NCBI GenBank assembly: GCA_002772695.1 | Contig: PFDI01000006.1 | Span: forward strand, 1,214-65,213 | Origin: Candidatus Pacebacteria bacterium CG10_big_fil_rev_8_21_14_0_10_44_54 | GTDB lineage: Bacteria > Patescibacteriota > Microgenomatia > UBA1400 > PJMF01 | DNA length: 64,000 bases | Reading direction: 5' to 3' | In this document: positions 1 to 64,000 of the stretch, piece after piece | How the letters are laid out: each line of letters starts with the position of its first letter | How positions within the stretch are numbered: the first letter of the stretch is position 1 | Position numbers and translations under genes: made by a program | Notes under the pieces: generated by a model | Seen by the model: the letters and a program-made list of their open reading frames with translations, nothing else | The model's database searches: none | What the model was told of the DNA's origin: nothing

Positions 1-333
1 TGCTGCACCAAACGTGACAGTGCTGGAGATCTTATCGGAATTGCCTTCAAGATTGCCAACATAAACTGCAAGTAAGCCACCCATCGAGTGTCCAAATATA
101 CTGACTTTGCCATCCTGTGATTCTCTGTCTATCACTTCTTGAACAGCATCGACCCAATCCCGCCAGGTAACTCCACGTAAATCTTCTCGCGAACCACCAT
201 GACCTGGCAGATTGAATAAAATTACTTCGTAGCCTTTTTCTGTGAGAGATCTTTCGAGACTTGTCCAGCCTGCAGCATCACCTGTTAAGCCGTGAATAAC
301 GATAATTTTGTTCGTTTCTGGCGGTTGTGGCAT
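1..333 (-). CDS. alpha/beta-fold hydrolase (esterase/lipase-like), 3' part; gene runs off the left edge
   Basis: Reverse-complement translation from the ATG at 331-333 gives MPQPPETNKIIVIHGLTGDAAGW...FGHSMGG. The HG oxyanion motif and GHSMGG nucleophile elbow (GxSxG) are typical of alpha/beta hydrolases. The ORF is open to the window edge. Confidence 0.6.
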   Translation of the reverse strand, partial: MPQPPETNKIIVIHGLTGDAAGWTSLERSLTEKGYEVILFNLPGHGGSREDLRGVTWRDWVDAVQEVIDRESQDGKVSIFGHSMGGLLAVYVGNLEGNSDKISSTVTFGAA

Positions 334-588
334 CGAAGCTGATTCAATCGCCTGGATTCTGACCACCGCAAAAAGGTTAAAGACAATTAATAATAAAATG
401 ATTTTTAATATTACTCGCACCACATCGTCCTACTTAATTTCTCTTTTCTCGTCTACTTTGACGACTACAGTCATGACATTCTTTCTGCTAGCAGAACTAA
501 GTAATGAAAGCATATGATGTTTGTTTTAATTGCCAAATTGTAGCATAAAAAACACTCGCTATAATCTGTCAAGCAAGCAGTTAGCTAA

Positions 589-1842
589 CTACCACCGCAC
601 CAACATAACTCCAATTTGATACAGATTCCAAGCAAATAGGATTGCAGTCATAAAAATTATCAAGCGATTTTTTACTGTGGTCAAAACCTGCGCTAATCCA
701 ACACTAAGAAATGGCAACGTCCCCACAAACATCCTCGATCCATATGGACCACCAACAATTTCTGGACCCCAGCTTGCAATTACATACAGTTGAGCTAGAA
801 AAACGAGCAAACAAATGACGGCCAACCAACGTTTAGTTTTTGCCAATATAAACAAACCCGCGAGGCAAATAACTGCTGTTGGTGCATAGCGAAAAAATCC
901 GTTGCCAGAAGAAAATAAAACGCGAGTAAAATCTGGAGCCAGCCAACTCAAGCTTTGTCCGCTAAGAATATACGGGCTCTGCCAGGATTGAAATAAAATC
1001 CAGCTAGTAATCAGCTGTGTACTTCCAATAGCTACAGCACTTCCAACTGCAAGAGAAATTTTTTTGAGCGTCGATAGCTTTGACGATATACGAAACAATA
1101 AACTGCCCAATAAAATAACACCAGTCAACACATCTTGATTGCGAACAAGACCTAACATACCAAGGCTTGCTCCAAGGCCAAACGCCTGCTTCCAGGTAAT
1201 TATTCGATTATTCCAAATCTCTCCCCAAAGGAAAAATGATAAACTAGCAAACAAGAAAGAGGCTGTGTGTGAGTTAAGTGGATCCAGCAAAATATAATAA
1301 AACAATTGGGTTGTTAGCAACAAAGAAATTATTGTCACTATAGCAATTTTTTCTGAAAAAAAACTTCGCAGTCCATGCAAACAAAAATAAACTCCAAGGA
1401 CCCCAAACCCAACTGCTCCTAGACCAACCATAACTTGCGTTACAAGCGAGTAACCATTTGTGAGTACTGAGGCGCCAATCCCTGACAAGACGTGTGTAAC
1501 AATTTGTCCCAAAATAAATGCTGGAATCCAGAGTAACCCTGTGCCAGGAGAAAATGTATTTACTATGCGCTGTGTTTGTGGATACAAAACTGGTTGATTT
1601 GGGAATGACAAACTTGGCTCAATGCTTTCATTTGCAAAATCAACATCAAAATCCATAACAAGTGAGCGAGTGTACGCATAGTAATAAATCGAGTCTCCCC
1701 AAACCGTGCTCCCCACACGCCACACGCCTACTAAATAAGTCAGTGAGGCAACAAAAAAGAAAACGGCCAACCAACGATGCATAGTAGTATGATGGAGCAT
1801 AATGAAAATACTGCAAGCACTTATCATTGGCATGCTTCTCAT
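589..1842 (-). CDS. polytopic integral membrane protein, putative GT-C-type glycosyltransferase; true start may be the internal Met at 1782
   Basis: 417-aa ORF with about 10 hydrophobic segments. A first-loop acidic motif YYYAYTRSLVMDFDVDF (DxD-like) resembles GT-C/PMT-like membrane glycosyltransferases. A start at 1782 would remove the overlap with the divergent gene at 1802. Confidence 0.45.
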   Translation of the reverse strand: MRSMPMISACSIFIMLHHTTMHRWLAVFFFVASLTYLVGVWRVGSTVWGDSIYYYAYTRSLVMDFDVDFANESIEPSLSFPNQPVLYPQTQRIVNTFSPGTGLLWIPAFILGQIVTHVLSGIGASVLTNGYSLVTQVMVGLGAVGFGVLGVYFCLHGLRSFFSEKIAIVTIISLLLTTQLFYYILLDPLNSHTASFLFASLSFFLWGEIWNNRIITWKQAFGLGASLGMLGLVRNQDVLTGVILLGSLLFRISSKLSTLKKISLAVGSAVAIGSTQLITSWILFQSWQSPYILSGQSLSWLAPDFTRVLFSSGNGFFRYAPTAVICLAGLFILAKTKRWLAVICLLVFLAQLYVIASWGPEIVGGPYGSRMFVGTLPFLSVGLAQVLTTVKNRLIIFMTAILFAWNLYQIGVMLVRW

Positions 1843-2836
1843 CGCCAGTTTTATTGTCGGAGTCTGGCTAGGTCCAAAACTTTCTATCCAACTTGATAAC
1901 TTTTCCTCTCCTGTGGTGACAGAAATAGTGATGCCAATCGAGCAACCATATCTGGCTTACAGCATCCCAACGCTACAGTCGAAGGTTATTGAACCAGTAC
2001 CTCAAATTGAGATTACAGAGCCAATTGCGACAGAAAGTGCTTTTGTAAGCTATCTAGTACGACTGCGATTTGGCAGTCGAAACATGACTGGACAACTAAA
2101 TGTGCCTAAAAAAATGACTACAAAGACTCCGATACTTCTCATGATACGCGGCTACGTCCCACCAGCCGCATATTCAACAGGTGTTGGTACCAAAAATGCT
2201 GCAGCGGTGTTTGCGTCCAACGGATATATCACTCTTGCTCCAGATTTTTTTGGGGTGGCAGGTAGCGATGAAGATTTGAGTGACATTTGGGAAGCTCGAT
2301 TTGAGAAGCCATTACTTATGGCACAGCTGTTGCGAAGCTTGCCGACATTTCAGGATGGAGAACGACCAGTCGGTATCTGGGCACACAGCAATGGTGGTCA
2401 AATTGCAGTAACAACACTCGAAATCCTACAACAACCAATTCCCACTACGCTCTGGGCACCAGTAACAGCTCCATTTCCATACTCTGTCCTATACTACAGC
2501 GACGAAGAAGAAGACGAAGGTCGTGCAGTACGTCTCTGGATTAATCAACTAGAATCTGAGTATGACTTGCGACAATTCTCGCTGCGACAATACATTTCTG
2601 CACTGACGGGCCCACTACAGATTCATCACGGACAACTGGACGAAGCCGCACCAAAAATTTGGAGTGATGAGTTTGTCGCTTTGCTTGATAAAAATCAAAT
2701 AAAATATACCTACCATCAATACCCGCAGGCAGATCACAACCTACGACCAAACTGGAATTTAGCCATACAAAGAGACCTAACCTTCTTTGCTCAAACACTC
2801 ACTAATCCAACAATTTCTTCTGATCTCCTTCTGTAA
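1802..2836 (+). CDS. membrane-anchored alpha/beta hydrolase (dienelactone hydrolase / S9 peptidase-like)
   Basis: N-terminal TM helix, then a hydrolase domain with nucleophile elbow WAHSNGG (GxSxG) and a C-terminal His region (QADHNL). Confidence 0.65.
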   Translation: MKILQALIIGMLLIASFIVGVWLGPKLSIQLDNFSSPVVTEIVMPIEQPYLAYSIPTLQSKVIEPVPQIEITEPIATESAFVSYLVRLRFGSRNMTGQLNVPKKMTTKTPILLMIRGYVPPAAYSTGVGTKNAAAVFASNGYITLAPDFFGVAGSDEDLSDIWEARFEKPLLMAQLLRSLPTFQDGERPVGIWAHSNGGQIAVTTLEILQQPIPTTLWAPVTAPFPYSVLYYSDEEEDEGRAVRLWINQLESEYDLRQFSLRQYISALTGPLQIHHGQLDEAAPKIWSDEFVALLDKNQIKYTYHQYPQADHNLRPNWNLAIQRDLTFFAQTLTNPTISSDLLL

Positions 2837-3911
2837 GCGAACCTTGAGTGACGGTTCTGACTGTATCTATTTTGCGCTCCAACTGTCTGTGTCTTGTACC
2901 CATTAATGCTTCGTAGTCATTGTGGAGTGTCGAAATTGAACGGCCATACTTTGCCAATTGTTCGCTAAATTTCCCCCACTCCGAGACAAATCCGTCGATG
3001 TGTTTTATCACTTCTTTGAGCTTGCCACCGATCATGAAGTTACGATAACTCTCTCGCACGGTTCTAGCTACAATAATAAATGAAAATGGAGACACAACTA
3101 TCACGCGCTGCTGCAGTGCTTCATCCAATACCTCTGGAAACTTTTGATTAAGAAAGGAAAAAACCATCTCATTTGGCACAAATAAGATAGCGTAATCGAG
3201 TGTATTACTATCTGGTTGAATATACTCGGCAACTTTCGAGATCTTCGCCCTAATGTTTGTACGCAGTTGTTTAATTAAAACCGTTTTTTCACTCGTACTT
3301 TTGCTTGATGCTAGCTTCTGAATATCGGCATAGGGAAACTTAACATCAACTGGCACTACCCGATCATTGGGTAATAACAGGGTAATATCCGGACGAGCAG
3401 TGCCCCCCACTTGCTTAGCTTGTCTTGCAAAATGTACACCTTCTATTAACCCGTTTACTCGTAGCAAATCCTCGATTATGCGCTCTCCCCACTCTCCTCG
3501 AGCTTGGTTATTTGACAACACTTTTGCCAACTGCTCAGTAGACTGCGCCAACTCGCTCGTAAGCTTGCGATTCTCGCTCAAGCTTGTGACTAATTCTGCA
3601 AACTTGTGTGATCTATCCTTTTCAAGACCTCGCAACTCATCTTGGCGTACTGCCAAATCTTTCTGTAGGCGAGTAACAAGCCCTTCAAGCATTTGTTGTT
3701 TATTGGCCAAATCAGTTTTTATCGCGTCACGATCTCCAGCTAACAATCGCTTGCTCTGCTCGGCTATTTTCTCGGCACTACGACCAAAAACTTCGTCGAC
3801 TAGCTTGGTCATGTCACTATCAGATTGCTTGGGCAACAACTGACGCAAAAAGAAATACAAGAATGCAAAACCAGCTACAATAACAAGTAAAATTACAATT
3901 TCAAAATCCAT
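2802..3911 (-). CDS. rmuC: DNA recombination protein RmuC
   Basis: 369 aa. N-terminal TM helix, a long coiled-coil segment, and a C-terminal RmuC nuclease-like domain (LLPNDRVVPVDVKFP...AILFVPNE...VIVVSPFSF). Confidence 0.8.
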   Translation of the reverse strand: MDFEIVILLVIVAGFAFLYFFLRQLLPKQSDSDMTKLVDEVFGRSAEKIAEQSKRLLAGDRDAIKTDLANKQQMLEGLVTRLQKDLAVRQDELRGLEKDRSHKFAELVTSLSENRKLTSELAQSTEQLAKVLSNNQARGEWGERIIEDLLRVNGLIEGVHFARQAKQVGGTARPDITLLLPNDRVVPVDVKFPYADIQKLASSKSTSEKTVLIKQLRTNIRAKISKVAEYIQPDSNTLDYAILFVPNEMVFSFLNQKFPEVLDEALQQRVIVVSPFSFIIVARTVRESYRNFMIGGKLKEVIKHIDGFVSEWGKFSEQLAKYGRSISTLHNDYEALMGTRHRQLERKIDTVRTVTQGSLTEGDQKKLLD

Positions 3912-3937
3912 AACTGCAAGCTAGTATACTAAACTCA

Positions 3938-4333
3938 GTGCAAAAAGCTCCCTCAAGATTACAACAGCCAAAACAATTTAAAAAATCTGCCTACCTCAAA
4001 ACACTTCCCTTTGGATTATTTAGTCTTGTAGGTCTAGGAGGGCTTTACTACCTGCTCACAAACATTTCTCCCCAACAAATTGCACATGTGCCACTACCAA
4101 ACATGTACGGTCCATTTCTTCTACTTATTTTTCTAAGTATTTTTTTTCTACTTGGATATGCGCTCAATAATACTCGCAGAGGCTTTGTTGCTGCGAGTAG
4201 CATTTCTTTACTTATTTTTTTACATTTGCAACATATTGTAATCAACAAATACGTGGTTGGGGCAATCGCTATTTTATTTCTGATCACTGAAGTTTTAGCC
4301 AAACGTACGCATCGGGAGCAAAAAGTGACATAA
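3938..4333 (+). CDS. hypothetical small membrane protein (3-4 TM)
   Basis: 131-aa ORF with hydrophobic segments and no recognisable motifs. It lies in an otherwise empty gap between rmuC and the TrpR-like gene. Confidence 0.4.
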   Translation: MQKAPSRLQQPKQFKKSAYLKTLPFGLFSLVGLGGLYYLLTNISPQQIAHVPLPNMYGPFLLLIFLSIFFLLGYALNNTRRGFVAASSISLLIFLHLQHIVINKYVVGAIAILFLITEVLAKRTHREQKVT

Positions 4334-4354
4334 TATGATAGACTACTGCCTGGT

Positions 4355-4699
4355 ATGAAGCAGAAAAAGCAAATACAGCCAAATTTTTTCGAACTACAGC
4401 TTGCAGGCACGCTAGCAGATATTCATGGCGCCGAAAAGATGCTTGTTTTCCTGCGAGCCTTTTTATCCAAAAATGAATTGGCACAGCTGGGTACGCGCCT
4501 CGCCATTCACGCAGAGCTGGAAGCCGGGCAATCATACGAACAGATTCAAAAAAAACTTGGTGTTTCAAGCGCAACAATATCGCTCGCTTCGCAACAACAA
4601 AAAAACAGCGCAATGAAAATGGCGCTGCAGCTACTTGCGCTTGACTCTTGGGCACGAGAAAAAGCAGAAAAAATTCGCCGCTACCTGCCTTTTCTCTAA
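4355..4699 (+). CDS. TrpR-related YerC/YecD-family HTH protein
   Basis: 114 aa. LSKNELAQLGTRLAIHAELEAGQSYEQIQKKLGVSSATISLAS matches the Trp-repressor-like HTH of the YerC/YecD family. Confidence 0.6.
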   Translation: MKQKKQIQPNFFELQLAGTLADIHGAEKMLVFLRAFLSKNELAQLGTRLAIHAELEAGQSYEQIQKKLGVSSATISLASQQQKNSAMKMALQLLALDSWAREKAEKIRRYLPFL

Positions 4700-4732
4700 T
4701 TTTCACTTATACTGGATACTAATAAAAAAACT

Positions 4733-6154
4733 ATGTCCGAAACGTACTACGTAACGACCGCTATCCCCTATATCAATGCCAAACCACATATTGGTCATGT
4801 TCTTGAGTGGTTCCAGGCAGATACACTAGCCCGCTATCACCGCTTATTAGGCAAAGACGTTGCCTTCACCAGTGGAACCGATGAAAATAGCCTCAAAAAT
4901 GTTCAAGCAGCAGAAAAAGCTGGGGTGGACGTACAGCATTGGCTTGACGAATACGCCAAAATTTTCCAAGATGCATTTGCTTATTTTGGCATAGAGCTTA
5001 CACACTTTCGTCGTGGCAGTGATCAAAATCGACACTGGCCAGGCGTACAAAAGCTTTGGCAACGCTGCGCGGACAATGGCGATATTTATAAAAAAACCTA
5101 TACGGGCCTCTACTGCGTAGGTTGCGAAAGTTTTTATACCAAAGAAGACTTGACAGAAGCTGGAGAGTGTCCTGAACACCTCACGAAACCAGAAAAAATC
5201 ACCGAGAAAAACTACTTTTTTCGTCTAACAAAATACCAAGACAAAATCCTCAGACTCTTCAATTCTGGAGAACACGAGATAGTTTCACAGCAATACAAAA
5301 ATGAAATGTTGCGATTTATCGAACGGGGCTTAGAAGATTTCAGCATCTCACGCTCGAGCACGCGAGCTCGTGGCATTGGCGTACCTGTGCCCGGTGATAA
5401 CTCGCAAGTCATGTATGTTTGGTTTGATGCGCTTGCAATTTATATTACAGCACTTGGCTGGGGAAGCGACGAAAGTGACTTCAAGAAATACTGGCCCTCG
5501 GCAGTGCAGGTGATTGGTAAAGGCATAAACAGATTTCACTCTATTTACTGGATTGGCATGCTTCTCTCGGCTAAACTTTCATTACCAAAAGTAACATTTG
5601 TTCATGGATATTTGACAGTAAGTGGTCAGAAAATGAGCAAATCACTTGGCAATGTACTTGATCCTTTTAAATTAGTAGAAGAATTTGGTCTTGAACCAAT
5701 ACGACACTACTTGCTGAGATATGTTCCTACGCACGCTGATGGTGATTTCTCTAGAGAAAAATTTGCCGAAACCTACACGGCCGACCTTGCCAACGGTATC
5801 GGCAATCTCTGCTCGCGAATTGCGAAGCTCAGTGAAAAATCTGAAATTTCAGGTGGAAAAACTCCTAGTGAGTTTGATCCGACATATGTCTCTGCTTTTA
5901 CAAATTTCGAGATCTCAGTCGCTTCAGAGTGGATACAAAACCAAATTCGCAATCTAGACGGCTTCCTCAGTGACCAAAAGCCTTGGAAAAAAGATACTGC
6001 AGAACGACATGAAATCCTAACTGTGGCAGTAGCACGTCTATTAAGCATTGGGTACCATCTTCAACCACTTTTACCAAAAACAGCCGAAAAAATTATCAAT
6101 CATTTCACCCAACCAAAAATTGCAGCAATCTCACCACTTTTCCCTCGGAAGTAA
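4733..6154 (+). CDS. metG: methionyl-tRNA synthetase, short form without a C-terminal tRNA-binding domain
   Basis: HIGH motif (PYINAKPHIGHVLE), zinc-knuckle Cys (CVGCESF...CPEH), KMSKS motif (QKMSKSLGNV). 473 aa. Confidence 0.95.
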   Translation: MSETYYVTTAIPYINAKPHIGHVLEWFQADTLARYHRLLGKDVAFTSGTDENSLKNVQAAEKAGVDVQHWLDEYAKIFQDAFAYFGIELTHFRRGSDQNRHWPGVQKLWQRCADNGDIYKKTYTGLYCVGCESFYTKEDLTEAGECPEHLTKPEKITEKNYFFRLTKYQDKILRLFNSGEHEIVSQQYKNEMLRFIERGLEDFSISRSSTRARGIGVPVPGDNSQVMYVWFDALAIYITALGWGSDESDFKKYWPSAVQVIGKGINRFHSIYWIGMLLSAKLSLPKVTFVHGYLTVSGQKMSKSLGNVLDPFKLVEEFGLEPIRHYLLRYVPTHADGDFSREKFAETYTADLANGIGNLCSRIAKLSEKSEISGGKTPSEFDPTYVSAFTNFEISVASEWIQNQIRNLDGFLSDQKPWKKDTAERHEILTVAVARLLSIGYHLQPLLPKTAEKIINHFTQPKIAAISPLFPRK

Positions 6155-6160
6155 TTTTGC

Positions 6161-6958
6161 ATGATTATTGACACACACTGCCATTATAATCTTGAACCGC
6201 TTTTTTCATCATGGCAAACACACTGGAATAAGGCACAAACCGCGGGTGTATTGGCGACCATAATTGTTGGCACAAATCTCGAATCTAGCAACATAGCTTA
6301 CAAGCTTGCCAAAGATAACAAAGCTTTTTTTGCAACTATAGGCCTACATCCAAATCACTTTCAAACCATGAAGCAGCTCGAAGAAATAGCCAAACTAGAA
6401 CCGCTAATTGCAGACACTAGCGTGGTAGCAATCGGCGAAATTGGTCTTGACTTCTTTCGACTCACTGACTCGCCTAGCGATCAACAAATTAAAGAATTGC
6501 AAAAACAAGGCTTCCGCCTACAACTCGAGCTTGCCGCAAGATATAACCTTCCTGTCTGCCTACACGTACGTGATAAACAAGCCGAAGCATACTTTGCTGT
6601 TTTAGAAATCATAAAATCTGTCGAGCGAAACCAGCTGCCATTTATTTTGCACTGCATCTCTGGACCAACTGAATATATAGCAGAAGCTCTAACGCTCGGT
6701 GCGTATCTAGGCGTTGCGGCAAATAGCACCTATCCAAATAACCATGCAATTCGAAGCAGTCTTGCAAAGTCACCAAACAACCGAATTTTACTAGAAACAG
6801 ATGCGCCGTACTTGCCACCACAACCATATCGCGGTCAAGTTTGCGAGCCATGGATGATTACTGAAACTGCCAAAGCACTATTTTCTCAAAAAAAAATTTC
6901 TGCTAACCAGATACTAAACAACACGAAGGCAGCTTTTTTAGATAAAATAACCATATGA
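6161..6958 (+). CDS. tatD: TatD-family metal-dependent DNase/hydrolase
   Basis: MIIDTHCHYNLEP start, IGEIGLDF, LHVRD and LETDAPYL motifs of the TatD family. Confidence 0.9.
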   Translation: MIIDTHCHYNLEPLFSSWQTHWNKAQTAGVLATIIVGTNLESSNIAYKLAKDNKAFFATIGLHPNHFQTMKQLEEIAKLEPLIADTSVVAIGEIGLDFFRLTDSPSDQQIKELQKQGFRLQLELAARYNLPVCLHVRDKQAEAYFAVLEIIKSVERNQLPFILHCISGPTEYIAEALTLGAYLGVAANSTYPNNHAIRSSLAKSPNNRILLETDAPYLPPQPYRGQVCEPWMITETAKALFSQKKISANQILNNTKAAFLDKITI

Positions 6959-8466
6959 ATATTGGAGAAAAAATAGCACGCTACGTGACTAGACACCCGG
7001 TAAAAACACAGCGAGGACTAGAAATTTTGCCAGGATTTGTCTCGTGGTCACTTATTCTCTTTCCAGTCTGGGGGTCATTTGTCGTACCTGAGGTAGTTGC
7101 ATACTACGTTATCACGTTTAGTGTGTACTGGCTGTATCGCTCAATTACTATGGCAATTTTTTCAGTTTTGGCACACCTAAAGGTGCGAGCAGCTAGTAAG
7201 TTTGATTGGCTAGACAATCTCAAGCAACAACACCCAAAAACCTGGAGCACGATTCATCACTGCATCATTATACCCACCTATAAGGAGCCGCTTGAAACCC
7301 TGGTGCGTACCTTGGCCGCGCTACAAGCCCAAACATTTCCAAAAGAAAACCTACATATTGTTCTATCTTTTGAGGAGCGCGAAGGTGCTGCTGCAAGAAA
7401 AAAAGCCGCGGAACTTTCACAAAGATTTCACAAAACATTTGGCTCACTTCTCACCACATATCACCCCGACATTGCAGATGAAATAAAGGGCAAGTCTTCC
7501 AATACTGCTTGGGGGGCGAGGCAAGCAAAGAAATTGATCATCGATAAAAAAAAGATCTCACTAAACAATACTACAATCACAAGTGAGGACGCAGATGCTT
7601 TATTTCACCAATCATACTTCACCGCACTTACCCATGACTTCTTGACTCGAGAAGATCGCTACAACTGTATCTGGCAAGGTTCGATCGTATTTTATAACAA
7701 TATTTGGAGTGTTCCCGCTCCAATCCGCGTGCTCGCCTCACTTTTTTCTGTGATTCAAATGCATCTACTGATGCGGTCAGATCGATTGATTAATTTCTCT
7801 ACCTACTCGACTTCTTTTCGGCATATAGTTGATATCGATTTTTGGGATACCGACGTCATACCCGAAGACTATCGTCTCTTCTTTAAATCCTACTTTGCCA
7901 AGAAAGGTAAGTTTGAGGTTCACCCAATCTTTTTACCAATCTACTCTGACGCACCAGAATCACCTACACGCTGGCAAACGTACAAAAATCAGTACGAACA
8001 ACTCAAACGCTGGGCTTGGGGTGTCAGCGATGACGCCTATATTATCAAGCAGTACCTCACAACTCCAAACGTTCCATTTTGGGATAAATCTATTCGTGTT
8101 CTTAAAACAATAGAGGATCATTTTCTTTGGCCAGTCAATTGGTTTGCTATTACAGTATCCGCGTTCTTTCCCCCACTTCTTAATGAGGAGTTTAATAGAA
8201 CCGTAATTGGTAAAACACTTCCACAAGTTACCTCTGCCCTCCTGACCGCCTCACTCATCTCAATGTTCGCAGTCTTTATTATTGACGCAATAAATCGCCC
8301 ACCAAGACCCAAAAAGAGAAGATTTTTGTCAATTATCTTTCAGCCACTCGAGTTTTTGCTCTTACCCATCATTGGTTTTTTCTTTTCTGCCCTGCCTGGC
8401 ATTGATGCACACACCAGACTGATGCTTGGAAAATATTTAGAGTATAAGGTGACAGAAAAAGTTTAA
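6955..8466 (+). CDS. membrane-embedded family-2 glycosyltransferase (GT-A fold) with N- and C-terminal TM segments
   Basis: CIIIPTYKEPLETLVRTLAALQAQTFP is a GT2 nucleotide-sugar binding region. A DAD (DxD) motif is present. Flanking hydrophobic helices suggest a synthase-like membrane GT. Its ATG overlaps the tatD stop. Confidence 0.7.
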   Translation: MNIGEKIARYVTRHPVKTQRGLEILPGFVSWSLILFPVWGSFVVPEVVAYYVITFSVYWLYRSITMAIFSVLAHLKVRAASKFDWLDNLKQQHPKTWSTIHHCIIIPTYKEPLETLVRTLAALQAQTFPKENLHIVLSFEEREGAAARKKAAELSQRFHKTFGSLLTTYHPDIADEIKGKSSNTAWGARQAKKLIIDKKKISLNNTTITSEDADALFHQSYFTALTHDFLTREDRYNCIWQGSIVFYNNIWSVPAPIRVLASLFSVIQMHLLMRSDRLINFSTYSTSFRHIVDIDFWDTDVIPEDYRLFFKSYFAKKGKFEVHPIFLPIYSDAPESPTRWQTYKNQYEQLKRWAWGVSDDAYIIKQYLTTPNVPFWDKSIRVLKTIEDHFLWPVNWFAITVSAFFPPLLNEEFNRTVIGKTLPQVTSALLTASLISMFAVFIIDAINRPPRPKKRRFLSIIFQPLEFLLLPIIGFFFSALPGIDAHTRLMLGKYLEYKVTEKV

Positions 8467-10050
8467 ATGACTATACTGAGTGCACAAATGAAATTACTCT
8501 CAGAAATTCGCGAGCGCTTGCGTGAGCCAAAAAGCATCTTGTTTCTATTGCTCCTACTTCTTACCTTACTAAGAGTTCCTAATTTCTCAGAACCGTACTG
8601 GTATGGTGATGAGGGAATCTACCTTACAATTGGCAACGCCTTGCGTGAAGGTGGTACGCTCTACACCACTATTGTTGATCATAAAACGCCACTCATTTAC
8701 TACCTCGCTATGATTGTTGATAACCAACTACAGTTTCGTGTGCTGCTGTATGGCATGATGCTGCTCTCAACCGCTGCTTTCTTCTCGCTTTGTCAAACAT
8801 TGTTTTCTCGACTCAAACCTGCTGCATTTGCTACCCTACTCTTTGTTGTCTTTACTTCTCTGCCCTGGTTTGAAGGGCATATCCCCAACGGAGAACTATT
8901 TGTCATTTCATTTGTACTGTATGGAGCTTGGCTCTTTGTCAAAACACCTGTGGCACAGGCCTTCTTTTTACGAAAGACTGTCAAAACACAAAAAAACTTT
9001 CTGCTGTTTGCGGCTGGAGTCAGCTTTGGTCTTGCGCTGCTAACAAAAGTACCTGCCTTATTTGATATCATCGCCTTTGGCGCAGTTTTTGTTTTCTTGA
9101 TTTGGAGGGAGCATTTCCAACTTCTCACTACTCGACTAAAGGAAGCTTTTGTCTTTGTAGCAGGCTGCCTTATACCGCTTGTGCTCTCAATTGTATATTT
9201 TTATGCAATAGGCTCAGGCAGTGACTATCTTGATTTTGGCTTGCTCTATAACTTCAAGTATGCAGGATCATGGCAACTTGCATTTGCTAGTCCTGTTGTG
9301 CTTTTTCTCTTTAGTTTACCAGGAAAAACACTTGTTCTCGGCAGCATACTACTACTCATACTTGGTCTGAATAAAAAACTTTCAGCGGCCAGCCAGTTTT
9401 CACTCGCTTGGTTTTGGCTCTCATTATTTGCTAGCCTTCTTTCTAATCGACCATATCCGCATTATTTCTTGCAGGCAATTCCCCCCGCTGCAATTCTAGT
9501 AGTACTACTGATTATGCAAACAAGAAAAATTTCTTCAGCCTCCAATGCTATCAAGCTTACTTTGCTTGGTGGAAGCCTGAGTACGTTGCTTGCCGTGCTT
9601 GTTTTGCTGCATGTTGGACTTTATAGCACTGTCTCTTACTACACAAATTGGCTCCGTTACATGAGCAAGCAAACAAGCAGACAAGAGTACTATCAATCAT
9701 TTGACAAGCTAATGAGTGACAACTATGCGGCTGCAAAACTTATTATCACCACACAAGACAAACCAAGTCTGTTTATCTGGGGCACTAATCCCATGCTATA
9801 TGCGCTCACCAAAGCCGTGCCTCCTACTCGCTTTACAGTTTCATTTCATGTTGCTGATTTGGATGTATACAGTGAAACTATGTCCGATGTCTATTCCGCT
9901 CAGCCTGAATTCATTGTCGTAATGAACAACGAGTCGAGAAACCTACCTGGCCTCAATGCAATGCTTTTCGAAGCGTATACACTCAATGCACAGTACCAAC
10001 ACTTTACACTTTGGAAACGGTTATCGAACGCATCAAGCCTGCTATACTAG
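8467..10050 (+). CDS. GT-C family glycosyltransferase (ArnT/PMT_2-like; uses a polyprenyl-phosphate-sugar donor)
   Basis: 527 aa with more than 10 TM helices. The first-loop motif EPYWYGDEGIYLTIGNAL corresponds to the conserved DE/acidic motif of ArnT/PMT-type GT-C enzymes. Confidence 0.7.
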   Translation: MTILSAQMKLLSEIRERLREPKSILFLLLLLLTLLRVPNFSEPYWYGDEGIYLTIGNALREGGTLYTTIVDHKTPLIYYLAMIVDNQLQFRVLLYGMMLLSTAAFFSLCQTLFSRLKPAAFATLLFVVFTSLPWFEGHIPNGELFVISFVLYGAWLFVKTPVAQAFFLRKTVKTQKNFLLFAAGVSFGLALLTKVPALFDIIAFGAVFVFLIWREHFQLLTTRLKEAFVFVAGCLIPLVLSIVYFYAIGSGSDYLDFGLLYNFKYAGSWQLAFASPVVLFLFSLPGKTLVLGSILLLILGLNKKLSAASQFSLAWFWLSLFASLLSNRPYPHYFLQAIPPAAILVVLLIMQTRKISSASNAIKLTLLGGSLSTLLAVLVLLHVGLYSTVSYYTNWLRYMSKQTSRQEYYQSFDKLMSDNYAAAKLIITTQDKPSLFIWGTNPMLYALTKAVPPTRFTVSFHVADLDVYSETMSDVYSAQPEFIVVMNNESRNLPGLNAMLFEAYTLNAQYQHFTLWKRLSNASSLLY

Positions 10051-10056
10051 TGCGGT

Positions 10057-10389
10057 ATGGCATATTTGCAACAATTTCGCACACCACTAATCGGTAATAT
10101 TATCATCATTCTTATTCAAGTCAGCCTGACTGTTGTAGCCTTAAAAACCATACAGCCAGTTGTTCCACTTCTAAACAATCAGCAGCTGGCAAACAACACG
10201 CTGTTGCCAAAAGCTTGGCTGACAGTTATTCCTACACTCTCACTCTTTTTTAGCCTCTGTAGCCTTTCACTCATGGTTTTTTGTCACAGCTTGAACAAAA
10301 CAGTTTTACATTTATTTGCTTGGACCAGCACAGCATTTAATGGCATTTTATTACTCGCGCTCACTCGCATCATTATGCTTGTCAGGTAA
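10057..10389 (+). CDS. small 3-4 TM membrane protein, possibly a GtrA-like flippase accessory
   Basis: 110-aa hydrophobic ORF embedded in the glycosyltransferase cluster. The GtrA assignment rests on size, topology and context only. Confidence 0.4.
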   Translation: MAYLQQFRTPLIGNIIIILIQVSLTVVALKTIQPVVPLLNNQQLANNTLLPKAWLTVIPTLSLFFSLCSLSLMVFCHSLNKTVLHLFAWTSTAFNGILLLALTRIIMLVR

Positions 10390-10394
10390 TACAT

Positions 10395-11456
10395 ATGCTC
10401 GCATTTTTTCTTAGTTTTTTGTTTGCTTTTCTTCTAGCACCAGTTGTAATTCGGCTCTATAAAAGACAAGGTTGGCTCGATGATCCTGCGCACAATACCC
10501 ATGTGAAAAAAACTCATACAACAGCAGTGCCACGCGGAGGTGGTTTGGTTATTTTTTTTGCCGTGCTAGCTTGTAGTCTACTTTTCTTACAGTTTGATCA
10601 ATACTTACTCGCTATCCTGACTGGAGCTCTCCTGCTCACTATAATCGGCTTCTTGGATGATATACTCGACCTTCATCCCTTTCCTCGTTTAGCGATAAAC
10701 GGCCTCGCAGCCTTAATCGTAGTTGGTTCTGGTATTGGTATAGCCTATATCAGCAATCCTTTTAGCTCTGGCGTACTCATGCTTGATCAACCGAGACTAA
10801 CGCTCTCATTCTTGGGTGAAACAAGAAGTATTTGGGTTTTGGCAGATCTCTTTGCTGTTTTTTTTATCATTTGGAATAGCAATATCGTTAATTGGTCAAA
10901 AGGTGTCGATGGACAATTGCCGGCTTTTTCAATGGTAGCACTCGTGTTTGTTGGTCTGTTGTCTCTTCGATTTTTTGATGATCCAACTTCGTTCAACACT
11001 GCCCAGCTTGCTTTCATTGTTGCCGGAGCATTTGCAGGACTACTGCCGTGGAATTGGTTTCCCCAAAAAATTATGCCGGGGTACGGTGCCGGCTCTCTAG
11101 CTGGATTTTTCTTAGGAGTACTGGCTATTCTCTCTGGAGCAAAATTAGCAACGACACTTATGGTACTTGCTATTCCAACAGCTGATGCTGTGTTTACCAT
11201 CGTTCGCAGACTACATGCAGGAAAATCACCATTCTGGGGCGACAGAGGACATCTACATCATAAATTATTTGATACCTTCGGTTGGAGCAGACAAAAAATA
11301 GCAATATTTTATGGCATCTCGAGTGTAGCGCTTGGCTTCCTCTCGCTGTATTTGAATACTGTGGGAAAATTGCTTACAATAGCAATTACCATGAGCCTCG
11401 TGTTTGGTCTCTTATCTTGGATAAAGATCAAAAAAAGTACTCAGAAAAAAATATGA
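10395..11456 (+). CDS. polyprenyl-phosphate sugar-1-phosphate transferase of the WecA/TagO/MraY (GT4-PNPT) family, WecA-like
   Basis: Motifs GWLDDPAHNTHVKKTHTTAVPRGGG (WecA-type PRxGG), IGFLDDILDL (DDxxD) and 10-11 TM helices. Confidence 0.8.
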   Translation: MLAFFLSFLFAFLLAPVVIRLYKRQGWLDDPAHNTHVKKTHTTAVPRGGGLVIFFAVLACSLLFLQFDQYLLAILTGALLLTIIGFLDDILDLHPFPRLAINGLAALIVVGSGIGIAYISNPFSSGVLMLDQPRLTLSFLGETRSIWVLADLFAVFFIIWNSNIVNWSKGVDGQLPAFSMVALVFVGLLSLRFFDDPTSFNTAQLAFIVAGAFAGLLPWNWFPQKIMPGYGAGSLAGFFLGVLAILSGAKLATTLMVLAIPTADAVFTIVRRLHAGKSPFWGDRGHLHHKLFDTFGWSRQKIAIFYGISSVALGFLSLYLNTVGKLLTIAITMSLVFGLLSWIKIKKSTQKKI

Positions 11457-12421
11457 CTGCGTCGCTCCCCAAAACTCTTTTTCTGTTGTTAAAAACAGCC
11501 CGTCCTCGACAATGGGTAAAAAATCTCTCGTTATTCGCAGCTTTACTCTTTTCTGGTTTCTTGTTTTATAACCCTGTAGATGCTTTGCCGTACTTTTGGA
11601 CTGTAGCTCTGGCAACACTCACTTTTACGTTGGTTACTTCTGCTATTTACATAGCCAATGACCTCGTTGACAAAAAAGCTGATGCCCAACATCCATTTAA
11701 GCGAAAACGACCCATAGCGTCGGGAGAGCTTTCAACCGAAGTGGCAAAACTGGCTGTCTTCTCTTTACTTATTCTGGCGGGGTTTTTTTCACTTTATTTT
11801 TCACTTTTTTTCAAACTGCTGGTACTGCTGTATATTCTGCTACAAATTGGATACTCAAAAATATTTAAACATGTTCCAATTCTTGATGTTGCTTCAATTG
11901 CACTTGGGTTTCTAATTCGAATTTATGCGGGCTCTGTCGTGGTCAACCTACACATGAGTGTTTGGTTTTTGCTCACAGTTATCTCTGCTTCACTCTTTCT
12001 TGCGGTAGGGAAAAGACAAAGTGAGAGAACCCTACTAATGGGAAATTCTTCTGAATCAATTGGAAGTACTAGAAAAATCCTCAAACGATATAGCGAGCGC
12101 TTGCTGGATCAATACACTGCAATGTTTGCCACAGCAACTTGGCTGACATACGCTATCTTTACTTTTCAAAATGAAGTCATTGTTCCACAATCTGAATTTG
12201 CAACAATCTTTCGGCTGTTACCAAAAACACTTCACACCCAAAAATGGCTTATGATCTCTGTACCCTTTGTCATCTTTGGTGTCATGAGGTATTTGCAGCT
12301 TGTGTATGAAAAAAACCAAGGAGAATCTCCAGAGCGAGTGCTCTTTAATGACAAGCCCCTACTCATCACCGTTTTTCTTTTTGGCCTCAGCGTTATTTTT
12401 GCCTTGTACTTACTTGCATAA
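11453..12421 (+). CDS. UbiA-family prenyl-phosphate phosphoribosyltransferase (decaprenyl-phosphate 5-phosphoribosyltransferase/DPPR synthase-like)
   Basis: Start chosen at MTASLPK (ATGA overlap with the upstream stop at 11454-11456). The TARPRQWVKNL motif is the DPPR-synthase (Rv3806c-like) hallmark. YIANDLVDKKADAQHPFKRKRPIASG is the UbiA Asp-rich region. About 8 TM helices. Confidence 0.7.
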   Translation: MTASLPKTLFLLLKTARPRQWVKNLSLFAALLFSGFLFYNPVDALPYFWTVALATLTFTLVTSAIYIANDLVDKKADAQHPFKRKRPIASGELSTEVAKLAVFSLLILAGFFSLYFSLFFKLLVLLYILLQIGYSKIFKHVPILDVASIALGFLIRIYAGSVVVNLHMSVWFLLTVISASLFLAVGKRQSERTLLMGNSSESIGSTRKILKRYSERLLDQYTAMFATATWLTYAIFTFQNEVIVPQSEFATIFRLLPKTLHTQKWLMISVPFVIFGVMRYLQLVYEKNQGESPERVLFNDKPLLITVFLFGLSVIFALYLLA

Positions 12422-12424
12422 TTT

Positions 12425-13675
12425 ATGCAGCGATTTGTAGAGCGCTACTACAATCCCTTGTTGCTCGTACTCGTAGCAATCGCATTTTTCTCTCGCCTCT
12501 ATCGAATTCACATTCCAGAGCGGTATATGTTTGATGAGGTATATCACGCTGTGACAGCTCAACTCATTGCAAAAAATGATCCAAGAGCTTATGAATGGAC
12601 TGCCCAGTCTGATCAACCAAATACTGCAATTGATTGGCTGCATCCACCGGGCGCTAAATTATTTCAGGCTGGAAGCGTGTTGTTATTTGGCGAAACTAGT
12701 TTCGCTTGGCGAATTAGTTCTGTTGTATTTGGAACGCTCGTGGTTCTTACAGTGGGTTGGTTAACCCAAGCTTTGTTCGCAAATAAAGCACTCTCGCTGT
12801 TCGCCACACTCTTTGCAGTTTGTGACGGTTTACTACTTGTACAATCTCGTATCGCGATGAACGACATTCATGTCACGTTTTTTATATTGCAAACACTGCT
12901 ATGGTATTGGCTCTACCGAGAAAAAAAAGTTGTAAAGTATTTTATAGTCGCAATTGTAATGGCTGGTTGTGCTGTAGCAAGCAAGTGGTCGGGATTATTT
13001 GTATTTGGAGTGATCACAATTGTAGAACTTGCTCAGTGGCAGAAAGATCAAACTATACATCTGCTACAAAAAATTTCTCTATTACTACTACTTCCATTAG
13101 GAATATATCTGGCAAGCTACTCGCAAATGTGGCTACAGGGAAAATCACTTACCCACTTTATTCAACTTCACAAACAAATTTGGGCCTACCAAACAACTTT
13201 GACTGCGACTCACCCATACCAATCTACTCCTCTCCAGTGGTTCTTGAATATCAGACCTGTTTGGGTTTCTGTTGAGTACGGCAGCGAAACTAGGGCAGAC
13301 ATTTATGCTTTTGGTAATCCAGCATTATTTTTTTGGGGCATGTTTGCCATACTGTTTAGTGCTGTTTCAGTAGTACAGCTTCGAAAAAAAATCTCACCAG
13401 CGTTTATATTTTTATTCTTAGCTTATATTATAGTCTGGACCCCCTGGTTTCTCTCTCCTCGCGTTATGTTCTTTTATCACTACACACCAGCCGTCCCTTT
13501 ACTCTGCATCTTACTCGCCTACTGGCTGGTGAAAATAAACAAAAAATCTCTCACGATAACAATTTCCATCAGCATCATTCTTGCCAGTATTGTTTGGTTT
13601 CCTCATTGGACACAACTGCCTGTTTCAAACAAATTTGCTGATGATATTTACTTTTATTTTACAACGTGGAAATAA
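12425..13675 (+). CDS. GT-C family glycosyltransferase (PMT/GT39-like dolichyl/polyprenyl-phosphate-sugar:protein or glycan transferase)
   Basis: 416 aa, multi-TM. The first-loop MFDEVYHA motif (DE) matches the PMT family. Confidence 0.7.
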   Translation: MQRFVERYYNPLLLVLVAIAFFSRLYRIHIPERYMFDEVYHAVTAQLIAKNDPRAYEWTAQSDQPNTAIDWLHPPGAKLFQAGSVLLFGETSFAWRISSVVFGTLVVLTVGWLTQALFANKALSLFATLFAVCDGLLLVQSRIAMNDIHVTFFILQTLLWYWLYREKKVVKYFIVAIVMAGCAVASKWSGLFVFGVITIVELAQWQKDQTIHLLQKISLLLLLPLGIYLASYSQMWLQGKSLTHFIQLHKQIWAYQTTLTATHPYQSTPLQWFLNIRPVWVSVEYGSETRADIYAFGNPALFFWGMFAILFSAVSVVQLRKKISPAFIFLFLAYIIVWTPWFLSPRVMFFYHYTPAVPLLCILLAYWLVKINKKSLTITISISIILASIVWFPHWTQLPVSNKFADDIYFYFTTWK

Positions 13676-13677
13676 TC

Positions 13678-16600
13678 CTACTCCAAGAAAGTAAGTTCGC
13701 GAATTTCTCTCATTACTTCTTTAATCAGGTTTGATAGATCAGCAACTGCGGCATCGGTTAGCTCAAATGAGCGAGAAACAATCTTACCACTGGTTTTATG
13801 AGGCTCTACAAACTCAAAAACACCTTCGGTAACTTTTGGGTGAAAGGTCGGGTCAAGATCGGCTAATAGTTTATAAAAAAGTAACTGACGCTTGTATGGT
13901 CCACGAATACTTTCCGATAGTGATTGTTCTCTCTCAGACAGCTCTGCGGCTTGTGTCTTGCCTTCGATATCATTGTGACTACGCTGCTTACCTGTTTTGT
14001 AATCAATAACCCGGACAGTATTTTTTGATTTATCCACCCAATCAACTCGATCAACTCTACCACTTAACGCAATGCCATCGAGCATCGTAGTCGAAAATCC
14101 AGAACCAAAAAATCGTTCAATAAAAACAGGCTGCGCAGAGAATCGTTCGGCATTTTGGTAGTATGCCTCGAGTAAGTTTTTGCCATACAATGCTCTCGTT
14201 TCTAACTCATCTTTGCTCAACAACTCACGCTCCAATGCTCTGGTAAAAACTTGTTGTGCGCTCGACAAACTTGGCAAACTGTCTGACTCAAGGATACTGC
14301 GAAAAACAAATTCCAACGCCTTGTGTACTGCCGAGCCGAACGCCATTGGTGCGGGTTTTGCCTGAGGCAAACGAAGCAACACATCTTCGAGAAATTCTTT
14401 TGGATCTCGCAAGTATTTGTTGAGTGCTGTTACTGAAAGCCGAAAATCAGTAAGTAAACATGCGATGTACTCCCTCTCTGATGAAGAGTACTTGGCAGTA
14501 AATTGCGACATGACACTTGTTTCCAAAAACTGTTGTTGTTCAAATGTATCTATTTCCTGACTTACTTTTGTTTCAGAAAGTGAGATCATCTCACTAAAAA
14601 ACTGCGAAGGCAGTAAATATTTCTGCCTTCCTGACTGTATTGCTGTTTGAGAATAGCTTGCTACAAACTCCTTTTTTGCTCGAGTGAGTGCAACATAAAA
14701 TAATCTGCGATCCTCTGCCAGCTGCTCGTGTTTGTCTGTGGCTGAAAATTGCAGAACTGCCTCTGGTAATACCAATAAACTTGGTTTTCGCACGTTTCCC
14801 CAAACTCCATCAATGCAATTTGTAAGAAACACATACTCCCATTCTCGTCCCTTGGCTTTGTGTGCAGTGGTTACATCAATCGCATCTGTATTTGTTTGTA
14901 AATACTCTGCTTCTAGACGAATTCCACGATCTTGCATGATTGCAACAGCTCTCAAAAACGCCTCTAAACCAAAAGAGTGGTCGTTGTAGCTGAGCTGTTT
15001 AACAGTGTTGGTTAGTGCCTGAATTTCTGCAAGAAAGGTAAATTTTTCTGGCTGTTCTAGCAACCAAACTAGGTATCCAGACTCATGTAATATCTTGGTA
15101 AACCAATCTGGAAATGGCTCTTGTTGTTCGGTAACCCCCCAAAGCTTCAGCTTGGCAACAAAACGTACAATTGGATCATCACTCGACAGCTCGGTCGATT
15201 CTTCTATTAATTCAAACAGTGAAACTCCTTGTTTGCTCGCTTGTCGACCAAGCGTCCAGAGATGCACTCGAGAAATACCGAGCCAAGCAGCTCCTAGCAC
15301 TGCAAATAAATCATAACCTGCCTCGCCACCTCGCAGCTCAAATATAGTCTGCAACAGTTTTATCAATCCCAAAATATGTGGTTTGTCCAATACGCTTGTG
15401 CCCCCCGAAACAGTGCAGGCAATTCCTTGTGCCAAAAGTGATTCCGCTACAGCAAACACTTCTTTATTAGTTCGGCACAAAACTACGATTTCCTGAGACG
15501 ATATACCGCTTGCGAGTAGGCTGCGTACCCGTCCAGCTAATGCCATGTGCTCCATCCAACTTGTTTCTGCTACAACAACACTTGCACCAGTCTTGAGTTT
15601 TGTTTCTGCCAGAAGCTTGGTGGTTAATCCATCATGCAAGAGGGATGGTAATGAATCGGGTAACCGAGTGTGGGAAGTAAGTGAAAACGCAGCATCATAA
15701 ATAGGCTGTGGACAACGATATCCAATCTTGAGCGTTACTACTCTGGCTTGTGGATACAATTCAAGAAAGCGGTAGGTATTCTCTAAAGAAGCTCCCTGAA
15801 ATCGATAGATAGCCTGATGTGGATCTCCAACCACAAATACATTGGCATCAGCACCCCAAAATGAGGTAAGGTACTCTACCAGTGAATTCTGGGCAGTGTT
15901 TGTGTCTTGGTACTCATCAACTAGCACGTACAAAAATCGCTCCTGACAGATACTCAGAAAATCTGGATTATCTGTAAATGATCTCAAGACAAAAAGAATC
16001 ATATCTTCATAATCGTAACGCTGTTGTTCTCTAAGAGCGTTTTCATATGCCACATATAATTCAAGCAACTCCTGGTTTTTTGCTCGACTGCGAATAAATT
16101 TAATCTGCTCTGCTTTGGTACTCGGCGTTTGCACCTCAGCAAAAGCAGTCTCAACAATTGTGGCAAAATCTGCTGGAGAAACCCCTTCGCGCTTGAGCTC
16201 GCCAATCGCTCTCATAACAGCTGACACATAGAGAAGTGGTTGGTTGAGGGGCTTGAGAATATCAAGCGGCATAGTTTCAAACAGCCTATGCAAAATTTCT
16301 GATCTCTCTAGTTCAGTCACCGGCTCACTCTCTTGGGCAATTGGAAAATACTCAGGATACTCTTTAATCAGAGAAGTACAAAAAGCGTGAAAAGTCGTAA
16401 TTGTCACTGAATACCCGACCGAACCGATCAAAGATACAAGACGAGATCGCATCTCACTGGCTGCAGCATCAGTAAAGGTAAGCGCCAAGATGCTCGATGC
16501 AGGTGTGTCAGTCTGCTGTAAAATCTGGGCAATACGCAAAGATAAAACTTGTGTCTTGCCCGTACCGGGGCCTGCCAACACCATCACGGGGCCATCGATG

Positions 16601-16704
16601 GTATCTACTGCAAGTTTTTGATCTGGATTGAGTTGTTTGTAAAATTCAAGAAATGATTTCTTTCCCCTCATATTTTCTTGCATCACTGCTCCAAGCATTG
16701 CCAT
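13678..16704 (-). CDS. UvrD/PcrA-type SF1 helicase fused to a C-terminal PD-(D/E)XK (Cas4/AddB-like) nuclease domain (AddA-like)
   Basis: Walker A LAGPGTGKTQVL, helicase motifs (DEYQDTN, VGDPHQAIYRFQGA, TAHKAKGREW). The C-terminal VIDYKTGK resembles the nuclease-domain motif. Confidence 0.85.
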   Translation of the reverse strand: MAMLGAVMQENMRGKKSFLEFYKQLNPDQKLAVDTIDGPVMVLAGPGTGKTQVLSLRIAQILQQTDTPASSILALTFTDAAASEMRSRLVSLIGSVGYSVTITTFHAFCTSLIKEYPEYFPIAQESEPVTELERSEILHRLFETMPLDILKPLNQPLLYVSAVMRAIGELKREGVSPADFATIVETAFAEVQTPSTKAEQIKFIRSRAKNQELLELYVAYENALREQQRYDYEDMILFVLRSFTDNPDFLSICQERFLYVLVDEYQDTNTAQNSLVEYLTSFWGADANVFVVGDPHQAIYRFQGASLENTYRFLELYPQARVVTLKIGYRCPQPIYDAAFSLTSHTRLPDSLPSLLHDGLTTKLLAETKLKTGASVVVAETSWMEHMALAGRVRSLLASGISSQEIVVLCRTNKEVFAVAESLLAQGIACTVSGGTSVLDKPHILGLIKLLQTIFELRGGEAGYDLFAVLGAAWLGISRVHLWTLGRQASKQGVSLFELIEESTELSSDDPIVRFVAKLKLWGVTEQQEPFPDWFTKILHESGYLVWLLEQPEKFTFLAEIQALTNTVKQLSYNDHSFGLEAFLRAVAIMQDRGIRLEAEYLQTNTDAIDVTTAHKAKGREWEYVFLTNCIDGVWGNVRKPSLLVLPEAVLQFSATDKHEQLAEDRRLFYVALTRAKKEFVASYSQTAIQSGRQKYLLPSQFFSEMISLSETKVSQEIDTFEQQQFLETSVMSQFTAKYSSSEREYIACLLTDFRLSVTALNKYLRDPKEFLEDVLLRLPQAKPAPMAFGSAVHKALEFVFRSILESDSLPSLSSAQQVFTRALERELLSKDELETRALYGKNLLEAYYQNAERFSAQPVFIERFFGSGFSTTMLDGIALSGRVDRVDWVDKSKNTVRVIDYKTGKQRSHNDIEGKTQAAELSEREQSLSESIRGPYKRQLLFYKLLADLDPTFHPKVTEGVFEFVEPHKTSGKIVSRSFELTDAAVADLSNLIKEVMREIRELTFLE

Positions 16705-17309
16705 AGCGCAACCGAGCCAAACGTTTTGTACGGTGACCAGGGGGCAATAATTTTTTGTATTTGTTCTTTGCTTGGTTTTTCTATTTTGTATAACTTAATA
16801 ATACCTTTGCGCAAACCCAAATCTCCAAATGAAAAAATATCCTGACGAAGTAGTGTAAACATCAAAAACATCTCCGCAGTCCAGCTACCTACACCCTTAA
16901 CTTTGGTCAGCTCAACTATTACTTCATCTTCTGAAAGTGAATCAAGAGAATTAAAGTCAACTTCATTATCTTGAAATTTCTGTGCTAGATCTTTGACATA
17001 CTTCACTTTTGCCCAAGAAAGTCCAATATTCCGCACTGAATGGTCTGCAGCCAACAAAATTTGTTTTGGAGTATACTCACCACCAAAAAATTGTTCGAAC
17101 TTTTTATAAATTGCTGATGCAGCTTTACCAGAAAGTTGCTGCCCCACTATTGCTCTGCAAAGAGCGACAAAGTAATCTGTTCCTGTCGTACGACTCTCGA
17201 CCCTCTCAAACCATTTGCCTAGATCAACTTTAAGCAACACCTCATAAATGATTGGGTCTACTTTTTTGAAGTGAACAAACACATGCTCGTAATCATTAGT
17301 TTTTGTCAT
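16683..17309 (-). CDS. HhH-GPD DNA glycosylase (3-methyladenine DNA glycosylase II, AlkA-like)
   Basis: HhH motif LTKVKGVGSWTAEMFLMF followed by a catalytic Asp region (FSFGDLGLRKG). Confidence 0.8.
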   Translation of the reverse strand: MTKTNDYEHVFVHFKKVDPIIYEVLLKVDLGKWFERVESRTTGTDYFVALCRAIVGQQLSGKAASAIYKKFEQFFGGEYTPKQILLAADHSVRNIGLSWAKVKYVKDLAQKFQDNEVDFNSLDSLSEDEVIVELTKVKGVGSWTAEMFLMFTLLRQDIFSFGDLGLRKGIIKLYKIEKPSKEQIQKIIAPWSPYKTFGSVALWQCLEQ

Positions 17310-17506
17310 TCAGATTTTATTTCCTGTTGCAGCCTACCAATTTGTCGAGACATGCGCTCACCTGCCTGTTTGAAATTGTCACGCAAAGGCGCATTGCTTG
17401 CAAACTGTGCTCGAGCCAGTTGGCGTCGTTTGGCAATAGCAGACTTGAGTCGAGATTCGAGCGCTTGGGCGCGTTGTTGGCCGAAAGACATAGTTTTCTT
17501 TTGCAT
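17306..17506 (-). CDS. hypothetical small basic coiled-coil protein (66 aa)
   Basis: Its stop overlaps the alkA-like start (ATGA at 17306-17309). It is R/Q/A-rich (MQKKTMSFGQQRAQALESRLKSAIAKRRQLARAQF...). Several alternative overlapping ORFs exist here, so the call is weak. Confidence 0.3.
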   Translation of the reverse strand: MQKKTMSFGQQRAQALESRLKSAIAKRRQLARAQFASNAPLRDNFKQAGERMSRQIGRLQQEIKSE

Positions 17507-17539
17507 ACTAAACCATAAATACTATACACTCAGCATACT

Positions 17540-17821
17540 ATGAAACACGAACAATACATGCAACTTGCAATTGCCGAAGCTAAAAAAGCAGAGCAAGCTG
17601 GTCGCACTCCACTCGGAGTTGTGATTGTAATGAATGACGAGGTTATTATGGCCGGAACAAGTCATGTTAGCGAGTGGCTCGATCCAGCCGCGCATGGCGA
17701 AACATACTGTATGCGAGTGGCCTGCAAAAAACCTTACCAACTCAATTCTACTACTTTGACCCAAGTATTCTCAGCCTCTACCTATCAAAAAATATCACAA
17801 TTCTGGGAAAATTATGTTTAA
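17540..17821 (+). pseudogene. truncated/degenerate tRNA-adenosine (cytidine/deoxycytidylate-type) deaminase, tadA-like remnant
   Basis: The N-terminus MQLAIAEAKKAEQAGRTPLGVVIV and DPAAHGETYCMRVACKK match the TadA start and the H(A/C)E zinc motif. The PCxxC zinc motif and C-terminal half are absent, and homology decays after about 70 aa. No continuing deaminase frame follows. Confidence 0.5.
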
Positions 17822-17945
17822 AAATAATGTCTCTCAAGTGTCACGATTATCTCAGACACTTGTCTAAAATACGGAATACCCGTCATTTATATGCAGCATA
17901 CAATGGGAATCGGGCATCCCACTACCTAGTAGGATATAATTAAGC

Positions 17946-18620
17946 ATGGCAAAGAAAAGTAAAACCAAGGTGTTTGAAGATTTTTTTGCTCAGTTTCAGT
18001 TGCGATCGTACAAACAAGGAGAAATGATAATTCGGGCAGATGATGACCCACGGGGCATTTTTTGCCTCACCAAAGGATATATTCGCCAGTATGTGATTTC
18101 TAGAGCCGGTGGCGAACTCACCTTGTATATTTTGCAACCGATTTCCTACTTTCCAATGGTCTGGGCTTTCAACAATACTCCCAATGTCTACTACTACGAA
18201 ACACTTACTCCAGCTGAGATCGGCAGAGCACCTAGAAATCAGGTTCTAGATTTTATTAAGGATAAACCAGACTTAATTTTTGAACTCATGAGTGAGTTAT
18301 TGAGGCGACATGAAGAGTCGCTCGCGAGAATTGAGCACCTGGTTTTTAGCGATGCATACCGACGAGTTATCTCAATGTTACTGTACGTCGCTAAGTACTT
18401 TGGTGCCAAAAATAAAGATGGCATTGTTGTGAATCACCGTTTTACTCATCAAGATATCTCTACCTTAGTTGGTGTAGCCAGAGAAACAGTGAGTATCGAG
18501 ATGGGCAAGTTAGTGCAACGAAAGTTTATTACTTTTGTCGGCCATACCATGATTTTTAGCGACATTGTACGGCTAGAACAAGAGCTACGCAGCTCTAAAA
18601 CCGCCCCTGCTAACAATTAA
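17946..18620 (+). CDS. Crp/Fnr-family transcriptional regulator
   Basis: cNMP-binding beta-roll (IFCLTKGYIRQY...GGELTLYILQP) and a C-terminal HTH (HQDISTLVGVARETVSIEMGKLVQRKFI). Confidence 0.85.
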   Translation: MAKKSKTKVFEDFFAQFQLRSYKQGEMIIRADDDPRGIFCLTKGYIRQYVISRAGGELTLYILQPISYFPMVWAFNNTPNVYYYETLTPAEIGRAPRNQVLDFIKDKPDLIFELMSELLRRHEESLARIEHLVFSDAYRRVISMLLYVAKYFGAKNKDGIVVNHRFTHQDISTLVGVARETVSIEMGKLVQRKFITFVGHTMIFSDIVRLEQELRSSKTAPANN

Positions 18621-18747
18621 CTGGTAATTTCTCTCACAACTTTTTTTGCTGTTGCATTACTGAACTTGGTTGTCATGGCATATATACTTCTTTTCAACAC
18701 AACACACGCTATCAATAAGTTAGTAGTACCAAAGAAAGTAATAAGAT

Positions 18748-19044
18748 ATGTTAAACAGCACATCAAAAACTGCATCGCAATCAAATAGTATCAACCCCAC
18801 AGTCGCCGCGACCATCACAGGAGCAGCTATTGGTGCCGGAGTTGTCGCTGCTGGAGTAGTAGCAATGAAAAACAGCACAAACCAAGAAAAAGTCAAACAG
18901 GTCATCGACGATGTAAAGGCTAAGGCTTCTAGCTACATGCGCACAGCTGAGGAGCAAGTTAGCAATGGAAAATCGAAAGTCGAAGAAACCAAAGGTGTGG
19001 CTCACAAGTCTAACCAGAAAGTGAAGAAAATATGGCAGAAGTAA
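18748..19044 (+). CDS. small membrane-anchored protein (YtxH-like: one TM plus a charged coiled-coil tail)
   Basis: Gly/Ala-rich TM (TITGAAIGAGVVAAGVVAM) followed by a K/E-rich helix. Confidence 0.5.
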   Translation: MLNSTSKTASQSNSINPTVAATITGAAIGAGVVAAGVVAMKNSTNQEKVKQVIDDVKAKASSYMRTAEEQVSNGKSKVEETKGVAHKSNQKVKKIWQK

Positions 19045-19406
19045 TTAAACTTGAACCAGCAGTCGTGATCCAAGACACTCCTGCAATAAACACGACACCC
19101 GCATCAAAACAGACAACTGAATACATACTGTACTATCTGCTGGGAGCTCTTGAAGTACTGCTCGGTTTCCGACTCATTCTCAAGTTGCTGGGAGCTAGCG
19201 CGAGCAGTGGTTTTGTAGACGCAATTTATGCTGTCAGCGGCATATTTATTCTCCCCTTTGAAGGTATTTTTAGCAGGGGGTATACGCAGGGTGTCGAGAC
19301 CACTGCTGTGCTAGAACCATCAACCATAGTTGCTATGATTGTCTACGGAATGCTTGTTTGGGGGATTAGTAATCTTTGGCATATTTTGAAAAAGGAGCAG
19401 TCATGA
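19032..19406 (+). CDS. small polytopic membrane protein, possibly YggT-like
   Basis: 124 aa with three hydrophobic helices. It overlaps both the upstream and downstream ORFs, consistent with one operon. Confidence 0.5.
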   Translation: MAEVIKLEPAVVIQDTPAINTTPASKQTTEYILYYLLGALEVLLGFRLILKLLGASASSGFVDAIYAVSGIFILPFEGIFSRGYTQGVETTAVLEPSTIVAMIVYGMLVWGISNLWHILKKEQS

Positions 19407-19546
19407 ATCTTTCACTCACCACATTGAGTCCGGTAACAGCCTTAATTTTTGGAGTGTTAATCTTACTGTTTCCCCGATTTTTAAACTACCTGATTGCAGG
19501 ATATCTCATCATCACAGCGCTCATTGGTTTGGGTGTATTTAACTAG
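19403..19546 (+). CDS. tiny 2-TM membrane protein (47 aa, DUF3096-like)
   Basis: MNLSLTTLSPVTALIFGVLILLFPRFLNYLIAGYLIITALIGLGVFN. The ATGA overlaps the previous stop. It is absent from the ORF track because it is shorter than 60 aa. Confidence 0.35.
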   Translation: MNLSLTTLSPVTALIFGVLILLFPRFLNYLIAGYLIITALIGLGVFN

Positions 19547-19570
19547 AAGTAACAGTACGAAAGACATAGT

Positions 19571-19915
19571 ATGCTCACCATTATAGTATTACTCGTCGTG
19601 GGCTCTGCCCTTGCCTATATCTCAAAGTTTAATATCATGCCAGTTACAGTCAACTTTGGTAGGTATGCCGTTACCGATGTTCCGCTTTTTTATGTCATTA
19701 TCGGATCTGTCACTGTTGGCTTGGTGGTGTCGTACCTTTTTTACCTTGTCAATGCAATTGCAACTTCACTCAAACTCCGTGGCAAAGACCAGGAAATTAA
19801 GAAACATAAAAATATCGTGCTGTCGCTAACGAAGCGCGTGCACCAACTGGAGCTGGAACATGAAAAACAAAAAACCGACGCCTCGTTTGAACCAAGTGAT
19901 GAAAATGCATTGTGA
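19571..19915 (+). CDS. LapA-domain (DUF1049) small membrane protein
   Basis: Two N-terminal TM helices followed by a charged coiled-coil tail. This architecture is typical of the LapA/YciS family. Confidence 0.55.
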   Translation: MLTIIVLLVVGSALAYISKFNIMPVTVNFGRYAVTDVPLFYVIIGSVTVGLVVSYLFYLVNAIATSLKLRGKDQEIKKHKNIVLSLTKRVHQLELEHEKQKTDASFEPSDENAL

Positions 19916-20379
19916 GAAGAGTGTTGGCAAAACTATGGAAGGCGTGTCACTTTCCAAAAAAGATACAGCTATTTATCATGCGTTGCTCTCAGGAACAGTT
20001 TCTCATTGGGGTAACAGGAATTATTTTTAACCATAAAAATGAAGTGTTGTTATTTAAGCATGTGTACCGATCTCACTCATGGAGTTTGCCCGGTGGCTAC
20101 ATGAAGTCTGGTGAACACCCAAGAGAAGCACTCGAGAGAGAGATCAAAGAAGAGTCGGGGCTTGTGGTGAGTGTAGACAAACAGCTTAAGACGCGAACCG
20201 ACCGAGACAGCCCACGACTTGATATATGCTACATTGGAGTTCTCGTTGGCGGAGAGTTTGCTTCTTCTTCAGAAGTCTCTGAATTTGGATTTTTTACCTT
20301 GTCTACTTTGCCCTTGCTTCGAAAAAACCAGGTATTTTTGATTCACGAGGCTTTTAATTCTCTTCCTTTAAATTCCTAA
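19912..20379 (+). CDS. NUDIX hydrolase
   Basis: Nudix box LPGGYMKSGEHPREALEREIKEESGL (Gx5Ex7REUxEExGU). An alternative start lies at the internal Met (MRCSQEQ). Confidence 0.8.
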   Translation: MRRVLAKLWKACHFPKKIQLFIMRCSQEQFLIGVTGIIFNHKNEVLLFKHVYRSHSWSLPGGYMKSGEHPREALEREIKEESGLVVSVDKQLKTRTDRDSPRLDICYIGVLVGGEFASSSEVSEFGFFTLSTLPLLRKNQVFLIHEAFNSLPLNS

Positions 20380-20618
20380 TTCTGAGGTTACGGGCAATCC
20401 AATCGTTTTCAGCTCGTTTCTAGCGTACTGTTTGACCATGAGTTAGTTGGATGTATAGATCTAGCATTTCATGAAATCAGCAAAAAACTTGCAGTAGTTG
20501 CAGACAATTGGGCCTCTGCAGCAAAATTGTTGAACCAAGTTATGGAAGACAGAAAAGTCTAATTCTACAGTGTAAATCAAAACTTTGAACGTATCTAAAA
20601 CCTAATTGCCTGCTAGTG

Positions 20619-20692
20619 TCGGGGTGACTGGACTCGAACCAGCGATCTCGCGACCCCCAGCCGCGCATTCTAGCCATCTGAACTACACCCCG
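20619..20692 (-). tRNA. tRNA-Pro (anticodon GGG)
   Basis: The reverse complement CGGGGTGTAGTTCAGATGGCTAGAATGCGCGGCTGGGGGTCGCGAGATCGCTGGTTCGAGTCCAGTCACCCCGA folds as a cloverleaf: a 7-bp acceptor stem (CGGGGTG/CACCCCG), an anticodon stem CGCGG/TCGCG with loop CTGGGGG (GGG anticodon after U33), and a T-arm GCTGG-TTCGAGT-CCAGT. CCA is not encoded. Confidence 0.8.
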
Positions 20693-20809
20693 TTTTGTTT
20701 CGTAACAGAATCCTACACTTTACGTAACACTTGGAATGTACTATACATCCTAGTACAAAGTTTTTATAGTAAAAAACCCAAAAATACATCTACCAAGCAA
20801 AGGAAAACT

Positions 20810-21856
20810 ATGCCAAAACCAACGGTAAAAAAAACATCCGACACCCCAAAACTAACCGATGAGCAATCTGCAAAACGCCAGGCAGTTTCTATCGCCATGC
20901 AGCAGATCGAAAAGGAATTTGGCAAAGGCTCAATTATGAAGATGGGCGACTCGCTCAAACACATGGCTACCATTCCTGTTGTATCTTCTGGATCACTTGC
21001 GCTCAACCTTGCGCTTGGTGTTGGCGGCTACCCCAAAGGCAGAGTGGTAGAAATTTATGGACCAGAGGCATCAGGCAAAACTACGCTCTGTTTACACGCC
21101 ATTGCAGCGGTACAGAAACAAGGGGGTACGGCTGCATTTGTCGATGTAGAACACGCATTAGACCCTCTTCGAGCCAAGCGTATCGGCGTCAACCTAGAAG
21201 ACCTACTAATTTCACAGCCAGATTATGGTGAGCAGGCACTCGAAATTGCCGAAACTCTCATCCGCTCTGGTGGTGTCGACATTGTTATTGTCGACTCTGT
21301 TGCAGCTTTAGTGCCAAAATCAGAAATTGAGGGTGAGATGGGAGATGCCCAAATGGGCGTGCAAGCGAGACTGATGTCTCAAGCAATGCGAAAATTGACT
21401 GCGGCCATCAGTCGCACTAACACGCTCGTTATGTTTACCAACCAAATTCGCATGAAGATCGGCGTCATGTTTGGCAGCCCCGAGACAACAACTGGTGGAA
21501 ATGCACTCAAGTTCTATGCTTCACAACGTCTTGATATTCGCAAAATTGGCAATATTCAAGAAGGTGAAAAGGTTGTCGGTAGTCGTCACCGCGTGCGAGT
21601 CAAGAAAAATAAAGTTGCCCCCCCATTTCAAGTGGCCGAATTTGACATGGACGAAAACGGGATCTCAATGACCGGTGACACAGTAGATATCGGCGCTATG
21701 GAGAACGTTATCGAGAAAAGCGGCAGCTTCTACAAGTATGAAGGTGAAGTGCTCGCGCAAGGACGTGAAGCAACCAAAACTTACCTGGCAGAACACCCAG
21801 ATTTACTCAAGAAAATTCAAAAAGAAATCTGGCAAAAAATCAAGCAGTCCGATTGA
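20810..21856 (+). CDS. recA: recombinase RecA
   Basis: Start set at MPKPTVKK, preceded by AAGGAAA. The longer ORF from 20606 runs antisense through the tRNA. Walker [10 protein letters not shown], and the L1/L2 loops and FDMDENGIS region typical of RecA. Confidence 0.95.
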
Positions 21857-22041
21857 CTCTCTGCCACATAAGCAGTACAATCGAAGCCGTATTCCTACAA
21901 GGAAGTAGAAAAAAATAAAAGCAAAACAATGTCCGTATGAATCAATACTTTGACGCTCTATTAGCCCGCAGTGTTTAAATAACTCCGGGTCGTGCTTTTT
22001 TCTCTTTCCTCTAGGTTTGTCACTATAAGACAAGGAGTTTT

Positions 22042-23601
22042 ATGTCATTATTTAGCAATTTATCGTCGCTGTTTGGTCCCCAGACACAACAAAGCAAACT
22101 ACGCCCCACACTATCAGGCAAGTTAAAAAACAAAAAAAATAAAGTTACAGTCCCTGCACCAGCGCCACTTGCGCCAAAAAAACAACTGTCACCGCCTCAA
22201 CCAGATCACAATATACAAGAAAAGGCTCGTGAAATTATTGTCGAGGCCAAAGCTGAGGCGTTGGCCATCCGAAGCAGGGCAGAGCGCGAAACACAAGCAC
22301 ATGCACAAAAGCTGGAAGAACAACAGCGACAACTCAATCAAAAGCTAGATCGAATTGATGAGCGACTCTCCAACATGGACAAACGTGAAGGAGATCTTGA
22401 GAAACAACGCAAAGAAATTGAGAAAAAAAATCAAGAACTAGCTGAAGAGCGAGTCAAGCTCATCAAAAAACTGGAAAGTGTCGCCGAACTTACCCGAGAG
22501 GAAGCGAGAAAGTCACTTTTTGCAGACCTTGACGAACAACTCAGCAAAGAAAAAGCACGCTTTATCAGGCAAAAGGAAGAAGAAACTAAAGAAGAAGCAG
22601 ATAGTAAGGTACAAGAAATCTTGATTGACGCCATGAAACATGGTGCCACCGATTATGTTCCAGAGTACACCATCTCTGTTGTACAACTGCCTTCGGAAGA
22701 GATTAAAGGAAAAATCATCGGTAAATCTGGGAGAAACATCAATGCATTCGAGCACGAAACGGGCGTCGATCTTGATCTAGATACAGCGCCAACCGAAGTC
22801 CGCCTGTCTTGTTTTGATCCAGTCAGAAGAGAAATTGCGCGGATTGCTCTCGAGCGACTGATCAAAGATGGTCGTATTCAACCTACTCGCATCGAAGAAG
22901 TGGTCGCAAAAGTCCGACAAGAAATTGATAAAGTTACCTTCGAAGCCGGCAAGAAACTTTGTCATGAGCTTGGTGTCTATAACTTACCAGTTGATCTCAT
23001 GAAATTGCTCGGCAAGTTTAAATTCCGCTTCTCGTACGGTCAAAATATGATTGCCCACACGCTTGAAGAGACGCAGATTGGTATTAAACTTGCCAGCGAA
23101 CTTGGCCTAGATGTCAACACGGTCAAACTCGGCTGTCTATTTCATGACATTGGAAAAGTGTCGGAAGAAGCAGAAGGCAGTCATGTCGAACTCGGTGTCA
23201 AAATTGCTAAACAGTTTAAATTACCCCAAGCAGTGGTCGATTGTATTGCGCAGCATCACGAAGATGAGCCATTCTCTGGTCCAGAACAAACCCTTGTATA
23301 CATTGCAGATGCTATCTCGGGTGCTCGACCGGGCGCGCGGTACGAAAACTATGATGCCTACGTTAAACGCTTACAGCAATTAGAGGAAATCGCCACAAAT
23401 CATCCACAGGTCAAACAAGCCTATGCTATTCAGGCAGGTCGGGAGGTACGTGTCATCCTTATGCCAGAGCAATCAAAGGATGATGACGTAACTGTCTTGA
23501 GCGCAAAAATTCGTGACGAGATAAAAACTAACATGACGTATCCTGGTACTGTCACAGTTTCTGTTATCAGAGAAGTTCGCGCAAATGCGGTAGCAACCTA
23601 A
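22042..23601 (+). CDS. rny: ribonuclease Y (KH + HD domains)
   Basis: Coiled-coil N-region, KH domain (IIGKSGRNINAFEHETGVDLDLD) and HD domain (HTLEETQIGIKLA...LFHDIGK). The RBS AAGGAG lies 7 nt upstream of the ATG. No N-terminal TM helix is visible. Confidence 0.9.
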   Translation: MSLFSNLSSLFGPQTQQSKLRPTLSGKLKNKKNKVTVPAPAPLAPKKQLSPPQPDHNIQEKAREIIVEAKAEALAIRSRAERETQAHAQKLEEQQRQLNQKLDRIDERLSNMDKREGDLEKQRKEIEKKNQELAEERVKLIKKLESVAELTREEARKSLFADLDEQLSKEKARFIRQKEEETKEEADSKVQEILIDAMKHGATDYVPEYTISVVQLPSEEIKGKIIGKSGRNINAFEHETGVDLDLDTAPTEVRLSCFDPVRREIARIALERLIKDGRIQPTRIEEVVAKVRQEIDKVTFEAGKKLCHELGVYNLPVDLMKLLGKFKFRFSYGQNMIAHTLEETQIGIKLASELGLDVNTVKLGCLFHDIGKVSEEAEGSHVELGVKIAKQFKLPQAVVDCIAQHHEDEPFSGPEQTLVYIADAISGARPGARYENYDAYVKRLQQLEEIATNHPQVKQAYAIQAGREVRVILMPEQSKDDDVTVLSAKIRDEIKTNMTYPGTVTVSVIREVRANAVAT

Positions 23602-23628
23602 AAAAGTAGGTTATACTAGAGAATCATT

Positions 23629-23847
23629 ATGAAAGAATTTTGGCTCGCTCTGCAAATCGTCATCTCAATTTTTTTGATTGCAGCGATTCTTTTGCAATCA
23701 CAAGGCTCGGGCTTGGGAGCAACTTGGGGCGGAGGAGGTGAGACGTACCATACTAGAAGAGGTTTAGAAAAAGTTTTGTTTTACCTTACAATGGCTGGAG
23801 TGGTATTGTTTATTGTAGCTGCCCTCGGGGTTGTATCCACTCGATAG
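23629..23847 (+). CDS. secG: preprotein translocase subunit SecG
   Basis: 72 aa. TM1, then LLQSQGSGLGATWGGGGE (the SecG Gly-rich loop), then TM2. Confidence 0.8.
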   Translation: MKEFWLALQIVISIFLIAAILLQSQGSGLGATWGGGGETYHTRRGLEKVLFYLTMAGVVLFIVAALGVVSTR

Positions 23848-23853
23848 AAAATT

Positions 23854-25257
23854 ATGCGCAAGGCATACTGGTACGTAAGCGCTTACATTCGAAAACGTGG
23901 GTTGATGGTGGCTCTTTCACTTGTGATCGCTCTTAGTTTTTTCTCTTTTGTTGTCCCTATTATTGCAAGCAGACTAGAAAAGCGCGAGCAGTTTTATATT
24001 GGCATTATTGGTCAGTACACGATTTATGACTTGCCAGATATTGTTGCTGATCAACTCAGCGTAGGACTAACCACCATTACCGAAGATGGTGAAGTCATGC
24101 CGGTATTAGCGCAACGTTGGGCAGTTGAACAAAGTGGCAAAACATATCGCTTCGTGCTCAAAGATAATCTTGTCTGGAGTGATGGTGAAAAAATCAAGGC
24201 AGATGAAATCAATTTTGATCTAAAAGACACAAGCATTTCTGCAACAGAAAATGATCTCATTTTTCAGCTCCCTGCTGAGTTTTCACCATTTCCAAGCTTG
24301 GTTGCAAAACCACTTATAAAAATAGTCGACCAAAATCTAGCCTTCTCTCGCAAGCGACCACTGCCAGTAGGCATTGGTGCTCACCACGTGAGCGATTATA
24401 AAACTAAAAATAACCGACTCTCAGAATTAGTAGTAGATAGTGAAAACAAGCGATATGTCTATAGGTTCTTTCAGACTGAAGAGGATGCACTGATTGCATT
24501 TAAACAAGGAAAAATTGATCTTTTACTAGATCTTGTCAAACACCATGAGATTTTTGAGTGGCCAACGGTCGTAACGTCACCAAAACTAAATACAAATCAA
24601 TACGTAGCAATTTTTTTTAATCTGCAAGACCCACTGATGTCAAAAAATATTCGTCAGGCACTCTCGTACGCTACGAGTAAGCCAACAGACGCAACTCGAG
24701 CTATCGGCCCGATCAGCTCGAATTCTTGGGCATATCTTCCTGGTGCCAAAAATTATGAGAAGGACTGGGAGCGTGGACTCGAGCGATTGCTCGACGAACC
24801 GCCGCAACTCCCCCTTGTATTTACCCTCACAACTACTCCAACTTTTTCGAGTAAAGGTGATGAAATAAAAAAGGAGTGGGAAGAATTTGGCAAGTATGCT
24901 GCAGAAACATGTGCTTCTGCCAAGGAGGTTGAGGATAAAAACCTCTGTGAAAACATGCGCATTGCAGTCACACTCAAAGTTGTAAACTTTCCTGACACCA
25001 ATGATTTTCAACTACTACTCATAGGCCAAGAATCTACACCTGATCCTGATCAATACCATCTTTGGCACTCTGATCAAAGCACGAACTTCACCAATTATAA
25101 AAACACCCGCATTGACAACCTGCTCGAAAAAGGCAGACAAACCTTTGACCAAGTAGAGCGCAAAAAAATCTACCAAGAGTTTCAACAATTTATCCTCGAA
25201 GACCCACCCGCAATATTTTTGGAATACTTGCAAACGTACGATATCAGCAGAAAATAA
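23854..25257 (+). CDS. extracellular solute-binding protein, family 5 (peptide/nickel-type SBP), membrane-anchored
   Basis: N-terminal TM/signal anchor. Length and pattern are consistent with SBP_bac_5. No cognate permease or ATPase genes lie adjacent. Confidence 0.65.
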   Translation: MRKAYWYVSAYIRKRGLMVALSLVIALSFFSFVVPIIASRLEKREQFYIGIIGQYTIYDLPDIVADQLSVGLTTITEDGEVMPVLAQRWAVEQSGKTYRFVLKDNLVWSDGEKIKADEINFDLKDTSISATENDLIFQLPAEFSPFPSLVAKPLIKIVDQNLAFSRKRPLPVGIGAHHVSDYKTKNNRLSELVVDSENKRYVYRFFQTEEDALIAFKQGKIDLLLDLVKHHEIFEWPTVVTSPKLNTNQYVAIFFNLQDPLMSKNIRQALSYATSKPTDATRAIGPISSNSWAYLPGAKNYEKDWERGLERLLDEPPQLPLVFTLTTTPTFSSKGDEIKKEWEEFGKYAAETCASAKEVEDKNLCENMRIAVTLKVVNFPDTNDFQLLLIGQESTPDPDQYHLWHSDQSTNFTNYKNTRIDNLLEKGRQTFDQVERKKIYQEFQQFILEDPPAIFLEYLQTYDISRK

Positions 25258-27507
25258 TCACAAACGCCTTCGCCATTTGCGAACTAGCTCAAATACGCGC
25301 ACTACCCAAAACCGTGGCGAGAGCGGAATATCCTGTGCTTCAAGGTATTGCACCTCTCTCCCACCAAAACCACGCTTAAATAATGATACTCCTGCAAATC
25401 GATGTCCTTTCACACCAGGTGGAGCAACGCCCCAAAGGTTATAACTTTGACAACCGTGTTGTTTTGCTTCGATGATGACGCGCCACTGAACTGCATAGGA
25501 ACCTGGTAATTTAGTGTTAGCGTCAGTTGAAACACCATAGTGATAGACTGCTTGCTGGTGATACATCAGTACAAATGCAGAGGCAAGTAGTTGCTCACCT
25601 TGATAAGCAGAGACTAAAATTGCCTGATTATTTTCTGCAAATATGCGAAATTGTTCAACTAAAAAATCATAGCTAAATGGCACAAAATCGTGTCTGGCTG
25701 CCACCAACCGCTGTTCCTCATAAAACTGTTTGATTGCGCTCGGATCACGAGAAACAGTGGTTCTAATTCCCAATTTTTCTGCTTTTTTGATTGCCGAACG
25801 GGTGTTCTTGCGCATTTGTGCCAAGATTTGCTCATTATCTTTGGCAAGATCGATCTCTATGGTTCTATCTGCCGTCACATGCATAGCAGCAGGTACTGCG
25901 CCTAGTTGAGCTGCTTGGGCTCGAGCACCAGGGTTCTCGAGCACCTGCGGTCTAAATCTAAGAAAAGAACAGCCGTGCTGTTTTGCAATTGTCCGCAAAT
26001 GAGAAAAAAAAGCCGAAGCAACCAATATGCGATCCCAATCTAACAATGGTCCGCCCGGTAAGCTGCAGTAAGTACCGCGTCGCGCTCGCTCAAAAATCAT
26101 AAGTGCTACACCAATCAAATTACTTTTCTCATACAAGCCAATTCGAGCAATCTCTTTGCCAAGTTTTCGCTGAAACTCTCCCCAGTGCCAGGATTGCAGG
26201 AAATTCGCCTCTACTCGATTTGCCAACCAATCTTCCCAAATTTCTTTTTTGGTTATTTCTCTCACGACGTAGTCCTGTTGTATATCCAATTGCCCCAAGA
26301 TCACAGTCGCCAAACGAGCCGCAACTTGTGGTGTAATCTGGCGATGTGTGGGAAGTGTAAAGACAGTACTAGCAAGTGCCTCAGCTGCCAAACAACTCCC
26401 TACTTGATACGTTGTATTCCACTTGGTGCTGCCTGCATCTACAGCAGACCGATACCAGCGATCAGATAAGTAGAAATTATGTTTTTTTAACTCTGCTGTC
26501 AAAGTGGCTGGATCTCTAGCTATGATGGCAAAGCGCAGCGGCGAAAGCTTGTCTGTTGTTGCTGGCGAGACGGCGTACTGAAAAAGAAAACGCTCATAAA
26601 TGGCCGCAATTTTTGCCCGATGCTCTAAAGCCTGTGACAATGAATGCAACTGCTCAAAGACCAATCGAGCCTGTCCCACAGAAAGCTTCTCAAAAAGTGG
26701 TGTGGTGCGAAGCACTGGAGAGGTAATGATGCCAAAAGATACAGCGACTCGCTGCAATACTTTGCCCAAACCAAGTGAGAATGTAGCTCGTATTATCACT
26801 GTCAAAAGCGGATAGAATGCCTGGCGCCAGTCACTACGTGAGCGCAGTAAGTGCCGACTGGGCTCTTCTACGAGTAGGTTTTTGCGAAATAAACAGCAGC
26901 CACCTGCAACGACATCAATCACTTTATCTCTACCAAACGAAGTGACAACAATATCTCCAAAACTACCCAGTAATTTTTTATCCGATGTATGACTGCCAAA
27001 AGATTGAGCTAGGTCCTCTATGAGCAATAAGTTATTTTTGTTACACCAATCACGGATTGCGACAATAGCTGCCGGATAACCAAGTAGGTGTTGGACTAAA
27101 ACTACTCTTGCATCTGGATTGGCAGCAAATGCTTTCTGCAGGGTTTCGACATTCAAATTGATTGAGTGTTCAGCGAGATCGACAAAAACCGGTTGTAGTT
27201 TTGCCCCCAAAATTGCCTCCTCTATCGCAGCACATGTAAAGGCTTGTGTCAGCACTTTTGCATTCTGTGGCAGTGACAAAGCTTGGAGTGAAAACTGAAT
27301 TGCATCGCGACCAGTGGAAAAAAAGTATGGATCAGTAAACTCAGGAAAGTACTCAAGCAATTTAGCACTCAAGTCTGTTTGTGTTTGCCTCAAATTTGGA
27401 GGAAATATATACCACCACAATGCCTGACAGGCAAATTTCAGCGAGTAATTTGACCCAAGGCTACCAAAAATAGGAACAGTCTGATTCATAAATGCTCTGT
27501 TAGCCAT
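25258..27507 (-). CDS. bifunctional fusion of an N-terminal DegT/DnrJ/EryC1/StrS-family PLP sugar aminotransferase and a C-terminal FemAB-family (FemX-like, GNAT-fold) aminoacyl-tRNA-dependent transferase
   Basis: The N-terminal half has the DegT pattern (VLTQAFTCAAIEEAILGAKLQPVFVD...LLLIEDLAQSFGS...GSFGDIVVTSFGRDKVID with a putative PLP-binding Lys). The C-terminal ~335 aa starts with FLQSWHWGEFQRKLG and continues with YHYGVS...NLWGV, which is FemAB/FemX-like. It is one uninterrupted 749-aa ORF. Confidence 0.75.
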   Translation of the reverse strand: MANRAFMNQTVPIFGSLGSNYSLKFACQALWWYIFPPNLRQTQTDLSAKLLEYFPEFTDPYFFSTGRDAIQFSLQALSLPQNAKVLTQAFTCAAIEEAILGAKLQPVFVDLAEHSINLNVETLQKAFAANPDARVVLVQHLLGYPAAIVAIRDWCNKNNLLLIEDLAQSFGSHTSDKKLLGSFGDIVVTSFGRDKVIDVVAGGCCLFRKNLLVEEPSRHLLRSRSDWRQAFYPLLTVIIRATFSLGLGKVLQRVAVSFGIITSPVLRTTPLFEKLSVGQARLVFEQLHSLSQALEHRAKIAAIYERFLFQYAVSPATTDKLSPLRFAIIARDPATLTAELKKHNFYLSDRWYRSAVDAGSTKWNTTYQVGSCLAAEALASTVFTLPTHRQITPQVAARLATVILGQLDIQQDYVVREITKKEIWEDWLANRVEANFLQSWHWGEFQRKLGKEIARIGLYEKSNLIGVALMIFERARRGTYCSLPGGPLLDWDRILVASAFFSHLRTIAKQHGCSFLRFRPQVLENPGARAQAAQLGAVPAAMHVTADRTIEIDLAKDNEQILAQMRKNTRSAIKKAEKLGIRTTVSRDPSAIKQFYEEQRLVAARHDFVPFSYDFLVEQFRIFAENNQAILVSAYQGEQLLASAFVLMYHQQAVYHYGVSTDANTKLPGSYAVQWRVIIEAKQHGCQSYNLWGVAPPGVKGHRFAGVSLFKRGFGGREVQYLEAQDIPLSPRFWVVRVFELVRKWRRRL

Positions 27508-28961
27508 TGCGGCATTCTGCCTTCTAGCAATAACACTGTGTTTTTATCAAGTAACTGTATTTTTTTGCGCACATCGGCTTGCGTAGAAACTAGCTTGTCA
27601 GAAAACACTTGCTGAAACACTGTCTTGCCTGCTTCTCCAAGATACCAAACTTCGCCCACAACCACTGCAGCTTGCTGCGCTAGTTGAGAGTGAATTGCGA
27701 CAGACTCTCTGCCGAGATCAACAATGCCTGTTGTGATTAATATTTTGCGTGACTCAGATTGTTGTGCTAATAACCGCAAAGCGGCCGAGAATCCATCGGG
27801 ATTGCTGGTACCAAAATCATCTAGTATTGTCGCTCCAGACTTCGCAGTTTTGCGCTGGATCCATTTGTCACCAGGGACAAATGATTCTAGTCTAGCCACA
27901 ATTTGTTTGTCTGAAAGTTTCAAGTATTGTGCTGCTGCTATTACAGCCTTAATACTGTCTTGGTAGTGATCACCGACTATCTTAGATTGCAGCTTAGGGG
28001 ATGAATTTCGCCATGTCTCGACTATCTCAAGCGCACAGATGTTCTTGGCTGCAGCGACAATTTGCATTGCAGACTGATTGGCACAAAACACAGCAGCACC
28101 TTGTGGCAATGACGCAAGCAGTTCTGCCTTGGCTTCGGCTATAAGCTGCTTCGAACCAAATAATTCAAGATGTTGTTTGCCAAGCCCGGTGAGAATGGCC
28201 ATGTCTGGAGGAGCTACTGAAGCTAATCGAGCAATTTCACCTACTCTGTATGCGGCATACTCTAGCACAAGAATTTTTGAGCAACCCAAGTGCTTGTATA
28301 CATATCGCGCTACTCCCAAAGCAGTGTTGATCGATCCCGGAGTGGTGCAAACCTTGCCCCGCTGTTGCAGTACGTGACTCAACAGCTGTTTAGTTGTCGT
28401 CTTGCCATAACTACCAGTTATTCCAATGATGAATGGTTGTTGCTTTTTTATACGCTGGCGCACCAGAAACAAATAGTAGGTCGTCACAAGTGATACCAGT
28501 CCTCCTGTCAAGGCTGTGAATAATAACAACACTACAGGCGCAAAAATATATACACCGATTGCAAGTACAATCAGGCGAATTGTTGCAATAGCTGGTACGG
28601 CTACAACCCAATAAGCTAGTGAAAAAACAAGTAGAAAAAGCACGACAACACTACCCAAAAGCAGTATTCCCACACGCAGTGTTCTTTTCGGTCGTTTAAA
28701 TGTTTTCAAACGAAAAATTGTCAGCGATGGCAACACGTGTAGTAATATTTGGCGACCTGTTAGGGAGCGTATATGGGCTACTAATCTATCAAGTCGATAC
28801 TCTTTTTGCTGCAACAAGCCACTCCACCAGATCAAGCCAGCAAACGTATCAAGTAGACACCCAAGCAGAAAAAGAACAATAATAAAATTACCCATTGTGT
28901 GCCTCAATAATGTACCTCCCAACTTGTTTTGGATGCGTAAACGGCACGCCGTGTCGAGCAT
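27486..28961 (-). CDS. Mur-ligase-family protein, MurF-like (central and C-terminal domains), with an N-terminal polytopic membrane domain replacing the usual UDP-MurNAc-peptide-binding domain
   Basis: The first ~170 aa form 4-5 hydrophobic helices. They are followed by Mur ligase P-loop IIGITGSYGKTTTKQLL, AILTGLGKQHLELFGS and the C-terminal ATILDDFGTSNPDGFSAAL (MurF-like DDSYNANP motif). The 3' end overlaps the fusion gene by 22 nt. Confidence 0.75.
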   Translation of the reverse strand: MLDTACRLRIQNKLGGTLLRHTMGNFIIVLFLLGCLLDTFAGLIWWSGLLQQKEYRLDRLVAHIRSLTGRQILLHVLPSLTIFRLKTFKRPKRTLRVGILLLGSVVVLFLLVFSLAYWVVAVPAIATIRLIVLAIGVYIFAPVVLLLFTALTGGLVSLVTTYYLFLVRQRIKKQQPFIIGITGSYGKTTTKQLLSHVLQQRGKVCTTPGSINTALGVARYVYKHLGCSKILVLEYAAYRVGEIARLASVAPPDMAILTGLGKQHLELFGSKQLIAEAKAELLASLPQGAAVFCANQSAMQIVAAAKNICALEIVETWRNSSPKLQSKIVGDHYQDSIKAVIAAAQYLKLSDKQIVARLESFVPGDKWIQRKTAKSGATILDDFGTSNPDGFSAALRLLAQQSESRKILITTGIVDLGRESVAIHSQLAQQAAVVVGEVWYLGEAGKTVFQQVFSDKLVSTQADVRKKIQLLDKNTVLLLEGRMPQWLTEHL

Positions 28962-29634
28962 TGGGAATCAGTCGCAATCTTGCGGTTGGAATGCCTTGTT
29001 GTAAACGAGCGACAAACTCTAGAGGTGTAGTCTCGTCATTTGCTCCCCAAATAATAGTTGTGTCAGCAGTAATACTGGGCAAAAGCACGTCTACCTCATG
29101 CTCTAACACGCGCCGCATTGACTCTCTCATAATTGGATTGGCCTTGAGATAGTCTTGCTCTCCTGCCAATCGATAAATAACTCGACGAAGCAGATTGGAA
29201 GTAGTGAGTTTTTTGCCAAATTTTGCCAGGTAGTAAAAAAAATTTCGCTTAAGCCAAGATGTCAGGCTCTGTGAGCGCATACCAGCACTCGCAATAAGTA
29301 CTAACTTTTCTACCTGACTTGGGAAACGGGCGGCGTATGTAACTGCCAAATGCCCTCCAAACGAGTGACCAACCAACGTTATTTTTTTCTTTCCAACAAA
29401 TTGTCTTGCCAGCCATGCAACATATTCATCTACTCCCCAGGATTCAGTGAGCGGAAACTCAAATCCGGGCAGTCTGAGAACACTCCCTTTGATACCTACA
29501 TTTTGTAGCTGTTGTTTGATTGGCTGCCACTTTGCGCTTGGACTCGAATCTCTTGACCAACCGTGAAGAATGATGACCTCCGATGTTGTGTTCTCCATAA
29601 GCTCATTATACGCACCTCTGGCGAAAAAACGCAC
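28888..29634 (-). CDS. alpha/beta-fold hydrolase
   Basis: HGWSRDSS (HG oxyanion), nucleophile elbow LVGHSFGG, and a C-terminal His (NARHGVPFTHP). Its 3' end overlaps the MurF-like gene. Confidence 0.75.
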   Translation of the reverse strand: MRFFARGAYNELMENTTSEVIILHGWSRDSSPSAKWQPIKQQLQNVGIKGSVLRLPGFEFPLTESWGVDEYVAWLARQFVGKKKITLVGHSFGGHLAVTYAARFPSQVEKLVLIASAGMRSQSLTSWLKRNFFYYLAKFGKKLTTSNLLRRVIYRLAGEQDYLKANPIMRESMRRVLEHEVDVLLPSITADTTIIWGANDETTPLEFVARLQQGIPTARLRLIPNARHGVPFTHPKQVGRYIIEAHNG

Positions 29635-29669
29635 CTTGTCTCAATGTCTAGATTTCGTATACTAGCCAA

Positions 29670-30344
29670 ATGCGTACACTTACTTTGCTCACCCTCGCAA
29701 GCTTCGCTCTCATCATTTCTGCCTGCACACCGCCAACCACCACTTCACCTCTCAAACTCAACTCAGCCGCAAGCCAAACAGCTACAAATACTACTAGTAC
29801 TAATCAAGGTCAGCCACCACTTGCAGATCAAAAGGACACTATGTCGCCAAATGGAAAATCAGAAAAAACCCTGGCAGATTTCGGTGAAATCGCCGGTAAA
29901 ACAGTTACGCTCACGACTACCAAAGGGCCCGTGGTAATCGAGCTCTATCGAGAAGAAGCGCCGCTCACTACAGCAAATTTTCTCTCGCTCGTCAATACTG
30001 GCTTCTATGATGGCATCGTTTTCCACCGAGTGATTGCAGATTTTATGGCACAAGTGGGCGATCCGTTGACCAAAGATCCAAACCAACAAGCAATGTGGGG
30101 TACTGGGGGACCTGGTTACATCATCGCTGACGAATTTGCACCAGGACTCTCGCACAATAGTCCCGGTGTTGTTTCTATGGCAAACTCTGGACCAAACACT
30201 GGTGGTAGTCAGTTTTTCATTACCTACGGACCAACGGAGTGGCTCGATGGCAAACACGCCATTTTTGGTAAAGTCACTCAAGGAATGGACGTCGTTGAAC
30301 AAATTACCGTTGGTGATTTGATTGTGTCGATTCAGGTGGAGTAA
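29670..30344 (+). CDS. cyclophilin-type peptidyl-prolyl cis-trans isomerase, predicted lipoprotein
   Basis: Signal peptide with lipobox LIISAC. Cyclophilin core FHRVIADFMAQVGDP...SMANSGPNTGGSQFFI. Confidence 0.85.
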   Translation: MRTLTLLTLASFALIISACTPPTTTSPLKLNSAASQTATNTTSTNQGQPPLADQKDTMSPNGKSEKTLADFGEIAGKTVTLTTTKGPVVIELYREEAPLTTANFLSLVNTGFYDGIVFHRVIADFMAQVGDPLTKDPNQQAMWGTGGPGYIIADEFAPGLSHNSPGVVSMANSGPNTGGSQFFITYGPTEWLDGKHAIFGKVTQGMDVVEQITVGDLIVSIQVE

Positions 30345-31938
30345 GGCATTGCAAGCAAGTACAAAAAATAAAATCCTTCGATTTTTTTTGTACAGTATTT
30401 GTTTGCTCTCCCTGTTTCTTTCGTTCGGCATCCTAGCTACAGCCAACGCCTATCATTTGTTGATAACAGGCAATTACAAACAATCACATAAAAGTGCGGC
30501 GTTTGCACTGCCAGTTGCAAGACTGACAAACAAGACTTGGGTGAGTGGATTGCAAACACTCATTGCCACAGGCAATACGCTGCTTGAACTCGAAAGGCTA
30601 CAGCAGGATGTTAATACTGGCGTTCCTCCAAATATCTCCGGACTCGTTCAAAATTTGCGTCAGGCAGAAATCAACTTAGAACATGCTTCGCAAAATATCA
30701 AAAACTCCAGCCTGCTCTCCCTCATTTTTTCTGACAAACGTGAGCGGATCGAAGAAATTACCAACACACTCAAACACATGCTGCCACTAGCAGAATACTT
30801 CATACAAGATGAAAAAAATCTACTGGTACTACTACAAAACTCGGATGAACTGCGCGCGACGGGCGGCTTCATGGGCTCATATGCAGTACTCCGTTTTGAC
30901 TCAGGTGTACTGCAAGAAATTGTGGTGGAAGATATCTATGACGCTGATGGACAGGTACTAGAATACTTCGAGCCACCCAAAGGAGTTGGTGAGTTCTTGA
31001 GCGGCGGCAATGGCTGGCGACTACCTGATGCCAACTGGCACCCTGACTTCGCCCAGAGCTCACGAGACACGCTGCGGTTTTTTGCCTTGGCAGGTCACGG
31101 CAGTATTGATGGAGTCATTGCGATCAATTTGCCGGTCGTGCAGTCACTTCTTGCTATCACTGGTCCTATCCTGCTACCCGATCAAGATCTTGTTTTAAGT
31201 GCTGAAAATATTAGCCAAGCACTAAGAACTGACAGAGAGTCATTTTTTGCTGGTAGCACTGCCAAAAAAAATACTATGATTCAAGCAATTACCCAACTAA
31301 AACTTTCTATTGCTGCCCTAGAAGGTCGCGGAAAAATGCAAGTACTTGAGCAACTCAGACAACAAACCAAAAAAGGAAATGTTCTGGTATATTTTCCAAA
31401 CCCAGAGCTCGAAAAGCATGTCGCGCAACTAGGTATTTCGGGTAGTCTTGGACCGAGTAATATAGATGCACACAGTCTCTATTATTATCCAGTAGAATCA
31501 AATGTTGGCATCAATAAAGTCAATGCCTTTGTCATGCGTGAGTACGTTATGACAACCGCAGATACCATCACTGAACTTGGCATCACTCTACACAATACCA
31601 GTAGCCAAGATGGCTACGTCAATTATCAGCGGCTTCTGTTTGCCCCAGGACAACGTGTAGAAGAAATAGTCGTGAACGGTGAACAAATTTTACAATTTGA
31701 TCGTGAGCAAGTCGCGAGTAGTACTGGCCAGCACTACGACCAAATTGGATTTCTCGTCACGACCCTGCCGAACAACACGACGCGCGTTGCTATTTCTCTT
31801 TCGCATGATTCCGGATTCACTCGTGTAATATTTCAAAAACAACCTGGTACGAATGATACAACCCTCACTAGCATCACTCCGGATACTGCTACAACTCACC
31901 AGTTGAACCAATCCTTTCTCGAGTACGTGATAGAATGA
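30322..31938 (+). CDS. large membrane-anchored extracytoplasmic protein, DUF4012-like
   Basis: One N-terminal TM helix followed by about 490 aa of extracytoplasmic domain. The motif [22 protein letters not shown] recalls, from memory, the TGGFxGSY signature of DUF4012 proteins found near cell-wall genes. Confidence 0.5.
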
Positions 31939-33041
31939 CCGCTATGCCAGACCCAATAGAAACTACTATAGAAAAGGCTCGATCACTACTGGCCGAGCTT
32001 GACTTGCCTTACATTGCGGCAGCACACAAAGCGGTAGAAAACAAATCGCTCGCACCAGATTTTTGGCAACAGGAAAATGCCCAAGAAATCATGAACGAAC
32101 TCTCGCTTCTGCAAGAACAACTCAATGTAGCCACTGCTCTCGGGAACGCCATAGAAGATATGGACCTACTTCAAACTTTGTTAGCTTCAACAACCGAAGG
32201 AAGTGGTGATTTTCTTGAAGTTGAACAGCAACAAAAAGAAAGTCATAAAAAACTAGAAAAGCTCGTCCACAAAGTCAGACTCCAGAAGTATCTCAGTGGT
32301 CCGTATGATAGCTTTGGCGCACTGCTCTCGGTGCATTCTGGACAAGGGGGGACTGAAGCCATGGATTGGGCAGATATGTTACGTCGCATGTATGTCCGCT
32401 ACTTTGAGCGTAAAAACTGGAAATACAACTTGGTCAGCGAGTCACGCGGTGAAGAAGCTGGCATCAAAAGCGTCGAGTATGAAGTACACGGCCCTTACAT
32501 CTATGGCTACCTCAAACGAGAACGTGGCACACATCGACTCGTTCGTCAAAGTCCATTTAATGCGGATAGTTTGCGCCAAACTTCATTTGCGCTCGTATCA
32601 GTACTTCCCATCATTCCTGCTAGTGAAAAATCAATTGTCATCGATGAAAAAGATCTTGAGTGGCAATTCTCGCGTGCTGGTGGCGCAGGTGGGCAAAATG
32701 TAAATAAAGTAAATACTGCGGTAGAACTAACACATAAGCCAAGCGGTATTTCCATACGCTGCAGAGAAGAGCGCACGCAGGTGCAAAACAAAGATCGTGC
32801 TCTGCAGAAACTACGTGCTGAGTTGGCCTTTCGCCAAGAAACTACAAGAGACGAAACGCTGGCCAAAGAAAAAGGTGCTCACACGCACGCCAGTTGGGGT
32901 AACCAAATTCGCAATTATGTCTTGCACCCCTACAAACAAATAAAAGACGTGCGGACAGAAGTTGTAAGAACAGACACCCAGGTTGTCTTGGATGGCGACT
33001 TAGATGAGTTTGTAGAGGCACAGTTGTGTCTGTTATACTAA
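31935..33041 (+). CDS. prfB: peptide chain release factor 2, encoded in a single frame
   Basis: SPF tripeptide (RF2 stop-codon recognition) and GGQ motif ([12 protein letters not shown]). The canonical frameshift site is replaced by in-frame CTT GAC (ELDLPY). Confidence 0.9.
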
Positions 33042-33059
33042 ATTTCTACTACCAAAATT

Positions 33060-33644
33060 ATGCATAAACTTGATCTTTCTGCACCACAAATCCCAAGTGA
33101 AGAGCCACAAACTGCTCCAGAACCAATGAAAACTGCGGTTGACGCACTGCCAGTCGAGAGCAATAATCAGACTCTCAAACGAGAGCTCCCTATGAAAAAA
33201 AGAAACATGATCCTTGGGTTTTATATTGCTGCTATTTTGGCTGGAATTGCCACTGGCTACGGCAGCTTTCAGCTCTATGCTGGCTCTAGCGACAGTAGTA
33301 CAACCAAATCAAACGACACGATGGTTGTCTCAAAAGTGGCTGGTGACAACGTCAAGAATGGTGACGTGTTTGGGAGTACTGATGCGAACGCATTTGAAGA
33401 CAGCGCAACTGGATTTTTGGAAGCAGGTGGCATCAACGGTGAAGGCTCTCATAAACTACTTCGTCCAGGCGGAGTGTCTCAAACCGTATACTTGACTTCA
33501 TCTGTAACTGATCTAGACAAACTGGTTGGAATGGAAGTGACCGTCTGGGGCGAGACCTTCAAAGCACAAAAGGCAGGTTGGCTTATGGACGTTGGGAGAG
33601 TTGAGGTGGTCGAGGTTGACGGCACTGCCCCCACAGAAAAATAA
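33060..33644 (+). CDS. hypothetical membrane-anchored protein
   Basis: 194 aa. One TM helix (MILGFYIAAILAGIATGY) followed by a Gly/Ser/Thr-rich extracytoplasmic domain. Confidence 0.45.
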   Translation: MHKLDLSAPQIPSEEPQTAPEPMKTAVDALPVESNNQTLKRELPMKKRNMILGFYIAAILAGIATGYGSFQLYAGSSDSSTTKSNDTMVVSKVAGDNVKNGDVFGSTDANAFEDSATGFLEAGGINGEGSHKLLRPGGVSQTVYLTSSVTDLDKLVGMEVTVWGETFKAQKAGWLMDVGRVEVVEVDGTAPTEK

Positions 33645-33698
33645 TTGCCTTGTACACAAGCACCTGGTTGCCAAGTTCCGTCGTGTTGACTACACTAG

Positions 33699-34640
33699 GT
33701 GTTGCCTATGATTCGCTTTCAAGACGTCTCCAAAGAATTTTCTGCTAATAATTTTGCAATCAAAGAAGTTTCGTTTTCAGTTGAGCCAGGTGAATTTGTA
33801 TATATTACTGGTGCATCTGGTAGCGGCAAGACCACGCTCATGCGCCTCATCATTCGTGAATATACTCCTACCTCAGGCCAAATTTCGCTCTTTGGCGATG
33901 CATTGACGTCAATTTCTTCAAAAAAAATTACTGATCTGCGGCGCAAAATTGGTGTTGTTTTTCAAGACTACAAATTGTTACCTGAACTCAATGTCTGGGA
34001 AAATATTGCACTGCCACTAGAGATAGTAAATCAACCACAAGCAGAAATTGAAAATCGCGTAACCGACTTACTTAAGTTGATTGACCTACTCGATAAACCA
34101 TACCTTTTTCCAAGCCAGCTATCGGGTGGCGAAGCACAGCGAGTTGGCATTGCTCGGGCACTAGCGCTTGGACCTGACCTCATTTTTGCTGACGAACCAA
34201 CAGGAAATCTCGATGTCAATAATGCTCGATCCATAGTAGAGCTACTGCAAAAGATCAACAAGTTGGGCACGACTATTCTTTTTGCCACACATAACCTCGA
34301 TCTTACCAAGAATGATTCTGCCCGCATTCTGAAACTAGCCAATGGCAATTTGGTTAACGATTCAAAACCACCGGTCAAAAAAGAAGCTCCCAAACCAAAT
34401 GAGCTTGTAAAGGCTTCAGAGCCCCCAAAAAAGAAAGAGGTCGAAAAGCAAAAACTAGAAAAAAAACCAAGTCTGCTCTCTCGTTTTTTTTCCAAGGAGA
34501 AAAAGAAAAAAGAAGTGGAACATCCCAAAGAAAAAATTGAAACTCCCAAGATAACTTCAAAAGAAAAAAAGATTGGAACAAATCAAAAGAAAAAAACAAA
34601 AAAAGAACGAGTGATAGTATCAGAGGAAAATCTGGAGTAA
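33699..34640 (+). CDS. ftsE: cell-division ABC ATPase FtsE with a ~90-aa Lys/Glu-rich C-terminal extension
   Basis: MIRFQDVSKEF...GASGSGKTTL (Walker A), LSGGEAQRV signature, Walker B IFADEPTGNLD. The tail is KKEAPKPNELVKASEPPKKKEVEKQKLEKK... Confidence 0.9.
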   Translation: MLPMIRFQDVSKEFSANNFAIKEVSFSVEPGEFVYITGASGSGKTTLMRLIIREYTPTSGQISLFGDALTSISSKKITDLRRKIGVVFQDYKLLPELNVWENIALPLEIVNQPQAEIENRVTDLLKLIDLLDKPYLFPSQLSGGEAQRVGIARALALGPDLIFADEPTGNLDVNNARSIVELLQKINKLGTTILFATHNLDLTKNDSARILKLANGNLVNDSKPPVKKEAPKPNELVKASEPPKKKEVEKQKLEKKPSLLSRFFSKEKKKKEVEHPKEKIETPKITSKEKKIGTNQKKKTKKERVIVSEENLE

Positions 34641-34642
34641 GC

Positions 34643-35515
34643 ATGCAACCATTTACTTATGCTCTCACCACCATGCGCCGAACTCCCTATCAGTCACTCG
34701 CCGCGCTCTTGATGGTGTCAGTAACATTTTTTGTGGCATATCGTCTCTCATTTATCCTCTCAGGTGCTCACCTGGTGCTATCTCATTTTGAGACATCACC
34801 ACAAGTAATTGCCTTTTTCAAACTTGATACTGACAAACCAGCAATGGAATCCCTCGCAGCGTCTCTATCCAAGACTACTTCGGTCAGTGAGGTGCGACTT
34901 ATAACCCAAGATCAGGCACTCAAAGACTATGCCAAAGAGTACGATGACTCGCCACTATTACTTGAACTCGTAACTGCAGATATTTTGCCTGCTAGTATCG
35001 AGGTTTCAGCAACTAGTGTCGATACGTTGACAACTGTAGCCGAAAATCTTAGAAAAGAACAAATTATTGATGATGTCGTGTTTCAACAGGATATTGTCGA
35101 ACAGCTCAGCAGCTGGACTCAAGCATTACGAATAGCCGGCTTGGTTGACGTTGGCATTTTAAGCATCGCTTCATTTCTTACTATTAGCATCATTATCACA
35201 CTCAAGGCTGCAAATAAAAAATACTCAGTCACAATCATGCGACTGATTGGTGCCTCAAACTGGTACATCAACAAACCATTTATTGTCGAAGGCATACTCT
35301 ACGGTGTACTGGGAGCACTGCTCGGGTGGATAGCCATCACTGCTATTCTCCTGTATCTTACCCCCACACTTTCCTCTTTTTTCTCTGGTATTTTAGAGTT
35401 TCCTGTTCCACTCGAGTTCTTACTGATGCAACTGGGTGTTGGACTTTTGGTTGGAGCAATACTTGGTGGTCTCGCAAGCTTCTTGGCTACCAATCGCTTT
35501 GCCCAACGTGCCTAG
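34643..35515 (+). CDS. ftsX: cell-division permease-like protein FtsX
   Basis: It lies immediately downstream of ftsE. One N-terminal TM, a periplasmic domain, and three C-terminal TM helices (FtsX topology). Confidence 0.85.
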   Translation: MQPFTYALTTMRRTPYQSLAALLMVSVTFFVAYRLSFILSGAHLVLSHFETSPQVIAFFKLDTDKPAMESLAASLSKTTSVSEVRLITQDQALKDYAKEYDDSPLLLELVTADILPASIEVSATSVDTLTTVAENLRKEQIIDDVVFQQDIVEQLSSWTQALRIAGLVDVGILSIASFLTISIIITLKAANKKYSVTIMRLIGASNWYINKPFIVEGILYGVLGALLGWIAITAILLYLTPTLSSFFSGILEFPVPLEFLLMQLGVGLLVGAILGGLASFLATNRFAQRA

Positions 35516-35525
35516 TCACTCTGTT

Positions 35526-36701
35526 ATGAAATTGCTTATTACATTCTTGTTTCTTTGGTTTGGTTTTGCTCCGCATCCAGTGCATGCGCTTGAGTGTGAA
35601 ATTGTCTGTAACGATACTACTGATGTAGATTGTCTCAAAGACAAGCAAGCTTGTCTCGAATCAAAACTTGATGAAACGAAAGAACAACGAATTACACTTA
35701 CTAATACTGTTAGTATCATTAACGGAAAAATCCAAATCCAGGAAGTCTTGATTCAACAAACAGAAGCAGAGATTGCCTTACTTGAAAAACAAATTGTCGA
35801 TTTGAGCCAAAGAATTGGTGGCCTCAATCTCTCGCTTGATCGACTTACCACGCTCTTGGTAGAGCGTATCCAGACAGAATACAAGCAATCTCGTGTCAAT
35901 AAAAATCTTTTTGTCCTAAATAAAAAATCTGCTACTTCGTTTTTTTCTCAACTGAGATACCTCAAGGAGGCTCGGCTACAAACCGCGCTCGCCATGCAAC
36001 GAGCAGAAGCCCAGCGCCTTGCATTTGATCAGCAGAAAATAACCAAGGAAGAAAAACAGCAGGAGGTTGAAAAAGTTCAGTCTCGACTCGAGCGAGAACA
36101 ATCTGTTTTGGCAAAGCAACGAAGCGAGCAACAATACCTACTCAGCGAAACAAAAAGTAATGAAGCTGCCTATCAAGCAGCTCTTGCCAAAACACTCGCT
36201 GAACTCTCAGCCATTCAATCAATTATTGCGGGCAAAGGCGTAGAATCACAAGTAGGTCCAGTAAATACGGGAGACACAATTGCCAGCATCATACTCGGTT
36301 CGAGTGTTTGTTCTACTGGCTCACATCTGCATTTTGAGGTGGCCAAAAACGGAGTGACACAGGATCCCGCAGCATATCTAAAATCAATTTCTCCTATCTG
36401 GAATAATCAGCCAGATAGCCCATTTGGTTTTGGTGGTAGTTGGGATTGGCCCATGTTTGATGCTGCAAGAATCAATCAAGGTTTCGGCATGACCTACTAT
36501 GCTCGAGTACATCGCGCCTATGGCGGCGAACCACATACCGGTATTGATATGTCGAGCATATCAAACGACGCTCGAGTTCGCGCTGTACAACCCGGCACCC
36601 TCTATCGCGGGAGCATTGCTTGCGGTGGTGGCAACTTGCGCTACGTGCGTGTTGAGCAAAGCGATAATATCAGCACCTATTACCTGCACGTAAATTACTA
36701 A
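35526..36701 (+). CDS. coiled-coil M23 (LytM-domain) peptidase, EnvC/PcsB-like FtsEX partner
   Basis: Start set at MKLLITFLFLWFG (signal peptide). The long coiled coil is followed by an M23 domain with HxxxD (HTGIDM) and a terminal H-x-H (YYLHVNY). Confidence 0.8.
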   Translation: MKLLITFLFLWFGFAPHPVHALECEIVCNDTTDVDCLKDKQACLESKLDETKEQRITLTNTVSIINGKIQIQEVLIQQTEAEIALLEKQIVDLSQRIGGLNLSLDRLTTLLVERIQTEYKQSRVNKNLFVLNKKSATSFFSQLRYLKEARLQTALAMQRAEAQRLAFDQQKITKEEKQQEVEKVQSRLEREQSVLAKQRSEQQYLLSETKSNEAAYQAALAKTLAELSAIQSIIAGKGVESQVGPVNTGDTIASIILGSSVCSTGSHLHFEVAKNGVTQDPAAYLKSISPIWNNQPDSPFGFGGSWDWPMFDAARINQGFGMTYYARVHRAYGGEPHTGIDMSSISNDARVRAVQPGTLYRGSIACGGGNLRYVRVEQSDNISTYYLHVNY

Positions 36702-36745
36702 CATGCTATAACACTTGATGTCATCTATTTTCGTATGCTGAATGG

Positions 36746-37933
36746 GTGAGAATCACTTTGTGCACACTGCTCATCGCGTTTACCTTGCGGTTTGGACTAG
36801 ATACAGCGCATGCCCAAAACATTGTTGTTTCCGAACTTTACCCAGCTCCCAATGCAGGTGAAAATGAGTGGATAGAACTCTACAATGCAGCGTCAAGCGC
36901 TGCAGATCTAACCGATTGGACTGTGTTTGACACACTCAGTACTCCCAGCTTGCTGCACCAATTTACAGATTTTATTTTGCAGCCATACGAAATTTTTATT
37001 CTCAATTTATCAGGCAGCACGCTCAATAACACTGGTGACACTGTTGTCCTAAGTGATCCGGCTGCTACCTATTCAGCTTCACTCTCTTACTCGAGTAGCA
37101 CCAAAGGTCTTTCGTGGCACCAAGATTTGCTGACAGGAGAAGTGTTCGAGTCATCACCTAGCGCAGGTATTGTCGCTACTGCAAGTGCAGTGCAACCTAG
37201 TCCAATACCCATCGCTACTCAAGCAGCTGTCTCGGCCACTCCTGCTGCTGTAGTAATAAAACCAAACGTGCAACTTTCTGAAATCATGGCATGTCCTTAC
37301 TCTGGACAACCAGAGTGGATAGAGCTGCGCAACTTCGGTGAAACTATTTCGCTTGAAAACTGGCTAATTACAGATAGCACCGGAAACACTCGGGAACTCG
37401 CTGGTTTGATAGCAAATGACAGCCGAGTGGTTTTTTCTTGGAGCAACAGTATGCTTAATAACTCAGGAGACTCGCTCCTCATCACGACCAATCTTGGCAC
37501 CGTAGTTGCTGAAGCAAGCTACTCATATTGCAAAAGTGGCTACAGCCTAACTCTGAACAACGACAACTGGGTGCCTTCGCATCCGACGCCAAACGAGGCA
37601 AATAAGCTGTTTGAAGAAAGTGATGGGGAAGATGTAATGGAGGTGAACAAAATTGAAGCCACAAGTGTGCAGTCTACTGCCGCTTCTGCAGATCAAGTCA
37701 AAGATTCTGGACAAGTCCTTGGCACTACAATAACTGCACAGCCAGCCTATCCGTATTCACTAGCAAAAGAAATTATCACAATACAAGCATTGGTGCAGCA
37801 AGATAAACTGACAAAAAATACGACACAGAAATCGCTACCAGCCAAATCAAATGAAACATCACTCGGTGGTATACTAGGAGGCCTGCTTGTAACAATAAGT
37901 AGTCTCTATGCCCGCAAAGATCTCTTCACCTAG
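36746..37933 (+). CDS. secreted, C-terminally membrane-anchored protein with two lamin-tail (LTD) domains
   Basis: Signal peptide. Two repeats, VVSELYPAPNAGENEWIELYN... and QLSEIMACPYSGQPEWIELRN..., match the LTD pattern. Ser/Thr-rich linkers and a C-terminal TM helix are present. Confidence 0.6.
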   Translation: MRITLCTLLIAFTLRFGLDTAHAQNIVVSELYPAPNAGENEWIELYNAASSAADLTDWTVFDTLSTPSLLHQFTDFILQPYEIFILNLSGSTLNNTGDTVVLSDPAATYSASLSYSSSTKGLSWHQDLLTGEVFESSPSAGIVATASAVQPSPIPIATQAAVSATPAAVVIKPNVQLSEIMACPYSGQPEWIELRNFGETISLENWLITDSTGNTRELAGLIANDSRVVFSWSNSMLNNSGDSLLITTNLGTVVAEASYSYCKSGYSLTLNNDNWVPSHPTPNEANKLFEESDGEDVMEVNKIEATSVQSTAASADQVKDSGQVLGTTITAQPAYPYSLAKEIITIQALVQQDKLTKNTTQKSLPAKSNETSLGGILGGLLVTISSLYARKDLFT

Positions 37934-38300
37934 CCCAAAAGTACCACTTTTTATAAACGCATATCTGCCAGTTCTGCTTTGGGCTACTCTTATTTTCTAT
38001 CTATCTAATCAAGCTATCTTGCCAGGTCTTTATGTAGAAACATACGACTTTATCTTCAAAAAATCAGCTCACATTACCGTGTATGCCATACTCTACTTCC
38101 TCGTATACCGCTCACAAATCCTCGTAGGAGTAACAGGAAATAAGCGTTGGCAAGTACCGTTTCTACTTGTACTTATCTATGCCATTAGTGATGAACTTCA
38201 CCAACAATTGGTACCAGGAAGATTTGGTACCTTGCGTGACGTCGGTTATGATCTACTTGGAGCTTGCCTGGCATTTTTAAAACTATACCGATACATCTAG
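37908..38300 (+). CDS. VanZ-family membrane protein
   Basis: Four TM helices with conserved KKSAHITVY and AISDELHQQLVPGRFGTLRDV motifs of VanZ-like proteins. Confidence 0.65.
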   Translation: MPAKISSPSPKVPLFINAYLPVLLWATLIFYLSNQAILPGLYVETYDFIFKKSAHITVYAILYFLVYRSQILVGVTGNKRWQVPFLLVLIYAISDELHQQLVPGRFGTLRDVGYDLLGACLAFLKLYRYI

Positions 38301-38392
38301 CAAATTTGATCTCCCTCTTGACTTGCAGTTCGTATACAGTACACTTGGATCCACATAGCTGACTGTAAAAATTCACGTGCTGATACGAAAGG

Positions 38393-38677
38393 ATGACAAT
38401 CATGACAAAGTCTCAGCTCATAGCAATTGTCGCCAAAAAAGCTCATCTTACAAAAAAAGCATCCTCTGATGCGATTGAGGCACTACTCGAAGAGGTTACG
38501 CGCTCACTTAAAAAAGGTGAAAAGGTAGTACTCTCGGGTTTTGGTACAATTTATGTTAGTACCGTCAATGACAAACAAGTTGTGCCATTTGGTAATGAAG
38601 ACAAACGACAAACTATCAAATCGCATCGAGTAGTAAACCTCAAGGTAGGCAAACCTCTCAAAAAAGCTGTTTGGTAA
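38393..38677 (+). CDS. hup: DNA-binding protein HU
   Basis: MTKSQLIAIVAKKAHLTKKASSDAIEALLEEV...GFGTIYVS is the HU/IHF fold. An alternative start is the Met at 38402. Confidence 0.9.
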   Translation: MTIMTKSQLIAIVAKKAHLTKKASSDAIEALLEEVTRSLKKGEKVVLSGFGTIYVSTVNDKQVVPFGNEDKRQTIKSHRVVNLKVGKPLKKAVW

Positions 38678-38704
38678 ACTACACATAGTTGCTTGAGTAA
38701 AAAA

Positions 38705-38727
38705 ACACCCTTTTATAAGGGTGTTTT
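38705..38727 (+). terminator. rho-independent terminator downstream of hup
   Basis: ACACCCTT-TTAT-AAGGGTGT hairpin (8-bp perfect stem) followed by TTT. Confidence 0.6.
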
Positions 38728-38735
38728 AGGAAACT

Positions 38736-39728
38736 ATGCCAGAACCAGTAATCACTGTAAGAAATCTAAAAAAACATTTTTCTGTTTACAAAAAAGAACC
38801 AGGATTACTCGGCTCAGTCCGCTCACTTCTGCGACGCGAATACGAAACTGTAGCTGCGGTTGATGATATTTCATTTTCAATCAAACAGGGTGAAGTTGTT
38901 GGTTTTATCGGACAAAACGGAGCAGGCAAAACAACAACGCTTAAGATGCTTGCTGGCCTGCTATATCCCACTAGTGGAGAAGTTTCTGTACTCGGCTTCA
39001 ATCCTTGGAATCGAGAAAATGCTTTTCAAAAACAATTCTCACTAGTGCTGGGACAAAAAAATCAACTTTGGTGGGACCTACCCGCCATGGAAACATTTTT
39101 GCTCAACCAAGCGATTTATGATATCCCAAACCCACGGTTTCGCAAAACACTCAATAAACTAGTTGATTTGCTCGATGTAAAAGATTCCATACAAATTCAA
39201 GTCCGCAAACTTTCGCTCGGACAACGCATGAAGTGCGAACTTATTGCAGCACTTTTGCACAATCCAAAAGTGCTCTTCTTGGATGAGCCAACTATTGGTC
39301 TTGACGTGATTATGCAAAAAACACTGCGAGATTTTATTTCTGAGTACAATAAAGAGTATAACGCAACAATCATTTTGACGAGTCACTATATGGATGACGT
39401 CAAAGAACTTTGTGAGCGTGTCATCATGATTGATCATGGCAAAAAAATATATGATGGCTTACTCAGTAGTATCATTAACAAATATGCTCGCAACAAAATT
39501 CTCTCAGTAGTATTCGCTGCGCCCGTCAGCAAAAATGACTTGAAAAAGTTTGGCACAATAAAACACCTCACTGGCTCATCAGCTACTTTGCTTGTCTCGC
39601 GCAAAGATGCAACAAAAATTGCAGCTCGCTTGCTTGAATCACTACCAGTACAGGATCTTAATATCGAGGAAGCACCACTAGAAGCAATTATTCGAGAAGT
39701 GTTTGGTAATAGAGCAAAAATCGCGTGA
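38736..39728 (+). CDS. ABC transporter ATP-binding protein
   Basis: Walker A GQNGAGKTT, signature LSLGQRMK, Walker B LFLDEPTIGLD. Confidence 0.9.
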   Translation: MPEPVITVRNLKKHFSVYKKEPGLLGSVRSLLRREYETVAAVDDISFSIKQGEVVGFIGQNGAGKTTTLKMLAGLLYPTSGEVSVLGFNPWNRENAFQKQFSLVLGQKNQLWWDLPAMETFLLNQAIYDIPNPRFRKTLNKLVDLLDVKDSIQIQVRKLSLGQRMKCELIAALLHNPKVLFLDEPTIGLDVIMQKTLRDFISEYNKEYNATIILTSHYMDDVKELCERVIMIDHGKKIYDGLLSSIINKYARNKILSVVFAAPVSKNDLKKFGTIKHLTGSSATLLVSRKDATKIAARLLESLPVQDLNIEEAPLEAIIREVFGNRAKIA

Positions 39729-40516
39729 ACCCATATCTTAGATTACTGTCGCTCTCCTGGCAAAATGGTCTCGTCTACAGAACCAATCTCTTGATGTGGC
39801 GGTTTCGACAATTTTTATCAAGCCTGATGTCACTCACTGTCTGGAGTGTCCTATTTACTAGCCAAACCAACGTATTTGGCTACAACAGGGCAGAGATGAT
39901 TAGTTACATTTTTATGGCAGCCATACTGCATGGACTCGTGCTTGCATCAGCACTGTACGGCCTCGCAGAACGAATCTACTCGGGTGATATCAGCTCGTTG
40001 CTACTCAAACCGGTCTCTTTGTTTTCGTATCTAGCAATCGAAGAAGTGGCAGACAAGGGTCGCAATATTCTTGCCACCTTGATCGAAAGCGGCATACTCA
40101 TCGCACTCTTTCAACCAGAAATTGTGCTTCCTTCGGCATATACTACAGTAGTTTTCCTCCTCTGGGCAGCTGGTGGAGTGATTCTCAACTTTCTTTTCTC
40201 GCTCTTATTTGGCACCCTCGGCTTTTGGAGTCCTGATACTTGGGGGCCAAAATTTTTATTCTTTATTTTCCTTGATTTTAGCGCTGGCAAGTTATTTCCG
40301 CTTAATATTTTGCCAGATTGGCTACAGTCTGCTTTATTCCTCACCCCATTTCCATACCTCACCTTTATGCAAACGCAGGTTTTTCTCGGCAAAGTGGCAA
40401 TCGATAAAATTTTGATTCATAGTAGCGCATTGCTACTTTGGATAGTTTTATTTTATTTACTCAACAAATTTCTTTGGCACTGGGGATTTAAAAACTACGC
40501 AGCACAAGGACAGTAA
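39725..40516 (+). CDS. ABC-2 family transporter permease
   Basis: Six TM helices. Overlapping start/stop couples it translationally to the ATPase gene. Confidence 0.7.
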   Translation: MNPYLRLLSLSWQNGLVYRTNLLMWRFRQFLSSLMSLTVWSVLFTSQTNVFGYNRAEMISYIFMAAILHGLVLASALYGLAERIYSGDISSLLLKPVSLFSYLAIEEVADKGRNILATLIESGILIALFQPEIVLPSAYTTVVFLLWAAGGVILNFLFSLLFGTLGFWSPDTWGPKFLFFIFLDFSAGKLFPLNILPDWLQSALFLTPFPYLTFMQTQVFLGKVAIDKILIHSSALLLWIVLFYLLNKFLWHWGFKNYAAQGQ

Positions 40517-41310
40517 TGAATCGAATACAAACATACTGGCGAGTCTGGCGATTAACTGGCTTTAACGCACTGCAAGTTGCCTTTGTGCATCGAGGTACAA
40601 ATATATTTTTCTTACTCGGAAAAATGTTTCGATTTTCAATCAGCCTGTTGTTTTTGCTACTGATTAAGCAAAGCGTCTCTACGCTTGGTGGTTATTCTAG
40701 CGATGAAATGCTGGTCTTTTTTTTGGTTTATCAAGTGATCGATTCATTTTCTCAAGCACTCTTTCGCAACGTCTATGTATTTGGCAATCAAGTAAAAAAT
40801 GGCGAGCTTGATTTTTTACTCATTAAACCGCTCAATCCATTATTTCGCATCCTAACCGACAAACCAGATATAAATGATTTGTTATTTTTGCTGCCAACAG
40901 TGGGCGTAAGCTTCTATCTGCTTAGCACTCTGACAATCTCTGTCACCCCCGTCTCAATTCTTTTGTTTGCAGTATTGTTTGTGAATGCGCTTGTCATAGC
41001 ATTGGCACTGCACATTCTCATTGTAGCTATTGCTGTGTCTATCGTTGAAATTGAAGGACTTGTTTGGCTCTATCGAGATCTTACCTCGCTCGGCAGATTT
41101 CCTGTTTCTATCTATCATGAGTCTATTCGTTTAGTCTTATTTTTTCTCATTCCGATTGGACTAATGCTTACTGTTCCAGCACAGGTGTTACTCAATCTAA
41201 AACCTTCAGTCGGTATTGCTCTAGTATTTGGCATCACCGGATTGTTGCTACTTTCCAGTTTACAATTTTGGAAATATAGTCTGAAAAAATATACTAGCGC
41301 AAGCAGCTAA
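40516..41310 (+). CDS. ABC-2 family transporter permease (second subunit)
   Basis: Six TM helices. It abuts the previous permease, and its stop overlaps the convergent rpsI. Confidence 0.7.
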   Translation: MNRIQTYWRVWRLTGFNALQVAFVHRGTNIFFLLGKMFRFSISLLFLLLIKQSVSTLGGYSSDEMLVFFLVYQVIDSFSQALFRNVYVFGNQVKNGELDFLLIKPLNPLFRILTDKPDINDLLFLLPTVGVSFYLLSTLTISVTPVSILLFAVLFVNALVIALALHILIVAIAVSIVEIEGLVWLYRDLTSLGRFPVSIYHESIRLVLFFLIPIGLMLTVPAQVLLNLKPSVGIALVFGITGLLLLSSLQFWKYSLKKYTSASS

Positions 41311-41816
41311 CGACGCGGCGACTGTCTTGAGCGTCGGGCTTTTCCACCCATGCCAATTTTGCGAGTTTCCTTCATGCGATCATCACGGGTGAGCATACCC
41401 TCTTGTTTGAGCAAAGTGTGAAATTCTGCATTTTGTTTGTCGAGTGCTCGAGCTAAACCATGTACGATAGCTTCTAGTTGTGCTCTCGTACCAGAACCAG
41501 AAACCTTGACTGAAACAGCGGTCGTCTCGCTAGCGCCAGTTACAGCCAGTGGTGCGCGAAGCAGCCGTACTGCGTCTGGAATGGTGTTGAAATACTCTCC
41601 TGCCAATACACCATTAACAGCAAAGTCTCCCTCCACCGTGTATAAACGAACACGTGCAGTAGCGACTTTCCTTCGGCCAATTCCCTCAGTGTATGCACCA
41701 GTCTGCGTTGGAACTGTGTTCTTTTCAACTACCTTAGCTGACTTCTTGGCTTGTGGGATAATTTTCTTTACCACTCGCTGTGCTTGACCTTTTTTCTTTG
41801 CTAAACGTAACGCCAT
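41307..41816 (-). CDS. rpsI: 30S ribosomal protein S9 with a basic N-terminal extension
   Basis: C-terminal GGKARRSRQSPRR and YTEGIGRRK motifs. Confidence 0.9.
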   Translation of the reverse strand: MALRLAKKKGQAQRVVKKIIPQAKKSAKVVEKNTVPTQTGAYTEGIGRRKVATARVRLYTVEGDFAVNGVLAGEYFNTIPDAVRLLRAPLAVTGASETTAVSVKVSGSGTRAQLEAIVHGLARALDKQNAEFHTLLKQEGMLTRDDRMKETRKIGMGGKARRSRQSPRR

Positions 41817-41819
41817 AAC

Positions 41820-42245
41820 TTACTCCTTTGTAGCCAATTGACTCTGATGCCCGTGTTCTGCTCCAGCATAGATTTTGAGTCGCTTCATTCGCTGATTTCG
41901 CAATTTATTTTTTGGCAACATGTTGTAAACGGCTTTTTCAATAATACGTTCGGGAAATTTAGCTTGCATATCTGCAAAAGGGGTGCTGACAAAACCGCCA
42001 GGATAATTTGAGTGACGATAATACATCTTCTGCTGGGCTTTATTGCGAGTGACTGCTACTTTGGCAGCGTTAATAACGACAACATAATCACCCATATCAA
42101 CATTTGGTGTATAGTCTTTCTTTTTCTTACCTATAAGCAATGTAGCAATTTGTGTTGCAGATCTGCCAAGAATCGCCTTGGAGACATCTACTTCATGCCA
42201 AGCTCTCGTTACATCTGCTGGTTTAGTGATAGACGATTTGTGCAT
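41820..42245 (-). CDS. rplM: 50S ribosomal protein L13
   Basis: Start MHKSSITKPADVTRAWHEVD is typical of L13. Confidence 0.9.
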   Translation of the reverse strand: MHKSSITKPADVTRAWHEVDVSKAILGRSATQIATLLIGKKKKDYTPNVDMGDYVVVINAAKVAVTRNKAQQKMYYRHSNYPGGFVSTPFADMQAKFPERIIEKAVYNMLPKNKLRNQRMKRLKIYAGAEHGHQSQLATKE

Positions 42246-42246
42246 G

Positions 42247-42729
42247 TTATTTCTTCTTTGTTATTGATTTCTTTTTTGTTGTGGCTGCTGGTTTTTTTGC
42301 CACAGATTTCTCTACCGCCACCGTCTTTTTTGGTATATTTGGGGTTTTTGGTTTAAATGTTCCCAAACGCTCTCTTTGTTCTAGTAGGGTGACCTTAAAA
42401 AGTGGTGTTGCATCACCTCGGCGAATACCAGCAGGTGAAATGGTAACAAAACCAGAGTCGCGTTTCTTGAATGCCGGGGCAATAACAGCAACCAATGCAT
42501 TACTAATATCACGTTTGCCAAACTGCTTGTGCAACACTCTTCTATTGACAACAGAATCAGTTTTTGAACGCACTATGACTGAGTCTACCTGACGCTTGAG
42601 CTCTTTCGCCTTGGCTTGGGTCGTTGTGATCGTACCATGCAAAAACAACTCACGCAGGAGGTTTTTCATCAGAGCACCCCGGTGCTTTGTGTCACGATTT
42701 AGCTTGCGTTTTGCTACTCTGTGTCTCAT
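42247..42729 (-). CDS. rplQ: 50S ribosomal protein L17 with a Lys-rich C-terminal tail
   Basis: MRHRVAKRKLNRDTKHRGALMKNL is the L17 N-terminus. The tail is KKPAATTKKKSITKKK. Confidence 0.9.
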   Translation of the reverse strand: MRHRVAKRKLNRDTKHRGALMKNLLRELFLHGTITTTQAKAKELKRQVDSVIVRSKTDSVVNRRVLHKQFGKRDISNALVAVIAPAFKKRDSGFVTISPAGIRRGDATPLFKVTLLEQRERLGTFKPKTPNIPKKTVAVEKSVAKKPAATTKKKSITKKK

Positions 42730-42735
42730 GGTAAA

Positions 42736-43710
42736 TTACTCGCCTAAACTGACGCCCTTTTTCTGCAGTGCGCCATCAACAACTACCACGCTTTTCTCAC
42801 CAAGATTTTTTACCTTTGCAATAATATTTTTTGAGGTACCAACTAAGTCACCAACAGTGGCAAAACCACCCTTGCGTAATGCATTGGCTATACGAGTTGG
42901 GAGGTCAAGCTCTTCGACAGTGAGTCGAAGTACTTCTGCCTCTTCTGGACTGAGGGTTGATTCTGGCTCAACAACCACTTGTGTCGCAGGATTTGTAATC
43001 TGCGTAAACTGTCTAGACAGTATCTGGGCTGCTTGCTTGACTGCGTTTATCGGTGAGATAGAACCGTCAGTTGTGATTGATAAAATAAGTTTGTCAAAAT
43101 CGGTTCTGCGTCCAACTCGAGTAGACTCGACTTTATATGATACGCTTACGATTGGTGAGAATAGCGCATCGAGCATGACGTCACCAACTCCGGTGCTTTG
43201 CTTGTCATCGGACACTTGATACCCAGTGCCTGTGTCCACTGTCATTTCTATGTCTATTGAACCATTTTTTGCTAAAGTCATAATGTGCTGGTCACCATTG
43301 GCAATAGAAAAACCAGCCTCACACTCAATATCTTTGGCAGTAAGTACTTTTGGTCCCTTAGCTGAAAGCCGCAGTGTGCCGGCGCCGTTTGCCTGAGCAA
43401 TGACTCGCACTAACTTAAGATTAAGACCAATCTCTAAGACGTCTTCGGTAACACCCGGAATCGCACTAAACTGATGGTCAACGCCCTGCATTCTGAATTG
43501 TGTAATTGCTGCACCAGGCAAAGACGACAAAAGCACTCGGCGAATTGCATTGCCAAGCGTGTGGCCATAGCCTTGCTCAAGTGGTTCTATGGTAATGACA
43601 GAAGTCTGATCATTTTCTGCCACTTCGCTCAACTCAAATGTTGGGTTCATGACAGGGTATTCTGCTGTATCTTGTAACATATTGTTCCTTTTTGTTTCTT
43701 CTCCTCTCAT
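42736..43710 (-). CDS. rpoA: DNA-directed RNA polymerase subunit alpha
   Basis: N-terminal domain motifs (IEPLEQGYGHTLGNAIRRVLLSSL) and the C-terminal domain (RIANALRK...VGDLV). Confidence 0.9.
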   Translation of the reverse strand: MRGEETKRNNMLQDTAEYPVMNPTFELSEVAENDQTSVITIEPLEQGYGHTLGNAIRRVLLSSLPGAAITQFRMQGVDHQFSAIPGVTEDVLEIGLNLKLVRVIAQANGAGTLRLSAKGPKVLTAKDIECEAGFSIANGDQHIMTLAKNGSIDIEMTVDTGTGYQVSDDKQSTGVGDVMLDALFSPIVSVSYKVESTRVGRRTDFDKLILSITTDGSISPINAVKQAAQILSRQFTQITNPATQVVVEPESTLSPEEAEVLRLTVEELDLPTRIANALRKGGFATVGDLVGTSKNIIAKVKNLGEKSVVVVDGALQKKGVSLGE

Positions 43711-43749
43711 CTGAGAGAATCCGTTTCTTTGGTTTATACTTTTTACTAC

Positions 43750-44355
43750 TTATCGACTGTAATACTCTACTACTAACTGCTCTACAACTGGTTCAATTAC
43801 GTCACTGCGTACTGGCAATCTAACAACCCTAGCTGCAACTTGTTTTTTCTCGAGCCATTCTGGCTGGACCGCGTCTGATTCAAGCATAGCTTTGATAGCA
43901 GGAATTTTGCTCGCTTTTGTGCTCAAAACAAGCGCGTCATTTATTTGTACTTGGTAGGATGCCACATTGTGTTTCTTACCATTGAGTCGTACATGGTAAT
44001 GACTGACAAGCTGTCGCGCAGCAGCGCGAGTTGGCGCCCAACCTAAACGAAACACAACGTTATCTAGTCTTCGTTCAAGATAAGAGATAAGCGTTGAACC
44101 CGTGGCAAGCTGGCTCTTGGTAGCTTGTTGGTAAAGTCGCTGTAATTGCTTTTCTGAAACACCATAGACATAACGAATCTTCTGTTTTTCTCTCAATTGA
44201 ATACCGTAATCTGATAATTTTCTTCGTCTCTTAGCGCCATGCTGGCCTGGTCTGATGTTAATACGACGACCCACCTTGAGCGCATTTGTCTTAAGAGACA
44301 AATCTTCACCAATCTGGCGTGCTAGTTTGTTTCGTGAACCTGTGTATCGTGACAT
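43750..44355 (-). CDS. rpsD: 30S ribosomal protein S4
   Basis: MSRYTGSRNKLARQIGEDL start and S4 domain. Confidence 0.9.
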   Translation of the reverse strand: MSRYTGSRNKLARQIGEDLSLKTNALKVGRRINIRPGQHGAKRRRKLSDYGIQLREKQKIRYVYGVSEKQLQRLYQQATKSQLATGSTLISYLERRLDNVVFRLGWAPTRAAARQLVSHYHVRLNGKKHNVASYQVQINDALVLSTKASKIPAIKAMLESDAVQPEWLEKKQVAARVVRLPVRSDVIEPVVEQLVVEYYSR

Positions 44356-44357
44356 AA

Positions 44358-44753
44358 TTATTTGTTGTGCTTTGCTTTCCTTGGTCGAGTACCATTGTGT
44401 GGAGACGGAGTCATATCGGCAATCATGTTGATCCGGATACCCTGAGCTTTAAGAACACGTAGTGCTACATCTCTACCCGGACCTGGTCCTTTAATATACA
44501 GATCCATTGTCTGCATCCCAAATGCACGGGCCTTATTGACTGCATTTTCGAGCGTAATTGTCGCAGCATAAGGCGTTGACTTGCGCGAACCGGTAAATCC
44601 TGCTTCACCAGCGGTTGACCAACAGAGTACATTGCCCTGCTCGTCGGTCACGCTAGCAAGTGTGGTATTGAATGTTGCTGTCACATACAAACGACCACTC
44701 GAAACAAGCCGTTGCTTCTTATTTTTTGATGCTGATTTGGTAGTGTTTGCCAT
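44358..44753 (-). CDS. rpsK: 30S ribosomal protein S11
   Basis: GSRKSTPYAA and PHNGTRPRKAK motifs. Confidence 0.9.
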   Translation of the reverse strand: MANTTKSASKNKKQRLVSSGRLYVTATFNTTLASVTDEQGNVLCWSTAGEAGFTGSRKSTPYAATITLENAVNKARAFGMQTMDLYIKGPGPGRDVALRVLKAQGIRINMIADMTPSPHNGTRPRKAKHNK

Positions 44754-44756
44754 AGA

Positions 44757-45167
44757 TTATTTTTTTGCTGAACTATCTTCTAACTTTGCAGCCATTTCTT
44801 TGCTCAATGAACCAACCGTTTTGCGTTTGCCACCGCCGCGTGCACTGCGAGAGTTGGTTCGGGTTCTTTGTCCTCGAGCTGGTAATTTTGCAGCATGTCT
44901 GGAACCACGATAGGTCTTGGTTCTCTTAAGTCTATCTATATTGTCGTTAATTTCTCGCCGCAGATTTCCCTCAGTTTGGAATCGTTCGAGGCTTCGTTGG
45001 ATTCTATTTATTTCATCGGTGGTGAGATCTCGGGTTCTTTTGTGTTCATCAACATGTGCTTCGGTCAAAATACTCTTCGCCCGATACGCGCCAACACCAA
45101 AGATACTCTGCAGTGCGAACTGAATCTTTTTATGTTCTGGAAGGTCAACACCAACGATACGAATCAT
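44757..45167 (-). CDS. rpsM: 30S ribosomal protein S13
   Basis: MIRIVGVDLPEHKK start and a basic C-terminal tail. Confidence 0.9.
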   Translation of the reverse strand: MIRIVGVDLPEHKKIQFALQSIFGVGAYRAKSILTEAHVDEHKRTRDLTTDEINRIQRSLERFQTEGNLRREINDNIDRLKRTKTYRGSRHAAKLPARGQRTRTNSRSARGGGKRKTVGSLSKEMAAKLEDSSAKK

Positions 45168-45170
45168 ATA

Positions 45171-45287
45171 CTAGCCCTGTCTTTGCTTATGCTTAGCATT
45201 TGTCGAGCAAACCACACGCAACACACCCTTTCGGCGAATAAATTTACAGCCGATGCAGATTTTTTTTAGTGATGTCCGAACTTTCAT
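45171..45287 (-). CDS. rpmJ: 50S ribosomal protein L36
   Basis: Hand-translated 38 aa: [38 protein letters not shown], with a C-x2-C...C-x-H zinc ribbon. It is absent from the ORF track because it is shorter than 60 aa. Confidence 0.85.
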
Positions 45288-45342
45288 GTTTAATTCCTCA
45301 AGAGAGGTGAACTATACCAGGTGTGATCTTGTTTGAAAAGAC

Positions 45343-45672
45343 TTAAATTGACTGCGGTTCCTTTTGTGTTGATCTAAAGGTTATTTTCATCTTTTTGAGG
45401 TCATATTTTGATACATATCCCTTAACTACATCGCCAGGCAAAACCCGAATTCGAAATAGTCTCATCTTTCCAACTAATGTGCCAAGTAGTGTTCTGCCAA
45501 TCATTTGTGGATACTGCGACTGCTTGATTTCAACATAAAACATAGTGTTTGGCAGACAACGAGAAACCTCACCTTCCACCTCAAAACGGTCACTAGCAGC
45601 AGCCTTTTGTTGAGTTGGGTCGACTTGTCGCCGGCCTTTTGCAGTTCGCTTATGATCTTGCACTTTACCCAT
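45343..45672 (-). CDS. infA: translation initiation factor IF-1 with a ~35-aa basic N-terminal extension
   Basis: S1-like core LPNTMFYVEIKQSQYPQMIGRTLLGTLVGKMRLFRIRVLPGDVV. Confidence 0.85.
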   Translation of the reverse strand: MGKVQDHKRTAKGRRQVDPTQQKAAASDRFEVEGEVSRCLPNTMFYVEIKQSQYPQMIGRTLLGTLVGKMRLFRIRVLPGDVVKGYVSKYDLKKMKITFRSTQKEPQSI

Positions 45673-45693
45673 AGAACCCCAGATTATAACAAA

Positions 45694-46482
45694 TTATAGG
45701 CTTTTTGTCAGGACTTCGTGTCCAAACTCAGTTACAAGCACCGTTTCTTCAAACATCGCAGAGAGCGAGCCGTCTTTGGTGCGATAGGTCCAGTTGTCCT
45801 TTGCTAATTTGAGCTCTGGGTCGCCCGCCGCGTACATCACTTCTATAGCAACAGTCTGTCCTGTCGAAAAAAATACTTTCTCATCAGACTTATTTGCTAC
45901 TACAGGTATGCTAGGCTCCATATGTAGTTTTTCACCTATGCCATGGCCAGTTAATTGGTAAATAGCGCCAAAACCATGAGTATCAAGAACGCGTTGCATA
46001 GCTTTGCTAACAGCATAGACAGAGGCACCGGATCGCACTTTTGCTATAGCTGCTGCGAGGCTCTTCTTGCCAACCGCAAGAAACTCCTGGGTTCCAACAG
46101 GTGCCTCACCAACAATAAAGCTTGTGGTTGTATCGAGATGATATCCCTTGTTGAGTAGTCCAATGTCGATGGTAACTACATCCCCGCTCTGGATTGTATC
46201 TTGTTGTGGTATACCATGACAAAGAGCGTCGTTGCGCATGACACAAGTTGCCCAGCTGTATCCAGGAACACTAGAAAAACTAGCTACAACCTTGTGTTTT
46301 TTTAGTAATGCTTGAGCCCAAGACTCAATTTCTTCAAAAGTCGTGCCAGGGACTGTCCGTCGCTCCAGCTCATCTCTGATCTGAGCCAGAATACGACCGC
46401 CTTGTCGCATTGCAGTAATTCTAGTAGTAACTTGCTGCGTAGGTGACAACTTATGCCTCGATTGCAGCAATGATCTGAGCAA
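45694..46482 (-). CDS. map: methionine aminopeptidase type I
   Basis: Metal ligands in the DVVTIDIG, HGIGEKLHMEP and TVAIEVM regions. Confidence 0.9.
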   Translation of the reverse strand: MLRSLLQSRHKLSPTQQVTTRITAMRQGGRILAQIRDELERRTVPGTTFEEIESWAQALLKKHKVVASFSSVPGYSWATCVMRNDALCHGIPQQDTIQSGDVVTIDIGLLNKGYHLDTTTSFIVGEAPVGTQEFLAVGKKSLAAAIAKVRSGASVYAVSKAMQRVLDTHGFGAIYQLTGHGIGEKLHMEPSIPVVANKSDEKVFFSTGQTVAIEVMYAAGDPELKLAKDNWTYRTKDGSLSAMFEETVLVTEFGHEVLTKSL

Positions 46483-46987
46483 AAACGTCTTCTATAGAGA
46501 GTTCGCCATCAACGGTTCGTAGCTTGCCTTTTTTTCGATATGCTTCAATAACAGGAGTCGTCACACTATGAAAAAGAGAAATACGCTGTCTGATCGCAGA
46601 GAGTGTCTCGTCTTCACGTTCTGCTACACGACCGGAAATTCTCCAGAGTGCTTCCTTGTCAGAAACGTCAATATAAACTACATGATCAATAGAGCCGTTG
46701 AAGGCTTCTGCTTGGGCTACAGTGCGAGGAAAACCGTCGAGTACAAAGCCATTTTGGTATTCTGGCTTTTTAAGGTACGTGAGAACAACTTCTAGTGTTG
46801 TCTCATCTGGGACAAGCGCTCCAGAATTAAGCAGCTCTTTGAGCCAACGACCAAGCCTAGTTTTTTCCTTAGCCATTTCTCGAAAGATGTGACCAGAAGA
46901 AAGGTACGGAATTTTATATTTATCAGACAGCATGCTTCCCTGTGTTGATTTGCCGGCTCCCTGTATACCAATCAAAACTATTTTCAT
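46451..46987 (-). CDS. adk: adenylate kinase, short form without a zinc lid
   Basis: P-loop GIQGAGKSTQ and GFVLDGFPRTVAQAE motifs. Confidence 0.9.
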   Translation of the reverse strand: MKIVLIGIQGAGKSTQGSMLSDKYKIPYLSSGHIFREMAKEKTRLGRWLKELLNSGALVPDETTLEVVLTYLKKPEYQNGFVLDGFPRTVAQAEAFNGSIDHVVYIDVSDKEALWRISGRVAEREDETLSAIRQRISLFHSVTTPVIEAYRKKGKLRTVDGELSIEDVFAQIIAAIEA

Positions 46988-47018
46988 GTTTATCCTTTTT
47001 TTCTTTGTACTGTGATTA

Positions 47019-48302
47019 TTATGTATACTGGTCGTAATTTTGTTCGACCAGCATACTCTCAGCCTGTTTTGTCGTCTCTAAAATAACGGAAACAACAATC
47101 AGCACTCCAGTTCCGCCAATAGCAAGCGATTGAATTTGTGTCAGTAACTGCGCCACTGATGGTAAAACTGCAACAAAACCAAGAAAAAGGGCTCCTGCAA
47201 AGGTAATGCGAGAAACCACAAACTCTAGATATTTCTTTGTCGATGCTCCTGGTCGTATGCCAGGAATAAAGGCGCCACTTTTTTTTAGTTCAGAAGAAAT
47301 GTCCTCTGCGTTAAAAAAGATCAACGCAGAGAAAAAGGTAAACACGAGCACTACTAGAAAGTAAATTGTCATATATATATAGGAAGTCTCTGCAAACCAA
47401 ATGCTCAGGTTCTGCCCTAAGGTGATAAGTTCTGGGTTGGCGCTGGCCAAGAAAATCCTGGCCAAAAAAGATGGTACAAGCATTAGTGAAACAGCAAAAA
47501 TAATTGGCAACACTCCTGTAACGTTGACACGAATAGGTAGGTGCGTTGTCTGTCCACCATAAACTTTGCTACCACGAGTTCGTTTGGCATACTGAATTTG
47601 CACTTTTCTGATCGCCTCATTCATGAACACTATCAAGGCAATAACCAAAAGAAACAGGGTTAGAAAAATCACAACAGTCATAAGTTGATCTGCAGTTGTA
47701 AGCGACCATACCTGTCCAACTGAGGTTGGGAGCTGACTAATAATACCAGCGAATAAAATCATGGAAATACCATTACCAATGCCGTAGATTGAGATAAGCT
47801 CGCCTAACCACATAACCACCAAAGAACCAGTGATCAAAGAAAGAATGATTGCTCCCAAAATGACGAGGTCTGAGGCAAGTAGCAAATCCTGTGATCGCAA
47901 TAACGCTAGAACAGAAATACTCTGAACAATGCCAAGTGGAACCGAAAGCAATCTTGTATATTGATTAACTTTTTCTCGACCACTCTCGCCGTCTTTCTGT
48001 AATTCTTTGAGTTTTGGGATAACCATACCTGCAAGCTGCATCACAATTGATGCTGTGATAAATGGATTGATTCCCACGGCAGCGATCGAAAACCTTGCCA
48101 ACGTTCCGCCAGAAAACACATTGAGAAGACTGAGAAACTGACTGCCGCTGAATAATTGCTCAAGTCTATCAATGTCTACACCAGGCAAGGGAATATGTGC
48201 AAGAATACGAAAAACTAAGAAAATTAAGGCAGTAAAAAATAACTTTTTTCTGAGTTGTGCAGAAGAAGCTATTTTTTGGAAGAGGGCAATAAATCTCTGC
48301 AC
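47019..48302 (-). CDS. secY: preprotein translocase subunit SecY
   Basis: 427 aa, 10 TM helices. It sits in the conserved position between rplO and adk. Confidence 0.9.
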
Positions 48303-48310
48303 AATGTGAG

Positions 48311-48760
48311 TTAACTTGTTTGCGTGATACTACCACCTGCTGCTTCAATCTTTTGTTGAGCAGCTTTCGTAACATCCAAATCTTGCACAGTTTTTTTCTT
48401 TGAGATCTCGCCAGTTGCAATAATCTTAACGCCTTTTGCTCGACTGCTGATAATTTTTTCTAATTTCAGTGTCTCAAGTGTCACAATATCTGCTACGACT
48501 GTATTAAGCTTGCTAAGTGAAAGCTCTACTCGCTTACCAGATGAAACAAATTTTCCCTTACCACGAAGCATTGGCATGCGCTTAATAAGTGGCAATTGAC
48601 CACCCTCAAACCATAATGGAATGCCTTTACCCGAACGAGACCTCTGACCCTTTTGTCCTCTACCGGCCGTGTGACCACCAATGCCAGACCCGTAGCCTCG
48701 GCCTACGCGCTTACGTTTTTTTGTGGTACTAGCTGTGAGTTGTGAGAGTAAACTTGGCAT
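48311..48760 (-). CDS. rplO: 50S ribosomal protein L15
   Basis: [26 protein letters not shown] motif. Confidence 0.9.
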
Positions 48761-48762
48761 GA

Positions 48763-49446
48763 TTATTTTTTCTTAGCAGGTGCTTTTTTTGTGGATACTT
48801 TTGTTTTTGCTTTGGTTGTTGGGCTTTTTTTGACTAATTTACTTACAGCAGCTTTTGGCTCTACAGACTTTTTGGCTGGCTTTTTTGCGTCAGGCTTCTT
48901 GACCGCAGTAAGTCGCGCTTGTTCTTCTGCAATTTTTGCCGCTTCCTCAGCCTCTACCTGCGCAATTGATTTGAGAGAGATATGCTTTAGCTCAACAATA
49001 TTTGAAATTTGCACGAGCGCGGCAAAAGTAGTGTATACATTTGAAGCTTGGTTTTGTGTCCCCAAAATCTTGCTTGAAATATCTCGAATCCCTGCAGCCT
49101 CTACAACTGCTCGGACGGGACCTCCCGCAATAACTCCCGAACCCTTTGGCGCTGGTTTGAGTAAAACTTGTCCTGCACCTTTTTTCATAAGGATGCGAAA
49201 TGGAATCGTCGTACCGTCAATCGGAACTGTTATGAATTTCTTCTTGGCTTTCTTAATACCCTTTTGAATTGCAGTCACTACATCACTCGCTTTGCCAAGC
49301 CCAACACCAACTTTGCCTTTTCGGTCACCAACAACCATCAATACTGAAAAGCCAACCTTACTCCCACCTTTTGTTTTTTTGGAAACGCGAGAGATCTGGA
49401 TCACCTTTTCGTCGTACTCTGATGCCTGATTATGTTGTTCTACCAT
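48763..49446 (-). CDS. rpsE: 30S ribosomal protein S5 with an ~80-aa Lys/Ala-rich C-terminal tail
   Basis: Start set at MVEQHNQ, 8 nt after the rplR stop (the ORF-track start at 49533 overlaps rplR). S5 dsRBD and C-terminal domain, then the tail [21 protein letters not shown]...KKAPAKKK. Confidence 0.85.
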
Positions 49447-49453
49447 ACGGATC

Positions 49454-49816
49454 CTATATTGTAATGCCTTCTGCTCGTAATGTCTGGACAAACTCACGAA
49501 TCCTACCAAGATATGGATACTGTCCACGATCAAAAATTGCAGTTGTAATCTTTCGCTTTTGCAGCTCTGCTGCTACTGTTGCCGCAATCTTCTTGCCAGC
49601 TTGAGTTTTAGTCTCGACCTTTTTCTTGGCAGATTGTGACTTTGTATGCATGCCGAAGAGTGTTTTTTGTGCAGCATCATCTATAACCTGTACCAAAAGA
49701 TGCTTGTTGGAGCGCGAGACAGAAATTCTCGGTCGAACCGCAGTACCAAAAAGTTTGGCACGCACTCTACGTTGGCGCACTTGGTTTCGAGTCAATCTGT
49801 GAAAATCTTGTGTCAT
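49454..49816 (-). CDS. rplR: 50S ribosomal protein L18
   Basis: RVRAKLFGTAVRPRISVSRSNKHLLVQVID motif. Confidence 0.9.
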   Translation of the reverse strand: MTQDFHRLTRNQVRQRRVRAKLFGTAVRPRISVSRSNKHLLVQVIDDAAQKTLFGMHTKSQSAKKKVETKTQAGKKIAATVAAELQKRKITTAIFDRGQYPYLGRIREFVQTLRAEGITI

Positions 49817-49833
49817 GATGATGTTCTTATAGC

Positions 49834-50373
49834 TTATGCAGCCGCTGCCTTACCTTGTTTGCGCTTGACTTTCTCACTCTCATATCTGATGCCCTTGCCT
49901 TTATACGGCTCAGGTGGTCGCTTTGAGCGAAGTTCTGCCGCTAGTTGTCCTACCTGCTGCTTGTCTATGCCAGTGATAATAATTGTTTCTGTATCTGGTA
50001 CTTCAAACTTAATCCCAGGGACAGCATCTTGTGTGATCGGATGTGAAAATCCCAGAGCAAGTGAAATACCCGCACCTTTGGATTGCGCCCTATAACCAGT
50101 GCCAACAAGTTTGAGCGTTTTAGTAAAACCTTCGCTCACGCCCACAATTGCGTTCTGCAGTAGACTTCTGATCAGACCATGATTTGCCCTACTTTGCCTA
50201 GTGTCATTGGCCCTGTTTACCGTTATTTCTTCTGGCGTTTGGCTAAATGAAATACCTGTTGGTATCGCCACCACCAACGCTCCTTTTGGTCCCACCACCC
50301 GCATTTCACCATCTGCTTGAGTGAGCGTTACTCCAGAGGGGATGCTGATTGGGGTGCGTCCGATTTTTGACAT
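49834..50373 (-). CDS. rplF: 50S ribosomal protein L6
   Basis: MSKIGRTPISIPSGVT start and two L6 repeats. Confidence 0.9.
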   Translation of the reverse strand: MSKIGRTPISIPSGVTLTQADGEMRVVGPKGALVVAIPTGISFSQTPEEITVNRANDTRQSRANHGLIRSLLQNAIVGVSEGFTKTLKLVGTGYRAQSKGAGISLALGFSHPITQDAVPGIKFEVPDTETIIITGIDKQQVGQLAAELRSKRPPEPYKGKGIRYESEKVKRKQGKAAAA

Positions 50374-50376
50374 AAT

Positions 50377-50766
50377 TTACCAAACTTGACAGAGCAATTC
50401 TCCGCCCACTTTTCTTTTTCGTGCTTCCTTATCTGACAACAAACCCTGATTGGTGGAAAGAATAGTAATGCCATATCCACCCAATGCCCGAGGAATTTTG
50501 TTGGCTGGAGCGTAAACACGACGACCAGGCTTCGAGATTCTTTTAACGTCATTGACTACCGAAACTCGATTGTTGTACTTGAGCTTGACGTGTAGAGCTG
50601 GAAACTGACCACTTGTAATCTGCTCAATCTTGGTGATGTAACCCTCTTGTACCAAAATCTCCCCAAGCGAGTAACGCATTTTTGAATACGGCATCTCGAC
50701 CGTATCGTGATTCGCACGAAGTGCATTCTTAATTCTAATTAGAAAATCTGCAATTGGATCTGTCAT
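50377..50766 (-). CDS. rpsH: 30S ribosomal protein S8
   Basis: MTDPIADFLIRIKNA start. Confidence 0.9.
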   Translation of the reverse strand: MTDPIADFLIRIKNALRANHDTVEMPYSKMRYSLGEILVQEGYITKIEQITSGQFPALHVKLKYNNRVSVVNDVKRISKPGRRVYAPANKIPRALGGYGITILSTNQGLLSDKEARKRKVGGELLCQVW

Positions 50767-50768
50767 GT

Positions 50769-50999
50769 TTATTTACTTGCCTTTACAACACCAGGCAATT
50801 CGCCTTTAAGCGCTAACTCTCTAAATGTTAAACGACTGAGCCCAAAGTAACGCATATATGCCTTTGGTCGACCGGTTATTTTACACCGGTTTACCCCTCG
50901 AGTCGAGAAGCGATTGTATTTTTTTTCGCCTGACAACAAAAGTGCCTGTCGCTTTTGTAGCAACTTCTTTGATTTAGCGATTTTAGATTTCTTTGCCAT
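50769..50999 (-). CDS. rpsN: 30S ribosomal protein S14, short (76 aa), without the zinc-binding Cys pairs
   Basis: C-terminal [39 protein letters not shown] motif. Confidence 0.85.
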
Positions 51000-51016
51000 A
51001 CCCTCTTCTCTGTCTA

Positions 51017-51580
51017 CTACTTAGTATCTACTTCTTTTGCAAACGGCATACCCAATAACGTTAGTAATTGCAGTGCGTCTTCGTTCTTTTCAGCAGTTGA
51101 AACAAACACTGCTTGAAAACTACGAATACTCTCTACCATATCATAGCTCACCTCTGGAAAAATTATCTGCTCTTCAATACCTAGGCTGTAATTGCCATTA
51201 CCATCAAAACCTGTTTTGGAAACACCTTGGAAGTCTTTAACACGAGGGAGTGCGACTGCAATAAGTTTTTCCAGAAATTGCCACATTCGCTTGCCACGCA
51301 AGGTGACTTTTACCCCAAGCGGATCTCCTTCCCGCAACTTGAAGCTGGCGATTGATTTGCGTGCGAGGGTGATGTTTGGCTTTTGGCCAGAAATAACCAT
51401 AAACTGCTGGACAATATTTTCGAGGGCTTGTTTTCGGGCTCGAGGTTCCTGCGGATCTTTGACTCCCATATTGAGCACTATCTTGAGTAATCTTGGTACT
51501 GCAAAATCACTCTGAACGTCCATCTCTTTTTTGAGTTGTGGCACAACTGTCTCTAGGTAGTATTGTTGTAGCGCTGTCAT
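51017..51580 (-). CDS. rplE: 50S ribosomal protein L5
   Basis: L5 N- and C-terminal domains, in conserved order. Confidence 0.9.
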
Positions 51581-51918
51581 TTTGATTTCTTTTTCTCTAC
51601 TTTAGGCATCGGTGCTACAGCACCAGATTTTTTGAATATTCTGGTTTTGTGACCATCTTTGGTAAGCTCATATCCAATTCTGTCTGGCTTACCTGCGTCA
51701 TTGAGTACTGCGATCTTACTCATTGCGAGGGGTCGCTCGACTTTGCGAATTTCTCCGGCCTGACCCTGTCTTGGTTTGACGTGACGAGAGTAAAGATTTG
51801 CACCAGGCACAATCACCTTGCGTTGTTTTGGCAATATGCGGGCAATTTCGCCAATCATACCCTTATCTCTTCCAGAGGTGACAACAACTTTGTCGCCGAC
51901 AAATACTTTCATACTCAT
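51577..51918 (-). CDS. rplX: 50S ribosomal protein L24
   Basis: KOW motif [21 protein letters not shown]. Confidence 0.9.
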
Positions 51919-52289
51919 AAAACCTCAGGCGCTAAACTTGCAATTTTACTAAAACCTCTATTTTTTACTTCCCTACCAATTGGACCAAATACACGAGTAC
52001 CAATCGGATTGACGCTTTTTCTCGACTCAATAATAACTGCTGCATTATCGTCGAATCTGACATACGTACCATTATTACGACGAAACTCTTTGCGGGTACG
52101 AACTATCACAGCCTTGACCATCTCGCCACGCTTGATATTTGACTGCGGGTCAGCAACGATAACAGAAGCTGCGACAATATCCCCAATATAACCAAATCGT
52201 CGCTTCGAACCACCATGTACCTGAATGACGCGCAAACGCTTGGCACCGCTGTTATCACTAACGGCTAGTACAGATCTCAGTTGAATCAT
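51915..52289 (-). CDS. rplN: 50S ribosomal protein L14
   Basis: Start set at [17 protein letters not shown], the canonical L14 N-terminus, which gives a 4-nt overlap with the rpsQ stop. The ORF-track start at 52349 would overlap rpsQ by 64 nt. Confidence 0.9.
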
Positions 52290-52525
52290 GCTGCCTTTGC
52301 CACAAGTTCTAGTACTCTGAATCGCTTGGTTTTGCTCATTGGTCGACACGACTCAATAATGACTTCAGCACCTTCCACCAACTTCATATCAACATAATGA
52401 CATGCATACTGCTTGGTTCTCTTTACGGATTTTCCGTACATTGGATGTTGCCACTGCCTAGTTACAGTAACCTGCGCAGTATTTGGCGTCTTTATCGCAG
52501 TAATCACTCCTTGTAGTTGCTTCAT
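52286..52525 (-). CDS. rpsQ: 30S ribosomal protein S17
   Basis: OB-fold motif [19 protein letters not shown]. Confidence 0.9.
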
Positions 52526-52728
52526 GTTGTTGCCTTTTCTTTTTCCCTGAGAACTGTGAGTACGCGCGCAATATCTTTGGCCAAATGCGTCACCTGCGCT
52601 GTGTTGGCTAGTTTGCCGGCAAACTTTTGCATGCGCAATGAAATAAATGATTTCCTCAATGCAGCAAGCTTCGTTGTCAATTCGGCTGACTCAAGTTCGT
52701 GTAGTTTGTGAATATCAGTTTTTTTCAT
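52522..52728 (-). CDS. rpmC: 50S ribosomal protein L29
   Basis: LHELESAELTTKLAALRKSFISLRMQ motif. Confidence 0.85.
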   Translation of the reverse strand: MKKTDIHKLHELESAELTTKLAALRKSFISLRMQKFAGKLANTAQVTHLAKDIARVLTVLREKEKATT

Positions 52729-52731
52729 GTT

Positions 52732-53136
52732 TTATTTCTTCAAAAATGTTGTTTTCACCGATAATTTGTGCCCCGCTTTTCGAAAAGCAATTCTCGCCGT
52801 GTCTTCAGTCACACCAGAAAGCTCAAATAAGACTACTCCGGATTTGACAACTGCCACATGCTCCTCTACCGCGCCTTTGCCTGATCCCATCTTTACCCCA
52901 ACTGGCTTTTTAGTAATTGGCTTGTGTGGAAAAACTCGAATCCAGTACTTGCCTGCCCGTTTAGTCATAAAAGTTATCTTCTTGCGTGCTGCCTCTATTT
53001 GACGTCCAGTCACCCAACCCGTGCTGATGGCTTGCAAACCAAAATCTCCAAATGCAATATCAGCACCTCGAGTGGAAATGCCTCGACGTTTACCTCGAAA
53101 CTGTTTGCGGTATTTTTCTTTTTTTGGTTGCAACAT
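52732..53136 (-). CDS. rplP: 50S ribosomal protein L16
   Basis: MLQPKKEKYRKQFRGKRRG start. Confidence 0.9.
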   Translation of the reverse strand: MLQPKKEKYRKQFRGKRRGISTRGADIAFGDFGLQAISTGWVTGRQIEAARKKITFMTKRAGKYWIRVFPHKPITKKPVGVKMGSGKGAVEEHVAVVKSGVVLFELSGVTEDTARIAFRKAGHKLSVKTTFLKK

Positions 53137-53138
53137 AC

Positions 53139-53789
53139 CTAAACTACCTCGCCTTTATAGATCCATACCTTTATACCGACGAATCCTGAACGAGTTCGCG
53201 CGGCTTCTTGGAAATAATCTATATTTGCTCGCAAAGTCTGTGTGGGAACACTACCTTTTGAGTACTTTTCATTTCTACCAATTTCTGCTCCACCAATTCT
53301 GCCAGAAAGGGAAATTTTTACCCCTTGCGCACCCGCTTGCATCACTCGGTCAATCGCTTGTGAAACAGCTCGACGATGTGGATAGCGCTTAATAAGTTGG
53401 TTTTGAATGCGCTCGACGACAAGTTTTGCACTCAAATCTGGCTTATTGACTTCCTCTACTCGCAAATCTATCTTGACTCGGTCCTTTTTGAGTTTAGCAA
53501 CATTAAGTAATCGCTCGACATCTTTCTTGACTTCCTCAAGATTTGCGCCGCCCCTACCGATAACTACTCCTGGACGAGAAACATATAAAACTATTTTTAT
53601 CACCGTCAGAGAGCGCTCAATGTCAATTTGGACCACACCTGCCGTCAAGAGTTTCTTCTTGAGCTGTGAACGTAAGCGAAAATCTTCGATTACAGTATCA
53701 CTATACTCTGCAGGCTCCGCAAACCAACGAGACTTCCAGCCGAAAGTGTTGCCGACACGAAAACCAGTTGGATGTACTTTTTGTCCCAT
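53139..53789 (-). CDS. rpsC: 30S ribosomal protein S3
   Basis: MGQKVHPTGFRVGN start and KH domain. Confidence 0.9.
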   Translation of the reverse strand: MGQKVHPTGFRVGNTFGWKSRWFAEPAEYSDTVIEDFRLRSQLKKKLLTAGVVQIDIERSLTVIKIVLYVSRPGVVIGRGGANLEEVKKDVERLLNVAKLKKDRVKIDLRVEEVNKPDLSAKLVVERIQNQLIKRYPHRRAVSQAIDRVMQAGAQGVKISLSGRIGGAEIGRNEKYSKGSVPTQTLRANIDYFQEAARTRSGFVGIKVWIYKGEVV

Positions 53790-53813
53790 ATTTTTTGCCA
53801 GAGGGGTATTGTA

Positions 53814-54266
53814 CTACACTCTCTTACTTTTTACTCGACTTTTTTGCTTGGTTGTTACTTTTTTTACAGCGGTTTTTCTCGGTTTCTTTGCTGGAGCCAC
53901 CTTTGCTTCTTTTGCTTCTGTAGCTGGCTTCTCGACAATCTCTTCTAGCTCCAAAACTACATGGCTAGCCAACTTGACAATGCTGTGAGCACGTCCTCTA
54001 CTAACAGCGCGAAATCGCTTATAACGTGGCCCTTCATTGATTTGGAGTGACTTAATTTTAAGTTGATCAGCAGTGATATTGTGATTGTGTTGTGCATTTG
54101 CCAAAGCTTGACGAAATACCTTGAGCAAAACAACTGCAGAGCGACGCTCAATTACAGCAAGCTGTCTTAGTGCTTGTTCGACAGAAAGTCCGCGAACTGC
54201 GTCTGCTGCGAAACGAATTTTTCTTGGTGTTTGTCTGGTATTTTTTTGTACTGCACGAATAATCAT
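53814..54266 (-). CDS. rplV: 50S ribosomal protein L22 with a Lys-rich C-terminal tail
   Basis: L22 core. The tail is KPATEAKEAKVAPAKKPRKTAVKKVTTKQKSRVKSKRV. Confidence 0.9.
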   Translation of the reverse strand: MIIRAVQKNTRQTPRKIRFAADAVRGLSVEQALRQLAVIERRSAVVLLKVFRQALANAQHNHNITADQLKIKSLQINEGPRYKRFRAVSRGRAHSIVKLASHVVLELEEIVEKPATEAKEAKVAPAKKPRKTAVKKVTTKQKSRVKSKRV

Positions 54267-54273
54267 AAGTGTT

Positions 54274-54558
54274 TTAGGTCTTAGTCAGGACTCTCTTTAC
54301 AATTCTGCCGTGTCCACGGAATGTTCTGGTTGGGGCAAATTCACCAAGCTTGTGGCCGACCATAGCTTCGCTGACAAATACTTCTATAAATACCTTGCCT
54401 TGATGAACTAAAAATGTGTGACCAACAAAATCTGGACTAATCACTGAGTGTCGACTCCAGGTCTTAATGGCTGTTTTATCGCCACTTTGCTTCTGCTTCA
54501 TTACCTTACTAAGCAATTTTGGATCTACGTATGGTCCTTTTTTACTTGATCTGGACAT
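54274..54558 (-). CDS. rpsS: 30S ribosomal protein S19
   Basis: [16 protein letters not shown] start. Confidence 0.9.
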
Positions 54559-54560
54559 GA

Positions 54561-55397
54561 TTATTTTTTGCTCCGTCTATCTCGTACAATATATTTTTTA
54601 CTTGTCTTTCGCTTACTTCTAGTTTTTTTACCAAATGCATGCTTGCCCCATGGTGTCTTCGGGTACTTCATGCCAACACCACTCCTACCTTCGCCACCAC
54701 CATGAGGGTGACTGCCAGGGTGCTGCGCTGTACCTCTTACTGTAGGACGAATACCGAGCAATCGCTTTCTACCAGCTTTGCCAAGCTTACGACCCTTCCA
54801 CTCTGGGTTACCAACCTGGCCGATTGTAGCCAAACACTCTCGTTTTAGCAATCGAAGTTCTTTTGAAGGCAGTAATACAACAACAAACTTGCCTTCTTTT
54901 GATTGAATTACTGCACTTGCTCCAGCACCACGAACAATCTGAGCCCCTTTGCCAGGCATAATCTCGAGATTGTGGATGGGTACGCCGACAGGAATCTTCG
55001 CCATTGGCAATGCGTTGCCAGGTTTAATCTCGGCTTTCTCACCTACCAAAACTGTATCGCCAGCTTGTAGGCCTTCCGGTGCAAGTTGATATTTTTTATC
55101 ACCATCTGGATAATGAATGAGTGCCAAGTGCGCGCTTCGCATGGGATCATACTCGATGCGTTGTACTACACCTGGGATTTCCCGCTTACTACGCCTCCAA
55201 TCAATAATTCTCATTCGTTTTTTGACTCCACCACCACGATGGCGAACGGTGATATGACCACGAAAACCTCGTCCTTGACGCTTCTTATGACCTGGCACTA
55301 GAAGTGATTTTTCTGGTGAACCCTTGTGCAAGAAAGAGCGATCAACGACAACTTGATTTCTTCTGCCGGCAGTGGTTGGATTTCGTTTCAGTAACAT
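54561..55397 (-). CDS. rplB: 50S ribosomal protein L2
   Basis: [12 protein letters not shown]-terminus and [16 protein letters not shown]-terminus. Confidence 0.9.
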
Positions 55398-55398
55398 G

Positions 55399-55710
55399 TT
55401 ACTTTACTACCTTCTCCTCTGAGCCTATATTAAATAAATCAATGCTATCACCAGTTTTGAGTGTTACGAGTGCTCGCTTTCTTTTTGCCTTGTGTGACAA
55501 AAGGCGCTTCCTACCAACTCGGTGTGCTCGAGGTTGTTGTGTTACTGTGCGAACCGCAGTAACCGTGACAGGAAAAATTTCTTGAATCGCTTCTCTAACC
55601 TGATTTTTTGTCGTGTGAATTGCAACTTCGAACGTATAGACATTGAGTGTAGAAGCAAGTTTGTACGACTTCTCGGTAATAACTGGTTTTGTAATCGCAA
55701 ATGTTTTCAT
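55399..55710 (-). CDS. rplW: 50S ribosomal protein L23
   Basis: IITEKSYKLASTLNVYTFEV motif. Confidence 0.85.
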   Translation of the reverse strand: MKTFAITKPVITEKSYKLASTLNVYTFEVAIHTTKNQVREAIQEIFPVTVTAVRTVTQQPRAHRVGRKRLLSHKAKRKRALVTLKTGDSIDLFNIGSEEKVVK

Positions 55711-56388
55711 CTATGCCTTTTTGGTCTTTGCTGTAGTCGCAGCGGACTGCTTATTTACAACAGCTTTCTTTGGCTTGGCTGTTTTTGATTTGGCTGTCTT
55801 TGCTATGACAGGCTTTTCAACAACTATCGGCTTGCCAGTAATCCGTGTGTTTACCAAAGCCTTTGACTTTTCAGTAAATAAAATTTTATCAGCTTGCACG
55901 ATATGTAGCGCATTAAGCTGTACAGCCGATACCGAAGTGACTCGAGAGATATTACGAAGAGATCTAATTGATTCTGGAGTGGCTTTTTCTAAAACGACAC
56001 AAATTCTTTGAGCCTTTGGTGCTACCTTATCAAGAACCGCTACTGCCTCTTTTGTTTTGCCACTGAGTTTGTTGAGTTCGGGCACAACAACAATTGCGGC
56101 AGACTGCATCTCGAGTGCAGATTTAAGTGCCATTCGCTTCATTGTCTTTGGTAGAGATCGGTTCCAATTTGCATTGCCAACTGGACCGTGTGCAACACCA
56201 CCACCAACAAAAATGTGTGCCGATTTTGCTCCATGACGCGCTCCACCCGTCCCTTTCTGCTTGTACATCTTCCGCTTAGTAAGATTGACTTCCGAACGTG
56301 TCTTTACCTTACTAGTACCCTGACGCTTGTTGGAGAGTGCAACAGAAACAGCTTGAGAAACGAGTTGTACATTGATGTTTTTTTTCAT
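55711..56388 (-). CDS. rplD: 50S ribosomal protein L4 with a Lys/Ala-rich C-terminal tail
   Basis: Start set at MKKNINVQ (ATG at 56386-56388, just after the rplC stop). The ORF-track start at 56436 overlaps rplC by 47 nt. KGTGGARHGAK motif. Confidence 0.85.
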   Translation of the reverse strand: MKKNINVQLVSQAVSVALSNKRQGTSKVKTRSEVNLTKRKMYKQKGTGGARHGAKSAHIFVGGGVAHGPVGNANWNRSLPKTMKRMALKSALEMQSAAIVVVPELNKLSGKTKEAVAVLDKVAPKAQRICVVLEKATPESIRSLRNISRVTSVSAVQLNALHIVQADKILFTEKSKALVNTRITGKPIVVEKPVIAKTAKSKTAKPKKAVVNKQSAATTAKTKKA

Positions 56389-56389
56389 A

Positions 56390-57121
56390 CTATTTCTCAG
56401 CCTCTGTTGATTCAAGTTCTCGTTCCGCAGCAGCAATGCCAGATGCTACCAAGTTTAGTTTGATCTGTTTTTGGCCACCGTCTTTGCGAATACGAAGTGA
56501 AGAATTAATAGCACCTGGTACTGGGCCACTCAACCAAATTTCATTTTCTTTCTGATCAACATGAACAATCACGAGTCCCGATACTGTGACGGTGTCAACG
56601 CCAGAATGACCGGGCATTCTCTTGCCCTTGTACACCCTACCAGGAGTTGTACCAGCGCCAATGGAACCAACCGCACGAGTTCGATCTGATTGACCATGTG
56701 TCTTTGGTCCACCTTTAAAACCATAACGCTTGACAGCACCAGTGAACCCCCTACCTTTTGATACGCCTTGTACTTTGACTAAATCTCCTACCGCTAGATA
56801 GTCGAGCGCAGAAACTGAAGTTCCAACTTTGGGGACTTTTATTTCTTCGGTTTCCTCAAAACTGCTACCGCGCAAAAACTCAGCACCAAGAGAAAAGCCG
56901 CTTTTTGCAAGTTGTGCGCGAAGTGGCTTCTTCATATTTTGGAGCTTTTTTTTGCCATAACCAAGAGTTATTTCAAACGAATTTGGTGTTTTGAGTTCTT
57001 TTGAACCAATAACCAAGTTTTTATCTGCACGACAACGAGTGACAGCAATGCGCTTACCAGCTGTATTCCAGGCTTGTGTCATGCCAATTTTGGTCACAAA
57101 AATATCTTGCATACGTATCAT
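56390..57121 (-). CDS. rplC: 50S ribosomal protein L3 with a C-terminal extension
   Basis: IGMTQAWNTAGKRIAVT and FKGGPKTHGQSDR motifs. Confidence 0.9.
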   Translation of the reverse strand: MIRMQDIFVTKIGMTQAWNTAGKRIAVTRCRADKNLVIGSKELKTPNSFEITLGYGKKKLQNMKKPLRAQLAKSGFSLGAEFLRGSSFEETEEIKVPKVGTSVSALDYLAVGDLVKVQGVSKGRGFTGAVKRYGFKGGPKTHGQSDRTRAVGSIGAGTTPGRVYKGKRMPGHSGVDTVTVSGLVIVHVDQKENEIWLSGPVPGAINSSLRIRKDGGQKQIKLNLVASGIAAAERELESTEAEK

Positions 57122-57157
57122 TATTTCTTTGTTGTGCTGTTGACAGCAAATATCCCC

Positions 57158-57490
57158 CTACATTTTTATCTGAATCGAAACACCGGCAGGCAATTCTAAA
57201 TGCATCAGTGAGTCAATGGTTTTACTTGTTGGGTTAACTATATCGAGCATGCGCTTGTGTGTTCTAATCTCATAGTGCTCTTGAGCATTCTTGTCTGTGT
57301 GTGGAGAAGTTAAAACAGTAAAGTCACGAATGTGTGTCGGAAGCGGAACTGGACCAACCACCTGCGCACCAGTAGAAAGTGTTGTCTCTAGTATTTTCTT
57401 ACTTGCTTCATCAATAACTCGATGATCGTAGGACTTAAGACGAACTCGGATCTTGTTGACTGGTGCCGCTGTTTTTGCTTGTTTTGCCAT
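57158..57490 (-). CDS. rpsJ: 30S ribosomal protein S10
   Basis: Start set at [27 protein letters not shown], the canonical S10 N-terminus. The ORF-track start at 57583 would run through the promoter/terminator region. Confidence 0.9.
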
Positions 57491-57520
57491 TTGTCTTTCT
57501 CGACTAAATCGTAGGGTGCG

Positions 57521-57549
57521 ATTATACAAACAATTTCTCGAGAAGTAAA
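57521..57549 (-). promoter_or_regulatory. near-consensus sigma-70-like promoter of the S10 operon (TTTACT-N17-TATAAT on the minus strand)
   Basis: Minus-strand sequence TTTACTTCTCGAGAAATTGTTTGTATAAT lies about 30 nt upstream of the rpsJ ATG. The spacing and -10 are consensus. Confidence 0.55.
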
Positions 57550-57581
57550 CCCCGTCACTCGAGATAAGATTGTTTATTTGC

Positions 57582-57618
57582 AAAAAAAAGAAGCGCCCGA
57601 GATTTACTCGAGCGCTTC
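57582..57618 (-). terminator. rho-independent terminator downstream of tuf
   Basis: Minus-strand GAAGCGC-(15-nt loop)-GCGCTTC 7-bp GC-rich stem followed by T8. Confidence 0.7.
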
Positions 57619-57633
57619 AATGTTTTCTGTATC

Positions 57634-58830
57634 TTATTTCAAGATTTTTGTAATCGCTCCTGCACCAATTGTGTGCCCACCTTCTCGGATAGCAAAACGC
57701 AATCCTTCGTGCAGCGCTACTGGAACAATTAGTTTTACTGTCATTTTGGCATTATCACCAGGAATAACCATCTCAACGCCATCTGGCAAAGTGATCTCAC
57801 CTGTCACGTCAGTTGTTCTGATATAAAACTGTGGACGATACCCAGTAAAGAATGGCTTGTGACGACCACCCTCTTCTTTAGTCAGAATGTAAACCTCTGC
57901 CTCAAATTCGGTGTGTGGTTTTGCCGTACCTGGCTTGGCCAAAACTTGTCCACGCTCGACATCATCTTTGCCAACACCGCGCAAGAGAATGCCGACGTTG
58001 TCGCCAGCCTCACCTTGATCAAGCATCTTTCGGAACATTTCAACACCTGTGACCGTTGTTTTCTGTGCTTTGTGCAAGCCAACAATTTCAATTTCCTCGC
58101 CAACTTTGACAACACCGGTGGCGATTCTACCAGTAACAACAGTACCCCTCCCTTTGATTGAAAAAACATCTTCGATTGGCATTGAAAAGGGCTTATCAAG
58201 ATCGCGAACTGGATCTGGTACGTACTCGTCAACCGTATTCATGAGCTCCATTACCTTTGCTTGTGCGTCTTTGTCACCTTCTAGTGCCTTGAGTGCGCTA
58301 ACACGAACTATTGGAGTTTTGTCACCATCATAACCATACTTAGTAAGCAGCTCTCTCACTTCCATCTCGACCAAATCAAGCAGTTCTTCATCATCGACCA
58401 TGTCAACTTTATTAAGAGCGACGACAATTTGTGGAACGTTGACTTGCTTTGCCAAGAGAATATGCTCTCGAGTCTGAGGCATTGGTCCATCTGTCGCAGC
58501 AACCACCAAAATCGCGCCATCCATTTGAGCTGCACCAGTAATCATGTTCTTGATGTAGTCGGCGTGACCAGGGGCATCGATGTGTGCGTAGTGACGTTTT
58601 TCTGTTTCGTACTCAAGGTGAGAAATATTGATAGTAACACCGCGAGCTGCTTCTTCGGGTGCGTTATCAATATCACCGTATCCCATAGCTTTGTTGATGT
58701 CTGACGGCATATTCGCAGCAAGCGTGGTAGTAATCGCCGCCGAAAGCGTTGTCTTTCCGTGATCAACATGACCAATCGTCCCGATGTTTACATGTTGTTT
58801 GTTGCGAACAAATTTTTTTGCATCTGCCAT
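57634..58830 (-). CDS. tuf: elongation factor Tu
   Basis: [18 protein letters not shown] and NKVDMV GTPase motifs. The full domain 2/3 is present, ending [10 protein letters not shown]. Confidence 0.97.
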
Positions 58831-58868
58831 TTTGCCTCCGATTTTTATACTTTCAAACTACTACTAAA

Positions 58869-60995
58869 TTATTTCTGCCGTTCTGCGATGATTTTTTCTG
58901 TTATCGACTGCGGAACAATGTCATAATGACTTGGGAGCATCACAGAAGATGCTCGTCCCTGAGTCATACTTCTGAGAATTGTAACATAGCCCTGCATCTC
59001 TGCCAATGGTGCGAGTGCAGTGATGATTGTTGCAGCACCTCGAGAGGTCGTACCTTGAATTTGTGCGCGACGAGAGCCGAGATCGCCAATAACATCGCCC
59101 ATGAATTCTTCTGGAGTGGAAACTTCAAGTTTCATGATTGGTTCGAGCAATACCATGCCAGCAGCTTTTACACCTTCACGCATACCAAGTGATCCAGCCA
59201 TCTTGAAGGCTAACTCACTAGAATCAACATCGTGATATGAACCATCATAGAGCGCAACGGAAATATCAGTTAACTGATAACCAGCCAGAAAGCCGCGCTC
59301 GAGAGATTCTTGAATACCTTTATTGGTTGGCTCTATATACTCACGTGGAACCGATCCACCAGTAATTTCATTTTTGAATTCATAGCCAGTGCCTCGATCT
59401 TTTGGTTCCAAACGAAGCAAAACATGACCGTACTGGCCACGACCACCACTCTGTTTGATGTACTTACCTTCACCCTCACTTGCTTTGGTAATCGTCTCTT
59501 TATACGCAACTTGTGGCTTACCAACGTTGGCATCGACGCCAAATTCTCGCTTCATGCGATCAACAATAATCTCAAGATGTAGCTCACCCATACCGCCAAT
59601 TATTGTCTGGCCAGTATCGGCATTGGAGCTAATTTTAAAAGTAGGGTCTTCTTCACCGAGCTTAGCAAGTGCCATACCCATTTTTTCTTGATCAGATTTG
59701 GTTCTTGGTTCGATTGCAAGTGAGATAACTGGCTCAGAAAAGGTAATGCCCTCAAGAATAATTGGGTGTGCTTCATCACAGAGTGTGTCGCCAGTCTTAG
59801 TATCTTTTAGTCCCACAACAGCCACAATCTCACCTGCTCGCGCTTCAGTGATCTCTTCACGCTGGTTGGCATGCATTAGAAGCAAACGACCCACACGCTC
59901 TTTTTTCTTACGGGTAGAATTGTAAACGTATGTACCTGCCTTGAGAACACCTGAGTACACACGACAGTATGTGAGCTTACCCACATGTGGATCGGTTTGG
60001 ATTTTGAAAGATAGAATACTGAGTTCTTCCTCTGGTACTAGTTGGCGAACAATTGGTTCATCTGTTCTTGGATTGATGCCTTCAATGTGATCTATATCTG
60101 TTGGAGATGGTAAATACTCTACTACTGCATCAAGAACTGGTTGTACACCCGTATTCTTCAGTGATGAGCCAGCAAATACTGGGACAAGTTTGTAGGCAAT
60201 AACCGCGCGACGCAAGGCTGCTTTTAGCTCATCAATACTAATTTCTTCTTCAGCGAAAAATTTCTCAAGTAGAACATCATCTGTTTCGGCGATTGCCTCT
60301 ACAAGCTCTGCTCTCATTTTCTCGGCTTCTACTTGGAATTCTTCTGGAATATCACGGATTTCTGGTTCTGTGTCAACAGCATTGTCTTTCCAGAACAATG
60401 CCTTGCGCTCTATCAGCTGTACCACCCCGCGAAAATCATTTTCAGCTCCCATTGGCAGTACCATAACAGCTGGCTTAACACCAAATTTCACTCGAATATC
60501 CTCGACAGTTGCCAAAAAATCTGCGCCTAGTTTGTCCATTTTATTGACAAAACAAATGCGTGGCACGTTATATTTGTCGGCTTGTCGCCAAACTGTTTCT
60601 GACTGTGACTGCACACCTTCACTGGCGTCAAGCACAGTCACGCCACCATCAAGTACGCGCAAACTGCGCTCTACTTCGGCTGTAAAGTCTACATGACCTG
60701 GTGTGTCAATTATATTGAGTCGATAGGGCAGTTTATCCAAGTGAGCGTCAAAGTATGGAGTCCAGAAAGCAGTAGTCGCGGCAGAAACAATGGTAATGCC
60801 ACGCTCTTGCTCTTGTGCCATCCAATCCATAGTGGCAGCACCCTCATGCACCTCGCCGATCTTGTATGTCTTACCAGTAAAGTACAAAATGCGCTCAGTT
60901 GTGGTGGTTTTGCCAGCATCAATATGCGCAATAATACCTATATTACGAATGCGGCTTAATGGAACCTTGATGGATGTGGGTATCTGGGTAGCCAT
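58869..60995 (-). CDS. fusA: elongation factor G
   Basis: [25 protein letters not shown]. 708 aa. Confidence 0.97.
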
Positions 60996-61004
60996 GGCTC
61001 TTTC

Positions 61005-61481
61005 TTACCAACGGAAGTGAGCGAATGCTTTATTTGCTTCGGCCATCCTATGTGCGGTTTGCTTACGATTGATTGCCCCACCAGTATTTTCTAAAGCATC
61101 GAGCATCTCTGCAGCCAATTTTTCACCAAATGAATGAAGTTGCTTATTTGGACGCTTGTTTGACTCCTGAACTAACCAGCGCAAGGCAAGTGCCTCACTT
61201 CTGCGCGGTCGTACTGGCATAGGCACTTGGTATGCCGCACCACCAACGCGACGAGATCGCACTTCCATTTGCGGTGTGACTGCCGCAAGTACTGTTTCAA
61301 GCAGTTCGAGTGGTTTCTTCTTGGACTGTGTTGCAGCTGATTCGAGTGCTCTATAGACTTGCTTTCTTGCCACACTCTGCTTGCCATCTTTCATTACGTA
61401 ATTGATCAAACGAGAAACGGTAACAGAATGATATTTACTGTCTGGAGCTATATTTCTAACTGGTGGTCGTTTTGATCTCAT
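61005..61481 (-). CDS. rpsG: 30S ribosomal protein S7
   Basis: S7 fold, 158 aa. It sits in the str-operon position. Confidence 0.9.
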   Translation of the reverse strand: MRSKRPPVRNIAPDSKYHSVTVSRLINYVMKDGKQSVARKQVYRALESAATQSKKKPLELLETVLAAVTPQMEVRSRRVGGAAYQVPMPVRPRRSEALALRWLVQESNKRPNKQLHSFGEKLAAEMLDALENTGGAINRKQTAHRMAEANKAFAHFRW

Positions 61482-61498
61482 ATATATGGATTCTTGAA

Positions 61499-61906
61499 CT
61501 AACTACGCTTTACACCGTACTTACTGCGACTGGTCTTGCGTCCATCTACGCCAGTAGCATCGTACTTACCGCGTACAATATGATACTTCACACCAGGCAA
61601 ATCTTTAACCCGACCGCCACGAACCAACACTATGCTATGCTCAGCCAAAGAGTGGCCTTCCCCCATAATATAGGCTGTAACCTCCATCTTATTGGATAAA
61701 CGAACACGAGCAACTTTCCGCAATGCTGAGTTTGGCTTCTTTGGGGTCATAGTCTTTACCACCGTACAAACACCACGTTTTTGTGGGTTTGTTGTTTTGA
61801 CTGGTCGACCAGTTACAGAATTAAAGCTGCGACGGAGTGCGGTCGCTTTAACCTTACTTGACTTGCTTTTACGACCCTTACGAACTAATTGATTTATTGT
61901 TGGCAT
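61499..61906 (-). CDS. rpsL: 30S ribosomal protein S12
   Basis: [13 protein letters not shown] start and [11 protein letters not shown] motif. Confidence 0.95.
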
Positions 61907-61966
61907 ATATCTTCTCTCGAGTTCATGATTTTATCACATTCCCTGGCTGAGTGCAGGGGGAGATCA

Positions 61967-64000
61967 CTACATTCTTGCACGCTCCTCACTAGTCGGGATA
62001 AGACGACCAATTATAACGTTCTCCTTGAGACCCTGTAGTTCGTCAACTGCACCAATACTCGCGGCATCAGTCAAAATGTGTTTGGTGTGTTGAAACGAAG
62101 CTGCCGAAAGCCAAGAGTCTGTGTAGAGAGAAGATCGGGTGATACCAAGGAATAATACCTTAGCCGTTGCCGGTTCGCCACCAGCCGCAATAGTCTCTTC
62201 GTTGATTTGACTAAAGCGGCTTCGTTGCACAATTTCACCAGCCAAAAAGGAAGTATCGCCAGATGCCTCAATCTGCAACTTATCACTCATCTTGCGAACA
62301 ATGACTTCAAAATGCTTGTCGTGGATAGGAATACCTTGCGACTCGTAAACACGCTGTACCTCTCGAACAAGATGCTGTTGCACTGGCAAAAGCCCTTGCA
62401 GCTGTAGTAATTCTCTGAGGTTAATTGATCCGCCAGTCAATTGTTGACCAATATGTACTAGGTCTCCATCTTCTACAATGAGTGGCGTACGACTTGGAAC
62501 AGTGTACTCGACCTTATCCGTACTACCAATAGTAATGGTAGTTTCGTCATTCTTAGTTTTAATCCTCACTTTTCCGGCTACTTCTGCAATTAGCGCTTGA
62601 TTTTTTGGGTTGCGAGCCTCAAGCAATTCTTCAACGCGAGGAAGCCCTTGTGTCACATCAAGACCGACGATACCACCAGAGTGCTTGACACGCATGGTTA
62701 GTTGTGTTCCTGGTTCACCAATCGACTGAGCGGCAACAATGCCAACTGGAACACCGATCTGCACCATATCATGGGTGGAAAAATCCCAACCATAGCACTT
62801 CGAGCACATGCCTTTAATTGCCTGGCATGCTAGTGGTGATCGAACAAAAACTGGACTAATCTTTGCTTGTGCAATGTCTTGAGAAAGTGTAGGAGTAATG
62901 ATATCTCCCTGTTTTACAAAGACTTTCTTACCAACCTTAATCTCTTGTGCCGCAATACGACCCATGATTCTGGTTGCATAGATATCTGGACGATCTGCTT
63001 GGGAAATTTCGATACCTTCAGTCGCACCACAATCCTCAAGTCTGATAATAACATCATGCGAAACATCGCATAATCTACGTGTCAAATATCCTGCATCCGC
63101 AGTTTTGATAGCAGAGTCTGTCAGTCCTTTTCTCGATCCACGAGCCGAAGTTACATACTCAAAAATTGAAAGACCCTCACGAAAATTTGACTTGGTAGGC
63201 ATTTCTACGATGTTTCCCAAGGGATCAACAACCAAACCACGCATGGCGGCAAGTTGCTTAACCTGATCCTTAGAAGCACGAGTACCACCTGAGTTGATCA
63301 TAACTTTGACCGCATTTGTCTCAGGATATGAATTCCAAGTTTTTTCGGCAACCGTGTCGGTCGTCTTGATCCAAACGTCAAATGACAACCGCTTGCGTTC
63401 ATCAGCAGAGATACTACCTTCAAGATACTCTTCTTGGATTGTCTCAGCCTGCTTGTTTGCAAGCTCAATAATGCCATCTTTTTCTGGGATCATGGCACAA
63501 TCTGTCACCGAAACAGAAAGTCCTGAGTCAGTTGCTGCGCGAAAACCAAGGTCTTTGATGTCATCAATCAGCGCTGACACTTCTGCCTGCTCGTGAACTT
63601 GAATCGCCCGAGTAACAATCTGCTTGATTCTCTGTGCATTTACCGGCTCGTTGATAAACTCGAACGAATCTGGTAATACCGCATTAAAAAGCAGTCTCCC
63701 AACGGTTGTCTCGAGTCGTTCAAACTTTCCATTTATCTCAACACGAACAGTGATTTGTTGTCTGCGAGTGATATGACCTGTCTGGTATGCAAGTAGCGCT
63801 TCATCTGTATTGGCAAAAACTTTTGCAAATACTGGTCTGGCTTCATTAACTAAAGTTAAATAGTAAATACCCATAGCCATTTCTTTGTTTGGCACGGTAA
63901 TTGGTTCGCCATTTGCTGGCTTTAGCAAGTTGTGTGTCGCCATCATCTGACTACTTGCTTCTGCCTGTGCTTCGACAGTCAGTGGGACATGAACAGCCAT
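61967..64000 (-). CDS. rpoC: DNA-directed RNA polymerase subunit beta' (C-terminal ~677 aa; the 5' end lies beyond the window)
   Basis: The ORF is open to the right edge. Conserved beta' C-terminal regions are present, and it sits immediately upstream of rpsL as in the str operon. Confidence 0.9.
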   Translation of the reverse strand: MAVHVPLTVEAQAEASSQMMATHNLLKPANGEPITVPNKEMAMGIYYLTLVNEARPVFAKVFANTDEALLAYQTGHITRRQQITVRVEINGKFERLETTVGRLLFNAVLPDSFEFINEPVNAQRIKQIVTRAIQVHEQAEVSALIDDIKDLGFRAATDSGLSVSVTDCAMIPEKDGIIELANKQAETIQEEYLEGSISADERKRLSFDVWIKTTDTVAEKTWNSYPETNAVKVMINSGGTRASKDQVKQLAAMRGLVVDPLGNIVEMPTKSNFREGLSIFEYVTSARGSRKGLTDSAIKTADAGYLTRRLCDVSHDVIIRLEDCGATEGIEISQADRPDIYATRIMGRIAAQEIKVGKKVFVKQGDIITPTLSQDIAQAKISPVFVRSPLACQAIKGMCSKCYGWDFSTHDMVQIGVPVGIVAAQSIGEPGTQLTMRVKHSGGIVGLDVTQGLPRVEELLEARNPKNQALIAEVAGKVRIKTKNDETTITIGSTDKVEYTVPSRTPLIVEDGDLVHIGQQLTGGSINLRELLQLQGLLPVQQHLVREVQRVYESQGIPIHDKHFEVIVRKMSDKLQIEASGDTSFLAGEIVQRSRFSQINEETIAAGGEPATAKVLFLGITRSSLYTDSWLSAASFQHTKHILTDAASIGAVDELQGLKENVIIGRLIPTSEERARM

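Follow-up and report, generated by a model that had tools for sequence, protein, structure and literature searches.

A MurF-like ligase family with a membrane N-terminal domain in place of the UDP-binding domain, coupled to a serine hydrolase in Candidatus Pacebacteria and other bacteria

Within a 64,000 nt stretch of a Candidatus Pacebacteria contig (the window), we find a Mur ligase gene whose product combines MurF-type central and C-terminal domains with a membrane N-terminal domain where MurF has its domain 1. MurF is an essential cytoplasmic enzyme of the textbook pathway and an antibiotic target, and to our knowledge it has been regarded as universally built of three domains, the first of which binds UDP. 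Across thousands of lineages there is a MurF-type ligase without domain 1 that is predicted to be membrane-embedded and is coupled to a serine hydrolase, and in several phyla this ligase stands at the expected murF position. The Pacebacteria ligase quite probably carries out the MurF step at the membrane, and its pairing with a hydrolase hints that the last wall-peptide step takes place there in these bacteria. If confirmed, this would revise the view of where and on which carrier the pentapeptide is completed, add the hydrolase to the enzymes of the peptidoglycan pathway, offer a way to study the cell wall of the candidate phyla radiation (CPR), of which little is understood, through the exchange of Ddl for DegT/FemAB, and bear on the design of MurF inhibitors. 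It would also be relevant to automated annotation, because family proteins either score under the curated MurF threshold or bear the MurF name with no further remark; RefSeq already labels cultured members MurF.

An earlier note on this DNA had pointed to a MurF-like open reading frame at 27486..28961(-); it is present there and carries the motifs quoted for it (GITGSYGKTTTKQ, AILTGLGKQHLE and ATILDDFGTSNPDGFSAAL). Its start at 28961 is an upstream extension, 22 codons too long, and the ligase almost certainly begins at the second ATG, at 28895 (MGNFIIV...); this codon and the stop of the preceding gene overlap as ATGGGTAA, and a GAGG lies 9 nt before the ATG. A Candidatus Pacebacteria MAG protein of 469 aa (P0001) matches the ligase with 100% identity and coverage. 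Coordinates are collected in Table 1.

Table 1. Positions in the window of the ligase gene, its predicted domains and motifs, and the adjoining genes.
Feature	Position	Strand	Remarks
Membrane-N-domain MurF-like ligase, CDS	27486..28895	-	469 aa + stop
N-terminal membrane domain, residues 1-153	28437..28895	-	In place of MurF domain 1
TM1, residues 3-26	28818..28889	-	Hydrophobic; sequence not conserved
Cytoplasmic loop, residues 27-74	28674..28817	-	LLQQKEYRLDRL ... FKRPKRTLR; conserved
TM2, residues 75-97	28605..28673	-	
TM3, residues 105-128	28512..28583	-	Conserved P120
Amphipathic linker helix, residues 129-153	28437..28511	-	Leads from TM3 to the ligase P-loop
Central ATP-binding Mur ligase domain	27906..28436	-	Pfam Mur_ligase_M (PF08245), E 5.7e-25
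P-loop GITGSYGKT	28398-28424	-	Invariant in family
H242	28170-28172	-	Central domain
K256	28128-28130	-	Where Mur ligases have their carbamylated Lys
C-terminal Mur ligase domain	27489..27905	-	Pfam Mur_ligase_C (PF02875)
DDFGTSNP motif	27798-27821	-	Variant of MurF DDxYNANP; aligns to E. coli LLDDSYNAN
Partner alpha/beta-hydrolase (ABH)	28888..29634	-	Ser91 in GHSFGG, Asp200, His228
DegT-FemAB fusion gene, downstream of ligase	25258..27507	-	Likely start ATG 27489

MurF is by far the closest Mur-family ligase. The NCBIfam murF model scores 173.3 bits, followed by MurD at 59 bits, a PDB profile search ranks MurF (E 2e-43) ahead of MurD (1.5e-16) and MurT (3.5e-13), and the top 10 Foldseek matches are all MurF, so that the MurF-like reading of the central and C-terminal domains in the earlier note is borne out by three kinds of comparison. 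Alignment to canonical MurF with hhalign gives a probability of 100% over domains 2 and 3, and BLASTP finds 27% identity to residues 94-379 of E. coli MurF, active-site His and Lys included. The murF score lies below the curated cut-off of that model (TIGR01143, 288.6 bits), as do those of members of the wider family (217-263 bits), and the match to the profile, which is 418 positions long, does not begin until position 68; the Mur_ligase_C match barely exceeds its own cut-off (E 1.8e-6, 29.3 bits vs 28.4). Every protein of the family alignment has the P-loop Lys K165, the Mg-binding Glu E212 of the central domain and H242, at least 90% have K256, and the catalytic residues align with the AAHLEGFGS...AKAKGEI region of E. 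coli MurF. The C-terminal domain also carries GIVDLG and a terminal LLEGRMP, the latter typical of the subgroup associated with DegT/FemAB. Judged by these alignments, domains 2 and 3 are of MurF type, with their ATP-binding and catalytic residues intact.

Domain 1 of MurF (PF01225; residues 1 to about 90-93 in E. coli) binds the UDP moiety. PF01225 is absent from the window protein and from all 240 homologues listed, and the alignment to E. coli MurF begins only at residue 94-96 of the latter, E. coli residue 94 being paired with window residue 145. The proposal that a membrane domain replaces the UDP-binding domain thus stands, with a corrected topology: instead of four to five hydrophobic helices we find three TM segments, a basic loop and an amphipathic linker helix, and in the AF2 model TM3 and the linker form one continuous helix (101-152). 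AF2 models are confident across the whole N-domain (pLDDT 92.6 and 90.7). Its best-conserved stretch is the K/R-rich TM1-TM2 loop of 48 residues (12 K+R), which in the window protein reads QQKEYRLDR...KRPxxTxR. Q29 and Y33 occur without exception in 79 proteins drawn from more than 10 phyla, cross-phylum conservation of T72 reaches 96%, and the N-domain family motif [LY]Q..xY...R..W ... K..x..T.R is matched by the window protein at Q29, Y33, R37, K67, T72 and R74. Strong conservation is confined to this cytoplasmic loop; the TM helix sequences are poorly conserved, which is what a simple anchor would show and counts against our main reading. Pfam returned no match in the first ~170 residues of the ORF, leaving the N-domain without a Pfam family, and no fold neighbour was found in the PDB. 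No literature on a ligase family with this membrane N-domain was found, and the family is apparently undescribed so far.

The architecture is not restricted to the CPR. A search of homologues and their neighbourhoods, as suggested earlier, found it in many phyla: MurF-like ligases that begin with this N-domain occur in Poribacteria, Chloroflexota, Acidobacteriota, Clostridia, Bacilli, Proteobacteria-like MAGs and many Patescibacteria. Nearly all sampled Patescibacteria classes, and also many Clostridia, carry a MurF-type ligase without domain 1. At E<=1e-3 an N-domain profile search returned 2,903 representative proteins, a number that falls to 1,296 at E<=1e-10 (representatives being clusters at 50% identity, about 1,300-2,900 with the N-domain), and in its matches the domain is invariably the N-terminus of a MurF-like ligase. 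Conservation of the N-motif and breadth of the family were assessed in 80 genome loci.

Gene order around family members is informative. Six Poribacteria loci read rsmH-ftsL-ftsI-murE-ABH-ligase-ddl-mraY-murD-ftsW-murG. Two Proteobacteria-like dcw clusters are arranged differently: in one (L036) murE and mraY are adjacent, 446 bp apart, and the ABH-ligase pair lies between murB and ddl, while in the other (L030) a 152-aa ORF stands between murE and mraY and the pair is found at the cluster end. No canonical murF was found in either of these two clusters or across 87 related loci, and the Mur ligases adjoining family members, where typed, were MurC, MurD or MurE. Given that the pair fills the murF slot in Poribacteria and lies in or beside two further dcw clusters devoid of canonical murF, the family ligase is most likely the MurF of those lineages, and its place in the murF slot suggests that it probably serves as the housekeeping MurF and not in some exotic sideline. 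MraY in these family-bearing clusters looks ordinary (411-417 bits) and so gives no hint of an altered pathway order. Among CPR loci, a Woesebacteria one with the QQKEY motif (L031) reads ABH-ligase-degT-femAB-mraY-ftsW-murG, and another (L085) murA-ABH-ligase-degT-femAB-.-mraY-murD. Within the window, no dcw gene, ddl or mraY lies near the ligase. In Bacilli the module is found outside dcw, beside a VanX-like M15 peptidase and a class B PBP, and looks like an accessory set.

The hydrolase partner is encoded immediately upstream of the ligase on the same strand in 66 of 82 loci and within 5 genes of it in 72 of 82, and its catalytic triad is 100% conserved. In the window it overlaps the ligase start and is translationally coupled to it; either a GTG at 29634 or an ATG at 29598 may be its own start. 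A serine hydrolase has no slot in the textbook Mur pathway. Downstream, a ddl of D-Ala-D-Ala type is the commonest gene (37-43 non-CPR loci). In CPR loci, DegT-like and FemAB-like genes follow the ligase, without ddl. The window gene at this position, whose likely ATG start overlaps the ligase stop as ATGA, fuses in frame a DegT-like PLP aminotransferase (~1-405) and a FemAB-like aminoacyl-tRNA transferase (~415-749). The ligase C-terminal motif differs accordingly, being EG[RK]xP in 23/23 CPR cassettes and NDxPD in 42/42 Ddl-linked members. Since CPR cassettes combine the lack of ddl with a different ligase motif, the substrate added may differ, and the DegT-like and FemAB-like genes in the place of ddl hint that Patescibacteria may have another way of making or modifying the peptide that is added. 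The same four-gene cassette recurs amid different flanking contexts.

Two of the competing explanations can be set aside with little hesitation. That translation skips the hydrophobic region and starts further in, giving an N-terminally truncated soluble ligase, is hardly credible: the first-drawn ORF was indeed 22 codons too long, but the N-region is conserved at the protein level over 93-100% coverage in 120 homologues and at 25-58% identity in hundreds, invariant residues included, the ligase has no Met between its start and residue ~232, the start overlaps the upstream stop codon and the AF2 model is confident. We therefore reject an annotation artefact. Very improbable, too, is a poly-gamma-glutamate synthetase of PgsB/CapB type or a MurT-type lipid II amidase subunit. 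PgsB, which works in a membrane complex, does carry a Mur-family central domain after an N-terminal membrane anchor, but this is a single helix, there is no MurF-type C-terminal domain and the partners are PgsC/PgsA, whereas the neighbours of the window ligase are the hydrolase, DegT and FemAB. MurT, which with GatD forms lipid II isoglutaminyl synthase, likewise lacks domain 1, works at the membrane on a lipid-linked precursor of peptidoglycan and appears among the PDB matches; however, it is soluble, ends in a DUF1727 domain and depends on the glutaminase GatD, none of which applies to the window ligase, and the similarity is far weaker than to MurF, whose E-value is 30 orders of magnitude better. 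No PgsB model occurs in the 23 NCBIfam matches (E<=0.01), MurT models reach at most 18.7 bits where their cut-off is 800, Pfam detects no DUF1727, and pgsC/pgsA and gatD are absent from the neighbourhoods of all loci examined. Pfam, NCBIfam, the PDB profile search and the gene neighbours together effectively refute both identities.

A paralogous Mur-type ligase deserves more weight, although we consider it rather unlikely. Such an enzyme would attach an amino acid or peptide to some other membrane-bound carboxylate (e.g., a lipid II side chain as in MurT, or another lipid-linked envelope precursor) together with the hydrolase and, in CPR, DegT/FemAB, with a canonical MurF encoded elsewhere; beyond the loci viewed, Pacebacteria or related genomes may hold one. 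The sub-threshold MurF score, C-terminal motifs unlike the canonical KGSR, a constant hydrolase partner foreign to the Mur pathway, sugar-aminotransferase-like and FemX-like genes in the CPR cassette, the distance of the window cassette from dcw genes and the Bacilli module would all fit. Nevertheless, the pair occupies exactly the murF slot in the six Poribacteria clusters, is inserted in, or placed next to, the two dcw clusters in which murE abuts mraY, is most often followed by a D-Ala-D-Ala-type Ddl, and is accompanied by a canonical murF in 0 of 87 related loci. The strongest competitor, possible though short of an even chance, retains the MurF step with a soluble substrate: the TM helices would tether the enzyme beside MraY/MurG for channelling, and the Q/Y/R loop, perhaps with the hydrolase, would form a new UDP-binding site. 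Conservation of the cytoplasmic loop alone, an invariant Gln and Tyr that could recognise uracil, the textbook order murE-ligase-ddl-mraY, an MraY that scores as a normal equivalog and the closeness of domains 2 and 3 to canonical MurF all speak for it. Tethering, however, requires no loss of domain 1, and yet domain 1 is absent in all members seen; the Mur-family ligases without domain 1 that we know of (MurT, FolC, PgsB and CphA) all use non-UDP substrates as acceptors; and the basic juxtamembrane KKxLxxTxRxKR sits where the pyrophosphate head group of a lipid would be.

Our own full statement, a membrane enzyme of the MurF step with a lipid-linked acceptor, is put forward tentatively, a membrane-tethered enzyme on UDP-MurNAc-tripeptide being nearly as likely. 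A lipid-linked acceptor is a plausible reading of the membrane N-domain because of the substrates of other domain-1-less Mur ligases and the position of the conserved residues at the cytoplasmic membrane face, and MurT offers a precedent. As in MurF, ATP would phosphorylate the C-terminal carboxylate of the stem tripeptide, which the amine of a D-Ala-D-Ala-type dipeptide would then attack. The conserved Q/Y/K/T/R loop would replace domain 1 by holding the carrier end of the acceptor at the cytoplasmic face, and the acceptor, by a slight lean over soluble UDP-MurNAc-tripeptide, would be undecaprenyl-PP-MurNAc-tripeptide from MraY. The serine hydrolase would be an obligatory catalytic partner. 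Points against the main reading are the MurF score under the cut-off, the missing defining domain, a window with no dcw gene, ddl or mraY nearby, the accessory-like setting in Bacilli, a hydrolase foreign to the textbook pathway, the CPR cassettes with their altered C-terminal motif and no ddl, and the ordinary look of MraY. We also speculate, at long odds, that a large share of bacteria, most Patescibacteria included, may carry out the last stem-peptide ligation on the undecaprenyl-pyrophosphate-linked tripeptide after MraY, by a MurF with a membrane domain for its UDP-binding domain, in obligate complex with a catalytic serine alpha/beta-hydrolase, so that this ligation would no longer be a soluble reaction of the cytoplasm, and that in Patescibacteria a PLP enzyme and an aminoacyl-tRNA-dependent FemAB-type transferase may displace ddl, the terminal peptide being made tRNA-dependently and not by D-Ala-D-Ala ligase.

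Set beside canonical MurF, the UDP-N-acetylmuramoyl-tripeptide--D-alanyl-D-alanine ligase of TIGR01143 and of structures 1GG4, 3ZL8 and 4CVK, the family shares the central and C-terminal domains, the P-loop, the catalytic His and Lys, the DDxxxxNP and G..[DE]LG motifs and, in some of its loci, a position between murE and mraY, adjoining ddl. It differs by a domain of 3-5 TM helices with its own conserved motif in place of domain 1, by NDLPDxY (Ddl-linked members) or EGRxP (CPR members) instead of KGSR, by the paired alpha/beta-hydrolase and by TIGR01143 scores under the curated cut-off. Another natural rearrangement of MurF architecture in a dcw cluster appears among the PDB matches: 8F5D, the Bordetella MurE-MurF fusion protein, which is soluble and keeps domain 1, whereas the window ligase has lost that domain and is predicted to be membrane-embedded.

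Of two candidate starts for the MurF-like ligase gene, the second is almost certainly the real one. The longer ORF form (window 27486..28961, minus strand) opens with an ATG located 74 nt within the upstream gene. The second ATG, at 28895, overlaps the stop codon of that gene as ATGGGTAA and is preceded by GAGG 9 nt 5′ of it. Public databases contain an identical protein of 469 aa that begins at this second ATG (P0001, from a Candidatus Pacebacteria MAG and annotated as hypothetical); residue numbers below follow this form.

Pfam matched Mur_ligase_M and Mur_ligase_C in the ligase, and the N-terminal third returned no match in the Pfam search. The top NCBIfam model is murF with 173 bits, MurD being far behind (59 bits); this score lies below the 288.6-bit cut-off, and the murF profile is covered only from position 68 of 418. 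Searched against solved structures, a family profile retrieved MurF at E 2e-43, MurD at 1.5e-16 and MurT at 3.5e-13. As the earlier note had proposed, the protein was modeled and aligned to MurF: the ten top Foldseek matches of the AlphaFold2 model (pLDDT 92.6, pTM 0.88) are all MurF structures, and E. coli MurF can be aligned only from residue 94-96 on; the aligned part is 27% identical and takes in the His as well as the Lys that occupies the carbamyl-lysine position. On the strength of these matches, the central and C-terminal domains (domains 2 and 3) are MurF-like, as that note had claimed, and domain 1, the N-terminal UDP-binding domain, is truly missing. The ligase falls short of a formal MurF in two respects, lacking domain 1 and scoring under the curated threshold. 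The Pfam, NCBIfam and PDB profile searches spoke against reading it as PgsB/CapB or as MurT, and both readings were rejected.

The layout of the N-domain, derived from hydropathy, a 48-sequence alignment and AF2 models, is given in the table. A hydrophobic membrane region had been anticipated and is indeed there; the four to five helices ascribed to it are instead three TM helices and an amphipathic linker helix. By the positive-inside rule, the long TM1-TM2 loop and the ligase part are on the cytoplasmic side. TM sequences are variable in the 48-sequence alignment and the TM1-TM2 loop is the best-conserved part of the N-domain, with W24, Q29, Q30, K31, E32, Y33, R34, D36, R37, R68, P69, T72 and R74 conserved in the loop region. 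The isolated N-domain gave only noise against Pfam at E<=10 (top hits Mntp, 0.0026, and LPG_synthase_TM, 0.007, both below cut-off), and its model found no fold neighbor in the PDB with Foldseek (best E 6).

Features of the ligase N-domain (residue numbers) and envelope-type genes of the window (window positions)
Feature	Position	Strand	Remarks
TM1	residues 3-26
TM1-TM2 loop			48 residues, 12 K+R
TM2	residues 75-97
TM2-TM3 loop			7 residues, uncharged
TM3	residues 105-128
Amphipathic linker helix	residues 129-153		leads into P-loop strand
DUF4012 and Lamin-tail-domain proteins	window 30322-31938 and 36746-37933	+	uncharacterised, envelope-type

The best 120 homologues are all from Patescibacteria (33–58% identity, 93–100% coverage). 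When one genome per species was scanned, 80 loci were obtained, nearly all of them harboring MurF-like ligases of 480–570 aa with 3–5 hydrophobic segments ahead of the P-loop. Judged from record titles, these come from Poribacteria, Chloroflexota, Acidobacteriota, Clostridia, Haloplasma, Bacilli (including complete Pseudalkalibacillus genomes), Omnitrophota, Bacteroidota, Cyanobacteria, NC10, many CPR classes and MAGs of Alphaproteobacteria-like and Bdellovibrionota-like type. Carriers with complete or near-complete genomes include Pseudalkalibacillus sp. A8 (NZ_CP174509.1) and sp. SCS-8 (CP143541.1), Caloramator sp. E03, a Poribacteria genome (OZ245030.1) and a CPR genome (GCA_020632265.1). 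The same membrane-N architecture extends over many phyla, a breadth that the earlier note had missed. This distribution and the cell-wall/division (dcw) cluster context found in the scan led us to abandon an initial reading in which the gene was a paralogue confined to CPR and part of a DegT/FemAB pathway. Q29 and Y33 reach 100% conservation among 79 family proteins, against 96% for T72, 82% for R37 and R74, and 76% for K67; the wide-family consensus is HxxQxExYxxxRYLxW ... KKxLVxTxRAKRL. In two CPR loci (L012, 9962-11335; L038, 9644-10990) the N-domain is reduced and TM1 weak or lost; despite this, both ligases retain the QQxEYxLDR / KxxWTPK motifs. What stays constant in the N-domain is this cytoplasmic motif rather than the number of TM helices.

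In all family members tested, murF was the top model, below cut-off and from profile position ~63–68. Among representative proteins of 50% identity clusters, a profile of the N-domain alone matched 2,903 with E<=1e-3, of which 1,296 reached E<=1e-10. The domain starts at residue 1–24 in all of the best 150 hits, and short hits are frameshifted or truncated copies of the same ligase gene; it is therefore known solely in fusion with this ligase. A profile search of a 5.8-billion-protein set returned at least 8,000 candidates at E<=1e-20. Cultured members (Pseudalkalibacillus, Caloramator, Caloranaerobacter, Clostridiisalibacter) are labeled MurF in RefSeq. A literature search found no account of a membrane-embedded or membrane-anchored MurF, and nothing relevant on Mur ligases in CPR, on dcw clusters with a hydrolase or on FemAB/DegT in Patescibacteria. 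This is apparently a widespread MurF variant with a novel membrane domain, not described before.

A serine alpha/beta-hydrolase gene (ABH) is found directly upstream of the ligase on the same strand, mostly overlapping it, in 66 of 82 loci, and within five genes in 72. Across 71 sequences the hydrolase has an invariant Ser-Asp-His triad and 96–99% conservation of the HGW oxyanion motif; its closest relatives are generic esterases and lipases. The hydrolase would be an obligate catalytic partner of the membrane-N MurF variant. A role as a depsipeptide esterase tied to D-Ala-D-Lac is unsupported, since most Ddls of the module keep the omega-loop Tyr, a feature of D-Ala-D-Ala ligases. In a Poribacteria dcw cluster (L023, 8223-9542), a 439-aa ORF separates hydrolase and ligase; it was considered as a canonical MurF and rejected as a transposase-like insertion. 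In an NC10 MAG from a long-read assembly (L064, 8726-12438), hydrolase, ligase and ddl occur in merged or overlapping frames (819- and 1083-aa ORFs), probably frameshift errors and not real fusions.

Downstream of the ligase, 37–43 non-CPR loci carry a Ddl, which scores above D-Ala-D-Ala ligase cut-offs. Patescibacteria present a DegT-like PLP enzyme and a FemAB-like transferase in its place (22–24 loci). The two are separate, abutting genes in all other examined cassettes (L001-L011, L016, L022 and others) and a single in-frame 749-aa ORF in the window (25258-27507, minus strand), which likely starts at the ATG at 27489, overlapping the ligase stop as ATGA. The FemAB half is similar to FemA, to FemX and to a peptide synthase that depends on aminoacyl-tRNA and whose structure was solved recently. 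Within Patescibacteria, ddl and DegT+FemAB share one syntenic slot (+1/+2 after the ligase): the order is SerRS-ABH-ligase-DDL-FtsQ in the Doudnabacteria locus L038 and SerRS-ABH-ligase-DegT-FemAB-FtsQ in L022, L028, L033, L045, L049, L062, L080 and L081, of which L049, L062 and L081 belong to Saccharibacteria. The extreme C-terminal ligase motif co-varies perfectly with the partner, being N[DN]x[PT][DE] (NDxPD type) in 42/42 Ddl-linked and E[GSN][RKH..] (EG[RK]xP type) in 23/23 DegT/FemAB-linked ligases. Slot swap and motif switch together suggest that the added peptide is of a different source or nature in most CPR.

Six Poribacteria loci show the order rsmH-ftsL-ftsI-murE-ABH-ligase-ddl-mraY-murD-ftsW-murG, with gene identities assigned partly by Pfam hits for cluster members and partly by N-terminal motifs. 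The usual position of murF is between murE and mraY. In locus L036 this gap is just 446 bp: murE (481 bits), mraY (417 bits), murD and ftsW lead on to murC and murB, followed by ABH and ligase on the opposite strand and then ddl, ftsQ, ftsA and ftsZ. L030 has murE (577 bits), a 152-aa ORF, mraY and murD-ftsW-murG-murC-murB, then a convergent ABH-ligase pair. Chloroflexota show murA-ABH-ligase-ddl, and in two CPR loci, L085 and L031 (Woesebacteria, with the QQKEY motif of the window), the cassette lies ahead of mraY, directly so in L031. Of 17 neighboring Mur-ligase genes in 82 gene-called loci, nine were typed as MurC, MurD or MurE and the remainder (Poribacteria -2/+3) were assigned to MurE and MurD by position; no canonical MurF was found in the surroundings (+-10 kb) of 87 related loci. 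These contexts and this absence are strong contextual evidence that the family provides the MurF function and that the canonical gene was displaced in several lineages. The window cassette no longer lies by dcw genes and is orthologous to the dcw-linked relatives, sharing N-motif, hydrolase and DegT/FemAB with them; its ligase most probably serves its own lineage as MurF. In Bacilli (L050 and L087, 9232-15965, Pseudalkalibacillus sp. SCS-8, CP143541.1), ABH, membrane-MurF and Ddl are found with a Peptidase_M15, a VanX-like D-Ala-D-Ala dipeptidase, and a class B PBP, outside a dcw cluster. This arrangement looks like a stand-alone set, either for an alternative precursor or of a resistance-like kind; given this company, the module may be an accessory copy there.

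The ligase retains, intact, the ATP-binding and catalytic machinery typical of Mur ligases. The stem tripeptide carboxylate would be activated as an acyl-phosphate and attacked by a D-Ala-D-Ala-type dipeptide, while the Q/Y/K/T/R loop would hold the carrier end of the acceptor at the membrane face. Known UDP-using Mur ligases all keep domain 1, and the known family members without it (MurT, FolC, PgsB, CphA) all act on other, non-UDP acceptors. This pattern, and the fact that the conserved residues sit next to the membrane, incline us slightly and tentatively toward a lipid-linked tripeptide as acceptor. Nearly as probable is an enzyme that is tethered and still uses UDP-MurNAc-tripeptide, the substrate of canonical MurF, although the domain 1 pattern disfavors it. 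A paralogue with some other acceptor is less likely, considering the dcw contexts.

A DUF4012 protein gene adjoins the cassette in the Microgenomates loci L001, L003, L005 and L007-L010, and the Lamin-tail-domain protein recurs in L001. Elsewhere in the window, two large ORFs of 503 and 527 aa without Pfam match (6955-10050 and 10395-13675, plus strand) are followed by a gene for a GT4 that is WecA-like rather than MraY, and by genes for a UbiA prenyltransferase and a glycosyltransferase of the PMT family; the region may be a lipid-linked glycosylation locus. Directly upstream of recA lies a tRNA-Pro(GGG) gene (20618-20692, minus strand). With the start listed for it (20606), the recA ORF would run through this tRNA gene, so the true recA start is further downstream.
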